Source: Minisyncoccota bacterium (lineage in GTDB: Bacteria; Patescibacteriota; Minisyncoccia; Phycocordibacterales; UBA9973). Taken from it: 50,365 bases of DNA. Positions 1-50,365 of the stretch are shown here, piece after piece; position 1 is the first letter of the stretch, and each line of letters begins with the position of its first letter. Where the stretch lies: the NCBI GenBank assembly GCA_018060905.1, contig JAGOVD010000001.1:1-50365 (forward strand), given 5' to 3'. The position numbers were made by a program, and so were the translations under genes. The notes beneath the pieces were generated by a model. It was not told the DNA's origin and did not search any database. It saw nothing but the letters and a program-made list of their open reading frames with translations.

Positions 1-470
1 CCACCTACCAGTGCATCCACTGACTCAACAGCACGCAATTCCTTGTCACTCAGTTCTGTGATGAACTCAGTAACCATAAGGCAAAATATTGGTATGATCC
101 TATATTCTGAATGCATGATTTTGGCAGTGCCATATGCTTGTGCAAGCACCTTGCATCCTTGTGACTTAATGGTCTTGATTTGGTACGCCAGTGCCTCAGG
201 CACAAAGAGCATCTGAATCGGTGCACGACCAAACATATCGAACATGTCATTTCCAGTAGGGGCAGCACTTGCAGACCAGTCCATTTTAAATCCGGTCATA
301 ATATATCCTTGCTCTTTGGTGAATATATTTTTCTTATACCATCCGGGTTTTGCAGGAGTGCTGTCATAGGCGATCTTGGCCCAGTGTGATGCTGATTCCA
401 TAACGATTTTAAAATAGTCAGGACTCAGGATGCAGAAGGGTTCAGGGGTGAAAAGTTTTGTGAACTTCAT
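1..470 (-). CDS. hypothetical protein, C-terminal part cut by the window edge (ATG at 470-468)
   Basis: Hand translation of the minus strand from 470 gives MKFTKLFTPEPFCILSPDYFKIVMESASHWAKIAYDSTPAKPGWYKK... and stays open to position 1. It is absent from the ORF track because there is no stop inside the window. It has the same promoter/leader cassette as two other minus-strand accessory genes. Confidence 0.5.
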   Translation of the reverse strand, partial: MKFTKLFTPEPFCILSPDYFKIVMESASHWAKIAYDSTPAKPGWYKKNIFTKEQGYIMTGFKMDWSASAAPTGNDMFDMFGRAPIQMLFVPEALAYQIKTIKSQGCKVLAQAYGTAKIMHSEYRIIPIFCLMVTEFITELSDKELRAVESVDALVG

Positions 471-511
471 ATACAGTAGGTTTTAATTGTTTAGGAACGA
501 AAAGACTGAAT

Positions 512-536
512 ATATAATATCACATATATATTATAT
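512..536. promoter_or_regulatory. 9-bp inverted repeat ATATAATAT-N7-ATATTATAT in a divergent promoter region
   Basis: Perfect inverted repeat between the divergent genes 1..470(-) and 543..1226(+). It overlaps a minus-strand TTGACA (536-541) and a TGnTATTAT extended -10 (514-522), and also a plus-strand TATAAT (513-518). Confidence 0.4.
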
Positions 537-542
537 GTCAAT

Positions 543-1226
543 ATGCAATATATGCGATTAAGATATACTAGAGATATGAAAGCCATACTGAAATCTGGTC
601 GCAATTCCTACAATGCAATGAGCGAGGCAGAGCTCGAGAAGAAGAGAAAAGAGCTCATGGAGAGCCCTATATTTAAACAGGCTCAACAAACAGTCAGAGA
701 TGTGACTGAGCGTATGCAGAAGGTCACCGAAACGTTGAAACCCACACTTGAGCGTGTCGCACAAGTACGTGAACAAATTATTGCTTTGCAGCCCAACTTA
801 CTCTCTGATACCTTAGTTATACCAACTGATAATATTAACCACCTCATACTCAAAGAGCTACGAATATTAAATGCGAAAAAACCTGTATCAAAACAAAGTG
901 TCGGTACTGAAATTGTGATTTCATATGATATGCAGGAAAATACCTTGATGAGAACAGTAGATGGTACAGAGTACATCTATCACTTTAAAAATGATGCAAA
1001 ACGGAAAAAATTGTTTGATACATTGCGTTTAAAAAAATCCTATCTACAGCGCAAAGAGCTCAAAGTCCTGCTTGGTTCTCCAACCGCTGATGCTGTCTCA
1101 ACAATGGTTAAAACTCTTAATGAAAAAGTGGCCCAAAAACTACATCTCAATAAACTGAAAATTATTGTTGCTAAATCTGGATCAGGGTATCGGATTAATG
1201 CGAATGTGATAATCCAGCGAGTATAA
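543..1226 (+). CDS. hypothetical protein with a possible C-terminal OmpR/PhoB-like winged-helix DNA-binding domain
   Basis: The C-terminus ...LQRKELKVLLGSPTADAVSTMVKTLNEKVAQKLHLNKLKIIVAKSGSGYRIN resembles the trans_reg_C pattern that ends in G-Y-R-I/L. The N-terminal half looks like coiled coil. Confidence 0.45.
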   Translation: MQYMRLRYTRDMKAILKSGRNSYNAMSEAELEKKRKELMESPIFKQAQQTVRDVTERMQKVTETLKPTLERVAQVREQIIALQPNLLSDTLVIPTDNINHLILKELRILNAKKPVSKQSVGTEIVISYDMQENTLMRTVDGTEYIYHFKNDAKRKKLFDTLRLKKSYLQRKELKVLLGSPTADAVSTMVKTLNEKVAQKLHLNKLKIIVAKSGSGYRINANVIIQRV

Positions 1227-1309
1227 AAATAATGATATACCACAATTAACAGTTGATTTTGTCAAATTTTTATGTTAGAGTAAGGGAAATCACCTTTAAA
1301 TAAAACAAT

Positions 1310-2365
1310 ATGAGATATAATAAAATCATGGAATATAAAAAACCTCTACGGTTGAAATTAAGAGATACTGTTGGAATCGTGAGTCCCTCATGGGGCGGTC
1401 CAAGCATCTTTCCTCATATTTATGAGAATGGACTAAAGGTACTCAAAGAGTTAGGGCTTCAAATAAAAGAATATCCAACTGCGCGAGCAGACAATGATTT
1501 TCTTTCAAAAAATCCTGAAGCACGCGCAAAAGACATTAATGATGCTTTTGCGGATAGTGAAGTGAAAGCAATTTTTGCATCGATCGGAGGAGAAGATTCT
1601 GTACGAATTCTTCCATTTCTTAATAAAGAAGTAATACAGAATAATCCGAAAATACTGATAGGTTATTCAGATACCACTACACTTCTCACGTATCTTAATC
1701 AATTAGGATTGGTGACATTTCATGGTCCTTCAATCATGGCAGGATTCTCACAGGCTGAATCATTACCTGAGTCTTTTACCCAGCACATCCAACAGATGCT
1801 TTTCTCACCCCAAGAAACGTATGAGTACAGTAAGTATAGCGTTTATTGCGACGGTTATCTTGATTGGGGCCAAGAAGAAAATCTCGGAAAGACCAAAGAA
1901 CTTAAACAAGATAATGGTTGGAGATTTATTCAGGGTTCGAGCGTGGTAACCGGAGAGTTATATGGCGGATGTATTGAAGTATTGGAATTTATGAATGGTA
2001 CGGACTTTTGGCCAGAAAAGGATTTCTGGAACGGAAAGGTATTATTTTTCGAAACTTCAGAAGAAAAGCCTTCGATTCAGCAGGTACAATGGAAACTTCG
2101 CAATTATGGTATGCAGGGTATTTTTGATAAAGTAAGCGCGGTATTGTTTGGCAGAGCCAGGGATTACAGCGATGAAGAAAAGAATGAGCTGGATCTAATG
2201 ATCGTGAATGTTATCAAAGAGGAATTTGGAAATGCTGAAATACCTATTGTCACTAATATGGACTTCGGACATACAGATCCTCAAATTATCCTGCCATTAG
2301 GAATAAAAGCCGAAGTTGATTGTCTAAGTAAGACTTTCAAATTGATTGAATCACCACTGCAATAG
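1310..2365 (+). CDS. LD-carboxypeptidase / MccF-like serine peptidase (family S66)
   Basis: VGIVSPSWGG N-terminus, nucleophile motif GYSDTTTL, and the C-terminal MDFGHTDPQ His motif. Length 351 aa is typical. An alternative start is MEYKK at 1328. Confidence 0.85.
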   Translation: MRYNKIMEYKKPLRLKLRDTVGIVSPSWGGPSIFPHIYENGLKVLKELGLQIKEYPTARADNDFLSKNPEARAKDINDAFADSEVKAIFASIGGEDSVRILPFLNKEVIQNNPKILIGYSDTTTLLTYLNQLGLVTFHGPSIMAGFSQAESLPESFTQHIQQMLFSPQETYEYSKYSVYCDGYLDWGQEENLGKTKELKQDNGWRFIQGSSVVTGELYGGCIEVLEFMNGTDFWPEKDFWNGKVLFFETSEEKPSIQQVQWKLRNYGMQGIFDKVSAVLFGRARDYSDEEKNELDLMIVNVIKEEFGNAEIPIVTNMDFGHTDPQIILPLGIKAEVDCLSKTFKLIESPLQ

Positions 2366-2378
2366 AAATTGTTGCCAA

Positions 2379-2408
2379 AGTCTCACTATATGTGGGACTT
2401 TTATTTAT
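2379..2408 (+). terminator. intrinsic terminator after the S66 peptidase gene
   Basis: 8-bp stem AGTCTCAC/GTGGGACT (one G-U pair), loop TATAT, followed by TTTTATTTAT. Confidence 0.6.
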
Positions 2409-2447
2409 ATAATCTAAGTAGTCACTATCTTGTGTTAATAACTCTCC

Positions 2448-2476
2448 AAAACCGCTTATAGGATAAGCGGTTTTTT
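2448..2476. terminator. second, symmetric (bidirectional-type) hairpin terminator
   Basis: AAAACCGCTTAT-AGG-ATAAGCGGTTTTTT: perfect stem flanked by an A-run and a T-run. It sits at the left edge of the phage-like module. Confidence 0.6.
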
Positions 2477-2579
2477 GCCGTCCAGCTCAACTATATGACG
2501 ATTACATGACCCTGTACCTATTTGGTCTGATACTTAGGGGGACCAGTCATCCTTCATTTATTCCTTTAACAACATATAT

Positions 2580-3854
2580 ATGACCAAACTACACTGGACA
2601 ACCGTCCAAAGACGTGTCAACGAACTTGTGCCTCAGGAGATCAATCCTCGCACCATTAACGATAAACAGCTTGCAGATCTCACGAAGAGTTTGCAGAAAT
2701 ATGATCTTGTTGAGATTCCCGCTATAGACCTTGACGGACGCATACTCGCTGGGCATCAGCGCATCAAGGTGATGCAATTGCTTGGACGTGGAGAAGAAAT
2801 CATCGACGTGAGATTGCCAAACCGTAAATTGACGGATGATGAAGCAAAACAATATCTCATCGCAAGTAATGCGCTTGGCGGTGACTGGGACTTCACATCT
2901 CTGAAGTCCTTCGATCTCGATATTCTCACAAGTGCAGGCTTTGACGAAATTGAGCTTGCTAAATTCTGGGACGATGACAAGGAAATCAAAAATGATACCT
3001 TCGATGTCGATGCAGAATTGAAAAAGATCAAAACGCCCAAGACAAAGCTCGGAGATGTTATCAGACTCGGCAAACACAAGATCATCTGTGGCGACAGCAC
3101 CAAGCCCGAGATACTTACACGACTGCTTGGAGATGAACGCGCAAGCATGATCTACAGTGATCCCGTATATAACATTTCAGTGGACTACCGAGGCGGTATT
3201 GGTGGAAAGAAGGACTACGGCGGAGATGTAAATGATACTCGCACATATGATGAGTACAAGAAATTCATCGCCGACAGTCTCACTGCATCACTTACCGTAT
3301 CTCATCCAGACACACATGTTTTCTATTATTGTGACCAAATCTACATTGGTCTGATTCAAGACGTATACCGGACACTGGGCATTGCAAACAAGCGTGTATG
3401 TCTATGGCTCAAGAACTCACAGAATTGCGTGCCTAAAGTGTTTTGCAACAAAGCATACGAGCCTGCCGTTTATGGCACGCGCGGACGACCATATCTTGCA
3501 ACTTCTATGACTTCACTCACTGAAGTATTGAATCCAGAATTCGGTACTGGTAACGAACTCCTCGAACAAGTAGATGAGTTCATTGAAATCTGGACTGCAA
3601 AACGACTTTCCGCAAAGGATTACGAACACGCAACCTCAAAACCTATCTCGCTTCATGAGAAGGCGATAAAGCGATGCACGAAACCAGGAGATATCATCAT
3701 AGACAGCTTCCTGGGATCGGGTAGCACACTTCTGGCAGCAGAACAGCTTGATCGGCGCCTCTATGGCTGTGAGCTTGAAGAACGCTTTTGTGATCTCATC
3801 GTCAAGAGGTACGAAGCATTAACTGGCAACAAAGCAATATATGAAAAAGAATAA
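2580..3854 (+). CDS. ParB-like nuclease domain fused to a DNA methyltransferase (N6A/N4C, beta-class order)
   Basis: The N-terminus has the ParB-N-like GHQRIKV motif. Motif IV-like IYSDPVYN precedes the AdoMet motif DSFLGSGSTLLAAEQLDRRLYGCEL. This architecture is typical of phage ParB-MTases located next to terminase genes. Confidence 0.85.
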   Translation: MTKLHWTTVQRRVNELVPQEINPRTINDKQLADLTKSLQKYDLVEIPAIDLDGRILAGHQRIKVMQLLGRGEEIIDVRLPNRKLTDDEAKQYLIASNALGGDWDFTSLKSFDLDILTSAGFDEIELAKFWDDDKEIKNDTFDVDAELKKIKTPKTKLGDVIRLGKHKIICGDSTKPEILTRLLGDERASMIYSDPVYNISVDYRGGIGGKKDYGGDVNDTRTYDEYKKFIADSLTASLTVSHPDTHVFYYCDQIYIGLIQDVYRTLGIANKRVCLWLKNSQNCVPKVFCNKAYEPAVYGTRGRPYLATSMTSLTEVLNPEFGTGNELLEQVDEFIEIWTAKRLSAKDYEHATSKPISLHEKAIKRCTKPGDIIIDSFLGSGSTLLAAEQLDRRLYGCELEERFCDLIVKRYEALTGNKAIYEKE

Positions 3855-4236
3855 AAAACGAGACGAATTCCTAGATCAACTCAAAAAGATTCCCATTGTA
3901 CTCGTCGCATGTGAAAAAGTCGGGCTCTCACGCAACTCCATCTATCGCTGGCGCAAAGAAGATGAAGCCTTTTCCACTGTAATGGACGAGGCACTCACCG
4001 AAGGCGAAGCTCTCGTGAATGACATGAGTGAAAGCCAACTCCTCACGATGATCAAAGAAAAGAACTGGTCAGCTATCAGCTTCTGGTTGCGACACCGCAA
4101 TCCAAAATTCAGAGACAAAGTTGAAGTCACCACAAAAATCACTTCTGACATCTTAACGCCAGAGCAAGAAACACTCGTCAGAGAAGCATTAACATTAGCA
4201 GGTATTAACCAACATCAATCCAATGAACAATCATAA
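3841..4236 (+). CDS. terS: terminase small subunit (HTH type)
   Basis: 131 aa lying immediately upstream of and overlapping TerL. The N-terminal HTH is ACEKVGLSRNSIYRWRKEDEAF. Position and size are typical. Confidence 0.7.
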   Translation: MKKNKKRDEFLDQLKKIPIVLVACEKVGLSRNSIYRWRKEDEAFSTVMDEALTEGEALVNDMSESQLLTMIKEKNWSAISFWLRHRNPKFRDKVEVTTKITSDILTPEQETLVREALTLAGINQHQSNEQS

Positions 4237-5707
4237 TATTATCCCCGAAGAAACTATCAACGCTATGGTTCATGACAAGAAAGTGCGCATTGCAATCACG
4301 ACCCAAAGCCACCTCCACTTCTTTCACTTCTACTTCGCACACTACATCAAATATCCAACCGCAGACTTCCAACGGGAAATCATACAACTGACGGAAGATG
4401 AGACAGTGAAGAACTTTTGTGTCGTATCGTTTCGCGGATCTGCAAAATCTACAATCGTCACCACCTCATACCCAGTCTGGGCAATTCTTGGTCGTCAGCA
4501 AAAGAAATTTGTCTTGATCCTGTGTCAGACACAGATGCAGGCAAAACAGCACATGATGAACCTCCGTCGCGAACTTGAAACAAATAGTATTCTGAAAAAT
4601 GACCTCGGTCCCTTTAAAGAAGAATCAGACGAATGGGGTTCAACGTCAATCGTATTCTCAGAATCAAATGCGCGAATCACGGTTGCTTCTTCTGAGCAAA
4701 GTATCCGAGGGATTCGCCACAACCAACATCGCCCCGATCTCATCATTTGTGACGACGTGGAAGACATTGCTTCAACTAAAACGAGAGAAGGACGAAAAAA
4801 GACGTATCAATGGCTCACGTCTGAAATCATTCCCACAGGCGACCGTAACACCCGGTTAATCGTCATAGGGAACCTATTGCACGAAGACTCTCTCCTAATG
4901 CGCCTAAAGAGCGACATAGAGAATGGTCGTATCAATGGCGTATTCAAATCATACCCACTCGTCGATGCAGCAGGAAAAATTCTGTGGCCAGGGAAATACC
5001 CTACTCTTCTTGATATTGAAGAAGACAAGAAGAAAATGGGTAACGAGTATGCGTGGGAGCGTGAATATATGCTCAAGATTATCCCTACAGAAGACCAGGC
5101 TATTCACCGTGAATGGATCCAATACTATGACGACATCCCATACAACAAAAAAGATCAGGATGGATACAACGTCAATATGGGAACGTATATCGGTATTGAT
5201 CTTGCGATCTCACAGAGAGATACAGCGGACTACACCGCTATGGTGCCAGCACAGATCATCGGAAACGGTGACGAGGGAGTGTTCTATATTCTGCCAGGGA
5301 TTATTAACAAACGCATGACATTCCCAGAGACTATTGAGTTATGCAAAGTTCTTTACACGATGTATCACAAAGGTGGTCATCACCCAAAGCTCATCATCGA
5401 AGATGTTGCGTACCAACGATCGCTCCCGCAACAACTCAAACATGAGGGCGTACATAATGTACGAACCGTGCATCCTGGCAATCAGGACAAACGTAGTCGC
5501 CTAATTCTCACTGCGTATCTCATCAAATCAGGGAAGATACTATTTCCTCGCACAGGTGCAGAAGAGCTGATTAGTCAGATCGTGAACTTTGGCGTCGAAA
5601 AGCACGACGATCTCGCCGATGCATTTTCTAACTTAATACTTTGTATGGTTGAGAAGCCACCGATCATCCCAAAGATCACGTGGTTCAATACCCGCAGAAG
5701 TTATTAA
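4223..5707 (+). CDS. terL: terminase large subunit
   Basis: Walker A-like FRGSAKST, Walker B/coupling motif DLIICDDVED, and a C-terminal nuclease part with IIEDVAYQ and HDDLADAF. 494 aa. Confidence 0.9.
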   Translation: MNNHNIIPEETINAMVHDKKVRIAITTQSHLHFFHFYFAHYIKYPTADFQREIIQLTEDETVKNFCVVSFRGSAKSTIVTTSYPVWAILGRQQKKFVLILCQTQMQAKQHMMNLRRELETNSILKNDLGPFKEESDEWGSTSIVFSESNARITVASSEQSIRGIRHNQHRPDLIICDDVEDIASTKTREGRKKTYQWLTSEIIPTGDRNTRLIVIGNLLHEDSLLMRLKSDIENGRINGVFKSYPLVDAAGKILWPGKYPTLLDIEEDKKKMGNEYAWEREYMLKIIPTEDQAIHREWIQYYDDIPYNKKDQDGYNVNMGTYIGIDLAISQRDTADYTAMVPAQIIGNGDEGVFYILPGIINKRMTFPETIELCKVLYTMYHKGGHHPKLIIEDVAYQRSLPQQLKHEGVHNVRTVHPGNQDKRSRLILTAYLIKSGKILFPRTGAEELISQIVNFGVEKHDDLADAFSNLILCMVEKPPIIPKITWFNTRRSY

Positions 5708-5711
5708 GGTA

Positions 5712-6188
5712 TTACACTACCTTACAATTCCGCACGATCACTTTCCCAATAGTCGCTCCAGAAACCGTACCTTGTACGGTTATCTGTTGTCCTTTCTTGA
5801 GAGTAGCCAGCTGGGTTTCTTCAGTGGATTTAAACATACACTGTACGCTATCAAGTGAGTATGATTCAGGAGTTTCGAATGTGATGTATGCTTCATCAGT
5901 GATGTCTTTGCCGATGCTATCAATTGATCCAGAGATTTCAACAAGCTTTCCTTTGTATTGATTATCTCCGCTTACTTCGTTTGCTTTGTATGCCTGACGG
6001 AGTGTTTCAGAGTCGAGTTTTATAGCGGTAACTTCTTGTGCTGTTTGAGTATTATTAGATGATGTACTGCTTGTTGTCTTGTCATCACTTGATGCTGATA
6101 TAATCATCCCTAACAATACGAATACTCCGAGTGTTGTTAAAATCGGGTGTCGATTGATCCATGATTTCTTCGTTGGGTTTTGTTCCAT
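5712..6188 (-). CDS. membrane-anchored OB-fold protein (tRNA_anti-like family pattern)
   Basis: Preferred start is MEQNPTKKSW (ATG at 6188), followed by the TM helix ILTTLGVFVLLGMIISA and a Ser/Thr linker. Then comes L..AYKANEVSGDNQYKGKLVEISG...VQCMF...LKKGQQITVQGTV...VIVRNCKVV, the classic pattern of this OB family. Confidence 0.7.
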   Translation of the reverse strand: MEQNPTKKSWINRHPILTTLGVFVLLGMIISASSDDKTTSSTSSNNTQTAQEVTAIKLDSETLRQAYKANEVSGDNQYKGKLVEISGSIDSIGKDITDEAYITFETPESYSLDSVQCMFKSTEETQLATLKKGQQITVQGTVSGATIGKVIVRNCKVV

Positions 6189-6488
6189 AAATATAAAAAC
6201 TAGCTTATAAAGGCTAGACGGGGTATCTGTAGATGCACAGAACCCCGCGCCAGCTCGGACTTGCGTCCACATACCAGTTTCCCGATATGACCCAACGAAG
6301 AGTAAGCTGAACGCGGGGTTCAGTATCTTCGTTGGGATTTGCGACCATATCCTTTATTTCCAAAGGGGTTAGGTCGACTAATATTTAGTTGTAGCGAAAT
6401 AGTACCATTTTGACCGATACTATTCTAGGACATTGTATCGCAGTATCACTGGATCACAGAGGAAGTTACCAACAGCTTATTTTTGAAT

Positions 6489-6517
6489 TAAAAAAGCCCT
6501 GTTTCAATAACAGGGCT
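6489..6517 (-). terminator. intrinsic terminator of 6532..7191
   Basis: AGCCCTG/CAGGGCT stem; on the minus strand it is followed by a T-run. Confidence 0.7.
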
Positions 6518-6531
6518 TAGTAAATAACCTT

Positions 6532-7191
6532 TCACCAATTTAGCCTTTCGAGCTCTTTGGTTAACCAGTCAATTTGGGCAACAACTTCTTTCCGGCGTTG
6601 TCTAACTTCTTCGATAAGTCCTAATATTTCAGGAGCGACTGCTAGTATTGCGTCTGCGTTTGCTTCAATCTCATCATGAATAGAAACGACATTGTCTCTT
6701 TTACTAGAATACTTACGAAGTTCTTCCAGATCCTTAATTAGTTCATACTTTTGTTCCTGAATGAGCAGTGCTTTTGCTTCCTCAAACTTATCCTCAGCAA
6801 TATTCAGTAGATCAAGATAATTACATACCTCGATAAAATTTATTTTCCTTCTCTGGTCTATATTGCTGATAGACTGCATTTGCTTCAAAAGCTCAATTAT
6901 GTTGTCAGTATAGTCAATATTGATTTGCATCAACCCAGACTTTTCCCATACAAGAAATTGAATGTACTTTTTCTTTGATGCGTTTTTGAATGAGGAATAT
7001 GCATATACAGCGATGGCAACTGCGATAATAGCCGCACATATCCATAAGAACCAGTACGTGAGTTCACCGAAAGTCACCCTGTTTCCAAAATAGAAAAATA
7101 AACCAAGGACAACCAGACTTCCCAGAAGGGTATAGCCTTTCTCTTTATCAAGGCTCCTTAGAAAGAAATTCTGATAACTATAATATTTCAT
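6532..7191 (-). CDS. hypothetical 2-TM membrane protein with a C-terminal coiled coil
   Basis: Two hydrophobic helices (LLGSLVVLGLFFYF, WFLWICAAIIAVAIAVYAY) followed by about 140 aa of charged heptad-like sequence. It has its own promoter and terminator. Confidence 0.6.
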   Translation of the reverse strand: MKYYSYQNFFLRSLDKEKGYTLLGSLVVLGLFFYFGNRVTFGELTYWFLWICAAIIAVAIAVYAYSSFKNASKKKYIQFLVWEKSGLMQINIDYTDNIIELLKQMQSISNIDQRRKINFIEVCNYLDLLNIAEDKFEEAKALLIQEQKYELIKDLEELRKYSSKRDNVVSIHDEIEANADAILAVAPEILGLIEEVRQRRKEVVAQIDWLTKELERLNW

Positions 7192-7198
7192 ATGTTCA

Positions 7199-7261
7199 GT
7201 TTTAATTGTTTAAAGATCGAATATCTAGAATCATAATAACACATTATTATTGATATGTAAA
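7199..7261 (-). promoter_or_regulatory. promoter (TTTACA-17-TGtTATTAT) plus a conserved leader (cassette B)
   Basis: Minus strand: -35 at 7256-7261 and extended -10 at 7233-7241. The leader contains TTCGATCTTTAAACAATTAAAAC. Close copies of this cassette occur at 480-541 and 9178-9243. Confidence 0.5.
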
Positions 7262-7309
7262 TAGTCAGTATTTGTTATACAAAATCATAAATTCGCCACT
7301 CTATGGCAT

Positions 7310-7334
7310 TAAAAAAGGACCGTTTCCGGTCCTT
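7310..7334 (-). terminator. intrinsic terminator of 7341..8111
   Basis: GGACCG-TTTC-CGGTCC hairpin; on the minus strand it is followed by TTTTTT. Confidence 0.7.
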
Positions 7335-7340
7335 GTTGAT

Positions 7341-8111
7341 TTAGTTGTAGTTCTCCTGCAAAAAGTCCTCCCATTCTGCTGCTTGTGATTCGTATTTCTT
7401 TGCTACCTTTTCGACATCATTGTAATACTCCTCTACAAGTCGTTCGCGTGCAGTGAGTGCATACTCGATTCTTTCCTCACAGTCGGTAGATGTCGCTTCT
7501 CTCTTTTCTTTAAGGAGGGTGATCAATTCTTCCGTGCTTTGCAGGTGACTGTCGCTATACTGCTTATAGCGCTCTCTGATTTCTTCTTTTGTGTCATTGT
7601 CTTTCGTCTTTCGCAATGCCTCCTGTGCTGCGTTCCAGGCTTTTTCCAAAAGAGTTTTCATCTGAGAACGGATAGTTTCTTCTTCAACGTCGATATCTGC
7701 GAGTTGTGTTCCAAAATCATCGTTTATTTTTTTGAACACCGTCTCAGACGTCCCCACAATATCCTGTTTGTAGACTGCAACCTGGTCTCTAAAAAATTGA
7801 GCCATGCTTTTATTGCTTTTTATCATGTCTTTCACATATGCAATCTGCATCTTTTTGCTATTTCTGGCTATGAGCCTTGAAATAGGATGTGATAGCACAA
7901 GCGTAAACGCAATAATCGCAAACAGTATGACTACCCATGGGTGATTGATGGGGTTGAATACAAAAATAAACAGAAGGATACACACTAACCCCGTCAAAGA
8001 AAGAATGATGTACATTTTTCCATGAAGGAGTGAAGCAGTATTTTTACGTACTTTTTTAATGCTAATTTCGTTTTGCATGTTTATGTAGTTTTTGTGAATG
8101 AACAGATTCAT
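7341..8111 (-). CDS. hypothetical 2-TM membrane protein with a C-terminal coiled coil
   Basis: TM helices MYIILSLTGLVCILLFIFVF and WVVILFAIIAFTLVL, then about 170 aa of charged helical sequence. Same architecture as 6532..7191. Alternative start is MQNEIS at 8078. Confidence 0.6.
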   Translation of the reverse strand: MNLFIHKNYINMQNEISIKKVRKNTASLLHGKMYIILSLTGLVCILLFIFVFNPINHPWVVILFAIIAFTLVLSHPISRLIARNSKKMQIAYVKDMIKSNKSMAQFFRDQVAVYKQDIVGTSETVFKKINDDFGTQLADIDVEEETIRSQMKTLLEKAWNAAQEALRKTKDNDTKEEIRERYKQYSDSHLQSTEELITLLKEKREATSTDCEERIEYALTARERLVEEYYNDVEKVAKKYESQAAEWEDFLQENYN

Positions 8112-8190
8112 TTAGAGACCACGAAATATTCATGAGCTCTAAAATGTGGACGATTTTACTAGTAGGTATCGTCCATTTGACCTTTGGGAA

Positions 8191-8385
8191 TCAATTTCTT
8201 TTTTTCGCTTCCAGCACATGCTTCCCGGCATTGTGTGAAGTGTTGCGTGCTTGTACCTGAGCAATTGCGCCTCGTATCATCTGACTCCGCATTTGTTCTT
8301 GCTCGGACATGAACGCTTCACGTTCGTTTTCTGGAAGGGCGTCGTACGCCCTCTGCATAATGGGTGACAAGTCCCGTCGTGTCAT
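8191..8385 (-). CDS. small hypothetical protein (64 aa)
   Basis: Its start overlaps the stop of 8382..9176 by 4 nt (ATGA), suggesting translational coupling. No recognisable motif. Confidence 0.45.
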   Translation of the reverse strand: MTRRDLSPIMQRAYDALPENEREAFMSEQEQMRSQMIRGAIAQVQARNTSHNAGKHVLEAKKRN

Positions 8386-9176
8386 GGAGTAAACATTTTG
8401 GTTAAGAAATGAAACATCTGTTTGTCATACTGCTCGATGATTTCAGTTTTGTATACCTCATCATCGGTCATCATATAAAGAAACATCAATATCTTCGCAT
8501 CTTTGCGCTTTTGGGAAGCCTCCTTTGCATAGTGAATTGATTTTTCGTACTGTCCGATAAGACAATACATACTTGCTAAATTTTCTTTAACAAGAATCAT
8601 TTCAGGATATACAGAGAACGCTTCTTCCAAAATCGTTTGGTATGTTCTGACATTTGAAGTCCTATATGACAACGCCTGACTTACCAGGTATGAGCAATAT
8701 AACCCCTTCCATAAATCAAGCTTGCCTACTGAAGGGTGAGAGAGTTGGGTTGGCACAGCGCTTAGCTCTGCAAAAATCGGATCGAATTGTCTTCCTTGCT
8801 CATCTACAATCACAATATGAGGACTCTCATATTGTAGTAGTTCAGCAATGTAGGTTTCGTCGTTCCATTTTTCTGCACATGCTTGTTCTAATATCATTGA
8901 CCGCAGTAAATCTTCGCAAACCTCTCCTGCATACATCGTGTGTGTAGGAAAAAATTGTTCACATAATACTGCGGCTTTGAGTGCTCTACCAAAACAACCT
9001 GCATCATCAAAACCAATGTTCATTTCTGCAACTTTCTCTTCGGAGAATGCTACACCATTGGGAATATTCCATGATAGAGAATAAAGAAACGATATCGGAT
9101 CTTTGTACCCTGACTCAGTTCCTTTTACTCGGAATGTATCCATGGCTTTCGCCTTGAATTGATCGAAAGATATCAT
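8382..9176 (-). CDS. hypothetical protein; possible transglutaminase-like Cys-His-Asp peptidase core plus C-terminal TPR-like helices
   Basis: DAGCFGRALKAAVL (Cys), about 58 aa later SPHIVIVDEQGRQFDPIF (His...Asp). This mimics the G-C...H-x-W/V...D-P spacing of transglutaminase-like proteases. The C-terminus ENLASMYCLIGQYEKSIHYAKEA looks TPR-like. Confidence 0.4.
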   Translation of the reverse strand: MISFDQFKAKAMDTFRVKGTESGYKDPISFLYSLSWNIPNGVAFSEEKVAEMNIGFDDAGCFGRALKAAVLCEQFFPTHTMYAGEVCEDLLRSMILEQACAEKWNDETYIAELLQYESPHIVIVDEQGRQFDPIFAELSAVPTQLSHPSVGKLDLWKGLYCSYLVSQALSYRTSNVRTYQTILEEAFSVYPEMILVKENLASMYCLIGQYEKSIHYAKEASQKRKDAKILMFLYMMTDDEVYKTEIIEQYDKQMFHFLTKMFTP

Positions 9177-9214
9177 AGTTTATAATGTTTAAGGAACGTA
9201 ATTTATTGGAATAT

Positions 9215-9260
9215 ATTGTAGCACAAATGTCTTGACAAGTCAAGGTATTTCTGCTATACT
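9215..9260. promoter_or_regulatory. divergent promoter pair with abutting -35 boxes forming the palindrome CTTGACAAGTCAAG
   Basis: Plus strand: TTGACA (9232-9237), 17 nt, TATACT (9255-9260). Minus strand: TTGACT (9238-9243), 17 nt, TGcTACAAT (9215-9223). Confidence 0.6.
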
Positions 9261-9357
9261 TCATCCAGTTCTTTAATAAGCCTTTTTCGAGAATCGTTAG
9301 TACTTATTTGTCATAGAATTCAGGGTCTATTCCTTGAATTTACATATCTGAAAAATT

Positions 9358-9843
9358 ATGACAAACAATACTTCAAATCCAGTGACCGTAAATGGAGCTG
9401 GTGCCGATTCACAGAATCAGGTTAATACAGTTGAATTAGTTTTAACGTTCAATTTGATGGGTAGTGGATTCTTTGGGGACCAATACAGAGAAAGGCGAAT
9501 ATGGAAGTCAGGTGGTTCACACCTGCTTGCATTAAGTCCTATTTGTACCCCAGATGAGTTCAGTGACTCGAACTGTGATTGCAGGAGCTATTACTGTAAC
9601 GAGGTCCCAAAACAACTTAGTGGTGAGAAAAGTTTTGATAATGGAGGACGTACGTGTCTCTATCAATTCTGGGATGCATTTGTAAGAGCAACTAAACATT
9701 TTGACGACATTGTTCCCGAAATGTTTAGTACAGGCAATTACGGATGCAGGAGTATTTGGTTTGTAATGAGAACCAGTCGTGACCTTGAGTACATTAAGTC
9801 TGTTTTGAGAGAAGTGTTTGAACGTGAGATTAAGTTTAATTGA
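9358..9843 (+). CDS. hypothetical Cys-rich protein (161 aa)
   Basis: ORF downstream of a canonical promoter and followed by a hairpin. No recognisable domain. Confidence 0.5.
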   Translation: MTNNTSNPVTVNGAGADSQNQVNTVELVLTFNLMGSGFFGDQYRERRIWKSGGSHLLALSPICTPDEFSDSNCDCRSYYCNEVPKQLSGEKSFDNGGRTCLYQFWDAFVRATKHFDDIVPEMFSTGNYGCRSIWFVMRTSRDLEYIKSVLREVFEREIKFN

Positions 9844-9848
9844 ATTTT

Positions 9849-9879
9849 GGGCGAGCCTTAAAACTCGCCCTCATTATTC
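9849..9879 (+). terminator. hairpin GGGCGAG/CTCGCCC after 9358..9843
   Basis: 7-bp perfect stem, 8-nt loop, followed by a moderately T-rich tract. Confidence 0.4.
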
Positions 9880-9943
9880 AACCCATAAAGCAATTTGTGG
9901 TTTGATTGTGAAATACATTTGTTCATTCAAAAATCTAAATATA

Positions 9944-10876
9944 ATGAGTAAGCAAGAAATTCTGGATACCATAACTATCCTTTGCAGTAGCGAAAACGTT
10001 GCCGCTTCAATGAAACAAGCACTTCTCGAAAGTGATGTTGATATTGAGCCGATCAGTAATACAACAATCATTGCTGTAGAAAACACAATTGGTGGAGCGA
10101 AGATGCAGTCTTGTAAAGGAATTGTTATGGCACACAACATGCTTATCAATGACCAAAACTGCAAAATCATCCTGTACCACGTACTTCCAGTTGAGTACCT
10201 TCGCAAGAACCATCAAAAACTGGATATTGTACTGGCAAAGCCAAACGTACGATTGCTGGAAATGCCATTTTCGCTTGAAACACTTGCAACAGCATTTCAA
10301 ACAAAGAGCATAGATATTGACTCAAGTTCTACACAAGATGCCTTAAACAAGCACATTGCAGGAGAATTAAGCGGTATCTGGCATGACATTAAAAAGGCAC
10401 CGAATCCATTACAGCCACGAAATGACTGGGAAACGGATTGCGTAACAAATGGTATTGCAAAAGCAAAAGGAGCATTCCCAATGCTAGCCGATAAAGATGA
10501 TGCTTTCATTCTTCAATTCCTTGAAGAAACCTCCGCAAAACGCGAAGAGGTACGCAAAGGAGAAACCTTTTCAGGTATTTTCTGTGACATGGAAGGCACG
10601 CTTTTCAGCAATGGTACATTGAACAATGCGGTACTGGAATTTCTACGGAAGCACGAAGCCGAAGGGAAAGAAATCAGACTTTGGTCTGATGGAAACCTTT
10701 CAGAGCTTCAACCATTACTTGATGCTAATAACATCGCATATCAACTCAATGCAAAACGCGATTTTGCAGGAGCAATTGTCGAAATGGCGATTGATGATAT
10801 GGATGAGCATAGCTTTTCAGCAATTACGAAAGTATTTGCCAAAGAGTTCAAACAGGTAGGAAGCATCCTTGCTTAG
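9944..10876 (+). CDS. hypothetical protein with a C-terminal HAD-like phosphatase module
   Basis: Preferred start is MSKQEILD (ATG at 9944, after the upstream hairpin). GIFCDMEGTLF resembles HAD motif I (DxDGTL with the second Asp replaced by Glu). LWSDG and AIDDMDE follow later. The N-terminal ~200 aa are unassigned. Confidence 0.5.
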   Translation: MSKQEILDTITILCSSENVAASMKQALLESDVDIEPISNTTIIAVENTIGGAKMQSCKGIVMAHNMLINDQNCKIILYHVLPVEYLRKNHQKLDIVLAKPNVRLLEMPFSLETLATAFQTKSIDIDSSSTQDALNKHIAGELSGIWHDIKKAPNPLQPRNDWETDCVTNGIAKAKGAFPMLADKDDAFILQFLEETSAKREEVRKGETFSGIFCDMEGTLFSNGTLNNAVLEFLRKHEAEGKEIRLWSDGNLSELQPLLDANNIAYQLNAKRDFAGAIVEMAIDDMDEHSFSAITKVFAKEFKQVGSILA

Positions 10877-10894
10877 TCTCTGTACATTTTTACA

Positions 10895-10922
10895 AGCCGT
10901 TCCAATTGGGACGGCTTTTTTT
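10895..10922 (+). terminator. intrinsic terminator
   Basis: AGCCGTTCC-AATT-GGGACGGCT followed by TTTTTTT. Confidence 0.7.
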
Positions 10923-11005
10923 AATAAAAAACCTACACGACCACACTACGAATTCCTTAGTCTGCATAGCTATACACCCCCAACCAGTCTGTCATTAATA
11001 TAGGT

Positions 11006-12334
11006 ATGGAAACCGCCGTTATTGGCAAAATACATAGTCCAGTCTCAATGAGCGAGGTACGGATCAGATATTGTCTATATTGTAGAAAGTCGAGTGAATC
11101 GGATGAGCTCCAAGCGCTGTCTATTGAATCTCAAGCCAAAGAAATGACTGCTATAGCGGATCGTTTAAATCTAAATATAGTTGCTATTAAAAAAGAATCT
11201 CATTCAGCAAAACAATCAGGACAACGACCGATATTTAAAGAACTATTACAAGAAATAGAAAAAGGTATTTATAACGGCATCCTCACATGGGCACCTGATC
11301 GGTTGAGTAGAAACGCTGGTGATCTGGGTACCGTTGTCGATCTCATGGATCAGAAAAAACTGATTCATATTCAAACATATGGACAAACTTTTTCAAACTC
11401 TCCAAATGAGAAATTCCTATTGATGATCCTGTGTTCTCAAGCCAAGCTTGAGAACGATAACAAGAGCATCAATGTAAAGCGTGGACTTCGCGCGAGAGTT
11501 GAAATGGGTCTGTGGCCGTGCCGTCCACCAACAGGATATACAAAGTACAAACGCATTGACCAGAAGTGTGAATCCGTCATTGATCCAGATCGTGCCCCGA
11601 TCATCAAGCAAATCTTTGAGAAAGTCGGCTATGACGGGTGGAGCGGAAGAAAGATATACCATTGGCTCAAAGATGATATCGATTTCAAGACCGAAGCGAA
11701 TATGCACTTGAGTTTGGGTAACCTCTACAAAATCCTCGAAAATCACTTCTATTATGGTCGCTTTGAATTCCCAAAGGAATCAGGCAACTGGTATAACGGC
11801 GCACATGTACCGATCATCACCAAAGAACTCTTTGATCTTGTCCAAATACAGATTAAAAATCAAACACTCCAACCGAGGTCTGAACAAAAGGAGTTTGCCT
11901 TCACCAAGATCATGACGTGTGGACTTTGCGGTTCGGGCATCACTGCAGACGAGAAATTCAAAAAGCAGAAGAACGGCACTGTCCACCGCTATGTCTATTA
12001 CAAGTGCACACGCATACGGGACTCACAATGTTTATGCGGGTATGTCAATGAAGATGATCTAATCGTACAACTCCAAGGACTCATGGACGATCTGGAAATA
12101 CAGACCGTCCCAATGCGAGAGAAAATTACGGCAGAAGTGCATCGGTTCAAGAAGTTTGAACAGATGCTCCTTGGCACAAAGACGGCTGTGGCGGTGAAGG
12201 ATATTGATATACGGAACTATGCTAAGTTTATCCTGATCGAGGGAACAGTGGACGAGAAACGGGAGTTTCTGAGGTGTTTGAAGAGTGAGATCTGCCTTAA
12301 TAACAAGAAAATCTCCTTAAAGCAGAGAGTCTAG
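11006..12334 (+). CDS. large serine recombinase / integrase
   Basis: N-terminal resolvase catalytic motif YCRKSSESDELQALSIESQ and DRLSRN, a central recombinase domain, and a zinc ribbon CGLCGSG...YYKCTR...C.C. 442 aa. Confidence 0.9.
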   Translation: METAVIGKIHSPVSMSEVRIRYCLYCRKSSESDELQALSIESQAKEMTAIADRLNLNIVAIKKESHSAKQSGQRPIFKELLQEIEKGIYNGILTWAPDRLSRNAGDLGTVVDLMDQKKLIHIQTYGQTFSNSPNEKFLLMILCSQAKLENDNKSINVKRGLRARVEMGLWPCRPPTGYTKYKRIDQKCESVIDPDRAPIIKQIFEKVGYDGWSGRKIYHWLKDDIDFKTEANMHLSLGNLYKILENHFYYGRFEFPKESGNWYNGAHVPIITKELFDLVQIQIKNQTLQPRSEQKEFAFTKIMTCGLCGSGITADEKFKKQKNGTVHRYVYYKCTRIRDSQCLCGYVNEDDLIVQLQGLMDDLEIQTVPMREKITAEVHRFKKFEQMLLGTKTAVAVKDIDIRNYAKFILIEGTVDEKREFLRCLKSEICLNNKKISLKQRV

Positions 12335-12354
12335 AAAAATGGTAAAATGGGTAT

Positions 12355-12975
12355 ATGAAGCTCACGAAATTTGAACAATCAGGGTTTATCTTAGAGACTG
12401 AGAACGGTTTCCGTCTCGCCTTTGATATTGGCAACAAAACGCCTCTGGAGAAACTTGAAGGCATCGCCGCTGACGCGATGCTTATATCGCATATCCATGG
12501 TGATCATTTTTCTCTCGATCAGATCAAGAAAATCAACCCCAAGAAACTATATCTCAACCATGAGTGTATTGAAACACTCGGAGAAGAAAGTCTGACATCG
12601 GAAATAGTGCAAGTGAAAGTCGGTGACCTCATCACGATCGGCAATATTACCGTGCAATTTTTCAACGTCGATCATGGCCCAAATGTGTCAGTACCACTCC
12701 AAGAAAACTTCGGATTTCTCATCACTGCTGATAGTCAGAAAATATACTTTGCGGGTGATATGTTCTACGAGTCAGGGATTGATGTAACCAATTTCGAAGT
12801 GCACTACGCGCTTCTGCCGGTTGGCACGCACTATACGTTTGGCCCGCGCGAAGCGTTTGAGTTTGCAAAGAAATTCAAAAAGATTGGCAAGATCATTTCG
12901 ATGCACTATGCAAATAAGCCAGAGACACAGGGCGAGTTTTTGGAACTTGCGAGGGGGTCGTTTGAGGCGGAGTAA
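12355..12975 (+). CDS. MBL-fold metallo-hydrolase
   Basis: ISHIHGDHF (HxHxDH motif) and later DHGP and MHY. 206 aa, starting 20 nt after the recombinase stop. Confidence 0.8.
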   Translation: MKLTKFEQSGFILETENGFRLAFDIGNKTPLEKLEGIAADAMLISHIHGDHFSLDQIKKINPKKLYLNHECIETLGEESLTSEIVQVKVGDLITIGNITVQFFNVDHGPNVSVPLQENFGFLITADSQKIYFAGDMFYESGIDVTNFEVHYALLPVGTHYTFGPREAFEFAKKFKKIGKIISMHYANKPETQGEFLELARGSFEAE

Positions 12976-13061
12976 TCTAAAACCATTCCGTACTATGGCT
13001 AGCTCAAACGTTTCAGTTAAATATAGACCAATCAGAATCGGATTTTTGGTGAGAAGGAAAT

Positions 13062-13142
13062 ATGCTTGAGAAGAGAGATTTGCTGGGGTGTTTGAAGAGC
13101 AAGTTAGTACTGAAAGACAAGCAATTGAAACTACTAAGTTAG
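13062..13142 (+). pseudogene. remnant of the 3' end of a second serine recombinase gene
   Basis: The 26-codon ORF MLEKRDLLGCLKSKLVLKDKQLKLLS aligns with the recombinase C-terminus EKREFLRCLKSEICLNNKKISLK. The two share the 13-nt string GGTGTTTGAAGAG. Confidence 0.55.
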
Positions 13143-13144
13143 GA

Positions 13145-13912
13145 TTACCAATTCATGCCTATGGATTGCTTTATCTTCTGCAGATCATTACTGTAGGTAT
13201 CAGAAAATAGTTTAGTCTCTATAAGCTGTTGGTAAAATTTGATATAGATTTCTAAGAAATATTCTAAAGCCCAGCAGCTTAACAAATCAACATCATCAGT
13301 GATTGCATGCTGATTACCTAAACGGAGATGGTTTGACTCACTATAGAGAGCATAGATACTATACATACTTGATCCTTTTAAATCCTTAATATTAAGTGAG
13401 CTTTTATCACACAAATCTTTTATTGACGGGAACACTCTGGTGTTTGACTTTATTTTAGCTAAATCAAAATCAGTCTTGAGGATTTTATTTACAACGTCAA
13501 CAGCCTTTAGGGTTTTATGCATACTATGTTCTTCAGTTGGAGGAATTGCGACATCGAGTGCGGCTCCGATTTGTGCCATATCCCGAGAAAGTAACTCGAG
13601 TACTTTATGACTATTGTCCTTTGCCAATCTCAATACATATTCTAAGTAAAAAATAACTTCAAACGATCCTCTCACAGCAAAGAAAACGTACTTCTGGTTA
13701 AAATCATCTTTTAGAAGATATTGAAACAGATTTGAGAGACCGACAATTTCTTTATGGAAATGTTGAACATACGCATATTCGAGGTGACCACCATTAGCCT
13801 TGTGTTGATTAGAGATATTTTCTATTTGAGGACCAAACTCAGCAGAAAAATTATCTACTTTTTCAAGGGCAGTCTTGAGTAGGGAGATCTTATTTAGTGT
13901 AGAAAATTCCAT
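13145..13912 (-). CDS. hypothetical all-alpha protein (possible HEPN-like / DUF5677-like)
   Basis: 255 aa of helical-looking sequence. Contains R-x6-H (RLAKDNSH) and R-x4-H (RLGNQH) strings. Lies 4 nt downstream of the NUDIX gene. Confidence 0.5.
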   Translation of the reverse strand: MEFSTLNKISLLKTALEKVDNFSAEFGPQIENISNQHKANGGHLEYAYVQHFHKEIVGLSNLFQYLLKDDFNQKYVFFAVRGSFEVIFYLEYVLRLAKDNSHKVLELLSRDMAQIGAALDVAIPPTEEHSMHKTLKAVDVVNKILKTDFDLAKIKSNTRVFPSIKDLCDKSSLNIKDLKGSSMYSIYALYSESNHLRLGNQHAITDDVDLLSCWALEYFLEIYIKFYQQLIETKLFSDTYSNDLQKIKQSIGMNW

Positions 13913-13916
13913 GATT

Positions 13917-14402
13917 TTATAAAAACGAAATAGATCTCTCTACTATCCTGTTTCCTATATCTCCCCATTTTAAATATTCTTTATAATCTTCAGGAGTAAC
14001 TAGTTTTATTTCCACAATATCCCCCATAGGATCGCCGAGAAATGGACCGAGTGGCTTAACTACACACATGTATCTGAGTTGATATTTGAAACTTTGATCT
14101 TTCATATCTATCACCTTTTGATATCCTATTGGTTTAAATGAAAGTATTTCCATATTTGATTCTTCTTGTATTTCCCTTCTTAAGGATTGCTCAAATGATT
14201 CACCTTCTTCAATAGTTCCGCCAATGAGGCAATATTCTTTTCTTCCTCCACTATATCCAAAAACTATTTTTCCATCACAAAAACAAACTCCATATGTTTG
14301 AGTGCATTTCGTTTTATCTAAATGATCAAAGGAGTCTGCGTCGGTATACTCAAAGATGAATGTATTTCCTTTGTGATCTGTGTAAGTGTTAGCTAACTGC
14401 AT
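13917..14402 (-). CDS. NUDIX hydrolase
   Basis: Nudix box GGTIEEGESFEQSLRREIQEESN (G-x5-E-x7-REUxEExGU pattern). Confidence 0.85.
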   Translation of the reverse strand: MQLANTYTDHKGNTFIFEYTDADSFDHLDKTKCTQTYGVCFCDGKIVFGYSGGRKEYCLIGGTIEEGESFEQSLRREIQEESNMEILSFKPIGYQKVIDMKDQSFKYQLRYMCVVKPLGPFLGDPMGDIVEIKLVTPEDYKEYLKWGDIGNRIVERSISFL

Positions 14403-14730
14403 TTTTATATTGTAGCAAATTTTAACACAGCTCGGGCTAACTCAAACCCTACACCGTGTCACATATTAACCCCTCCTGGTCCTTCGATACTAAACTAAAC
14501 TGCTACCAACAAAGAGCTCGAACCATACCATCCGTATTGGCAGGATGAGGGTACTATTGATGCTGGCGTACCAGAGAGATACTCTAATTCATTAGAAGAG
14601 CTTTCTCGAAATTCTATCGCACGGTATCTAATGAAAAAAGTGGCTTAAGCCAGGTTCGATTCTCAAAAGGGTGCTAAAAATGGCAACCTAAAAAACCCTT
14701 TAAATTGAAGCTTCTCGTGCTAGCACGAGT

Positions 14731-14805
14731 TGGTGACCCTACGGAGAATCGAACTCCGATTTAAAGCTTGAAAAGCTTCTGTCCTAACCGTTAGACGATA
14801 GGGCC
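14731..14805 (-). tRNA. tRNA-Glu (anticodon UUC), CCA encoded
   Basis: Hand-folded cloverleaf: GGCCCTA acceptor, GTCT/GGAC D stem, GAAGC-TTTTCAA-GCTTT anticodon arm, CGGAG-TTCGATT-CTCCG T arm, TAGGGTC-A-CCA. Confidence 0.9.
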
Positions 14806-14830
14806 ATGTGCGTACTATTGTACAAATTTT

Positions 14831-14867
14831 TTATAAAAAAACAAGGAGCCTGTGAAAGCGCTCCTTG
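14831..14867 (-). terminator. intrinsic terminator of 14890..15372
   Basis: CAAGGAGC/GCTCCTTG 8-bp stem; on the minus strand it is followed by TTTTTTTATAA. Confidence 0.65.
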
Positions 14868-14889
14868 GTAAGCTAAATTAGGTTCCCCA

Positions 14890-15372
14890 CTAGTTCTTCC
14901 TTTCAGTAAAAGGGTCTTCGACGCGATATGTTCTGATCCTGCCATTTACTGTAACAGCGAACAAATGCTGTTCCTTCTGGAGTAAGGGGTCATGATAATA
15001 GATATCATTCTTACCTTCAAAACATTCATTTTTTAAGAAATTGTACACTGCCTGCGGAACAATATTCCATACCACAAAACGATTTTGTAATTCTTTGATT
15101 TTTTCCCAATACCCGAAAATATTTTTTGGGGACTGGTCTTCATCAATAGAAAATACAGAAAATACCAAGGCTTTCTTTTTGATCAACGTTTTACCTTCGG
15201 CTGCGGTAACTAGTATACGATGTGGAACTCTTTGCTCTAAAAGAGCAATACCTGCGAAAGATTCTTCGCGAGCTTTGTTTGGAATAATGTGTCTGTCTTT
15301 TGCCCCATAAATGATAGGGAAAAAAGCCATTGAAGCATCTGTAAGAAGAAGGGGGTTAGTTTGAAAGGACAT
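14890..15372 (-). CDS. hypothetical protein (160 aa) between two tRNA genes
   Basis: Clean ORF with its own terminator. No recognisable motif. Confidence 0.5.
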   Translation of the reverse strand: MSFQTNPLLLTDASMAFFPIIYGAKDRHIIPNKAREESFAGIALLEQRVPHRILVTAAEGKTLIKKKALVFSVFSIDEDQSPKNIFGYWEKIKELQNRFVVWNIVPQAVYNFLKNECFEGKNDIYYHDPLLQKEQHLFAVTVNGRIRTYRVEDPFTERKN

Positions 15373-15487
15373 AATGGTTGTTTTTTGTGAGATAAAAAGT
15401 TTTTTAAAATAGTACCATATTTACACGAAAAAGCAACTACAGTCGCAAAAGAGGGGAGAGTATGATATATTTTCCCTACAAAACCAG

Positions 15488-15561
15488 GCGCGGTTAGCTC
15501 ATATGGTTAGAGCGCAGCATTGACATTGCTGAGGTGAGAGGTTCGATCCCTCTACCGTGCA
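15488..15561 (+). tRNA. tRNA-Val (anticodon GAC)
   Basis: Hand-folded: GCGCGGT acceptor, GCTC/GAGC D stem, CAGCA-TTGACAT-TGCTG anticodon arm, AGAGG-TTCGATC-CCTCT T arm, ACCGTGC-A. Followed by CC but no complete CCA. Confidence 0.9.
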
Positions 15562-15576
15562 CCCGTTTAAAAATGA

Positions 15577-15602
15577 GCCCGTTCACACGGGCAATTTTTA
15601 TT
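15577..15602 (+). terminator. intrinsic terminator after tRNA-Val
   Basis: GCCCGT-TCAC-ACGGGC followed by AATTTTTATT. Confidence 0.65.
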
Positions 15603-15745
15603 GGGTGCACGGTAAGCAGGCAACCTGCGTTGCCTGCGTGAGGGAGCGAACGCCGGAGTCATGTTTCTTCAGCAGAAGAAACAGACGAGGCGGTGCCCAG
15701 CCCGAACTGCGCGACTGGCGCAGTGAGAGGCGAGGGAGATCCCTA
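15603..15745 (+). ncRNA. candidate structured RNA, family unassigned (GC-rich multi-hairpin element 1)
   Basis: Sharp local GC rise. Perfect hairpins at 15616-15637 (9 bp), 15663-15682 (8 bp, nested in CGCC/GGCG) and 15706-15724 (7 bp). It starts with the exact complement of the tRNA-Val 3' end. Strand is inferred only from the upstream terminator context. Confidence 0.4.
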
Positions 15746-15805
15746 CTTAGTGACTAGTGACCACAAAGTTTAAAATTTCAAGTCGAAGGCGATCCCTCTA
15801 TAATA

Positions 15806-15838
15806 TAAAAAGGGGCATTACCAAACGGTAATGCCCCT
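15806..15838 (-). terminator. strong orphan terminator on the minus strand
   Basis: 12-bp perfect stem AGGGGCATTACC-AAAC-GGTAATGCCCCT. The T-run lies on the minus-strand side. There is no minus-strand ORF of 60 aa or more upstream of it. Confidence 0.55.
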
Positions 15839-16037
15839 GTACTTACTAGCTCCCCAGCTAGTTTTAAACCCCACCTCGTGTCCTATCCAAAACAATATGT
15901 TGTTATCAAAAGATCGTTTTTTAAAAAAGGGTGTCCCAACAGAATTCTTTTTTCTCGTATTTTAGAAAACTATCGGGAGCACCCTTTTATCCAAATATCC
16001 GTTAAACTCTGCACCCATCGTAGCACCTTTTGCAGTA

Positions 16038-16076
16038 TTGTCAACTTTTGACTCTAGAAGATCTTTCCCGTAGTAT
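16038..16076 (+). promoter_or_regulatory. promoter with -35 embedded in the inverted repeat GTCAA-CTT-TTGAC
   Basis: TTGTCAACTTTTGACT, with -35 TTGACT (16048-16053), a 17-nt spacer and TAGTAT (16071-16076). A near-identical motif sits upstream of the next gene. Confidence 0.5.
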
Positions 16077-16093
16077 CAAAGAAAAAATTGCCT

Positions 16094-17266
16094 ATGAAGC
16101 AGTCTATGTTATTTGATTACCCAAAAACACGAACACATATTGATGTTCAAAATGGTAAAGAATTACCCTGGTATGAAAATACTATTTGCCCAAATCTCGA
16201 ATTCATTGCTGTTCCACACGCGTTATTGCTGGGTTCGCAAAGTAGATCTGAAGAATTACCAACTCTTTCTTGGGAAATAAAATTGAGACTTGTTAAACAA
16301 CTACTTTGGCCACTCAAAAAATATTCCCACGACAGTATTGAGCAACAAATTCATGTCTATCTCCAATCAGAATCACAGTGGCTTCGCAAAGATCACACAA
16401 AGCGTCTCAGGGCATTTAATCGAATGTCTGAAGATGAGTTTGTCGATCTCCTTGCGTATGGCGCATTTGAATTATCGAGACGAGCTACATCAATACGGTC
16501 GTTCAAACGGTCGCTTCGAAAACAGCTCCCGGAATCCTCTGATAAGCTCATGTTTTCTCGGCTCGGGAGGTATATCCTCAATGGAAGAGTTGATGAGCAT
16601 TGGTATCGGGATCTCACCAAAGAAATTACAGAATTGTTTCCTGAATTTGATCAGAAGCTTATCGCGTCACTCCTATCTATCACCTCAATCAGAAGTAGTC
16701 TCCCTACAAATATTGCAAAATTTTTTAAAGTACTACATCAATTTTTTGAAGAAAAAATTTACATGGTAGAAACTGGTAAAAAGGGACAAAAAATAAAGAA
16801 GGAGAGTATGTTCAAAGATGTACTTGATGCATCACTCGCCAATCTTGATTTACTAAAGAAAGGAGAATCACTGATTGATTCTGACAAGAAGAATGCACCT
16901 AAGATTCGGAGGTTTGCAGGAGCTATGGTGGGTGTTACCGAAGCAGTTGTTGCTGATATTTGGATTACACGAAGTTTTGGTTGCGACAACAAACGTCTCT
17001 ATAATGATAATTTTGTGAGTACCTCACCAACGCGGTCACTCTATGATGCTATCGAATGGTATTTCCAAGCACTTGGAGAATATATCAACAAGGAACCACG
17101 AGGTGTGTGTTCGATGGCGTGGTCTGGTATTAGATCGGAGACCAATACTGCTACGACTCGGTACTCTGATATTTTGCGCGGGCGGCTTGGTCACGGTATC
17201 TTTGAAGAGCAGTATGGGCAACTCATCGCCGTGTTGAAAAAAGGTATCAAATTTGAAGAAAGGTAG
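16094..17266 (+). CDS. hypothetical protein (390 aa), no recognisable domain
   Basis: ATG at 16094 (MKQSMLFDYPK). The ORF-track start at 16088 is a TTG codon. AT-rich gene with its own promoter and terminator. Confidence 0.6.
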   Translation: MKQSMLFDYPKTRTHIDVQNGKELPWYENTICPNLEFIAVPHALLLGSQSRSEELPTLSWEIKLRLVKQLLWPLKKYSHDSIEQQIHVYLQSESQWLRKDHTKRLRAFNRMSEDEFVDLLAYGAFELSRRATSIRSFKRSLRKQLPESSDKLMFSRLGRYILNGRVDEHWYRDLTKEITELFPEFDQKLIASLLSITSIRSSLPTNIAKFFKVLHQFFEEKIYMVETGKKGQKIKKESMFKDVLDASLANLDLLKKGESLIDSDKKNAPKIRRFAGAMVGVTEAVVADIWITRSFGCDNKRLYNDNFVSTSPTRSLYDAIEWYFQALGEYINKEPRGVCSMAWSGIRSETNTATTRYSDILRGRLGHGIFEEQYGQLIAVLKKGIKFEER

Positions 17267-17267
17267 T

Positions 17268-17296
17268 GTCCGGACAATATTGTGCCGGACTTTTTA
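17268..17296 (+). terminator. intrinsic terminator
   Basis: GTCCGG/CCGGAC stem followed by TTTTTATTT. Confidence 0.6.
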
Positions 17297-17315
17297 TTTC
17301 CTATTTTCCTCTATT

Positions 17316-17353
17316 TTGTCAACTTTGACCCACTCGAATTAATAGGAGACAAT
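17316..17353 (+). promoter_or_regulatory. promoter with the same GTCAA-CT-TTGAC motif
   Basis: TTGTCAACTTTGACC, with -35 TTGACC (17325-17330), a 17-nt spacer and GACAAT (17348-17353). Confidence 0.45.
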
Positions 17354-17393
17354 ACGTACAAAGCTCTATTACAATCACCTTAAACTAAATAAA

Positions 17394-18257
17394 ATGACAC
17401 TATTAAGCGATGAAATGCTTAATAGCATTTCATTTGAAACACTACAGTTCATCGAACCATTTTCTACGCAGTCTACTTTTTCTAATCAATACAAAGGGCA
17501 ACAAGTTTTCTTGGAGGGCGCAACAAAAAAACCAGGAATAATTGTTACTCGATATATTGATTATGTAGGAATCATGAGGTACAACTTCAACACCGTTGAA
17601 GCATGTCTCAACAGCGGTGCAAAAAGTATCTATAATTCTTTATTGAAAAATAAAGTTAAGAAGGTTGAATTTGCATTAGTCCCTACTCAAAAGAAAAATC
17701 ATTCTCGGATGTATAATCTTTTGAAGAGGCAATATTCTCGTATTAGACGAGATAGTCACTTTGAGATAGTAAAACCATGGTTAGAAGGAGAGCGGTCAGA
17801 CAACTTTCCTTTCAATGAGCTCACATGGAGAAGGCCGTTTATTGAATTTGAAGGTCATCGCCGCTCCTCATTCGGGGACTATGCTAATCGTGATGGATGG
17901 TACCTTATCAGAGAGTTTTTACCACTTGAAAATAAGATGATCAATGTATATGTCGGAAAAAGTATTAATATTATTTCGGACCGTATCCGGAATAAATTTT
18001 ATCCCAATCGACATATTTATTACGAGGAAATTCCTGGTGAAAGAGAATATCACATCACCGTTATTGAGATTCAAAAATCTATATTGTCACGCAATATAGT
18101 ATACAAAGACTTCATCAAAAGGTGTGAAGATACACTCATTGCAATTTTGGATCCGAGAGATAACACAAAGGGGAAAATCGTTACTTCTAGCGAAGAATGG
18201 TACGAAGGTGAGCCAGTAAAAAATTGGGAAGAAAAATTTCCCGTAAAAGCTTCTTGA
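17394..18257 (+). CDS. protein with a C-terminal GIY-YIG nuclease-like domain
   Basis: GWYLIREF...MINVYVGKSINIISDRIRNKF matches the GIY-(x10)-YIG...R pattern, with a later CEDTLIAIL (conserved Glu) and DNTKGK. The N-terminal ~165 aa are unassigned. Confidence 0.55.
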   Translation: MTLLSDEMLNSISFETLQFIEPFSTQSTFSNQYKGQQVFLEGATKKPGIIVTRYIDYVGIMRYNFNTVEACLNSGAKSIYNSLLKNKVKKVEFALVPTQKKNHSRMYNLLKRQYSRIRRDSHFEIVKPWLEGERSDNFPFNELTWRRPFIEFEGHRRSSFGDYANRDGWYLIREFLPLENKMINVYVGKSINIISDRIRNKFYPNRHIYYEEIPGEREYHITVIEIQKSILSRNIVYKDFIKRCEDTLIAILDPRDNTKGKIVTSSEEWYEGEPVKNWEEKFPVKAS

Positions 18258-18273
18258 AAAGGAGCTTTTTTTG
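18247..18273 (+). terminator. intrinsic terminator overlapping the stop codon and abutting tRNA-Ser
   Basis: AGCTTCT-TGAAA-AGGAGCT (one G-U pair) followed by TTTTTTT. Confidence 0.55.
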
Positions 18274-18360
18274 CGGAAAGGGAGGGATTCGAACCCTCGA
18301 TCAGGTTACCCCGATGTCACTTTTCGAAAGTGATGCATTCGACCACTCTGCCACCTTTCC
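18274..18360 (-). tRNA. tRNA-Ser (anticodon CGA), class II with a long variable arm
   Basis: Hand-folded: GGAAAGG acceptor, TCACT-TTCGAAA-AGTGA anticodon arm, 18-nt variable arm, GAGGG-TTCGAAT-CCCTC T arm, CCTTTCC-G. Confidence 0.9.
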
Positions 18361-18454
18361 AAATATACTTCGTATTTGTCATCCTCCGGAACGGTGACAT
18401 CGTGTTCGCCACCTTGCTCCGCTCGGATAAAACGCAAAGCAGTTTGCCTTTTAT

Positions 18455-18472
18455 CCACTCTGCCACCTTTCC
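18455..18472 (-). repeat. 18-nt exact duplicate of the tRNA-Ser 5' end
   Basis: CCACTCTGCCACCTTTCC at 18455-18472 is identical to 18343-18360. Identity stops inside the D-loop. Confidence 0.9.
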
Positions 18473-18488
18473 ATGTACTCACTTGGTT

Positions 18489-19430
18489 TTATTTACCAGT
18501 TTTCAGCCAAACGTACAAATCCTCGATGGCTTTGACGGCGTCGCCGGCTGCGATGTTGTTCTGGTGGTAGAGACCGTTGGTGCAGTCGCCAGCCGCCCAG
18601 ATACCCAACATCTTGGTGCGCTGATTCATCGAGTCTACAAAAATCTTGCCGTCTTGGGTGAGTGGGACGATGTCTTTCGCGAAACTCGTGCTTGGGATCT
18701 GGCCAATCTCGACAAAGACGCCACTTACAGGAAGCTCTGTTGCGTCAGTCGCATCCTTTTCTTTATACACAACCGCTGAGACAAATTGCTCACCTTTGAT
18801 TTCCATGAGCTCGATGTTGGTCTTGAGGGTGACGTTGGGGAGCTTGGCAACGTTGTCGACCGTGATTTGGTCCGCGCGATACTTTTCGCTTCGATGGAGG
18901 AGCGTCACATGCTCGGCATACTGTGAGAGTTGCAATACGGCTTCCAGAGCCGCGTTGCCACCACCAATGACCACAACCGGCATACCGGAGAAGAGGGGGC
19001 CGTCACAGGTCGCACAGTACATGATGCCCTTGTGCTCGAACTTGTCTGCGCCGGTGACTTCGAGTTTGCGGTGGCTTGAGCCCGTAGCGATGAGAACGCT
19101 TTTTGCAGTGAGTGGCTCTGGTGTACCATCTACAGTCACGAGGAATGTATCTGCAGTGTCTTTGCTCACTGCAGTGACCCGTTTGCCGAGCATGAGGGTG
19201 AGTGTGTGCTCAGGCTTCGCATATTCTTCGATATGAGCCTTGAAACTCTTGGCGAGGTCGGTCCCACTGATCTGGGGTGTGCCGATCCAGTTGTAGATGG
19301 TGTCTGAGACCGAGGATTGACCACCGACTTCTTCAGCGATGAGAAGTGTCTGGATGCGCTTGCGAGCTGCGTATACTGCCGCGGCACATGCTGCAGGGCC
19401 TCCACCGATGATGATGAGTTCGTAATTCAT
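18489..19430 (-). CDS. trxB: thioredoxin-disulfide reductase
   Basis: MNYELIIIGGGPAACAAAVYAARK (FAD GxGxxG), redox CATCDG, and a second GGGNAALE NADPH motif. Start set at ATG 19430 rather than the longer ORF-track start. Confidence 0.9.
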   Translation of the reverse strand: MNYELIIIGGGPAACAAAVYAARKRIQTLLIAEEVGGQSSVSDTIYNWIGTPQISGTDLAKSFKAHIEEYAKPEHTLTLMLGKRVTAVSKDTADTFLVTVDGTPEPLTAKSVLIATGSSHRKLEVTGADKFEHKGIMYCATCDGPLFSGMPVVVIGGGNAALEAVLQLSQYAEHVTLLHRSEKYRADQITVDNVAKLPNVTLKTNIELMEIKGEQFVSAVVYKEKDATDATELPVSGVFVEIGQIPSTSFAKDIVPLTQDGKIFVDSMNQRTKMLGIWAAGDCTNGLYHQNNIAAGDAVKAIEDLYVWLKTGK

Positions 19431-19696
19431 GACTTTGAGTATAGCAGGGTCGTTCACAAAATCGAAGTGTATTCTCAAAATGCACACATAAAAGCCTGCT
19501 GGCTTTTTGCTCTGCTCGGCTCAGTCAGCCTGCGCAAGGCATTTCTCGAGCACACTTCGATTTTGCTCACTCTTTTACTCGAGCGAAAAGCCAATGTATC
19601 GTTTTGCCGTCTTTCGCAAGACGACTGGTCTGAGAAGGAGCGATTTTTCAGCAGAAAAATACGCGACGGCAATAATGATACATTGGCTTTGAGCGA

Positions 19697-20869
19697 CTAC
19701 TTCTTGTTTCGTCGAAGAAACGCTGGGATTGCGCCAAAGTTATCGAGATCTTCATCAACACCTTCGGTGTCAGCGAGCTCTGCGTCCATGGGTTTGATTT
19801 CAGGTTTCTGTACCATTGGTTTTATTTCTTCGGATCGATCGCCATTAGCGGTATCTTGTCTGTTGAATAGTTCGCGACCACTTGGGCTAAAGAGCGTTCC
19901 TTTTTTGCCGCTATCGCTCGGGAAACCTGTCGCGATGACCGTGATTTTCATCTCACCCTTCTTGATGCGTTCGTCGAGGATTGTACCAATGATGACACGA
20001 GCATCTTTGTCGATAGATTCAGTGATGACCTTTGCAGCATCTTGGAACTCTGCCATGGTGAGGTCGTCGTTGGAAGAGATGGCAAAGAGGACACCCTTTG
20101 CGCCGTTGATGGAAATATCGAGGAGGGGAGAGTTGATGGCTTGGATCGCTGCCTTTTCAGCACGGCCGTCACCTGAAGCAAATCCAACACCCATGAGCGC
20201 AGTACCTGCGTCTGTAAGGACGCTTTTCATGTCGGCGAAGTCGACGTTGATGATACCAGGAGAGGCGATGAGCTCGGAGATACCCTCGACTGCTTGGCGG
20301 AGGACTTCGTCACATTTTGCAAATGCGTCTTTGAACGTCGTGTCTTTGCCAGCGATGGCGAGGAGGCGGTCGTTGGGGATGACGATGATCGCATCAACTT
20401 CCTTTTCAAGGTCTGCGATGCCTTGTTCTGCGATACGCATGCGTTGGTTGCCTTCAAAGAAGAATGGTTTGGTGACGACAGCGACAGTGAGTATTCCTTG
20501 CTCCTTTGCGGCTCGCGCAACAACTGATGCAGCACCAGTACCAGTGCCACCACCCATACCACAGGCGATGAAGACCATGTCAGCGCCTTTGACGGCATCT
20601 TGGATCTCAGCCTTGGTCTCTTCTGCAGCACGCGCACCGAGTTCTGGGTTCATACCTGCACCGAGTCCTTTGGTGAGGTTTTTGCCGAGGTGGATCTTTT
20701 TCTCTGCGAGTGAGTTGTGCAAATCCTGCACGTCAGTGTTCATCGCCACGAATTCAACCGCACGGACTTTGTTTTCCATCATGTGGTTTAGGGCGTTTTT
20801 ACCTGATCCACCAATACCAATAACTTTGATACGGGCTGCGGTTTCAATTTCGGGGATGATTTTTGCCAT
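19697..20869 (-). CDS. ftsZ: cell division protein FtsZ
   Basis: IKVIGIGGSGKNALNHM and the tubulin signature GMGGGTGTGA. Start placed at the ATG (MAKIIPE), since the ORF-track start at 20890 is GTG. Confidence 0.95.
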   Translation of the reverse strand: MAKIIPEIETAARIKVIGIGGSGKNALNHMMENKVRAVEFVAMNTDVQDLHNSLAEKKIHLGKNLTKGLGAGMNPELGARAAEETKAEIQDAVKGADMVFIACGMGGGTGTGAASVVARAAKEQGILTVAVVTKPFFFEGNQRMRIAEQGIADLEKEVDAIIVIPNDRLLAIAGKDTTFKDAFAKCDEVLRQAVEGISELIASPGIINVDFADMKSVLTDAGTALMGVGFASGDGRAEKAAIQAINSPLLDISINGAKGVLFAISSNDDLTMAEFQDAAKVITESIDKDARVIIGTILDERIKKGEMKITVIATGFPSDSGKKGTLFSPSGRELFNRQDTANGDRSEEIKPMVQKPEIKPMDAELADTEGVDEDLDNFGAIPAFLRRNKK

Positions 20870-20992
20870 ATGGTTTTTGTCCCTTTCCACGGGGAGTTAT
20901 TACTATAGACCATATACTAGCAGAACTGGCAAAGAGTGCAATGATACATTGACAATATAATTTTATATGCTAGAGTATAAAAAATAAAATTT

Positions 20993-21226
20993 ATGATAGC
21001 TACAAAACTTACTTTAAAAGAAACACTTGAGCATCTAAAAGAACTAGCAGATAGTGGGATGTATAAAACCAAGGCTTTCGATGATGCTCATAATGAATAT
21101 GTGAGCATGTTGTTAGAATGTTCTGATCGTGCTGAAATACACGATGCGCTCAATTACTTAACATCTATTGATTCAATCGGTATGCTCAATATCGAAAATA
21201 TGAAAGAACAATTAGAATGTGAGTGA
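20993..21226 (+). CDS. small hypothetical protein (77 aa) between ftsA and ftsZ on the opposite strand
   Basis: ORF preceded by TTGACA and a TGcTAGAGT-like -10, and followed by the hairpin CGTTACC/GGTGACG plus TTTTTT. Confidence 0.4.
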   Translation: MIATKLTLKETLEHLKELADSGMYKTKAFDDAHNEYVSMLLECSDRAEIHDALNYLTSIDSIGMLNIENMKEQLECE

Positions 21227-21275
21227 TACTCGAAGAAGTAAATCGTTACCTCCAAAAAGGGGTGACGGTTTTTTA

Positions 21276-22448
21276 TTACGGCATCAATTGTTTGAAAAAG
21301 TTTTTGATTGTTGCGAGGAATCCGTCGGCGTCGTTAGTCGTAATATGACCATTTTTTGTAGAGATGCGATCAATCGTAGCAGTGGCGACACCATAGGCAA
21401 CGAGCAGGCGTTGGTCTTTGGTTTTCGTACCGCTCTGGATAGGGAATTCGAGGAAGCCGATTTTGACCGGGAGCTTGAGCATGTGCTTTGCGACCTGTTC
21501 TATCATTTGTGTTTGTGCACCGCCACCGATGATGATAGCTCCCGCAGGGAGGAGTCCACTGCGACCAATCTTTTTAAAATATTTATCGATCAACTCGAAG
21601 ATATCAGAGAGGCGCGCCTCGACGATCTCATCGAGCTTTTTCTTTGGCGCAGAATTGAAGCTCACCACACCGAGTTTGATATTTTCTGCTTCTTCAGGGG
21701 TGACACGGAGTCCGAGCGCAATGTCTTTGGTGATGTCGAGGGACCCGATACCAAAGACATGGAGTGATGTGAGTGAGCTGTTTTCAAACACAGAAACCGA
21801 CACCGTCTCCGCGCCGATATCGATGAGTGCACAACCAAAGTTGCGCTGGATATCGGTCAGGAGGAGTTGCTCGCTCGCAATGGGTGTTGCGGTAAAGCTC
21901 GTCACTTTGATACCTGCATCAGTAACGACAGCCAGGAGATCGTCGAGGTGTTGCTGGAAACAAGTGATAAAAAGCACTTTGATTTCGAGTTTGAATCCCT
22001 GGATACCCTCGGGGCGAGTCGGGAGCTCTTTGCCGTCTACTTTAAAGAGAATAGGAAAGGCATGGAGGATGACTTTGTTTTTAAGTTCGAGTTTACTCTC
22101 TGCGTCGGCGATTGCCTTTTCTATATCGAGCTTGCTGATGATACTATCGGCACGCGTCACCATCGCGCTCCCGAGTGCGTACTCAGCGCCGAGGCCGATG
22201 CCACCAATAGCGAGACTCGCGGTACGAATGCGTTGCCCACTTTCTCGCTCCGCTTCTTGGAGCGCTTTTTTGACTGTTGCGACGGCTTCGTCTCTGTTGA
22301 TGATGTAGCCGTGACGAAGCCCTTTGGTTGGGACGATACTTGCACCGAGGATACTAGGAAGGTTCTCGCCGACTGCTTCAGCCTCGCATACAACAACACG
22401 TGTGAGGGATGTCCCGATATCAATACCGACGGCAATGGATTGTTTCAT
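21276..22448 (-). CDS. ftsA: cell division protein FtsA (actin-fold ATPase)
   Basis: VGIDIGTSLTRVVV phosphate-1 motif, ALIDIGAETVSV phosphate-2 motif, IIGGGAQT adenosine motif. Position next to ftsZ. Confidence 0.9.
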   Translation of the reverse strand: MKQSIAVGIDIGTSLTRVVVCEAEAVGENLPSILGASIVPTKGLRHGYIINRDEAVATVKKALQEAERESGQRIRTASLAIGGIGLGAEYALGSAMVTRADSIISKLDIEKAIADAESKLELKNKVILHAFPILFKVDGKELPTRPEGIQGFKLEIKVLFITCFQQHLDDLLAVVTDAGIKVTSFTATPIASEQLLLTDIQRNFGCALIDIGAETVSVSVFENSSLTSLHVFGIGSLDITKDIALGLRVTPEEAENIKLGVVSFNSAPKKKLDEIVEARLSDIFELIDKYFKKIGRSGLLPAGAIIIGGGAQTQMIEQVAKHMLKLPVKIGFLEFPIQSGTKTKDQRLLVAYGVATATIDRISTKNGHITTNDADGFLATIKNFFKQLMP

Positions 22449-22463
22449 TAAATATAAAAAAGT

Positions 22464-22853
22464 TTAGCGCACAGTGAAAAACGCAAGCAGTTGTCTTTCT
22501 GTACGTTCCATTGTACTCCCATGTGTCATTCCTTTCAAATGCAGCATGCTGTGAATCAAAATAAAGATGACGTACGTGTCAAAATCCATATCAAACTTTT
22601 TGTATTCTTTCTGCATTGCACTCTTGCACAAGATGATTTCACCAGATGTTGGCGTGAGAGAAAACGAAAGGGTGTTAGGAACGTAGTTTTTGTCGCGGTG
22701 TGCGATGTTGAGTGCTTGAGCTCGGGCGGGGGAGACAAAAGCGACAGAGAGCTCGTATCGTTTACCCAGCACTTTTTCTTTGATTGCCAAAAATGGCACG
22801 CTCGGGAGCGTACCATTTGCGGAGACAGTGAGGTTGTGTGCTTCGAGTGTCAT
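22464..22853 (-). CDS. ybeY: rRNA maturation endoribonuclease YbeY
   Basis: Zinc motif HSMLHLKGMTH (HxxxHxxGxxH), 129 aa. Confidence 0.85.
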   Translation of the reverse strand: MTLEAHNLTVSANGTLPSVPFLAIKEKVLGKRYELSVAFVSPARAQALNIAHRDKNYVPNTLSFSLTPTSGEIILCKSAMQKEYKKFDMDFDTYVIFILIHSMLHLKGMTHGSTMERTERQLLAFFTVR

Positions 22854-22856
22854 CGA

Positions 22857-23081
22857 TTACATCTTGCCTAGTTTTTTGAGACGTTCTACTTCTTTGCGAC
22901 GCACGAGGCTTTTGATGCGCATGTTCTTTTGGCCGAGCTTGGACATTGGGCGTACGGCATAGCGGATACTCTTCACTTTCGGGATAATCCCTGCTTCTTG
23001 CATCTTGCGCGAAAAACGACGCACGAGGCTGACGCCGTTTTCATGGAGGTTTTTCTTGAGTTCTACATTCGTTGTTGGCAT
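22857..23081 (-). CDS. rpsU: 30S ribosomal protein S21 (probable)
   Basis: 74 aa basic protein starting at ATG 23081 (MPTTNVELKK...). The VSLVRRFSRKMQEAGII...RKEVERLKK pattern resembles S21. Confidence 0.6.
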   Translation of the reverse strand: MPTTNVELKKNLHENGVSLVRRFSRKMQEAGIIPKVKSIRYAVRPMSKLGQKNMRIKSLVRRKEVERLKKLGKM

Positions 23082-23231
23082 GGGCGATATCGTACCATAC
23101 AGTGTTACCTCGCGCAAGATTAAATTACTGACAAACTTTTCTATTATTGACTTAATTCATACAATGTTGTAATTTCAGGGAAATTCATTAAAAACCCAGA
23201 GGAGCAGACTGGGATTCAAACTGCATAAATT

Positions 23232-23603
23232 ATGGCAAAAAAAGATGTTATTCTGCGGTTTTCAAAAATCCGCTGCGCTAAGAATTTTCAGCTCTATTTT
23301 GTAATCGGTAGTGATCAACAAGAGAATAAACTTGTTTGGGTAGAATTACCCAGTTATTACCCACATTTAGCTGGACATGAATTGACCACGATAACACAGA
23401 GGATTATTACGGCAATTAAAAATGTTTTTTCAAAATTCAAAGATGAGAATAAGGACACGCTATCTTACAGTGTAGAATTTTCAGACAAATTTATTGCGTA
23501 CGGGGAATTTCCTATTTTAACAGCAAGAAAATGGTCTGATTTAAAGTATCCTTTGACACAACAGGAAATCGAAATCTTTTTTAAAGCATTAGCTGAAGTT
23601 TAG
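23232..23603 (+). CDS. hypothetical protein (123 aa)
   Basis: AT-rich ORF followed by a terminator. No motif recognised. Confidence 0.45.
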   Translation: MAKKDVILRFSKIRCAKNFQLYFVIGSDQQENKLVWVELPSYYPHLAGHELTTITQRIITAIKNVFSKFKDENKDTLSYSVEFSDKFIAYGEFPILTARKWSDLKYPLTQQEIEIFFKALAEV

Positions 23604-23632
23604 GATTAGATTTTTTGTTTAAATAAATTAAG

Positions 23633-23659
23633 AACCCATTTTTTTATGGGTTTTTTTTA
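23633..23659. terminator. bidirectional hairpin terminator between 23232..23603 and priA
   Basis: AACCCAT-TTTTTT-ATGGGTT flanked by an A-rich and a T-rich run. Confidence 0.55.
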
Positions 23660-23660
23660 T

Positions 23661-25532
23661 TTAAAACCTATCGGGATTTTGTTCTATTTTATACGGGAAG
23701 CGCAATGTTTCGAGGAATGATTGGATGCGGCCTCCTTCTTCCTCTATATATGAGAGGGGTGCCTTGATGATCCAGACCATAAGGACCTTCATACTCCCGA
23801 GATCGATACGACGTGGGGCGAGCGCGGTGATATCGCTATCAGCAAAGAATGTTTCGATCGATTCTTTGACTTTCATGCGATGTCCTTCAGGGACCGTGAG
23901 CGATATTTTGACGAGGAGTCCATACGGCGGATAGCCGAGCTCTTTGCGTACGGCGAGCTCGTCGTGGATGATGGCGTTTATTTTCTGTGTCTCGAGCTGT
24001 TTGATGAGAGGGAACTGGGGATTGCGGGTGCAGACGATGACGCCTTCACTTGATTGCTCGTTGCACTCCATGATGAGACGGAGCGTTGTTTCAGTGGTCG
24101 AGAGCGCTGGTGTCGAGAGCATGCGGTCAAAGTATGGGAAGAGTGTGTAGTGAATACCTTTGAGGTAGGGCAATACTTTGACAGTGCCAACGACGATTGC
24201 GAACTTCTTTTGTTGGACGTTGCGAATCAGTGACTCAACATCCTTGCTATCAGGAGTGATGTCATCATCCACCGCAAAGACGTTGTCGGTACCAACGAGT
24301 GAGACTATTTCTTCATAGAGACTCTCGGTCCCTATGGCGAGTGGGGAGATGTTCCAGCTGCCACAGTAGCTACAGTGGTGTGTAGTTGGGAGTTCTTCGG
24401 CACAGTGCGTGCAGATAAAATACCGTTCACGATTGCCACCGGGCATGACTTTGTTGCGCAGTACCATCGGGAGTTCACAGGCAGGGCAGGAGACGACTGT
24501 CCCACAATCAGCACACCGAGAGAGTGGGGCAATCCCTTTGCGGTTCGTGTATATAAACAGACGAAACTTTTTCTTCTCTGCGTGTCGAATCAGATCCATG
24601 ACCTCACTTGGCAGGGTGGTGCGGTAGTGTTCGATCGGGACGATATGGAGCTTCGTCGGTGTGTAGGTACGAGGCAGATGATCGCCATCTAATCGTGCGA
24701 GCGTTTCTAGTCGTGGCATGGTGTCTCCCCATGTGAGATCGAGATGTGCCTGTTCGCAGAAGTGTTTGATAAGGATACGAGTATCGATCCCATAGCGATC
24801 ATTCGTTTTATAGAGGGTACTCCCTTCATCTTCGGCGATGACAAAACCGAGGTCGTTGCGTGGAATTAAAAAGAATCCCGGTGTTACAAAAACGAGTAGC
24901 GGACGATCAGAGGTCTTGATGAGAGAAAAGGAGCTACGCAAATTTTTCTTTGTGGTCTTGCTATGTAGGACGATGATGTGTTTCTGGATGCCTTTTTCAA
25001 GTCGAGTGCTCCATGTTTCGAGTGCGCGAATAGTGGGAGCGACAAAGTACACGCTTTTCTTTGCGGCAAATGCACCTCGAATGAGTCGTTTGTAGTGATC
25101 AGCGCGATCGAGGGTTCTTGCTGCGAGGACATGTTCTTCGAACGAACTGGTAGGGAGGGGGTGTTCACCGAGGACGTCATTTATTTTTTCACCTTGCATG
25201 TACTCAAAGAGAAACGGCGGAATCGTACTACCGGCAACGGCACCAACCGGTGCAAGTGTCTGAGTTGCGGTTGCGCTTAGTGCGAGGATAGCTTGTTCAA
25301 AATAGGGTAGATGGCCGAGCACGAGCTTTACCTTTTTTAAAGCGAACGCTGCCTGCTTGATAAGTGACTTTGCTTCAGCGAGAGGGATACTTTCGATGAC
25401 GATACCGACAATGAGTTGCCGGCCAAATGGTATTGAGACGAGGGTTCCGAGAGGGATCAGGGACGCAGCGTAGTACGTCAGTGTGTCAAACGGAATACCG
25501 CGGGCAATAGGGATGATTGTTGCGACATACAT
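23661..25532 (-). CDS. priA: primosomal protein N' (PriA), reduced form
   Basis: N-terminal 3'-DNA-binding-like region VATIIPIARGIPFDTLTYY. Cys-rich zinc module CADCGTVVSCPACELP...CTHCAEE...CSYCGS. The C-terminal KELGYPPYG is typical of PriA. Confidence 0.8.
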   Translation of the reverse strand: MYVATIIPIARGIPFDTLTYYAASLIPLGTLVSIPFGRQLIVGIVIESIPLAEAKSLIKQAAFALKKVKLVLGHLPYFEQAILALSATATQTLAPVGAVAGSTIPPFLFEYMQGEKINDVLGEHPLPTSSFEEHVLAARTLDRADHYKRLIRGAFAAKKSVYFVAPTIRALETWSTRLEKGIQKHIIVLHSKTTKKNLRSSFSLIKTSDRPLLVFVTPGFFLIPRNDLGFVIAEDEGSTLYKTNDRYGIDTRILIKHFCEQAHLDLTWGDTMPRLETLARLDGDHLPRTYTPTKLHIVPIEHYRTTLPSEVMDLIRHAEKKKFRLFIYTNRKGIAPLSRCADCGTVVSCPACELPMVLRNKVMPGGNRERYFICTHCAEELPTTHHCSYCGSWNISPLAIGTESLYEEIVSLVGTDNVFAVDDDITPDSKDVESLIRNVQQKKFAIVVGTVKVLPYLKGIHYTLFPYFDRMLSTPALSTTETTLRLIMECNEQSSEGVIVCTRNPQFPLIKQLETQKINAIIHDELAVRKELGYPPYGLLVKISLTVPEGHRMKVKESIETFFADSDITALAPRRIDLGSMKVLMVWIIKAPLSYIEEEGGRIQSFLETLRFPYKIEQNPDRF

Positions 25533-25558
25533 AGAATCACTATACTATTTGTACTACT

Positions 25559-26578
25559 ATGTGGAAACTAGGCACCAGCAAGAAAATCGGTATCGATTTG
25601 GGAACGACAAATACGTTGGTATACGTTGCTGGCAAGGGCGTCGTCCTCAATGAACCAACCGTGGTTGCGGTCGACCGCACGACAAAGACGATTGTCGCTA
25701 TCGGTCTAGAGGCCAAGGACATGATCGGTAAGACTCCTGATACGATCACAGTCTATCGTCCGATGCAGGATGGTGCGATTGCTGATTACAACATCACGTA
25801 CGCATTGTTGCGGTATTTTTTGACCAAGGCACTTGGGCGAAGCTCTCTGTTTAAACCCGACGTACTTGTCTCTGTCCCAGCCGGTATTACATCCACGGAA
25901 CGTCGAGCAGTGATTGAAGCGACTATGAAGGCCGGTGCAAAGAGTGCCATCATCGTCAAAGAAGCAATCCTCGCAGCGCTCGGTGCGGGTGTTTCTATCA
26001 ACGATGCAAAAGGTTGCATGATCATTGACTCAGGTGGAGGGACGACTGACATCGCGGTGATATCACTTGGTGGCATCGTCGCGTCGACGTCGGTCAAATG
26101 TGGTGGCAACAAACTCGACCAAGCAATTATCGACTACATCAAACGCACCTACAACGTCATCATCGGAGACCAGACTGCCGAAGAAGTAAAGAAAACACTT
26201 GCTGCAGCACTTCCTATCACACCCGATAGTACGGGTTCGGTCAAAGGTCGCGATACTGTCGCAGGACTCCCGGTGACACTCTCGATCACGACCAACGAAC
26301 TCGTCAAAGCGATTGACTATGAGTTGAAACTCATCATCAAGGCTATCAAGAGTGTGCTTGAACAGACACCTCCCGAGCTTGCGAGTGACATCATCGACAA
26401 CGGTATTGTCATGACCGGTGGAACAAGCGGACTTGCGCACTTGCCCGCGCTCATCGAACAGCAGACAGGGATCAAGGTACGTGTCGCTGACGATGCATCA
26501 TATGCGGTCGTCAAAGGCACCGGTATCCTTCTCGACCACCTCGATGATTACAAACGTTCTATTTTAGTGAAGAGATAA
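25559..26578 (+). CDS. mreB: rod shape-determining protein MreB
   Basis: IGIDLGTTNTLVYV, DSGGGTTDIAV, MTGGTSGL. 339 aa. Confidence 0.95.
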   Translation: MWKLGTSKKIGIDLGTTNTLVYVAGKGVVLNEPTVVAVDRTTKTIVAIGLEAKDMIGKTPDTITVYRPMQDGAIADYNITYALLRYFLTKALGRSSLFKPDVLVSVPAGITSTERRAVIEATMKAGAKSAIIVKEAILAALGAGVSINDAKGCMIIDSGGGTTDIAVISLGGIVASTSVKCGGNKLDQAIIDYIKRTYNVIIGDQTAEEVKKTLAAALPITPDSTGSVKGRDTVAGLPVTLSITTNELVKAIDYELKLIIKAIKSVLEQTPPELASDIIDNGIVMTGGTSGLAHLPALIEQQTGIKVRVADDASYAVVKGTGILLDHLDDYKRSILVKR

Positions 26579-26671
26579 AAGGTATTTATACCCCAACTTT
26601 TTTGACAAAAAATACTCCACGAGTACTATAAAAAATGACACTAATTTCGTTCATTTTAAAACTTCATACAT

Positions 26672-27136
26672 ATGACAACTTTAACACTCTCGGCAGGTGT
26701 ATATACATTACAACTACAAGGAGAAGTCACGCACTACACCTGGACAGGTGGAAATGCTGAAATAGGAGATTGCGACTGTTCAAATACATATTGGAAGGGA
26801 CAGGCAAGACTTTCAATTGAATCGAGCGATGTTTTTTTTAATTTCGAAACGAGAAAACATCGTGAAATATCCACCAATCAAATTGAGTCACTAGAAAAAG
26901 AATTTGTGGTGATATCCGGGATATCTGAAAATGCCGCGATTGCGAACAGAGAAGAAATCCTTATAGATTTCTGCGAAGCATTATGGGAGAAAATCTGGGA
27001 TGAATTTAATAACCAGAAAGAAGAGAAAAAGTTATTCTTTATTACAACCACTCCTCCTGTTATCGATGGACTACCCTTTGTAAACAAGGGAATCATTATT
27101 GAGCCAGGCCACCAAATGAAAGTATTTACTGATTGA
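26672..27136 (+). CDS. hypothetical protein (154 aa)
   Basis: AT-rich ORF followed by a terminator at 27153-27177. No motif recognised. Confidence 0.45.
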   Translation: MTTLTLSAGVYTLQLQGEVTHYTWTGGNAEIGDCDCSNTYWKGQARLSIESSDVFFNFETRKHREISTNQIESLEKEFVVISGISENAAIANREEILIDFCEALWEKIWDEFNNQKEEKKLFFITTTPPVIDGLPFVNKGIIIEPGHQMKVFTD

Positions 27137-27152
27137 TTTTTTTAGAAACTGT

Positions 27153-27177
27153 AAAGCCCTATTTTGGGCTTTTTTTA
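27153..27177 (+). terminator. intrinsic terminator
   Basis: AGCCC-TATTTT-GGGCT followed by TTTTTTT. Confidence 0.6.
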
Positions 27178-27201
27178 TTCCAATATTAGAAAATATTAGA
27201 A

Positions 27202-27831
27202 ATGTGCTTGATGCGTTACAATACTTCTATGATTAACTTTGCATCTTACAAACCACAGCGGATATTTCTCGTTCAGGGAAATGAAGAAACATACGAAGGT
27301 ATCGTTCGAGATGTAGATACTGCCATTGTGCAGAAACTTTCTGTCTCACGATTTACTGTTGATCATGCGCACGTAGTTGCTTCGTTTGCGACTGAGGGCG
27401 ACGGGAGAGAGCGAATGCTCATCGTGTATTTCTCTATATTTTCCCCGGACGCAGCACAGATACTTTTGAAATCTCTCGAAGAACCGGATGAACAGACAAC
27501 GATTATTTTCGTCACCCCGTATCCTTATATCGTACCGATCACGATTCGTTCTCGAGTCATGCTGATCCAGACAGAGCGATCAACTATCGTTCCGGTGAAG
27601 CGGACGCGTGAGCAAGCTCTGCAGTATGTCAAAGATGAGCTTTCGAGCGAAAGTGAAGATGATGCAGCGACCCGTCGGGCGAAGGCAGTGGTATTTCTCG
27701 ATGAGCTTGAGACACTCTATAAGTCCGACTCTCGCAAATCACAGACAATCTACGAAGCGAAGCACATGCTGTTTGCCGCGAATCTCCCCACCAAATACGT
27801 CATGGAGTATGTCGTGAGTGCTGTGATATAA
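27202..27831 (+). CDS. holB: DNA polymerase III delta'-like protein (short, no P-loop)
   Basis: AAQILLKSLEEPDEQTTIIFVT....VPITIRSRV matches the clamp-loader sensor region NALLKTLEEP...TI.SRC. No Walker A is visible. Confidence 0.6.
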   Translation: MCLMRYNTSMINFASYKPQRIFLVQGNEETYEGIVRDVDTAIVQKLSVSRFTVDHAHVVASFATEGDGRERMLIVYFSIFSPDAAQILLKSLEEPDEQTTIIFVTPYPYIVPITIRSRVMLIQTERSTIVPVKRTREQALQYVKDELSSESEDDAATRRAKAVVFLDELETLYKSDSRKSQTIYEAKHMLFAANLPTKYVMEYVVSAVI

Positions 27832-27838
27832 TGACGGT

Positions 27839-28375
27839 ATGTATACGTTAGAAGTATTTAAAGCAGAAGCAAAGCAAGCCGAAGAATGGCTTACCAAAGA
27901 GTACGCGCAGATTCACACGGGGCGTGCAGCACCGGCACTCCTCGATGGTGTGCAGACTGAGAGCTATGGCGCCTACCAACCACTCAAAAATGTTGCGAGT
28001 GTTTCTATCGAAGACCCCAAGACACTGCGCGTCGTCCCATGGGACAAATCTCAGATCAAAGATATCGAGCGCGCACTCCATGGTGCAAATCTCGGCTTCT
28101 CTGTGGCGTCTGATGATCAAGGTGTGCGCGTGATCATCCCAGCACTCACGACTGAGACTCGCAACCAACTTGCAAAGATCGCCAAAGACAAACTCGAAGA
28201 CGCACGCATCACAATCCGCAAGGCTCGCGAAGCCATGCTCAACGAGCTCAAAGACCTGAAACTCCCCGAAGACACCTTCCGCAATGCCAAAGACGACCTC
28301 CAAAAACTCGTCGATGCCGCCAACGACACCCTCGAAGCACAACTCAAACGTAAAGAAGGGGAGATACAGAGCTAG
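27839..28375 (+). CDS. frr: ribosome recycling factor
   Basis: HTGRAAPALLDGV....LRVVPWDKSQIKDIERAL....RVIIPALTTETR...AKD..E.ARI.IR..R. 178 aa. Confidence 0.95.
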   Translation: MYTLEVFKAEAKQAEEWLTKEYAQIHTGRAAPALLDGVQTESYGAYQPLKNVASVSIEDPKTLRVVPWDKSQIKDIERALHGANLGFSVASDDQGVRVIIPALTTETRNQLAKIAKDKLEDARITIRKAREAMLNELKDLKLPEDTFRNAKDDLQKLVDAANDTLEAQLKRKEGEIQS

Positions 28376-28486
28376 GTAAAACAAGCGTGCTTATTGATAC
28401 GTGGTTGTGGCTGCTGTATAATATTGATGCGTAATATTTGTTTTAGATTTGTGCTTAAGATAAGCGACTAGATTTTGTTTCAATAA

Positions 28487-29035
28487 ATGCACGAAAAGCC
28501 TCAATTGAATAAAAAAGAATCAACTCTTGAAAACAAAGAGGTTTTTATAGACACACTCAAGATAGATAGTGAAGTAAATCCCACCATTGGTTTCTCTGAA
28601 CTTATTCAAAAAAGAAAAGAGAATGATCTAGTGGAGATCGAAAGGTTAACAAAGGAACTCAAAGGGACAAGTCTTATTGAAGAAAAACCTTCTGTAGAAA
28701 AAGATTTCAGTTCAAAAGAAATTGCGCAAAGAATTTCCGATGAGAGGGATATACATAAACTAGGACAAGAGCAACAGCGGCAAACAGAACGATATAATGT
28801 CAGCCCAGAAGAACAAGGAATTTTGGCATGGGAAGATAAGGCAAGAAAAGCACAACAAACTATCGATATAGCAGAAAGCCGGCTTGCTCTTGGGGAGACT
28901 GAGTTTAAAGAAATGTTCGGGGAGCTAGCTGATACAATGAAAGAATCAATCCCGCGTACCATTGAGGAAAATAGAAAACATATTGAAGAATATACATCAA
29001 TAGCGAAAGGGTTGCGGGAGAAAAAGAATGAATGA
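28487..29035 (+). CDS. hypothetical charged/coiled-coil protein
   Basis: 182 aa rich in E, K and Q. Its stop overlaps the next start (ATGA). Confidence 0.45.
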   Translation: MHEKPQLNKKESTLENKEVFIDTLKIDSEVNPTIGFSELIQKRKENDLVEIERLTKELKGTSLIEEKPSVEKDFSSKEIAQRISDERDIHKLGQEQQRQTERYNVSPEEQGILAWEDKARKAQQTIDIAESRLALGETEFKEMFGELADTMKESIPRTIEENRKHIEEYTSIAKGLREKKNE

Positions 29036-29343
29036 ATATGAATTTGAAAAACGATCAACAAAAGAATAACTTTATTGTGGGCGGTACATTGTTTGTGGTA
29101 GGTAGTGTTTTGTTCTGGTTTAGTACCTCAAAAACCAATCTTCCATGGGAAACATCTCTAAAAGCAACATACTTTTTAGGAATAATTTGCTTTACACTTC
29201 TTTTTATATTTCAAAGATTATTTATAGAATTGAAATTAGTCACCAATGTGAAAAAGAAGGTAGGTATGTATACCCTGATTTTAGCAACTGGAATTTTAGG
29301 GTACCTGCTTCTAATTTTTGTATTGGACTTATTTCCCTTGTAA
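29032..29343 (+). CDS. hypothetical small membrane protein (about 3 TM)
   Basis: Hydrophobic helices FIVGGTLFVVGSVLFWF, YFLGIICFTLLFIF and LILATGILGYLLLIFVL. Translationally coupled to the upstream ORF. Confidence 0.45.
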   Translation: MNMNLKNDQQKNNFIVGGTLFVVGSVLFWFSTSKTNLPWETSLKATYFLGIICFTLLFIFQRLFIELKLVTNVKKKVGMYTLILATGILGYLLLIFVLDLFPL

Positions 29344-29393
29344 TAGCGCTAAAAGTCTTTATGTACCAAGAGTAAAGGGGACTTAGGGAGATA

Positions 29394-29422
29394 TTGACAA
29401 AAAGGTATTTTTAGTATATAAT
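29394..29422 (+). promoter_or_regulatory. perfect consensus sigma-70-type promoter TTGACA-17-TATAAT
   Basis: TTGACA at 29394-29399, exactly 17 nt, TATAAT at 29417-29422. About 115 nt upstream of the next ATG. Confidence 0.7.
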
Positions 29423-29536
29423 ATGTACAAGTTAGTGCGTAAACCAGCGGCACTTTAAAGTCATCTGCGGATGGCCACAAACTACTCCAAGCGAGTGAAA
29501 AGTCTGGATTTTCTTTCAAAATAAAATAATTAAAAA

Positions 29537-30220
29537 ATGAACACAAAAAAATTTTACGAGAATGTAATGTCTCGCCAAACACTTATCACTACTGTCATCT
29601 TAGTGGTAATTACATCTACTTCTTTTACACATTTTGTGTTAGGAGGATCTATGGGATGGGTACTTTTGTCGATCCCTATAATGATGGTAGCCATGGCTTT
29701 CATCATATGTATGAACTATGCGATTCGGAAAACAATATGGTTGTATTCGGATGAAAGAAAACAATTGTTGAAACAACAAGAAATAGAAAAGGTTCAACAA
29801 GAGCGAGCTACAAAAGCACAGGAATTGCTTACAAAGATCAATGATTCAGAATACAAACCAACATGGAATGATGTTTGTTTCATCTTAAAAGTGTTAGATT
29901 GTTCAGAATTATCAGAATTGAACAGAGCCATTCTTATCACGAAAGTGAATTTTGTGGATCTGTTTGATATATCTGACATCAAACAGCACATGAAATGGCA
30001 ATCCACAGAATCTTTCGGAAATGCTTTATGGCATATTGAGAGAGCGTTGAAATGTACTTTCAATGATTCAATTCTCAAAACTCTTATTGCAAGCATTCAA
30101 GAAATTGAACGATGTAAAGAGTACAAAGGCTACGAGGCGTTATGTGGTCAGCTTAAGTATCATAAGTGTGAGACATTGATAAGATTAGCACTACCAACAA
30201 CAAAAGAGTTAGCTTATTAA
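29537..30220 (+). CDS. hypothetical membrane protein (2 N-terminal TM)
   Basis: LITTVILVVITSTSF and WVLLSIPIMMVAMAFIICM, followed by a soluble C-terminal domain. Terminator follows. Confidence 0.5.
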   Translation: MNTKKFYENVMSRQTLITTVILVVITSTSFTHFVLGGSMGWVLLSIPIMMVAMAFIICMNYAIRKTIWLYSDERKQLLKQQEIEKVQQERATKAQELLTKINDSEYKPTWNDVCFILKVLDCSELSELNRAILITKVNFVDLFDISDIKQHMKWQSTESFGNALWHIERALKCTFNDSILKTLIASIQEIERCKEYKGYEALCGQLKYHKCETLIRLALPTTKELAY

Positions 30221-30239
30221 GAAACTAATTCAAAGATGT

Positions 30240-30276
30240 TACCCCTTCGTTTATACGAAGGGGTATTTTTATTTTT
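30240..30276 (+). terminator. intrinsic terminator
   Basis: 10-bp stem TACCCCTTCG/CGAAGGGGTA followed by TTTTTATTTTT. Confidence 0.75.
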
Positions 30277-30296
30277 ATACGGTATAATACCTCTTC

Positions 30297-31346
30297 ATGA
30301 CTATCATCTTATTTATCCTCGTCCTCTTGGTAACCGTCCTTGTGCATGAATGGGGGCATTTTATCGCGGCCAAAAAGAGTGGCATGCTCGTCGAAGAATT
30401 TGGCTTCGGTATACCGCCGAGACTGTGGAGTTTCAAAAAAGGCGAGACGAAGTATTCTATCAACGCACTTCCGATCGGTGGCTTTGTCAAAATAGCAGGG
30501 GAAAATGGTGCCGAAAACACTGTTCCGTATGAACGTCAGTTTGAAAGCAAGCCGTGGTACATCAAAAGCATCGTGCTCGTTGCGGGGGTTGTCTGCAACT
30601 TTGTTCTCGGACTCGTCCTCTTTACTATTGCGTATACGATCGGCATGCCGGGTATGACACCAACAGGAACGCCGACAGTCATCGGTGTCGTCGCAGGAAG
30701 TCCAACTGAAGCATCGGGTATCACCGTGGGCGATACGATCCAATCATTATCAGTCGGCGGAGTGATGCTCACCACGGTTGATACTGATCAGGTTCGCACT
30801 GCGATTCAAACATCAGATGGTCCGGTTACTGTCGCGTACACACATGATGGAGTACCTCGTGTTGCGACTATTGAGCCGGCAGTATCTGATACAGGGCGAC
30901 TCATGGGTATCGGTATTGAGCGGATCGGCATCGTCAAGGAACCGTTCTTTGGCGCTATTGCAACGGCATGGAAACAATCCGTCGCACTCACCGGCAATAT
31001 CTTTTCTGCGATCGGCACACTTGTCGGAGGGTTGCTCACTGGTCATGGATCGACAGCGGGACTCATTGGCCCAGTCGGTCTCGCAAAAGAAGTGGGCAAT
31101 GCGGCGACGTTTGGTGCGACATATCTCCTTGCCTTTGTCGCAACTATCTCACTCAATTTGGCAGTGCTCAACATCATGCCATTTCCTGCGCTCGATGGGG
31201 GACGACTCCTCGTCGTGTGGGGAGAGGCGCTGACTCGACGCAAATTTTCAGCAACGACGGTGGGTATTATTCATACCATCGGCTTCCTTGTTTTGATCGG
31301 CTTGATGATTGTCCTAACGATTGGAGACATACGGAGGGCCTTGTAA
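30297..31346 (+). CDS. rseP: RIP metalloprotease RseP (site-2 protease, M50)
   Basis: HEWGHF (HExxH) in the first TM, a central PDZ-like region, and the C-terminal NIMPFPALDGG (NxxPxxxLDG). Confidence 0.9.
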   Translation: MTIILFILVLLVTVLVHEWGHFIAAKKSGMLVEEFGFGIPPRLWSFKKGETKYSINALPIGGFVKIAGENGAENTVPYERQFESKPWYIKSIVLVAGVVCNFVLGLVLFTIAYTIGMPGMTPTGTPTVIGVVAGSPTEASGITVGDTIQSLSVGGVMLTTVDTDQVRTAIQTSDGPVTVAYTHDGVPRVATIEPAVSDTGRLMGIGIERIGIVKEPFFGAIATAWKQSVALTGNIFSAIGTLVGGLLTGHGSTAGLIGPVGLAKEVGNAATFGATYLLAFVATISLNLAVLNIMPFPALDGGRLLVVWGEALTRRKFSATTVGIIHTIGFLVLIGLMIVLTIGDIRRAL

Positions 31347-31450
31347 TACAAGGGTCAAATACGAGGATATGGTATAGTTTGACATTTCTTGCATCCATGA
31401 TAGAGTGAATCTATAGTATTTTAGAGTAATTCATAATCCACCACAAATTT

Positions 31451-32482
31451 ATGGCAGTTATCAGTTTCAAACCAAAACAAGTCACCAAACGGCTATTGTC
31501 GAATCTCCAAGATCGTGCACATGATATTATTGTCAATCGATATGGACTTACCGACACTGCGGACTCAAAGACGCTCGAAGCGATCGGCAAGAAATACGGC
31601 ATCACTCGTGAGCGTGTTCGTCAGATAGAAAATGCGGCACTAACTGCTATTCGCAAAAGTGATGCGTTTAAGACGGAGCACAAAACATTTACCGAACTTA
31701 AGGCGCTCATGGAAACTACCGGTGCGATGGTGCATGAAGATGATTTTCTCTCGTTTATTTCAAAAGACAAATCAGTGCAAAACCATGTTCGGTTCTACCT
31801 TGTTCTTGGGGATGAATTCAAAAACCTCAAAGAAGACGAACATTTTCACGGACGATGGTCTGTCGATGAAAGTCTCTCTACTGCAGTACATGAGGCACTC
31901 CACAGTGTATATCGCACACTCGATGACAAAGAACTCCTTTCACAAGAAGATCTCGTCACTCGATTTTTGAAAGAAATCAAAGATGTTGCTGATCAGTATA
32001 AAAACGAAGAAGTCGCACGTCGATGGCTCAACATCTCAAAGAAAATTGCTCAGAACCCACTTGGTGAATGGGGTCCTGCTGATAGTCAAAATATCAAAAC
32101 TCGTGGCATCAAAGACTATGCATTCCTTATGATGCGCAAACATGGTTCTCCTATGCACTTCCGTGAAGTCGCAAAAGCTATCGTCGACACCTTTGGTCGC
32201 AAGACACATGTCGCAACGACACACAACGAGCTCATCAAAGATCCACGATTCGTTCTCGTTGGTCGCGGATACTACGCACTTGCAGAATGGGGATACAAGC
32301 CAGGCATCGTACGTGATGTCATCAAAGAAATCCTCGTCAAAGAAGGACCACTCAGCAAAGAAGACGTCATCGAACGAGTGTTGAAAGAACGTTTCCTCAA
32401 AAAGAACACGATTCTTGTTAACCTTCAGAATGCAAAATATTTCAAGAAGCTTGCAGACGGACGATATACAGTAGCTAAATAA
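31451..32482 (+). CDS. sigma-70 region-4-like HTH plus HARE-HTH domain protein
   Basis: TLEAIGKKYGITRERVRQIENAAL is a region 4.2 signature. The C-terminal MHFREVAKAIVDTF......HNELIKDPRFVLVGRGYYALAEWGY fits the HARE-HTH pattern. Confidence 0.6.
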   Translation: MAVISFKPKQVTKRLLSNLQDRAHDIIVNRYGLTDTADSKTLEAIGKKYGITRERVRQIENAALTAIRKSDAFKTEHKTFTELKALMETTGAMVHEDDFLSFISKDKSVQNHVRFYLVLGDEFKNLKEDEHFHGRWSVDESLSTAVHEALHSVYRTLDDKELLSQEDLVTRFLKEIKDVADQYKNEEVARRWLNISKKIAQNPLGEWGPADSQNIKTRGIKDYAFLMMRKHGSPMHFREVAKAIVDTFGRKTHVATTHNELIKDPRFVLVGRGYYALAEWGYKPGIVRDVIKEILVKEGPLSKEDVIERVLKERFLKKNTILVNLQNAKYFKKLADGRYTVAK

Positions 32483-32508
32483 ACAACGGTGTGTCAAAAT
32501 AGTCGTAT

Positions 32509-33027
32509 ATGGCAGATGACAAAGGAGGAGGTGGAGGTAGCTCGTGGGAACCCTTCGAGATTATTATCGTAATACTGCTTATTGTGGCGTTGTTATCGCG
32601 ACTTCCAGGTGGTGCACCTGCGACAACACAGGAGCAGCAGACACCGAAACCAAAGGTTGTCACTACGCCAAAACCTGATCCAGCTATGTGTGGAATCACG
32701 ATTGCGCGACCGCATGCACTTGAGAGGGTGGCGAACTTTGTTACGCTCATTGGGTCTACACAAGGGTGCAACTGGCCTATAGGTAGTGATGGTGTCGCAC
32801 TCTATGCACAAGTCATCGACGCTCGCGGTATGCCAGTGTCGGCATATACGACCGTGGTAGCTACAACAACCGATCTCCCAACTGTTGGTGGTAGTACATC
32901 CGTACATTTTGACACCGCGATTCAACTTATCGATGCGCCGGCAACGGCGACAGGGTACGTCATCCTCATTCCGGCGACCAATCCCAGTGATCAATCTCTT
33001 ACGATGCGGATTCCAATCAAGTTTTAA
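32509..33027 (+). CDS. hypothetical membrane-anchored protein (possible Ig-like Gmad2-type domain)
   Basis: Gly-rich N-terminus, TM helix IIIVILLIVALL, Pro/Thr linker, then a beta-rich ~110 aa domain. Confidence 0.45.
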   Translation: MADDKGGGGGSSWEPFEIIIVILLIVALLSRLPGGAPATTQEQQTPKPKVVTTPKPDPAMCGITIARPHALERVANFVTLIGSTQGCNWPIGSDGVALYAQVIDARGMPVSAYTTVVATTTDLPTVGGSTSVHFDTAIQLIDAPATATGYVILIPATNPSDQSLTMRIPIKF

Positions 33028-33068
33028 TACAAGTACTGAAAATAATACACGAGTGCTATACTACAGGC

Positions 33069-34346
33069 ATGCAATCTGCATCACTTTTTGATCTCATCAT
33101 GCGCCACATCGGCGTGTACATTGCTCTCGTTGTTGTTGTGATGATCGGATGGAATCTTTGGGTTACGTATCTGAACATGCTCTACCTCCGATCGATTGAT
33201 TGGATTATGCTTGAGATCGTCCCTCCAAAAGATGTCTTCAAATCTCCTGCAGCGATGGAGCTCGTCTTCAATGCGCTCCACGGTGGTGGATCAGGTAACT
33301 GGTATGAGAAATACTGGAAGGGTGAACTCGCCCAATACTACTCACTCGAGATTGTCTCAACCGAAGGTAAGGTGCATTTCTATGTACGGTTCCACAAGAA
33401 GTTTCGCAAAGTTTTTGAAGCTCAACTGTACGCACAGTATCCGCAGGCAGAAGTCAAAGAAGTCGAAGACTACACCAAGAAGATTCCGAATTCTGATTTC
33501 AAGAAAAATAGCCCAATCAGTATGTTCGCGTATAACCTCAAGCTTGAAAAAGCGGATCCATATCCAATCAAGACGTATGTGGATTTTGGCCTCGACAAAG
33601 CTATTGGTTCTCTGGAAGAAGAACAGCGTATTGATCCCATGACTCCCACGATTGAGACCATGGGCTCGATCGGTATCGGGGAGCATATTTGGGTTCAGAT
33701 CAACATCAGACAAGCGATCAAACGTCATGAGGTCAAGAAAGGCGACGCCATTGAAAAAGAAAAAAGCTGGAAAGACAAGAGTCGTGAGGTCATCGAAGAG
33801 ATCAAATCCAAGGCCAATACCAAAGATGCCGAAGGTAAAACAGTCGTCGGTAAACTTGGGCGAGGCGAGCAGGGGGTGATCGAAGCGATTGAGCGTCATC
33901 GCAACAAACCTGGTTTTGATACAGGGATTCGCGTACTTTATATTGCAGACAAAGAACATTTTAGTGGCAACACGATTACTGCATTTACAAGTATGTGGCG
34001 TCAGTACAACACCGAAGACCTCAATGCGTGGAAGATGTCTGATTTGACCAAAGTTACTGAACCATGGAAAGATATTACACTCAAAGAAACAGGGAGCGTC
34101 GTTTCCAATATGAAAAAGGGTTACCTCGATGATTACAAATCTCGCTCGTTCTTTTATGGCGGGTTTAGTTTTGACAAGATTGGCAAGTATTTTACCCACC
34201 CTGAAGCATCTGGCTCCAAAGGCTTTGTACTCTCGAGTGAAGAGCTCGCCACTATCTACCACTTGCCGGGTCGTGTCGCTGAAACTCCGAACGTTCTTCG
34301 TGTTGAGTCCAAGAAAGGGGAGCCGCCAGCAAATCTTCCTATTTAA
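33069..34346 (+). CDS. hypothetical membrane-anchored protein (425 aa)
   Basis: N-terminal TM helix VYIALVVVVMIGW. The sequence looks protein-like, whereas the antisense ORF 33357..34361 looks like junk. Confidence 0.55.
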   Translation: MQSASLFDLIMRHIGVYIALVVVVMIGWNLWVTYLNMLYLRSIDWIMLEIVPPKDVFKSPAAMELVFNALHGGGSGNWYEKYWKGELAQYYSLEIVSTEGKVHFYVRFHKKFRKVFEAQLYAQYPQAEVKEVEDYTKKIPNSDFKKNSPISMFAYNLKLEKADPYPIKTYVDFGLDKAIGSLEEEQRIDPMTPTIETMGSIGIGEHIWVQINIRQAIKRHEVKKGDAIEKEKSWKDKSREVIEEIKSKANTKDAEGKTVVGKLGRGEQGVIEAIERHRNKPGFDTGIRVLYIADKEHFSGNTITAFTSMWRQYNTEDLNAWKMSDLTKVTEPWKDITLKETGSVVSNMKKGYLDDYKSRSFFYGGFSFDKIGKYFTHPEASGSKGFVLSSEELATIYHLPGRVAETPNVLRVESKKGEPPANLPI

Positions 34347-34349
34347 TAT

Positions 34350-35318
34350 ATGGATTTTCAATTTTCTTACAAACGGCGGATGCGCTACCTGATTGTTTTT
34401 GTCGGTGCTGTTGCTCTACTTGTGATCTTTTCCCGTTCATTCCTCATCGCACCAACTGATTTTCCCGTACCATATCGACTCACGATTGAGCCAGGACAAA
34501 CATTGTTCTCAGTCTCACGCGAACTCACTGATGCTTCAGCGATTCGCTCACCGCGATTTTTTGAAATATTTATGATTGCATTGGGAAGCGAAAAGAGAGT
34601 GAGTCAGGGAGAGTACTATTTTGCGCAACCGGTGTCATCGTTTGAGATCGCACTTCGGATATCAGGACGACAGTTTGGTATCGACCGAAAAAAAGTCACC
34701 TTCCCCGAAGGGTTTACCAACAAACAAATAGCGGCTCGCCTCGCACAAACATTTGATTCATTTGATGTGTCACTATTTTTGACGCTTGCCAACGATTACG
34801 AAGGGTACCTCTTTCCTGATACATACGGATTTTTCCCATCGGTGACACCTGATGCCATCGTGGCGACACTTCGTCGTAATTTCACTACCAAGACCGCTCG
34901 GCTCGAAAAAGATATCATAGCATCATCCCGATCAAAAAAGGATCTCATCATCATGGCATCAATCATTGAAAAAGAAGCTCGTGGTGAAAACGATCGTGCC
35001 ATCATATCTGGTATCCTCTGGAAACGTATCGATAGTGGTATCCCACTACAAGTCGATGCGCCATTCCTTTATCTTTTGGGGAAAGAAAGCAAGGATCTCA
35101 CGAGGGCTGATCTCGCCACAAACTCACCGTATAATACGTACAAAAACAAAGGCTTGCCTCCGGCACCGATTGGGAACCCAGGGCTTGCATCGATTGAGGC
35201 AGCACTCTATCCTGAGAGTTCTCCGTATCTCTACTACCTCCATGACGACGATGGAGCGATTCATTATGCGAAAACATATATTGAACATAAGCAAAATATC
35301 GCAAAATATTTAAAATGA
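34350..35318 (+). CDS. mltG: endolytic murein transglycosylase MltG (YceG-like)
   Basis: N-terminal TM helix, ASIIEKEA catalytic Glu region, LQVDAPFLY, and YNTYKNKGLPPAPIGNPG. Confidence 0.9.
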   Translation: MDFQFSYKRRMRYLIVFVGAVALLVIFSRSFLIAPTDFPVPYRLTIEPGQTLFSVSRELTDASAIRSPRFFEIFMIALGSEKRVSQGEYYFAQPVSSFEIALRISGRQFGIDRKKVTFPEGFTNKQIAARLAQTFDSFDVSLFLTLANDYEGYLFPDTYGFFPSVTPDAIVATLRRNFTTKTARLEKDIIASSRSKKDLIIMASIIEKEARGENDRAIISGILWKRIDSGIPLQVDAPFLYLLGKESKDLTRADLATNSPYNTYKNKGLPPAPIGNPGLASIEAALYPESSPYLYYLHDDDGAIHYAKTYIEHKQNIAKYLK

Positions 35319-35857
35319 TCCTCCAACAACCACTTGCATTTGTCGATATAGAAACGACCGGTATTGACCGCGATGATTTTGAAATTATCGAACTCGGTGT
35401 TGTCATCGCGCGCCTCAAAGATGACGTACTAACGGTCATCGATGAGATCGATCTCAAGATTGCGCCCAAACGTATCGAAGACGCGGACCCTATCGCACTG
35501 CGGGTCAACGGCTATGATCCTGCTGATTGGATATTTGCAGTCAGTATCGAAGAAGCACTCAAAATATTTGTGGAGAAAACCGCCGGTGCAGTATTTGTTG
35601 CGCACAATGTGACCTTTGACTACGGATTCATCGAGGCCAACCTCAAGCGCTATGGTATGGAGAGTAAAATGCACTATCACAAGCTCGACACCATCGCGCT
35701 CGCATTTGGTGTACTCCACAACAACGACGATATGGGCAAGCTTTCACTTCGCTCACTGTGTGAGCGGTTTGAAATCGAAAATAAAAAAGCCCATAGTGCG
35801 TTTGCTGATGCATATGCAACCTATGAGCTGTTTAAGAAATTGTTGAATTTGGAATAA
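35315..35857 (+). CDS. DEDDh 3'-5' exonuclease (DnaQ/epsilon-like)
   Basis: Exo I FVDIETTG, Exo II AHNVTFDYGF, Exo III HSAFADAYATYELF. Confidence 0.85.
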   Translation: MILQQPLAFVDIETTGIDRDDFEIIELGVVIARLKDDVLTVIDEIDLKIAPKRIEDADPIALRVNGYDPADWIFAVSIEEALKIFVEKTAGAVFVAHNVTFDYGFIEANLKRYGMESKMHYHKLDTIALAFGVLHNNDDMGKLSLRSLCERFEIENKKAHSAFADAYATYELFKKLLNLE

Positions 35858-35885
35858 TGTATTCCGTGGTAGTATCATTTTTGTA

Positions 35886-36932
35886 ATGAAAAAGAAGCAG
35901 AAAATATTTGTGGGGGTTTCGGGCGGGGTCGACTCGTCTGTTGTTGCACACCTTCTCAAAAAAGAGGGACATGAAGTTCATGGTGTCTTTGTGAAGACGT
36001 GGTCACCAGAATGGATGCCGTGTACGTGGCTTGCCGAGAAGCGCGATGCGATGCGAGTCTGCGCAGCGCTCGACATACCATTTCATTTTCTCGATGCAGA
36101 GCAGGTATATAAGGATGGTGTGGCGGACTATATGATTGCCGAATACAAAATGGGTCGCACGCCAAACCCTGACGTACTATGCAACCGTGTCATCAAGTTC
36201 GGGGCACTCTGGGACTATGCCAAGGCTCATGGCGCAGATGTAGTCGCAACCGGACACTATGCTCGTGTTGAGAATAATCGTCTGGTGAAGGGTATTGATA
36301 CTGCAAAAGATCAGTCCTATTTCCTCTGGATGCTCACCAAAGAGGAACTTGGGCATGTGCGATTTCCGATTGGGCATCTCGACAAGGGCGAGGTGCGTCG
36401 CATCGCTGAACGAGCCGATTTATTTACTGCAGTCAAAAAAGATAGTCAGGGGATTTGCTTCCTCGGCGACGTCGACATGCGCGAATTCCTCTCTCACTAT
36501 ATAGAGATGAAGCAGGGAGACGTCGTGGACGAACGTGGGGAAGTCATCGGCACACACGATGGTGTATGGTTCTATACACTCGGCGAACGGCATGGCTTTA
36601 CTATCTCGACAACCACTACCCATACGACACCGTACTATGTTATCGCAAAAAATATCCAAGAGAACCAACTCGTCGTATCTACAAAACCGAAGAAGGCAAA
36701 GACGGGCAAAGTGACGATTGCACTTCGTGACACAAACTGGATTGAATCTATCGACCATAGGCATACGTATACTGTACAGATTCGCTATCACGGTGAGTTT
36801 ATTCCAGTAAAGGTTGCAAAGAGTGGGGACGTTACGATGAAATACGATGGATTGATTGCGCTCGGCCAATCTCTCGTCATCTATGACGGAGACCTACTTG
36901 TTGGGGGCGGGGTCATCGATAGTGTGGAATAA
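35886..36932 (+). CDS. mnmA: tRNA 2-thiouridine(34) synthase MnmA
   Basis: PP-loop VGVSGGVDSSV, NPDVLCN, TGHYAR, DQSYFL. Confidence 0.9.
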   Translation: MKKKQKIFVGVSGGVDSSVVAHLLKKEGHEVHGVFVKTWSPEWMPCTWLAEKRDAMRVCAALDIPFHFLDAEQVYKDGVADYMIAEYKMGRTPNPDVLCNRVIKFGALWDYAKAHGADVVATGHYARVENNRLVKGIDTAKDQSYFLWMLTKEELGHVRFPIGHLDKGEVRRIAERADLFTAVKKDSQGICFLGDVDMREFLSHYIEMKQGDVVDERGEVIGTHDGVWFYTLGERHGFTISTTTTHTTPYYVIAKNIQENQLVVSTKPKKAKTGKVTIALRDTNWIESIDHRHTYTVQIRYHGEFIPVKVAKSGDVTMKYDGLIALGQSLVIYDGDLLVGGGVIDSVE

Positions 36933-37003
36933 AAACTGTATTTCACGTGCGTATATTTGCTACTATAATATAAAAAGAATTTTCAAAACTAAATCAAGAC
37001 GCA

Positions 37004-37411
37004 ATGAAATATCTTTTATGTATTGCGACACTTTTTGTAGTCGTTGCCTGTAAAAAGGAAATACGCGTCTCTCTGGCAGTGCCGTGCCATGGCGATACCG
37101 CCAAACCTCTCGTCATCACCGCACCGTATTTTGCAGATACGCTGCGCTACGGTCAGATGTATGAGACGACCTGGATCGGCAAGATTGGTGGTGCCACCAA
37201 GTACGCAGTCATACTTCACTGGAAGGACTACTCTACAAGTGAGTCATTTTTTCAGATGGTGGGAGATGTCCATCCATCCGAATGTTCTTTTGCGTGGAAG
37301 GTGCATTCGGATATGTTTGGGACTATCCACAATGATAACTGCTACATACTATTTGCCGGCAACTCAGTACCGGGCTATGTGGAGAGTGTTCGTTTTTCAA
37401 TCAGGCCATAG
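37004..37411 (+). CDS. hypothetical lipoprotein
   Basis: Signal peptide with lipobox MKYLLCIATLFVVVAC. Confidence 0.55.
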   Translation: MKYLLCIATLFVVVACKKEIRVSLAVPCHGDTAKPLVITAPYFADTLRYGQMYETTWIGKIGGATKYAVILHWKDYSTSESFFQMVGDVHPSECSFAWKVHSDMFGTIHNDNCYILFAGNSVPGYVESVRFSIRP

Positions 37412-37481
37412 CAACACGAACCTGAAGCTATATACACAGTTTCGGGTTCTTCTTTTATATGAACTACAGTATACTTGTAGC

Positions 37482-37949
37482 ATGCAAAACATCATCAATG
37501 ATCCCATGATTATCAGTCTCGCTATTGCAATGCTCCTCGGCATGCTCTTAGGTATCGAACGATTCGTCGCACACAAGACTGCTGGCATGCGCACGTATAC
37601 GCTCATATCTATGGGTTCTGCGATGTTTGTTATTATTTCGCAAATGGTTGCCGCCCAGAGCTCTACCGGCCTCTTTGATCCACTTCGTATGGCTGCTCAA
37701 GTTGTCGCAGCTGCAGGGTTCCTCGGTGTTGGTGTTATCTTTCACAAAGACCAACGCGTGAGCGGTATTACGACTGCTAGCGGTATGTGGGTGGCAGCAG
37801 GGATAGGTATGGCATGTGGATTTGGACTCTATAAACTCGCGATTGTCGTCACGATTCTCTCCCTCTTTACCTTCATCGTTATGTGGTTCCTCGAAGCCCA
37901 GATCCGCAAGATTTCTATCGGTAACGACCAAGAAAACACACCGCTCTAA
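37482..37949 (+). CDS. MgtC/SapB family membrane protein
   Basis: Start at ATG 37482 (MQNIIND). LLGMLLGIER....AGMRTY and ITTASGMWVAAGIGMACG are typical MgtC motifs. The ORF-track extension back to 37044 overlaps the lipoprotein gene. Confidence 0.8.
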   Translation: MQNIINDPMIISLAIAMLLGMLLGIERFVAHKTAGMRTYTLISMGSAMFVIISQMVAAQSSTGLFDPLRMAAQVVAAAGFLGVGVIFHKDQRVSGITTASGMWVAAGIGMACGFGLYKLAIVVTILSLFTFIVMWFLEAQIRKISIGNDQENTPL

Positions 37950-37983
37950 AGCGGTTTTTGTTTTGTGTTATGATGGACTCACT

Positions 37984-39711
37984 ATGGCTTATTCAGCAGA
38001 TATAAAAAAGATAGGACGTCATTTTTTGCCTCAAGATTTTAAGATAATTACCTGGGAAACTCTGGAGCCTTATTTCAAAAATCTTACCGAGAGAAACATA
38101 TCTACCAAAGAAGGGCTCGAGCAATGGTTAAAAGATCAAAGCGAGCTAGAAGCAGTTATTGATGAAGATGCTTCTTGGAGACAGATTAACATGACGCGCG
38201 ATACAGAAAATAAAGAACTTCAGGAATCTTTTAATTATTTTCATCTCCAGATACAACCTCATATTGAGCCATATATTGATGCGCTTAATAAAAAACTTCT
38301 GAGTAACCCGCTTCTCAAGGGTTTTGATACAGAGAAATACAATACGTATATACGCAATATTCGTAAGGATAGAGAGCTTTTTCGAGAACAAAATATTCCA
38401 TTACAGGCAGAAATATCTGTGTTGCAGCAAGAATTTGGTCAAATCACAGGTGCGATGACAGCGAGTGTTAATGGTCAGGAGTACACACTTCAACAAGCGG
38501 CAAAATTTCTGGAAAACGAAGATCGTACTTTACGTGAAGAAGTGTATATGAAAGTACAAGAACGCCGACTCCAGGATAAAGATAAGCTCGATGAACTCTT
38601 CAATAAACTAATTGCTCTAAGAGATCAAGAAGCTCAGAATGCCGGATTCGATAATTTCCGGGATTACCAGTTCAAAGAACTTGGCAGGTTTGATTATACA
38701 AAAGAAGACTGCTTTAAATTTCATGAAGCGGTAAAGCAGCACGTACTTCCTTTGGTAAAAGAAATTTATTTGAAGAAAAAAGAAAAGTTGGGCGTTGATT
38801 CGTTGCGCCCATGGGATCTTGAAGCAGAACCTGAAGGTGTTGAAGCGTTAAAGCCATTTGATACCGGAGAAGAGTTGTTGGAAAAATCCATACTCTGCAT
38901 GAAAAAACTCTCACCTTTTTTTGGAGAGTGCCTTCAGAAAATGAAAGCAATGGGAAATCTTGATCTTGAAAGTAGGAAAGGGAAAGCACCCGGTGGCTAT
39001 AACTGTCCACTTCTTGAAACAGGAGCTCCTTTTATTTTTATGAATGCGGCGGGGCAAATGCACGATGTAACGACTATGGTGCATGAGGGAGGTCATGCCG
39101 TACACTCATTTCTTTCGCACGATTTAGAGTTGACTGGATTCAAAGCATATCCAATGGAAATCGCAGAAGTTGCAAGTATGAGTATGGAGCTTTTTACTAT
39201 GGATTATTGGGATACATTCTTCTCAAATCCTGATGAGCTCACTAGAGCCAAAGAGCATCAGCTAGAGAGAGTGATCACTCTTTTCCCATGGGTTGCGATT
39301 ATAGATAAATTTCAACATTGGGTATATGAGAATCCACAACATACTCTTGAGCAACGAACATCTGAGTGGTTAAAAATATTGGAAGAATTTAAAGAGGGTA
39401 TTGTTGATTATAGTGGACTTGAAAAATTTAGAGCAAACATGTGGCAAAAACAACTCCATCTCTTTGAAGTGCCCTTTTATTACATAGAATACGGTATCGC
39501 ACAGCTCGGTGCTATTGGGTTATGGATGCAATACAAGAAAAATCCTGACAAAGCTATCAAAAATTATTGCGACGCACTAAGTCTTGGGGCAACGCGTACA
39601 CTCCCAGAATTATATAAGACCGCAGGATTAGAATTTGACTTCTCACCCTCACACATAAAAGTTTTGATGGATTTTGTTTCTGAAGAGATGAAAAAACTGG
39701 GTGAAAAATAA
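37984..39711 (+). CDS. pepF: oligoendopeptidase F-like M3B metallopeptidase
   Basis: Start at ATG 37984 (MAYSADIKK). Zinc motif HEGGHAVH with a downstream E (EIAEVASM). The gene is noticeably AT-rich. Confidence 0.85.
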   Translation: MAYSADIKKIGRHFLPQDFKIITWETLEPYFKNLTERNISTKEGLEQWLKDQSELEAVIDEDASWRQINMTRDTENKELQESFNYFHLQIQPHIEPYIDALNKKLLSNPLLKGFDTEKYNTYIRNIRKDRELFREQNIPLQAEISVLQQEFGQITGAMTASVNGQEYTLQQAAKFLENEDRTLREEVYMKVQERRLQDKDKLDELFNKLIALRDQEAQNAGFDNFRDYQFKELGRFDYTKEDCFKFHEAVKQHVLPLVKEIYLKKKEKLGVDSLRPWDLEAEPEGVEALKPFDTGEELLEKSILCMKKLSPFFGECLQKMKAMGNLDLESRKGKAPGGYNCPLLETGAPFIFMNAAGQMHDVTTMVHEGGHAVHSFLSHDLELTGFKAYPMEIAEVASMSMELFTMDYWDTFFSNPDELTRAKEHQLERVITLFPWVAIIDKFQHWVYENPQHTLEQRTSEWLKILEEFKEGIVDYSGLEKFRANMWQKQLHLFEVPFYYIEYGIAQLGAIGLWMQYKKNPDKAIKNYCDALSLGATRTLPELYKTAGLEFDFSPSHIKVLMDFVSEEMKKLGEK

Positions 39712-39768
39712 AAAGAAGAAATAGTTGCAAAAGATTCACACTGTTGTATAGTCGTGAAAATACATACT

Positions 39769-39900
39769 ATGCATCAAGATAAAGCCATGTTTGCTATAGT
39801 GGGGATATCAAGCGGTTCCTATGGATTATTGATAATAATGCTTATCCTTTTAGGTATTAGACAAAGTCAGACCATAGCGGAAAACTATCCACAGAAGTAA
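39769..39900 (+). CDS. possible small hydrophobic peptide (43 aa)
   Basis: Hand-found ORF MHQDKAMFAIVGISSGSYGLLIIMLILLGIRQSQTIAENYPQK with one TM helix. Below the ORF-track size cutoff. Confidence 0.3.
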   Translation: MHQDKAMFAIVGISSGSYGLLIIMLILLGIRQSQTIAENYPQK

Positions 39901-39960
39901 TTTATTAAAAGCAGTCTTAATTCAAGGCCGCTTTTTTTATTACCCATTTTTTGCTAGAGT

Positions 39961-41712
39961 ATGCGCATGACTTCAGCTGAAATCCGCAAACGATTCCTCG
40001 ATTTCTTTGCCGCACGCGGACACGCTATTTTGCCGTCTGCGTCGCTCGTGCCCAAGAACGACCCTTCGGTACTCTTTAATACTGCGGGTATGCAACCACT
40101 CGTCCCATACCTCATGGGTGAGCCACATCCATTGGGCAACCGTCTCGCGAGCTGTCAAAAATGCGTCCGCACTGGAGACATTGATGATGTCGGTGATGCG
40201 CGACACCTCACCTTTTTTGAAATGCTTGGTAACTGGTCGCTTGGAGATTATTTTAAAGCAGATGCGATCAAATGGAGTTATGAATTCCTCACGTCAAAAG
40301 AAGAAGGGCTTGGACTTGATCCGTCACGTCTCTACGTCACGGTCTTTGAAGGCGATGCAGATGCACCGCGCGATATGGAAGCGGTGGAGATATGGAAGCA
40401 ATACATCCCCGAGAACCGTATTTATTTCTTGCCCAAAGCCAATAACTGGTGGAGTCCTGGCGACAATGGCCCATGTGGCCCTGATACCGAAATGTTTTAT
40501 GACGTGACGACTGCCGGACTTGGAGACATGTCACACGACGAATACGTCACAGCTGATGATCGAGGAGATGTCGTAGAGATCTGGAACGACGTGTTCATGG
40601 AATACGAGAAACGTGATGGCAAAGTCATCGGCAAGCTGTCACAGAAAAATGTCGATACCGGAAGCGGACTTGAGCGTATCTCGATGATCGTACAGGGCAA
40701 GTCAAATGTCTACGAAGCCGATATGTTCGCAACAGTGTTCTATGCTATCAAAGAAAAATCTGAGAAATATGATGAACGTGCAGCACGCATTGTTGCCGAT
40801 CATGCACGCAGTGCAATGTTTTTGATCGCGGATGGGGTACTCCCAGGTAACAAAGATCAAGGCTATGTATTGCGACGACTCATCCGTCGTGCAGTCATGC
40901 AGGCAAAAAAGTTGGGGCTCCCTGCACATTTTCTCGCAGATACAGTCGCGCTCTATGGAGAGATATACAAAGACGCATATCCTGAAGTGGTGAGTATCGA
41001 TATTGAGGCTGTTGTTACTCAAGAAGAAAATAAGTTTTCAAAAACGCTCGAATCAGGACTCAAAGAGTTTGAAAAAGGTGCAGATCCATTTATTCTTGCC
41101 ACAACCTATGGATTTCCTATTGAGCTTACAATCGAGTTGGCACAAGAAAAGGGGATACTGATAGATAGACAGAAGTTTGATATTGAAATGAAAGCACACC
41201 AGGACGCATCGCGCGCAGGTGCAGAACAAAAGTTCAAAGGTGGACTTGCTAATACGAACGAGCAGACGACGAAGCTCCATACCGCGCATCATTTACTCTT
41301 GAAAGCGCTCCAAGAAGTCGTTAGTCCCGACATTCACCAAAAGGGAAGTAATATCACCGAAGAGCGTCTCCGTATCGACTTCAACTTTGACCGGAAACTC
41401 ACCGATGATGAGAAGCGGGCAGTCGAGGATAAAGTGAATGAATGGATCAACAAAGACCTCTGTGTCGTCAAACGTGATTTACCCAAAGCTGAAGCCGAAG
41501 CGCTCGGGGCTGAAATGGAATTTGGGACAACATATCCCGACGTAGTATCTGTCTATTTCATCGAAGATGTTGATGGCAACACCATATCCAAAGAATTTTG
41601 TGGTGGCCCACATGTCACGAGCACGAAAAGTCTCGGTGTATTCAAAATCCAAAAAGAAGAAGCATCATCTGCGGGTATTCGTCGCATCAAAGCAACATTG
41701 AGCTACTACTAA
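39961..41712 (+). CDS. alaS: alanine--tRNA ligase, short form (583 aa)
   Basis: IRKRFLDFFAARGH, FNTAGMQ, WSPGDNGPCGP and GSGLERI form the catalytic core. HTAHHLL and CGGPHV mark the editing/second-additional-domain motifs. It ends without the usual C-terminal C-Ala domain. Confidence 0.9.
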   Translation: MRMTSAEIRKRFLDFFAARGHAILPSASLVPKNDPSVLFNTAGMQPLVPYLMGEPHPLGNRLASCQKCVRTGDIDDVGDARHLTFFEMLGNWSLGDYFKADAIKWSYEFLTSKEEGLGLDPSRLYVTVFEGDADAPRDMEAVEIWKQYIPENRIYFLPKANNWWSPGDNGPCGPDTEMFYDVTTAGLGDMSHDEYVTADDRGDVVEIWNDVFMEYEKRDGKVIGKLSQKNVDTGSGLERISMIVQGKSNVYEADMFATVFYAIKEKSEKYDERAARIVADHARSAMFLIADGVLPGNKDQGYVLRRLIRRAVMQAKKLGLPAHFLADTVALYGEIYKDAYPEVVSIDIEAVVTQEENKFSKTLESGLKEFEKGADPFILATTYGFPIELTIELAQEKGILIDRQKFDIEMKAHQDASRAGAEQKFKGGLANTNEQTTKLHTAHHLLLKALQEVVSPDIHQKGSNITEERLRIDFNFDRKLTDDEKRAVEDKVNEWINKDLCVVKRDLPKAEAEALGAEMEFGTTYPDVVSVYFIEDVDGNTISKEFCGGPHVTSTKSLGVFKIQKEEASSAGIRRIKATLSYY

Positions 41713-41730
41713 CTACTAACTACTAACTGA
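41710..41730 (+). repeat. three tandem heptamers TAACTAC-TAACTAC-TAACTGA starting at the alaS stop codon
   Basis: The 7-nt period places TAA in all three frames (41710, 41717, 41724). Confidence 0.9.
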
Positions 41731-41748
41731 CTCTGCTATACTTTAGTA

Positions 41749-42924
41749 ATGATACGATCAGCGAAAGCGCACGGCAAAGTTTTTGCCGTTTATGATATGA
41801 GTTCCAGTTCTGTTGCTGGTGCGCATGTACTAGCCACGACGACAGAAGGAAAACCAAAAACTGTTTTTCTCGCATCATCTCGAGTCAATGCACCTCTCCA
41901 AGAAGACATGGACATGCAACGCTTCGTCGAAGAAACCATCAAACACCTTGGCCAAGTAGTAGCAAATATTCGCAAAGCAGATGTGCACCACCCATCGTAT
42001 ATCCAAGTGACGCTTGCTTCACCATGGTATACATCCCAGACCCGAACTATCCTCTACAAAAAGGACGTGCCGTTTGTTTGTACACAGAAACTTATTGATA
42101 CGATTATTGCGGATGAGATCGATCACATCCTTTCCAAGGAGGAAGGATCATTTGGTGTCTTTGGCACAGAGTCAGTCATTGTTGAAAAACAATTGTCTGC
42201 CATTATTCTCAATGGTTACCACACGACGAATCCGTTTGGTAAAAAAGCAACGACGCTTGAGCTTTCTTTGACGATTACGATTGCTCCAAAAGCGATACTC
42301 GACCGGTTTACTGATGTGTTGAGACGTGTCTACGGGACTACGCATATCGGCTTTACGACGAGTCCGTTTACCACGTTTGTTGTTATGCGCGATCTGAATC
42401 CTGCCACCGAAGACTGTGTGGTCATCGATGTCGGTGAGGAAGTAACCGATGTTGCCTTTATCAAGCATGGGATTGTGCTCTACCAACACTCCTTTCCTGT
42501 AGGCACCTATGGGCTTTACCGCGCCCTTGCTGGACAGAGTTCCAATACTGCGCGCGAATCCATGACACTCCTTGAGTCATATCGCCTCGGCAAACTCTCT
42601 CCACGAGCAGCACAAGGTATCGAAACTTCAATTACAGCATTCGCGACACACTGGCAGTCATGGTTTCATCAAATCCTTGATACTGGCGAGTATGGTTTTT
42701 GTATTCCGGAACACTGTATCGTCACGACTGATCCTCGGTTTGAACTCCTCTTTGCGCAAACCCTAGGCAAAGATATGTTTGTGCAACAGTGTTGCTCAAC
42801 AGGTGCAGTGCGGGTACTTGTTACCAACGAAGAGCTTTTTAGATCACAGGTGAGTACGCTCGATCAGACACCGCTTGATATTCCTCTTGCGACGGCGGCA
42901 CTCTTTGTCGAACGACTGGTATAG
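41749..42924 (+). CDS. actin-fold ATPase-like protein (PilM/FtsA-like)
   Basis: FAVYDMSSSSVAGAHVL resembles phosphate-1 (DIGSSSIK in PilM). VVIDVGEEVTDVAFIKHG resembles phosphate-2. Confidence 0.45.
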   Translation: MIRSAKAHGKVFAVYDMSSSSVAGAHVLATTTEGKPKTVFLASSRVNAPLQEDMDMQRFVEETIKHLGQVVANIRKADVHHPSYIQVTLASPWYTSQTRTILYKKDVPFVCTQKLIDTIIADEIDHILSKEEGSFGVFGTESVIVEKQLSAIILNGYHTTNPFGKKATTLELSLTITIAPKAILDRFTDVLRRVYGTTHIGFTTSPFTTFVVMRDLNPATEDCVVIDVGEEVTDVAFIKHGIVLYQHSFPVGTYGLYRALAGQSSNTARESMTLLESYRLGKLSPRAAQGIETSITAFATHWQSWFHQILDTGEYGFCIPEHCIVTTDPRFELLFAQTLGKDMFVQQCCSTGAVRVLVTNEELFRSQVSTLDQTPLDIPLATAALFVERLV

Positions 42925-43042
42925 TTTCTCTCTAGTGCGAGTATGTTGAAAAATGAGGTATACTACTATCTATGTCTTGTGTCGAAACAATAGCTACCTC
43001 GCGGAGTAATCAGTTTTTGACTGAGTATTCCTTTCTCGGCAT

Positions 43043-44299
43043 ATGAAACTCTACGATGTTATCCGCAAAGAAGATATCGAGCGAGGTACTCCACTCAAGG
43101 AAATCTCAAAAGATGACCTCAATCCGCACCACGACCATCATCGTGGCTCACGCAAGCCAACAAATATTCGCCGCTTTATTATTATTGGACTTGCCCTGCT
43201 GTTTCTGGTGATTTTATATATTACTGGAATGAAAGTTGCTCGTGCCAAAGTAGTTATCACTGAACGACATATTCCATTTTCGCTTGAGGGTGTTGAATTT
43301 GAGCTTGTTCATGAAGAAAACGCTACTGGTGAACGGCTCGCATTTCAAACAATGATTGTTACGACAGAAGTTACTCGCCAGGTGTACGGTTCCGAGATAC
43401 AACCAAGCTCCAGTAGTGCAAAAGGCAAGGTTGTCTTTTTCAATGAGTACAGCACCAAAGCTCAAACAGTCAAAAGTGGCACTACGGTTACAGGCGCCAA
43501 TGGCAAGACATACAAAACACAGGCTGCCGTGACAGTACCGGGGTATACGACCAAAAATAAAGTCAAAACAGCGGGAACATCCACCTCAGTTGCAGTAGTC
43601 GCAACTGGTATCGGGGAGAGTTATAACACCACAGGGACCACATTTAAAGTTGCTGGATGGTCAAATGCAAAGACGTTTTATGCACAATCTGCAGGCGCCA
43701 TTGTTGGAGGAGAGAGTGGTGCTTCGCATACCGTATCTGAAGCTGAAAAGCCGGATATTATCGCTACACTTCAGGCGCAACTTGTTGAGCGATTGAAACG
43801 CGAGACTCGATCACAGATCCCCGAACAACTCATTGCATTTCCTGATCTACAGGTTACAACGATAGAGAGTGATTCGATTACGTTACGTGGTGACAGTATT
43901 AAGTTTCCAGCACGTATTGCGGGAACTATGGTTTCCTATCTCATTCCGCGCAAATTACTCGAAACAGCGATTGCCCAGGAGGCACTGTCCGGACACACAT
44001 ATGCTAGCGTGAGTATTCCAGCACTCGGGGACATCGTGGTTGAGCCTCTGACCGCACTACCGACTGATGCCAAAAATGTCCCCGAGACTATTAAGGTCAA
44101 GGTTTCAGGCAAGGGAACCATCATCACCAAGGCCCCTGTAGAACATATTCGAGAAGCATTGGTAGGTAGTCCCAAGCGCGATTTTGCTCGCATACTCCAA
44201 GGCGTTCCCGAAGTTGATACGGCCCAATATCATTTTTATCCATTTTGGGCACTCTTTTTTCCAACAAAAGACAGTAGGATTACTATAGAGGTCAGCTAG
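43043..44299 (+). CDS. hypothetical single-pass membrane protein (418 aa)
   Basis: Basic N-terminus, TM helix FIIIGLALLFLVILYI, and a large beta-rich extracytoplasmic part. Confidence 0.5.
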   Translation: MKLYDVIRKEDIERGTPLKEISKDDLNPHHDHHRGSRKPTNIRRFIIIGLALLFLVILYITGMKVARAKVVITERHIPFSLEGVEFELVHEENATGERLAFQTMIVTTEVTRQVYGSEIQPSSSSAKGKVVFFNEYSTKAQTVKSGTTVTGANGKTYKTQAAVTVPGYTTKNKVKTAGTSTSVAVVATGIGESYNTTGTTFKVAGWSNAKTFYAQSAGAIVGGESGASHTVSEAEKPDIIATLQAQLVERLKRETRSQIPEQLIAFPDLQVTTIESDSITLRGDSIKFPARIAGTMVSYLIPRKLLETAIAQEALSGHTYASVSIPALGDIVVEPLTALPTDAKNVPETIKVKVSGKGTIITKAPVEHIREALVGSPKRDFARILQGVPEVDTAQYHFYPFWALFFPTKDSRITIEVS

Positions 44300-44347
44300 A
44301 GATTTGACCACTTTTTAGTCTTGTAGTATTATTACATTCCGTAACCT

Positions 44348-44557
44348 ATGGCAACAGCAAATGACGCAGTAAAAGCGAACGTCGCAGAGGCACTTCCAAA
44401 CGCTATGTTTCGAGTAACTCTGGAAAATGGAGATGTAATCGTTGCGTATCTTGCCGGTAAAATGAGGCTTCACCGTATCAAGGTATTGGTGGGGGATACG
44501 GTTGACGTACTCCTGGATCCGTATGGCGGCAAGGGACGTATTGTCAGGAGATCATAA
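44348..44557 (+). CDS. infA: translation initiation factor IF-1
   Basis: FRVTLENGDVIVAYLAGKMRLHRIKVLVGDTVDVLLDPYGGKGRIVRR. Confidence 0.95.
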   Translation: MATANDAVKANVAEALPNAMFRVTLENGDVIVAYLAGKMRLHRIKVLVGDTVDVLLDPYGGKGRIVRRS

Positions 44558-44606
44558 GTAGTGTATACTCTCCCCGCTACAAATTTGTGCGCAATTTTTT
44601 ATTTTT

Positions 44607-44717
44607 ATGAAAATCAGATCAACTGTCAAAAAAATGTGTGATAAATGCAAGATTGTAAAGCGCAATCGCCATTTGCACGTTATTTGCGACAACCCAAAAC
44701 ATAAACAAAAACAATAG
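44607..44717 (+). CDS. rpmJ: 50S ribosomal protein L36
   Basis: Hand-translated 36 aa: [36 protein letters not shown]. Below the ORF-track cutoff. Canonical position between infA and rpsM. Confidence 0.9.
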
Positions 44718-44731
44718 ACCTATATATTTAT

Positions 44732-45112
44732 ATGCGTATCCTCGGAATCACTATCCCCAACGAAAAAAGACTCGACATTGGACTCACCACACTCTATGGT
44801 ATTGGCACGGCTACTGCTACCAAGATTTTGAAGCAAGTCGGTGTTGAACCAAACACCAAAGCAAAAGATGTCTCAATTGATCAAGAAAATGACATTCGCA
44901 AGATCGTAGAAGAACGAACAATCGAAGGAAACCTCAAGCGTGAAATCGCAAGTAACATTAAACGATTGAAGGATATCAAGGCATACCGCGGAGTTCGCCA
45001 CATGCGTCGATTACCAGTCAAAGGCCAGCGTACCAAAACGAACTCTCGAACTGTTCGAGGAAACGTTCGAAACACTATGGGAAGCGGTCGTCGTAAGGAG
45101 AGTAAAACATAA
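44732..45112 (+). CDS. rpsM: 30S ribosomal protein S13
   Basis: MRILGITIPNEKRLDIGLTTLYGIG...YRGVRHMRRLPVKGQRTKTN. Confidence 0.95.
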   Translation: MRILGITIPNEKRLDIGLTTLYGIGTATATKILKQVGVEPNTKAKDVSIDQENDIRKIVEERTIEGNLKREIASNIKRLKDIKAYRGVRHMRRLPVKGQRTKTNSRTVRGNVRNTMGSGRRKESKT

Positions 45113-45118
45113 ACCACT

Positions 45119-45550
45119 ATGGGAAAGAAACGAATTACAACCCAAGAAGGACATGACGCTGCGGGCAACGGTGGCCGTGCTCCAGCGCGCACCGCTAAAA
45201 AGAAGCTCACCACAGCTATTCTTGCTATTGAAGCTACCTTTAACAACACCAAGGCAGTAGTTTCTGATGTGAAAGGCAACGTACTCTTTTGGTCTTCATC
45301 AGGTTCCCTTGGTTTTAAGGGTGCAAAAAAGGGAACACCTTTTGCGGCCTCAAAAGTAGGTGAAATCCTCGCCGAAAAGGCAACCACTGCTGGTATCAAA
45401 GAAGTATCTGCTGTTGTTACTGGTGTCGGTTCAGGTCGCGAACCGTTGATCCGAGCATTTATCGGTACCGGGATCGAGCTTTTATCAATCAAGGATCGAA
45501 CGCCAGTGCCGCACAACGGACCAAAGGCCAAGAAACCACGAAGAGTATAG
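45119..45550 (+). CDS. rpsK: 30S ribosomal protein S11
   Basis: ATFNNTKAVVSDVKGNVLFWSSSGSLGFKGAKKGTPFAA...IKDRTPVPHNGPKAKKPRRV. Confidence 0.95.
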   Translation: MGKKRITTQEGHDAAGNGGRAPARTAKKKLTTAILAIEATFNNTKAVVSDVKGNVLFWSSSGSLGFKGAKKGTPFAASKVGEILAEKATTAGIKEVSAVVTGVGSGREPLIRAFIGTGIELLSIKDRTPVPHNGPKAKKPRRV

Positions 45551-45554
45551 TCAT

Positions 45555-46160
45555 ATGAAATTAGGAGCAAAATACAAAATGTGTCGTCGGTTGGGATCTG
45601 GAGTATTTGAGAAATGCCAGACGTCAAAATACACGCAATCAGAAATGAAAAAGAGTAAGACTTCCGGTAAGCGACCGAAGCAGCTTTCTGACTACGGCCG
45701 ACAGCTCATTGAGAAGCAAAAAGTTCGTTTTTCATATGGTATTTCAGAACGGCAACTCGGTAACTATGTTGAAAAGGCGACCAACGTGAAGGGTATGCCA
45801 GTTACTGACAAGCTCTACGAACTCCTTGAGACTCGTCTCGACAATGTCATTTATCGTCTCGGCTATGCACCAACCCGACGGTTTGCACGTCAGCTCGCTT
45901 CGCACGGGCACTTCACCGTCAACGGCACCAAGGTGACGATTCCGTCGCTTGAGGTGAAGATAGGGGACGTGATCGCAGTGCGCGAAGGTTCAAAGAAAAG
46001 TGTTGTGTTCGGAGATATCAAGAAAAAGCTCGAAACGTACACCTGGCCAACATGGCTCAAGTTTACGCCTGAGGCACTCTCCGCAGAGATAGTGGCAAAG
46101 CCAAAAAATGACGAGCAGTTCTTGCAGTTAGAGACGGTGCTTGAGTTCTACAGTCGTTAG
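45555..46160 (+). CDS. rpsD: 30S ribosomal protein S4
   Basis: KMCRRLG N-terminus and the S4 domain RLDNVIYRLGYAPTRRFARQLASHGHFTVNG. Confidence 0.95.
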   Translation: MKLGAKYKMCRRLGSGVFEKCQTSKYTQSEMKKSKTSGKRPKQLSDYGRQLIEKQKVRFSYGISERQLGNYVEKATNVKGMPVTDKLYELLETRLDNVIYRLGYAPTRRFARQLASHGHFTVNGTKVTIPSLEVKIGDVIAVREGSKKSVVFGDIKKKLETYTWPTWLKFTPEALSAEIVAKPKNDEQFLQLETVLEFYSR

Positions 46161-46211
46161 TAGGACACGGACTTGGAGAATTTACAAATTAATGGTACAA
46201 TTGATTTTCAT

Positions 46212-47219
46212 ATGAGTGAACAAAAAATAATCCTTCCATCAAAGCCTAAAGCAACCTTCGAGGAAGGCCATAAAGGGGTATTCGAAATTGACGGTCTCGT
46301 ACCGGGATACGGCTACACTCTCGGCAACAGCCTCCGCCGTATCATCCTCTCGTCTTTGACTGGTGCTGCCGTTACTGCAGTCAAAATCGATGGTGTGAGC
46401 CACGAATTTGCAACCATGGAAGGTGTCAAAGAAGACGTCATCACACTATTGCTCAATCTCAAGAATGTTCGTTTTGAACTCACTACTGACGAACCACAAA
46501 AAGTCACTCTCTCAGTCAAAGGTCCGAAAATGGTCACCGCGGCTGACATCTCAGCAAAAGGAGCTGCTCGTATCGTGAACGCTGACCAGTACATTTGTGA
46601 AATCACTGGCAAAGTCACTCTCACCATTGAACTCACGATTGAACGAGGGCTCGGATTTGTTCCTCGCGAAGCACACCACAAACAGAAAGCCGATATCGGT
46701 ACAATATTCCTCGATGCAATCTTTTCTCCGATCCGTCGCGTGAGCTACGATGTTGAAGAAATGCGTGTTGGAGACAAGACCAACTTCAACCGCCTTCGTT
46801 TGACCATTGAAACTGATGGTACTATCTCTCCAAGAGAAGCACTCGAACAGTCAGTACAGACCATGATTGAACAGCTCGCTGCAATTGTCTCTGTTGATGC
46901 GCAAGCAGCAATAGACGAAGTACAATCTCGCATGACCATAAAGGCACCACTCCTAGCTGAAGAATCTTCCAAAGAAGAGTCACCAGAAGGAAGTGAAGAT
47001 GATAGTGTCGATGTCACTGATGTACTCAAAAACCGCATCGACTCGATCGGTCTCTCAACTCGCACGCTCAACGCACTCTCAGCGGCAAATATCCGCACCG
47101 TAGGGGGTATTGCGCGCAAGCATGTCAACGACCTCCTCGAGATTGACGGTATTGGCGACAAGGGGATTACAGAGATTAAGGAAGCGCTTGCAGCCTTCGA
47201 CTTGTCTTTGAAGGATTAA
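46212..47219 (+). CDS. rpoA: DNA-directed RNA polymerase subunit alpha
   Basis: Start at ATG 46212 (MSEQKII), since the ORF-track start at 46173 is TTG. GYGYTLGNSLRRILLSS, and the C-terminal domain LSTRTLNALSAANIRTVG. Confidence 0.95.
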   Translation: MSEQKIILPSKPKATFEEGHKGVFEIDGLVPGYGYTLGNSLRRIILSSLTGAAVTAVKIDGVSHEFATMEGVKEDVITLLLNLKNVRFELTTDEPQKVTLSVKGPKMVTAADISAKGAARIVNADQYICEITGKVTLTIELTIERGLGFVPREAHHKQKADIGTIFLDAIFSPIRRVSYDVEEMRVGDKTNFNRLRLTIETDGTISPREALEQSVQTMIEQLAAIVSVDAQAAIDEVQSRMTIKAPLLAEESSKEESPEGSEDDSVDVTDVLKNRIDSIGLSTRTLNALSAANIRTVGGIARKHVNDLLEIDGIGDKGITEIKEALAAFDLSLKD

Positions 47220-47239
47220 TAGAGTATAAAGAGGTACTT

Positions 47240-47593
47240 ATGCGACACGCAAACAATGTGAGAAAATTTGGACGAGAAAAGAACGGACGCATCGCGCTCA
47301 TCCGGGGTCTTGCTGCGTCGCTTATATCACACGGTCGTATCCTCACCACCGAAGCAAAGGCAAAGGAAATCCGCCCAACAGTTGAAAAGATGGTCACCAA
47401 GGCCAAGAACCCAACGCTTGCAAATCGTCGCAACCTCCTCGCTGGTCTCTACAACAACGAGCTCGTCGTTTCAAAACTCATTGATGATCTCGCACCAAAG
47501 TACACAGAACGTGCAGGTGGCTACACTCGCATCACCAAACTCGTCGCACGCAAGAGTGATGGAAGCCCGATGGCAGTTATCGAATTCGTGTAA
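47240..47593 (+). CDS. rplQ: 50S ribosomal protein L17
   Basis: MRHANNVRKFGREKNGRIALIRGLAASLI.HGRI.TT.AKAKE.RP.VEK. Confidence 0.95.
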   Translation: MRHANNVRKFGREKNGRIALIRGLAASLISHGRILTTEAKAKEIRPTVEKMVTKAKNPTLANRRNLLAGLYNNELVVSKLIDDLAPKYTERAGGYTRITKLVARKSDGSPMAVIEFV

Positions 47594-47612
47594 TATATAC
47601 AGAAATATTTTT

Positions 47613-47957
47613 ATGAACTACACTATAGATGCAACAAACAAATCTCTCGGTCGTCTCGCTTCAGAAGTAGCGGCGCTCTTGATCGGCAAGGATTCTCCAA
47701 CGTATACACGCAACAATGTGTCAGAGAACACCGTGACTGTCACCAATGCCTCAAAGATCAAGCAAGATCCTCGCAAGATGCTCACCAAGACGTACAAGAG
47801 TTTTTCAGGATACCCAGGTGGACTCAAGCTCTCGACAATGGCAAAGGTAACTGCGACCAAGGGCTTCGGCGACGTTATCGCAACGGCAGTCAAAGGCATG
47901 CTCCCTGACAACAAGCTCAAGAAAGAAATGATGAAGCACCTAACAATCACCGAATAA
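47613..47957 (+). CDS. rplM: 50S ribosomal protein L13 (short, 114 aa)
   Basis: Start at ATG 47613 (MNYTIDATNKSLGRLASEVAALLIGK). SGYPGGLK and GMLP.NKL motifs. The ORF-track extension back to 47268 overlaps rplQ. Confidence 0.9.
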   Translation: MNYTIDATNKSLGRLASEVAALLIGKDSPTYTRNNVSENTVTVTNASKIKQDPRKMLTKTYKSFSGYPGGLKLSTMAKVTATKGFGDVIATAVKGMLPDNKLKKEMMKHLTITE

Positions 47958-47960
47958 TAT

Positions 47961-48365
47961 ATGGCAACTACTACAGACAAAAAGAAATACATCGAAACTA
48001 TCGGCCGACGCAAGACCGCTACTGCTCGCGTCCGTATTACTCCAGCAGCAAAGGCAAGCTATGTGATCAACGACCTCGCGCTTGAAACATACTTCCCAAC
48101 AGCAGAACTCCAAAAGATCGTCACCGATCCATTCAAGGTAGCTGACAAGGCATATGCAGTCACCGTCCTCGTCAAAGGCTCTGGTATCCACTCACAGGCC
48201 GAAGCAGTACGACACGGTATTTCTCGCGGACTCGTCAAAGAAGATGAATCTGACAAGACTAAGCTCAAATCAGAAGGATTCCTCAAGCGTGACCCACGAT
48301 CCAAGGAACGTCGCAAATTCGGTCTCAAAAAGGCTCGAAAAGCACCGCAATGGTCCAAACGTTAG
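47961..48365 (+). CDS. rpsI: 30S ribosomal protein S9
   Basis: GRRKTATARVRI...GGG-like core and the C-terminal RDPRSKERRKFGLKKARKAPQWSKR. Confidence 0.95.
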   Translation: MATTTDKKKYIETIGRRKTATARVRITPAAKASYVINDLALETYFPTAELQKIVTDPFKVADKAYAVTVLVKGSGIHSQAEAVRHGISRGLVKEDESDKTKLKSEGFLKRDPRSKERRKFGLKKARKAPQWSKR

Positions 48366-48369
48366 TATA

Positions 48370-48403
48370 AAAAATATCTCCAAGAAATTGGGGATATTTT
48401 TTT
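48370..48403 (+). terminator. intrinsic terminator of the rplM-rpsI operon
   Basis: ATATCTCC-AAGAAATT-GGGGATAT (one G-U pair) followed by TTTTTTT. Confidence 0.7.
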
Positions 48404-48647
48404 GGACCATTGCGGTGGGAGAAGGGGGTCGGGGAAACTCCGGTTTCCCCGTGGAGGAAGGCAGGCGAAGCCGTTGGAAAACCGTGGGTTTCCAAAGAGC
48501 CGGAGGCGACCTCATTGGAGTAAACGATAACTGCTTATCGTTTACTCCGGTGCCCGAAGGGCAGCAGCCGATGTCGTCAGACAGGCCGCAGGTGGACAAA
48601 GCGATAAGGAAAAGAGAAATCCCCCGAAAGGGGTTTTCTTATTTTTA
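48404..48647 (+). ncRNA. candidate structured RNA, family unassigned (GC-rich multi-hairpin element 2)
   Basis: Begins with the exact complement of 48343-48356. Perfect hairpins at 48430-48451 (9 bp), 48474-48495 (7 bp) and 48517-48548 (14 bp). Ends in CCCC-CGAAA-GGGG plus TTTTCTTATTTTT. Very GC-rich relative to its flanks. Confidence 0.45.
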
Positions 48648-48755
48648 AAATATGATATAGTTTGAATCCGCATAAGGGAGTAGGTTTTACCGAACAACGA
48701 GGCGTGCGAGTACGCCTACAATTTCATATCGAAAAGAGACCCTTAGACATTTCCA

Positions 48756-48781
48756 AGCCTGATCACAAACAGGCTTTTTTT
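48756..48781 (+). terminator. intrinsic terminator closing a ~130-nt non-coding unit
   Basis: AGCCTG-ATCACAAA-CAGGCT followed by TTTTTTT. There is no ORF between 48648 and this point. Confidence 0.6.
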
Positions 48782-48840
48782 ATTGCAACGATCGATTTGA
48801 CTTGTGTTCAAAAAGGAGTAGTCTGATGAAAAACTAACGT

Positions 48841-49242
48841 ATGAAAAATAAAAAATATGTTCTCCATTTTAAGCTGGCATTCCCGTCGAAAGGTATTACC
48901 TCAAAATTCAACGGTATAACTCCCAACTTTGATTTCATCACTGAACATGAATCAGTCGGGAGCGTCACCAACAATGACTACCTTCTCCACAAGAAAAAGC
49001 TCGTCATTACTTCAACCAAGGATTTTTCTCAACTTGATACCCTCGACACTTCTTTTTCCCAAGCAATCTGGAGTAGTACCGTCGATTTTCTAAAAGGTGC
49101 GTTTGCTCCGGACTATAGCAAAAAATTGCACTTCGCCGGATATTTAAGTGTACGAGAATCACAAGTAAAAGATTTGCCTCGGATCAAATACGAAGTGTAT
49201 TATGGGTCACAGTTGGTGTGCTACATAGTAGATGAAAAGTAA
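48841..49242 (+). CDS. hypothetical protein (133 aa)
   Basis: ORF preceded by TTGACT-16-TAGTCT and followed by a hairpin plus T-run. No motif recognised. Confidence 0.45.
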   Translation: MKNKKYVLHFKLAFPSKGITSKFNGITPNFDFITEHESVGSVTNNDYLLHKKKLVITSTKDFSQLDTLDTSFSQAIWSSTVDFLKGAFAPDYSKKLHFAGYLSVRESQVKDLPRIKYEVYYGSQLVCYIVDEK

Positions 49243-49301
49243 TATTCCAATCCACGAATCCCTGAAAAGGGGTTCTTTTCTTATCTCTAATTTTCAGTAT
49301 A

Positions 49302-49868
49302 ATGTGCCGTATGAAAGACGATGAAGATGTAATGGTAGAGCCTGAATTTGTCGAGTCCAATGAGGATGGCGATGAGCTTGCCGGTTCTGACAAGATCAAG
49401 AAGCTCCAGGAAAAGATCAAAACTCTAGAGAAAGAAAAGACCGAGTATCTCGACGGCTGGCAGCGTGCGCGTGCCGACTATGCGAACCTCCAGAAGTCTA
49501 CTGACGAAGACAAGAAACGCTTTCGCGAGCACTTCGCACAACGATTCGTGGAGGACTTGCTTCCAGTGGTTGATAGTTTTTCTATGGCCATGTCCAACAA
49601 AGAAGCATGGGAGAAAGTCGATGCCAACTGGCGCACCGGTGTGGAGTACATTTACAACCAGCTCATGACAGCACTCAGTGAGCACGACCTCGAAGTATTT
49701 GGCAAGGTAGGGGAGACGTTCGACCCGACGCTCCACGAAGCCGTTTCAGATACTGAGACTGATGATACCAAGCTCGATCATACGATTGCCTCAGTCCTTC
49801 AGCAAGGCTACAAACTCGGCGACAACATCCTCCGCGCAGCAAGAGTCAACGTCTATAAAGCAAAATAA
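49302..49868 (+). CDS. grpE: nucleotide exchange factor GrpE
   Basis: GWQRARADYANLQK, LLPVVDSF, FDPTLHEAV, GYKLGDNILRAARVNV. The ATG at 49311 (MKDDED) may be the true start, because TATAAT (49298-49303) overlaps the first ATG. Confidence 0.9.
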   Translation: MCRMKDDEDVMVEPEFVESNEDGDELAGSDKIKKLQEKIKTLEKEKTEYLDGWQRARADYANLQKSTDEDKKRFREHFAQRFVEDLLPVVDSFSMAMSNKEAWEKVDANWRTGVEYIYNQLMTALSEHDLEVFGKVGETFDPTLHEAVSDTETDDTKLDHTIASVLQQGYKLGDNILRAARVNVYKAK

Positions 49869-50365
49869 TTATTTCGCCAATTTTAGAAATGCTTCTTCGG
49901 TTGCAGGATCGAGTGTGTCGGTGACAAATATCATGAGTTCTGTGGTGAGCCCGAGATCTTTTTTGATATTCATGAACATGTATTCAAACGGGTACATGGA
50001 GATCCAGACAGAGTTTTTGGCAGCGACGAAGCCTGCCTTTTTTAATATATAGCGGAGTCCATCTCGCTCGGTCTTGTGGTCTTCTGGGACGTCGAGGATG
50101 ATGACGCGCCATTTGCCATCCCAGTGAGGGTTGATGAGGCCGGTGTCAGAGTCGAGTTTGGCACTATGTGCTTTCTTGCGGCCGTCTCTAGTGAGGCGTG
50201 CGTACTCCTGTTGTCCCGAATGGTGGTATTCGACCAGTCCTGCATCCTTGAGGCCCTTGAGCGAGCGTGTAAACGCGTATAAGGACTTTTTATCGGCATC
50301 AGCGCCCATTTCTCCAGCGAGTTTTGGAACTGCGATAGCGGGCTTTTTAGAGAGAAGGCCCAATA
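49869..50365 (-). CDS. PaaX-like transcriptional regulator, N-terminus probably beyond the window edge
   Basis: Winged-helix part LKGLKDAGLVEY, then WDGKWRVIILDVPEDHKTERDGLRYILKKAGFVAAKNSVWISMYP, the typical PaaX C-terminal pattern. The ORF is open to the window end. Confidence 0.7.
   Translation of the reverse strand, partial: LGLLSKKPAIAVPKLAGEMGADADKKSLYAFTRSLKGLKDAGLVEYHHSGQQEYARLTRDGRKKAHSAKLDSDTGLINPHWDGKWRVIILDVPEDHKTERDGLRYILKKAGFVAAKNSVWISMYPFEYMFMNIKKDLGLTTELMIFVTDTLDPATEEAFLKLAK

What the first reader, a model, noticed from the sequence alone, without database searches (positions are those of the whole stretch)
48343..48647. Element 2: terminator-clamped about 240-nt GC-rich RNA downstream of rplM-rpsI
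A 14-bp perfect helix can form between the last codons of rpsI (48343-48356) and 48404-48417, enclosing the operon terminator. Downstream lie hairpins CGGGGAAAC-TCCG-GTTTCCCCG, TTGGAAA-N8-TTTCCAA and a 14-bp GGAGTAAACGATAA-CTGC-TTATCGTTTACTCC, and the unit has its own terminator (48619-48647). The unit is bounded by two terminators and has no credible ORF. The 164-aa and 109-aa ORFs in the track are overlapping mirror frames of GC-rich sequence. A stable RNA co-transcribed with, or read through from, a ribosomal protein operon would be interesting.
Basis: partly seen in the sequence, partly recalled or inferred. Interest (0 to 1): 0.62.

Follow-up and report, generated by a model that had tools for sequence, protein, structure and literature searches.

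The report
Gene-less insertion element behind rpsI
The "structured RNA" behind the ribosomal protein gene rpsI is a copy, stacked on the relic of an older one, of a tiny gene-less insertion element common in candidate-phyla-radiation bacteria. The element lands in the ends of essential genes, brings its own replacement gene end, and belongs to no described family that I could find.

Summary
But this is not a single-copy housekeeping RNA.

- **A repeat family.** Window 48419-48499 is an ~85-nt three-hairpin core. It occurs in 110 of 301 genomes of the order (up to 14 copies each), in 27 of 301 across the phylum, and in 105 metagenome contigs.
- **A shared layout.** About 110 copies read: gene end, spacer or terminator, exact antisense of that gene end, core, second copy of the gene end. 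Targets are tRNA and tmRNA 3' ends, rpsI (14 copies), rpmG, and some gene 5' ends.
- **Three rpsI ends in the window.** The working end plus terminator T1 travels with the element. It resembles a relative whose RpsI is only 72% identical. A third, frameshifted end plus terminator T2 is probably the native one.
- **No enzyme on board.** No recombinase gene travels with the element. IS110 and reverse transcriptase are mostly absent. Each genome has one Xer-type recombinase and usually one HUH-type protein.

My best mechanism is integration as folded single-stranded DNA by a host enzyme. This step is inferred, not shown.

The parts
48336..48365 (+). rpsI 3' end, copy 1. This is the working end, with Ser codon TCC and stop TAG. 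Target segment X is 48343-48359. It appears to be carried by the element.
   Evidence: Upstream rpsI is about 93% identical to the closest relative G014 and about 70% to G019. The last 33 nt reverse that pattern: 30/33 identical to G019 and 26/33 to G014.
48366..48403 (+). Terminator hairpin T1 (stem about 48369-48383 with 48388-48402, followed by a T-run). It forms the loop of the long sense/antisense hairpin.
   Evidence: The stem is shared with the G019 copy apart from one compensatory change.
48401..48417 (+). Antisense segment ('guide 1'), the exact reverse complement of 48343-48359.
   Evidence: 17 of 17 Watson-Crick pairs. An equivalent segment precedes the core in most of the ~110 copies examined.
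48419..48499 (+). Conserved core. P1 is 48431-48438 with 48443-48450. The purine-rich joiner GUGGAGGAAGGCAG is 48451-48464. P2 is the GGCGAAGCC mini-hairpin at 48464-48472. P3 is 48474-48480 with 48489-48495, with loop AACCGUGGG.
   Evidence: Covariance model R1 scores 93 bits, E = 1.6e-21. Across 41 copies, 98.2% of cells are paired and 9 of 15 pairs show compensatory changes; 0 of 500 shuffles reach this.
48500..48505 (+). Tail of element 2a (CCGGAG), shared by other rpsI-type copies.
   Evidence: Tails of L002, L058, L066, L070 and a contig in run X5.
48506..48530 (+). rpsI 3' end, copy 2 (GCGACCTCATTGGAGTAAACGATAA, Ser codon AGT, stop TAA), displaced by element 2a.
   Evidence: Scores 15 against 33 rpsI ends. 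Random 24-mers from the window average 4.5 +/- 1.5 with a maximum of 12, and 0 of 2000 reach 15.
48531..48548 (+). Loop CTGC followed by antisense segment 2 (48535-48548), the exact reverse complement of 48517-48530.
   Evidence: The layout matches copy 1 / T1 / guide 1. In strain variant X8, the changes A48524G and C48547T both give G.T wobbles on the + strand.
48549..48583 (+). Relic of an older element (2b). It contains a GCCC-GAA-GGGC hairpin and the string GAAGGGCAGCAGCCG, which recalls GGAAGGCAGGCGAAGCCG of the core.
   Evidence: Its position lies between an antisense segment and a further rpsI end. Model R1 gives no hit here, so this assignment is an inference.
48584..48607 (+). rpsI 3' end, copy 3 (GGCCGCAGGTGGACAAAGCGATAA), frameshifted. 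Probably the original native end.
   Evidence: Scores 15 against the rpsI-end set. The best match is GCCCCACAGTGGTCAAAGCGATAA from a same-genus genome. 0 of 2000 controls reach this score.
48616..48647 (+). Terminator T2, probably the original rpsI terminator. It is followed by a promoter-like TATGATATAGT for the next small unit.
   Evidence: Empty sites in relatives read rpsI stop, terminator, next promoter.

Best explanation
Window 48336-48647 is a stack of two insertions of a gene-less, non-autonomous, site-specific insertion element. 2a is canonical and 2b is a relic.

**What the element is.** It consists of four parts:
1. A replacement copy of the target gene's end.
2. A short spacer, often a terminator.
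3. An exact antisense of that gene end, so that parts 1-3 form one long hairpin.
4. A conserved ~85-nt three-hairpin core and a short tail.

**How it inserts.** Integration is a single crossover between the element's gene-end copy and the chromosomal gene end.
- The gene keeps working with the element-borne end.
- The native end is pushed downstream and decays.
- A second insertion into the new end pushed the first element to the right, giving three rpsI ends.

**Proposed mechanism (inferred).**
- The element moves as a folded single strand, most likely DNA.
- The sense/antisense hairpin presents a duplex copy of the target.
- The core is the handle recognised by an enzyme encoded elsewhere in the genome. 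Candidates are the single Xer-type recombinase and the ~220-aa HUH (Y1) protein.

**My odds.**
- Copy of this insertion-element family with an element-borne gene end: about 0.9.
- Folded single strand as the active form: about 0.6.
- DNA rather than RNA, acted on by a host enzyme: about 0.4.

The confidence given for this entry (0.55) is for the statement as a whole.
For: **Shown: repeat family.**
- BLAST finds the core in 19 of 61 relatives, often several times per genome.
- Model R1 finds it in 110 of 301 genomes of the order (79 of 191 genera, up to 14 copies each).
- It is in 27 of 301 genomes across the phylum.
- An exact pattern finds it in 105 metagenome contigs.

**Shown: shared layout and targets.**
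- About 110 copies share the layout.
- 38 of 74 metagenome copies lie 6-110 nt behind a same-strand tRNA or tmRNA.
- 14 copies lie behind rpsI.
- Others sit at rpmG 3' ends and at 5' ends of glycosyltransferase and HMA-domain genes.

**Shown: empty sites.** Most same-genus relatives read rpsI, terminator, grpE promoter.

**Shown: the working end is element-borne.**
- The last 33 nt of rpsI plus T1 match G019 (RpsI 72% identical) rather than G014 (96% identical).
- The two rpsI ends around a copy use different serine codon families (TCN versus AGY) in the window, L058, L066 and L070. So the direct repeat is not a target-site duplication.

**Shown: three rpsI ends.** 0 of 2000 controls score as high.

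**Shown: the core folds as a single strand.**
- There is compensatory covariation, with 10 G.U cells against few A.C cells.
- P2 keeps tandem G.A pairs in 43 of 120 copies.
- A 2-bp mini-hairpin with a GNA loop is kept by covariation in 28 tails (52 of 56 pairs Watson-Crick, 6 stem types).

**Pointing to DNA.** GCGNAGC and GCGNNAGC are the extraordinarily stable DNA mini-hairpins of single-stranded replication origins. Their RNA versions are much weaker (PMC13037366).

**Enzymes.**
- No recurrent recombinase gene lies next to about 114 copies.
- There is one tyrosine recombinase per genome in 44 of 45 genomes.
- IS110 occurs in 1-2 of 25 and reverse transcriptase in 6 of 25 element-rich genomes.
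- A Y1 HUH-like protein occurs in 21 of 25 element-rich and 11 of 20 element-free genomes.
Against: - No free, circular or single-stranded form has been seen. No empty-site variant of this population appears in four DNA metagenomes.
- No enzyme is tied to the element. Xer is universal and normally sequence-specific for dif, whereas the targets here are diverse.
- The HUH protein correlates only weakly with the element. It is missing from 4 element-rich genomes, and its Pfam score in G000 is below the cut-off.
- Mismatches between the antisense segment and the left gene end show no strand bias (12 G.T against 9 A.C).
- Element orientation follows the target gene, not the local majority gene direction, in 1 of 3 informative loci.
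- How both the sense copy and the antisense copy are rewritten when the element takes a new target is unexplained. L075 shares only CACCGCAATG with the rpsI target, yet its antisense segment matches the new site over 15 nt.
- Cores of related copies occur in metatranscriptome contigs, so an RNA form is not excluded.
- Spread of already-inserted copies by ordinary homologous recombination could also explain the G000/G019 similarity.
Confidence: 0.55

Rival explanations
1. RNA-guided recombination. The transcript (antisense segment, core, second gene-end copy) acts like a bridge or seek RNA. Its 5' segment pairs with the target, and the core recruits a recombinase encoded elsewhere.
For: - The antisense segment is 9-21 nt and target-specific in nearly every copy.
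- The core covaries like a structured RNA, with G.U pairs on the + strand.
- G.U wobbles appear in some guide-target pairings, for example L069.
- Cores are present in metatranscriptome contigs.
- In tRNA-type copies, the antisense segment plus the downstream copy would form a tRNA-like acceptor/T minihelix that RNase P and 3'-end enzymes could trim. This last point is my inference.
Against: - The IS110 recombinase is absent from 23-24 of 25 element-rich genomes.
- No partner gene lies nearby.
- There is no room for a promoter between T1 and the antisense segment in the window, L007 or L008. RNA could arise only by terminator read-through.
- The GNA triloop mini-hairpins with 2-bp stems are stable in DNA, not RNA.
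- In copies at gene 5' ends, the element is antisense to the target gene.
Confidence: 0.2
2. No dedicated mechanism. The block spreads between related genomes only by DNA uptake and ordinary homologous recombination through the flanking conserved gene sequence. The core is a selfish or mildly useful passenger, for example a priming or uptake signal, or a 3'-end stabiliser.
For: - The G000/G019 breakpoint lies just after a highly conserved 30-nt stretch of rpsI that could serve as a crossover site.
- No element-specific enzyme was found.
- Mini-hairpin DNA motifs are known primase signals in single-stranded origins.
Against: - This cannot explain first arrival at many unrelated targets with the same precise layout: more than 13 tRNA species, tmRNA, rpsI, rpmG, and glycosyltransferase and HMA-domain gene 5' ends.
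- It cannot explain the matching antisense segment at each target.
- It cannot explain stacks of copies at one site (window; L052, L012).
Confidence: 0.15
3. One reading: a stable regulatory or housekeeping RNA of the host, made from or read through from the rplM-rpsI operon, and conserved for a cellular function.
For: - The fold is strong (z = -7.6).
- It is fixed in this population across wastewater, freshwater and groundwater samples.
- The core sequence is highly conserved across families.
Against: - It is absent behind rpsI in most same-genus genomes.
- It is multi-copy and patchy: 37% of genomes in the order and 9% in the phylum.
- It is always bracketed by duplicated gene ends.
- It is sometimes antisense to the neighbouring gene.
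- No Rfam family matches.
Confidence: 0.06

Closest known systems
IMEX elements such as CTX-phi (integrative mobile elements exploiting Xer)
   Same: - They encode no recombinase of their own.
- The active form is a folded single strand whose hairpin mimics the duplex target.
- The integrated copy keeps an inverted repeat next to one junction.
- Each host genome here has a single Xer-type recombinase.
   Different: - IMEX elements target dif only. This element has dozens of different targets, each matched by its own hairpin.
- This element is only 150-250 nt, carries no genes, and supplies a replacement gene end.
- Use of Xer is untested.
tRNA- and tmRNA-targeting integrative islands and prophages (P4-type integrases) and their integrase-less derivatives (CIMEs)
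   Same: - They insert in the 3' end of tRNA and tmRNA genes.
- They restore the gene with an element-borne end.
- They leave the native end as a direct repeat downstream.
   Different: - There is no integrase in or near the element, and no extra tyrosine recombinase in genomes holding up to 14 copies.
- This element has an antisense copy of the target and a conserved folded core.
- It also targets protein-gene ends.
IS110/IS1111 bridge RNA (seekRNA) systems
   Same: A structured non-coding part of the element carries sequence complementary to the target, and so programmes where the element goes.
   Different: - The IS110 recombinase is absent.
- The guide here is one long 9-21-nt antisense segment, not short bipartite loops.
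- A gene end is duplicated.
- No Rfam or sequence similarity was found.
Integron attC sites, and REP/REPIN elements with their RAYT (Y1 HUH) transposase
   Same: - They are small, gene-less hairpin elements that work as folded single-stranded DNA with bulges or extrahelical bases.
- They are acted on in trans by a single-copy enzyme.
- A Y1 HUH-like gene is common in these genomes.
   Different: - There is no attI platform or IntI.
- REPINs neither carry a target antisense nor replace gene ends.
- The association with the HUH protein is weak: 84% of element-rich against 55% of element-free genomes.
Group I and group II intron guide sequences (IGS, EBS/IBS)
   Same: A segment at the element's 5' side base-pairs with the flanking host sequence.
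   Different: - There is no intron ribozyme core (no Rfam hit).
- The gene is not interrupted. It ends before the element.
- Reverse transcriptase is absent from 19 of 25 element-rich genomes.

Membership tests
Uncatalogued gene-end insertion element family (model R1 built here) | Conserved three-hairpin core with the joiner GUGGAGGAAGGCAG and the P3 loop AACCGUGGG | tested here: met
   Window 48419-48499 scores 93 bits, E = 1.6e-21, over the full model.
Uncatalogued gene-end insertion element family (model R1 built here) | An antisense copy of the upstream gene end lies directly 5' of the core | tested here: met
   48401-48417 pairs with 48343-48359 in 17 of 17 positions.
Uncatalogued gene-end insertion element family (model R1 built here) | A second, direct copy of the gene end lies 3' of the core | tested here: met
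   Copy 2 (48506-48530) and copy 3 (48584-48607) each score 15. 0 of 2000 random 24-mers reach this.
Housekeeping RNAs in Rfam (SRP, 6S, RNase P, tmRNA) and all other Rfam 15 families | A match to the family's covariance model | tested here: not met
   There is no hit in 48250-48900 at the gathering threshold. At E <= 10 there are only chance matches, such as microRNA and leader models.
IS110/IS1111 bridge-RNA elements | A DEDD/IS110 recombinase encoded by the element or in the genome | tested here: not met
   PF01548 exceeds its cut-off in 1 of 25 element-rich genomes and is absent from G000.
Integrase-bearing tRNA-targeting islands | A tyrosine or serine integrase gene inside the element | tested here: not met
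   The element is 150-250 nt with no ORF. Genomes hold one PF00589 gene whether they carry 0 or 14 copies. No recombinase recurs in the flanks of 114 copies.
Integrase-bearing tRNA-targeting islands | An element-borne replacement of the gene's 3' end, with the native end left as a direct repeat | tested here: met
IMEX (Xer-exploiting elements) | Integration at the chromosomal dif site | tested here: not met
   The targets are tRNA, tmRNA, rpsI, rpmG and other gene ends.
IMEX (Xer-exploiting elements) | A folded single-stranded DNA hairpin as the recombination substrate | not testable with these tools
   Support is indirect only: sense/antisense hairpins, DNA-type GNA mini-hairpins kept by covariation, and G.T wobbles on one strand.
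MITEs (non-autonomous cut-and-paste transposons) | Terminal inverted repeats and a target-site duplication of fixed length, identical at insertion | tested here: not met
   The direct repeats range from 14 to more than 57 nt. The two copies can be different alleles, with TCN versus AGY serine codons.
Retro-mobile elements (group II introns, retrons, DGRs) | A reverse transcriptase in the genome | tested here: not met
   PF00078 is absent from 19 of 25 element-rich genomes, including G000.
REPIN/RAYT systems | A single-copy Y1 HUH transposase that co-occurs with the repeats | tested here: inconclusive
   PF01797-like ORFs of about 230 aa occur in 21 of 25 element-rich and 11 of 20 element-free genomes. 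The G000 protein scores 21.6 bits, below the cut-off of 23.

The most novel reading that the evidence does not exclude
A previously undescribed class of minimal mobile DNA. It is a gene-less element of about 150 nt whose target is written in a sense/antisense hairpin that can be rewritten. It homes into the ends of essential genes (tRNA, tmRNA, rpsI, rpmG) while repairing them. It is moved by a housekeeping enzyme, or by its own folded core. In effect, this would be a natural, programmable, nucleic-acid-specified integration system that carries no dedicated protein gene.
Probability: 0.3. Interest if true: 0.92.

Novelty: new variant of a known kind. Interest (0 to 1): 0.76.

Why it matters
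- **A new small mobile element.** If the reading holds, the smallest bacterial genomes (0.5-1.2 Mb) carry up to 14 copies of a mobile element with no gene of its own. It chooses its site through a target-matched hairpin and never breaks the essential gene it enters.
- **A testable mechanism.** The key substrates can be synthesised: a 150-nt strand, a target duplex, and one or two candidate host proteins. This makes a programmable integration mechanism directly testable.
- **Annotation.** The family explains many 'structured intergenic RNAs', duplicated tRNA tails and apparent extra terminators in candidate-phyla-radiation genomes. It is missing from Rfam.
- **History at a locus.** Stacked copies record the order of past insertions.

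Tried and rejected
1. **SRP RNA.** GGUGCCCGAAGGGCAGCAGCC at 48549-48569 recalls the SRP domain IV motif. However, the 5' half of the symmetric loop is missing and Rfam gives no hit. Rejected.
2. **RNase P.** GGAGGAAGG recalls the P4 strand. There is no Rfam hit and the stretch is far too short. Rejected.
3. **Coding potential.** The ORFs are out-of-frame or mirror frames, and homologues differ by indels that are not multiples of three. Rejected.
4. **IS110 bridge RNA.** The recombinase is absent. Rejected.
5. **Retro-mobility.** Reverse transcriptase is mostly absent. Rejected.
6. **A dedicated integrase.** Each genome has only the single universal Xer-type gene. Rejected.
7. **A phage or viral vehicle.** There is no match in 50,697 phage records or in IMG/VR by exact pattern.
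8. **Empty-site or excision variants.** None appears in four DNA metagenomes that hold this population.
9. **Strand bias relative to local gene direction, as a proxy for replication.** The result was mixed: 2 loci for, 1 against. Uninformative.
10. **Wobble asymmetry in the antisense/left-copy pairing.** There is none under unbiased scoring (12 G.T against 9 A.C). My first count was biased by the scoring scheme and is discarded.
11. **Model R1 on the 2b stretch and on Element 1 (window 15610-15658).** Neither is significant. Their kinship with the canonical core rests on layout only.
12. **Literature.** Two full-text searches found no description of this family.
Full report
**1.
- rpsI ends at 48365 with TAG.
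- Its last codons (48343-48356, extendable to 48359) are the exact reverse complement of 48404-48417 (48401-48417). The two segments enclose terminator hairpin T1.
- As RNA, 48335-48650 folds to -137.7 kcal/mol. Shuffles give -95.0 +/- 5.7 (z = -7.6).
- Both strands of 48400-48650 fold better than shuffles (z = -3.9 and -4.2).
- No Rfam 15 family matches at the gathering threshold anywhere near the stretch. At E <= 10 only chance hits appear.

**2. It is a repeat, not a single-copy RNA gene.**
- BLAST of 48400-48650 against 61 related genomes hits 19 of them. The hits cover only query positions ~22-100 and often occur several times per genome. Two more copies lie in the window's own assembly.
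- I aligned 15 copies (A1) and built covariance model R1.
- R1 finds the core as follows:
  - in 110 of 301 genomes of the order (79 of 191 genera, up to 14 copies in genomes of 0.6-1.2 Mb);
  - in 27 of 301 genomes sampled across the phylum;
  - in 105 metagenome contigs, by an exact pattern.
- The core is absent from phage collections.
- Across 41 copies the two modelled helices are 98.2% paired. Nine of 15 pairs show compensatory changes, and 0 of 500 shuffles reach this. Slid registers collapse.
- The wobble cells are G.U on the + strand (10). Non-standard cells are few and mostly come from one poor row.

**3. The common layout.** In about 40 genome copies and 74 metagenome copies, the order of parts is as follows:
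1. The end of a gene.
2. A spacer, usually a terminator.
3. An antisense copy of that gene end (9-21 nt).
4. The core.
5. A short tail.
6. A direct repeat of the gene end (14 to more than 57 nt).

The targets are these:
- 3' ends of at least 13 tRNA species and of tmRNA. 38 of 74 metagenome copies lie 6-110 nt behind a same-strand tRNA or tmRNA.
- rpsI, with 14 copies.
- rpmG (L074).
- 5' ends of a glycosyltransferase gene (L061, L065, L068, L069) and of an HMA-domain gene (L075), where the element lies antisense to the gene.

**4. Re-reading the window: three rpsI ends.**
- Copy 1 (48336-48365) is the working end.
- Copy 2 is GCGACCTCATTGGAGTAAACGATAA (48506-48530). The 3' arm (48535-48548) is therefore a second antisense segment.
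- Copy 3 is GGCCGCAGGTGGACAAAGCGATAA (48584-48607). It is frameshifted and is followed by terminator T2.
- Copies 2 and 3 each score 15 against 33 rpsI ends. Random 24-mers from the window average 4.5 +/- 1.5 with a maximum of 12 (0 of 2000 reach 15).
- The stretch is therefore a canonical element 2a (T1, guide 1, core, tail; 48366-48505) stacked on the relic of an older element 2b (48531-48583).
- The core of 2b is no longer recognisable, so that assignment rests on layout alone.
- A contig from a relative in run X5 shows the same core and tail followed directly by an rpsI end, with none of the 2b material.
- L052 shows the same kind of stack: a canonical copy next to the gene and a degenerate one further out.

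**5. The working gene end belongs to the element.**
- In most same-genus genomes the spacer is simply rpsI stop, terminator, grpE promoter.
- Upstream in rpsI, the window is about 93% identical to its closest relative G014 (RpsI 96% identical). It is about 70% identical to G019 (RpsI 72% identical).
- Over the last 33 nt of rpsI this reverses: 30/33 identical to G019 and 26/33 to G014. G019 also carries the element, and its T1 stem, antisense segment and core are about 90% identical to the window's.
- In the window, L058, L066 and L070, the two rpsI ends flanking a copy use different serine codon families (TCN against AGY), while both still read W-S-K-R-stop.
- That pattern fits two alleles joined by a crossover. 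It does not fit a target-site duplication.
- Each antisense segment is perfectly complementary to the gene end on its left (17/17 and 14/14) and only partly to the one on its right.
- So sense copy, spacer and antisense form one element-borne hairpin.

**6. Clues to the active form.**
- P2 is variable in length. In 43 of 120 copies it reads N-GAG...CGA-N', which gives tandem G.A pairs.
- Its tip is usually C-GNA-G or C-GNNA-G (GAA, GGA, GCA, GTA, GATA).
- In tRNA-type copies the tail is a T-loop copy interrupted by a mini-hairpin NN-GNA-N'N'. Its 2-bp stem is kept by covariation: 52 of 56 pairs are Watson-Crick across six stem types.
- GCGNAGC and GCGNNAGC are the extraordinarily stable DNA mini-hairpins known from single-stranded phage and plasmid origins. 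The RNA versions are much weaker (PMC13037366).
- T1's T-run abuts the antisense segment in the window, L007 and L008, so there is no room for a promoter.
- These points favour a folded DNA strand. They do not prove it.
- Against this, cores of related copies occur in contigs of a wastewater metatranscriptome.
- Also against it, mismatches in the antisense/left-copy pairing show no strand bias.

**7. Who moves it?**
- No recombinase or transposase recurs in the flanks of about 114 copies.
- Genomes with 0 or 14 copies alike have one Xer-type tyrosine recombinase (44 of 45).
- IS110 is essentially absent.
- Reverse transcriptase is absent from 19 of 25 element-rich genomes, including this one.
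- A ~230-aa protein with a Y1 HUH (IS200-like) domain is found in 21 of 25 element-rich and 11 of 20 element-free genomes.
- The G000 version of that protein (C4:12449-13141) has an HFH motif but scores below the Pfam cut-off.
- The enzyme therefore remains unidentified.

**8. Mechanism, and what is shown versus inferred.**
- Shown: family membership, layout, target range, absence from relatives' sites, the element-borne gene end, stacking, covariation of the core, and the absence of an on-board enzyme.
- Inferred, step 1: a single crossover occurs between the element's gene-end copy and the chromosomal end.
- Inferred, step 2: the sense/antisense hairpin presents the site as a duplex on a folded single strand, as in CTX-phi or integron attC.
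- Inferred, step 3: the core is the enzyme handle.
- Inferred, step 4: the strand is DNA.
- Unexplained: how both hairpin arms are rewritten at a change of target. L075 shares only CACCGCAATG with the rpsI target, yet its antisense segment matches its new site over 15 nt.

**9. Comparison and novelty.**
- The element behaves like a tRNA-targeting island in that it replaces the gene end and leaves a direct repeat.
- It resembles an IMEX or attC element in having no recombinase of its own and a hairpin substrate.
- It fails the defining tests of each family: no integrase, not at dif, no IS110, no reverse transcriptase, and no fixed target duplication.
- It is not in Rfam and was not found in two literature searches.
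- Earlier notes of this scan on other windows describe the same family. I treated them as leads and re-derived the claims used here.

**10. Verdict.** The 'stable operon RNA' reading is only partly supported. The stretch is a stacked pair of copies of an undescribed, widespread, gene-less insertion element that targets gene ends. Its mechanism is open but testable.

Noticed in passing
window 48648-48781: The next terminator-bounded unit has a clear homologue between rpsI and grpE in same-genus genome G004 (locus L048). There it also follows a TAGGTATAGT-like -10 box and contains AACGAGGCG...CGCCU. A similar string lies near a copy in G050 (L020). It looks like a conserved small RNA of unknown kind. 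It has no Rfam hit.
   Followed up: partly
window 48841-49300: The 133-aa ORF lies between that small unit and grpE, whereas several relatives go straight from the rpsI terminator to the grpE promoter. Its terminator plus promoter (49256-49300, GGGGTTCTTTTCTTATCTCTAATTTTCAGTATAATG) resembles T2 plus the following promoter (48630-48660). This suggests a duplication created by insertion of the ORF.
   Followed up: no
window 15562-15740: Element 1 behind a tRNA has the same layout: terminator, GGTGCACGGTA as antisense of the tRNA end, a structured stretch, then a partial repeat GAGATCCCTAC. Its core is different (GTGAGGGAGCGAACGCC...) and model R1 does not recognise it (E = 4.7).
   Followed up: partly
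G000:C4:12449-13141 (own assembly, outside the window): This is a 215-aa protein with an HFH motif and a weak IS200-like (Y1 HUH) domain. Similar ~230-aa ORFs, mostly one or two per genome, occur in 32 of the 45 genomes of the order that I tested. It may be a domesticated single-strand DNA enzyme and a candidate partner of the element.
   Followed up: partly
locus L022 (G014), directly after the rpsI terminator: The closest relative lacks the core, but its terminator is followed by TTTGACCCAGTG, a partial inverted copy of its own rpsI end. About 300 nt of different, apparently non-coding sequence follows. This may be a scar of a lost element plus another unknown RNA.
   Followed up: no
window 48524 and 48547 (run X8 strain variant): The two substitutions inside the 14-bp hairpin in a sludge-metagenome strain both convert Watson-Crick pairs to G.T wobbles on the + strand. 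Neither produces an A.C mismatch.
   Followed up: no
loci L065, L069, L061, L068 and L075: Some copies sit at the 5' end of a gene on the opposite strand (glycosyltransferase, HMA-domain protein). They duplicate the start codon and the first ~19 codons. The gene must then be expressed through or from the element.
   Followed up: partly
window 6256-6375 (- strand): A full-length LOOT RNA (Rfam RF03000, 82.7 bits) is present in the window.
   Followed up: no
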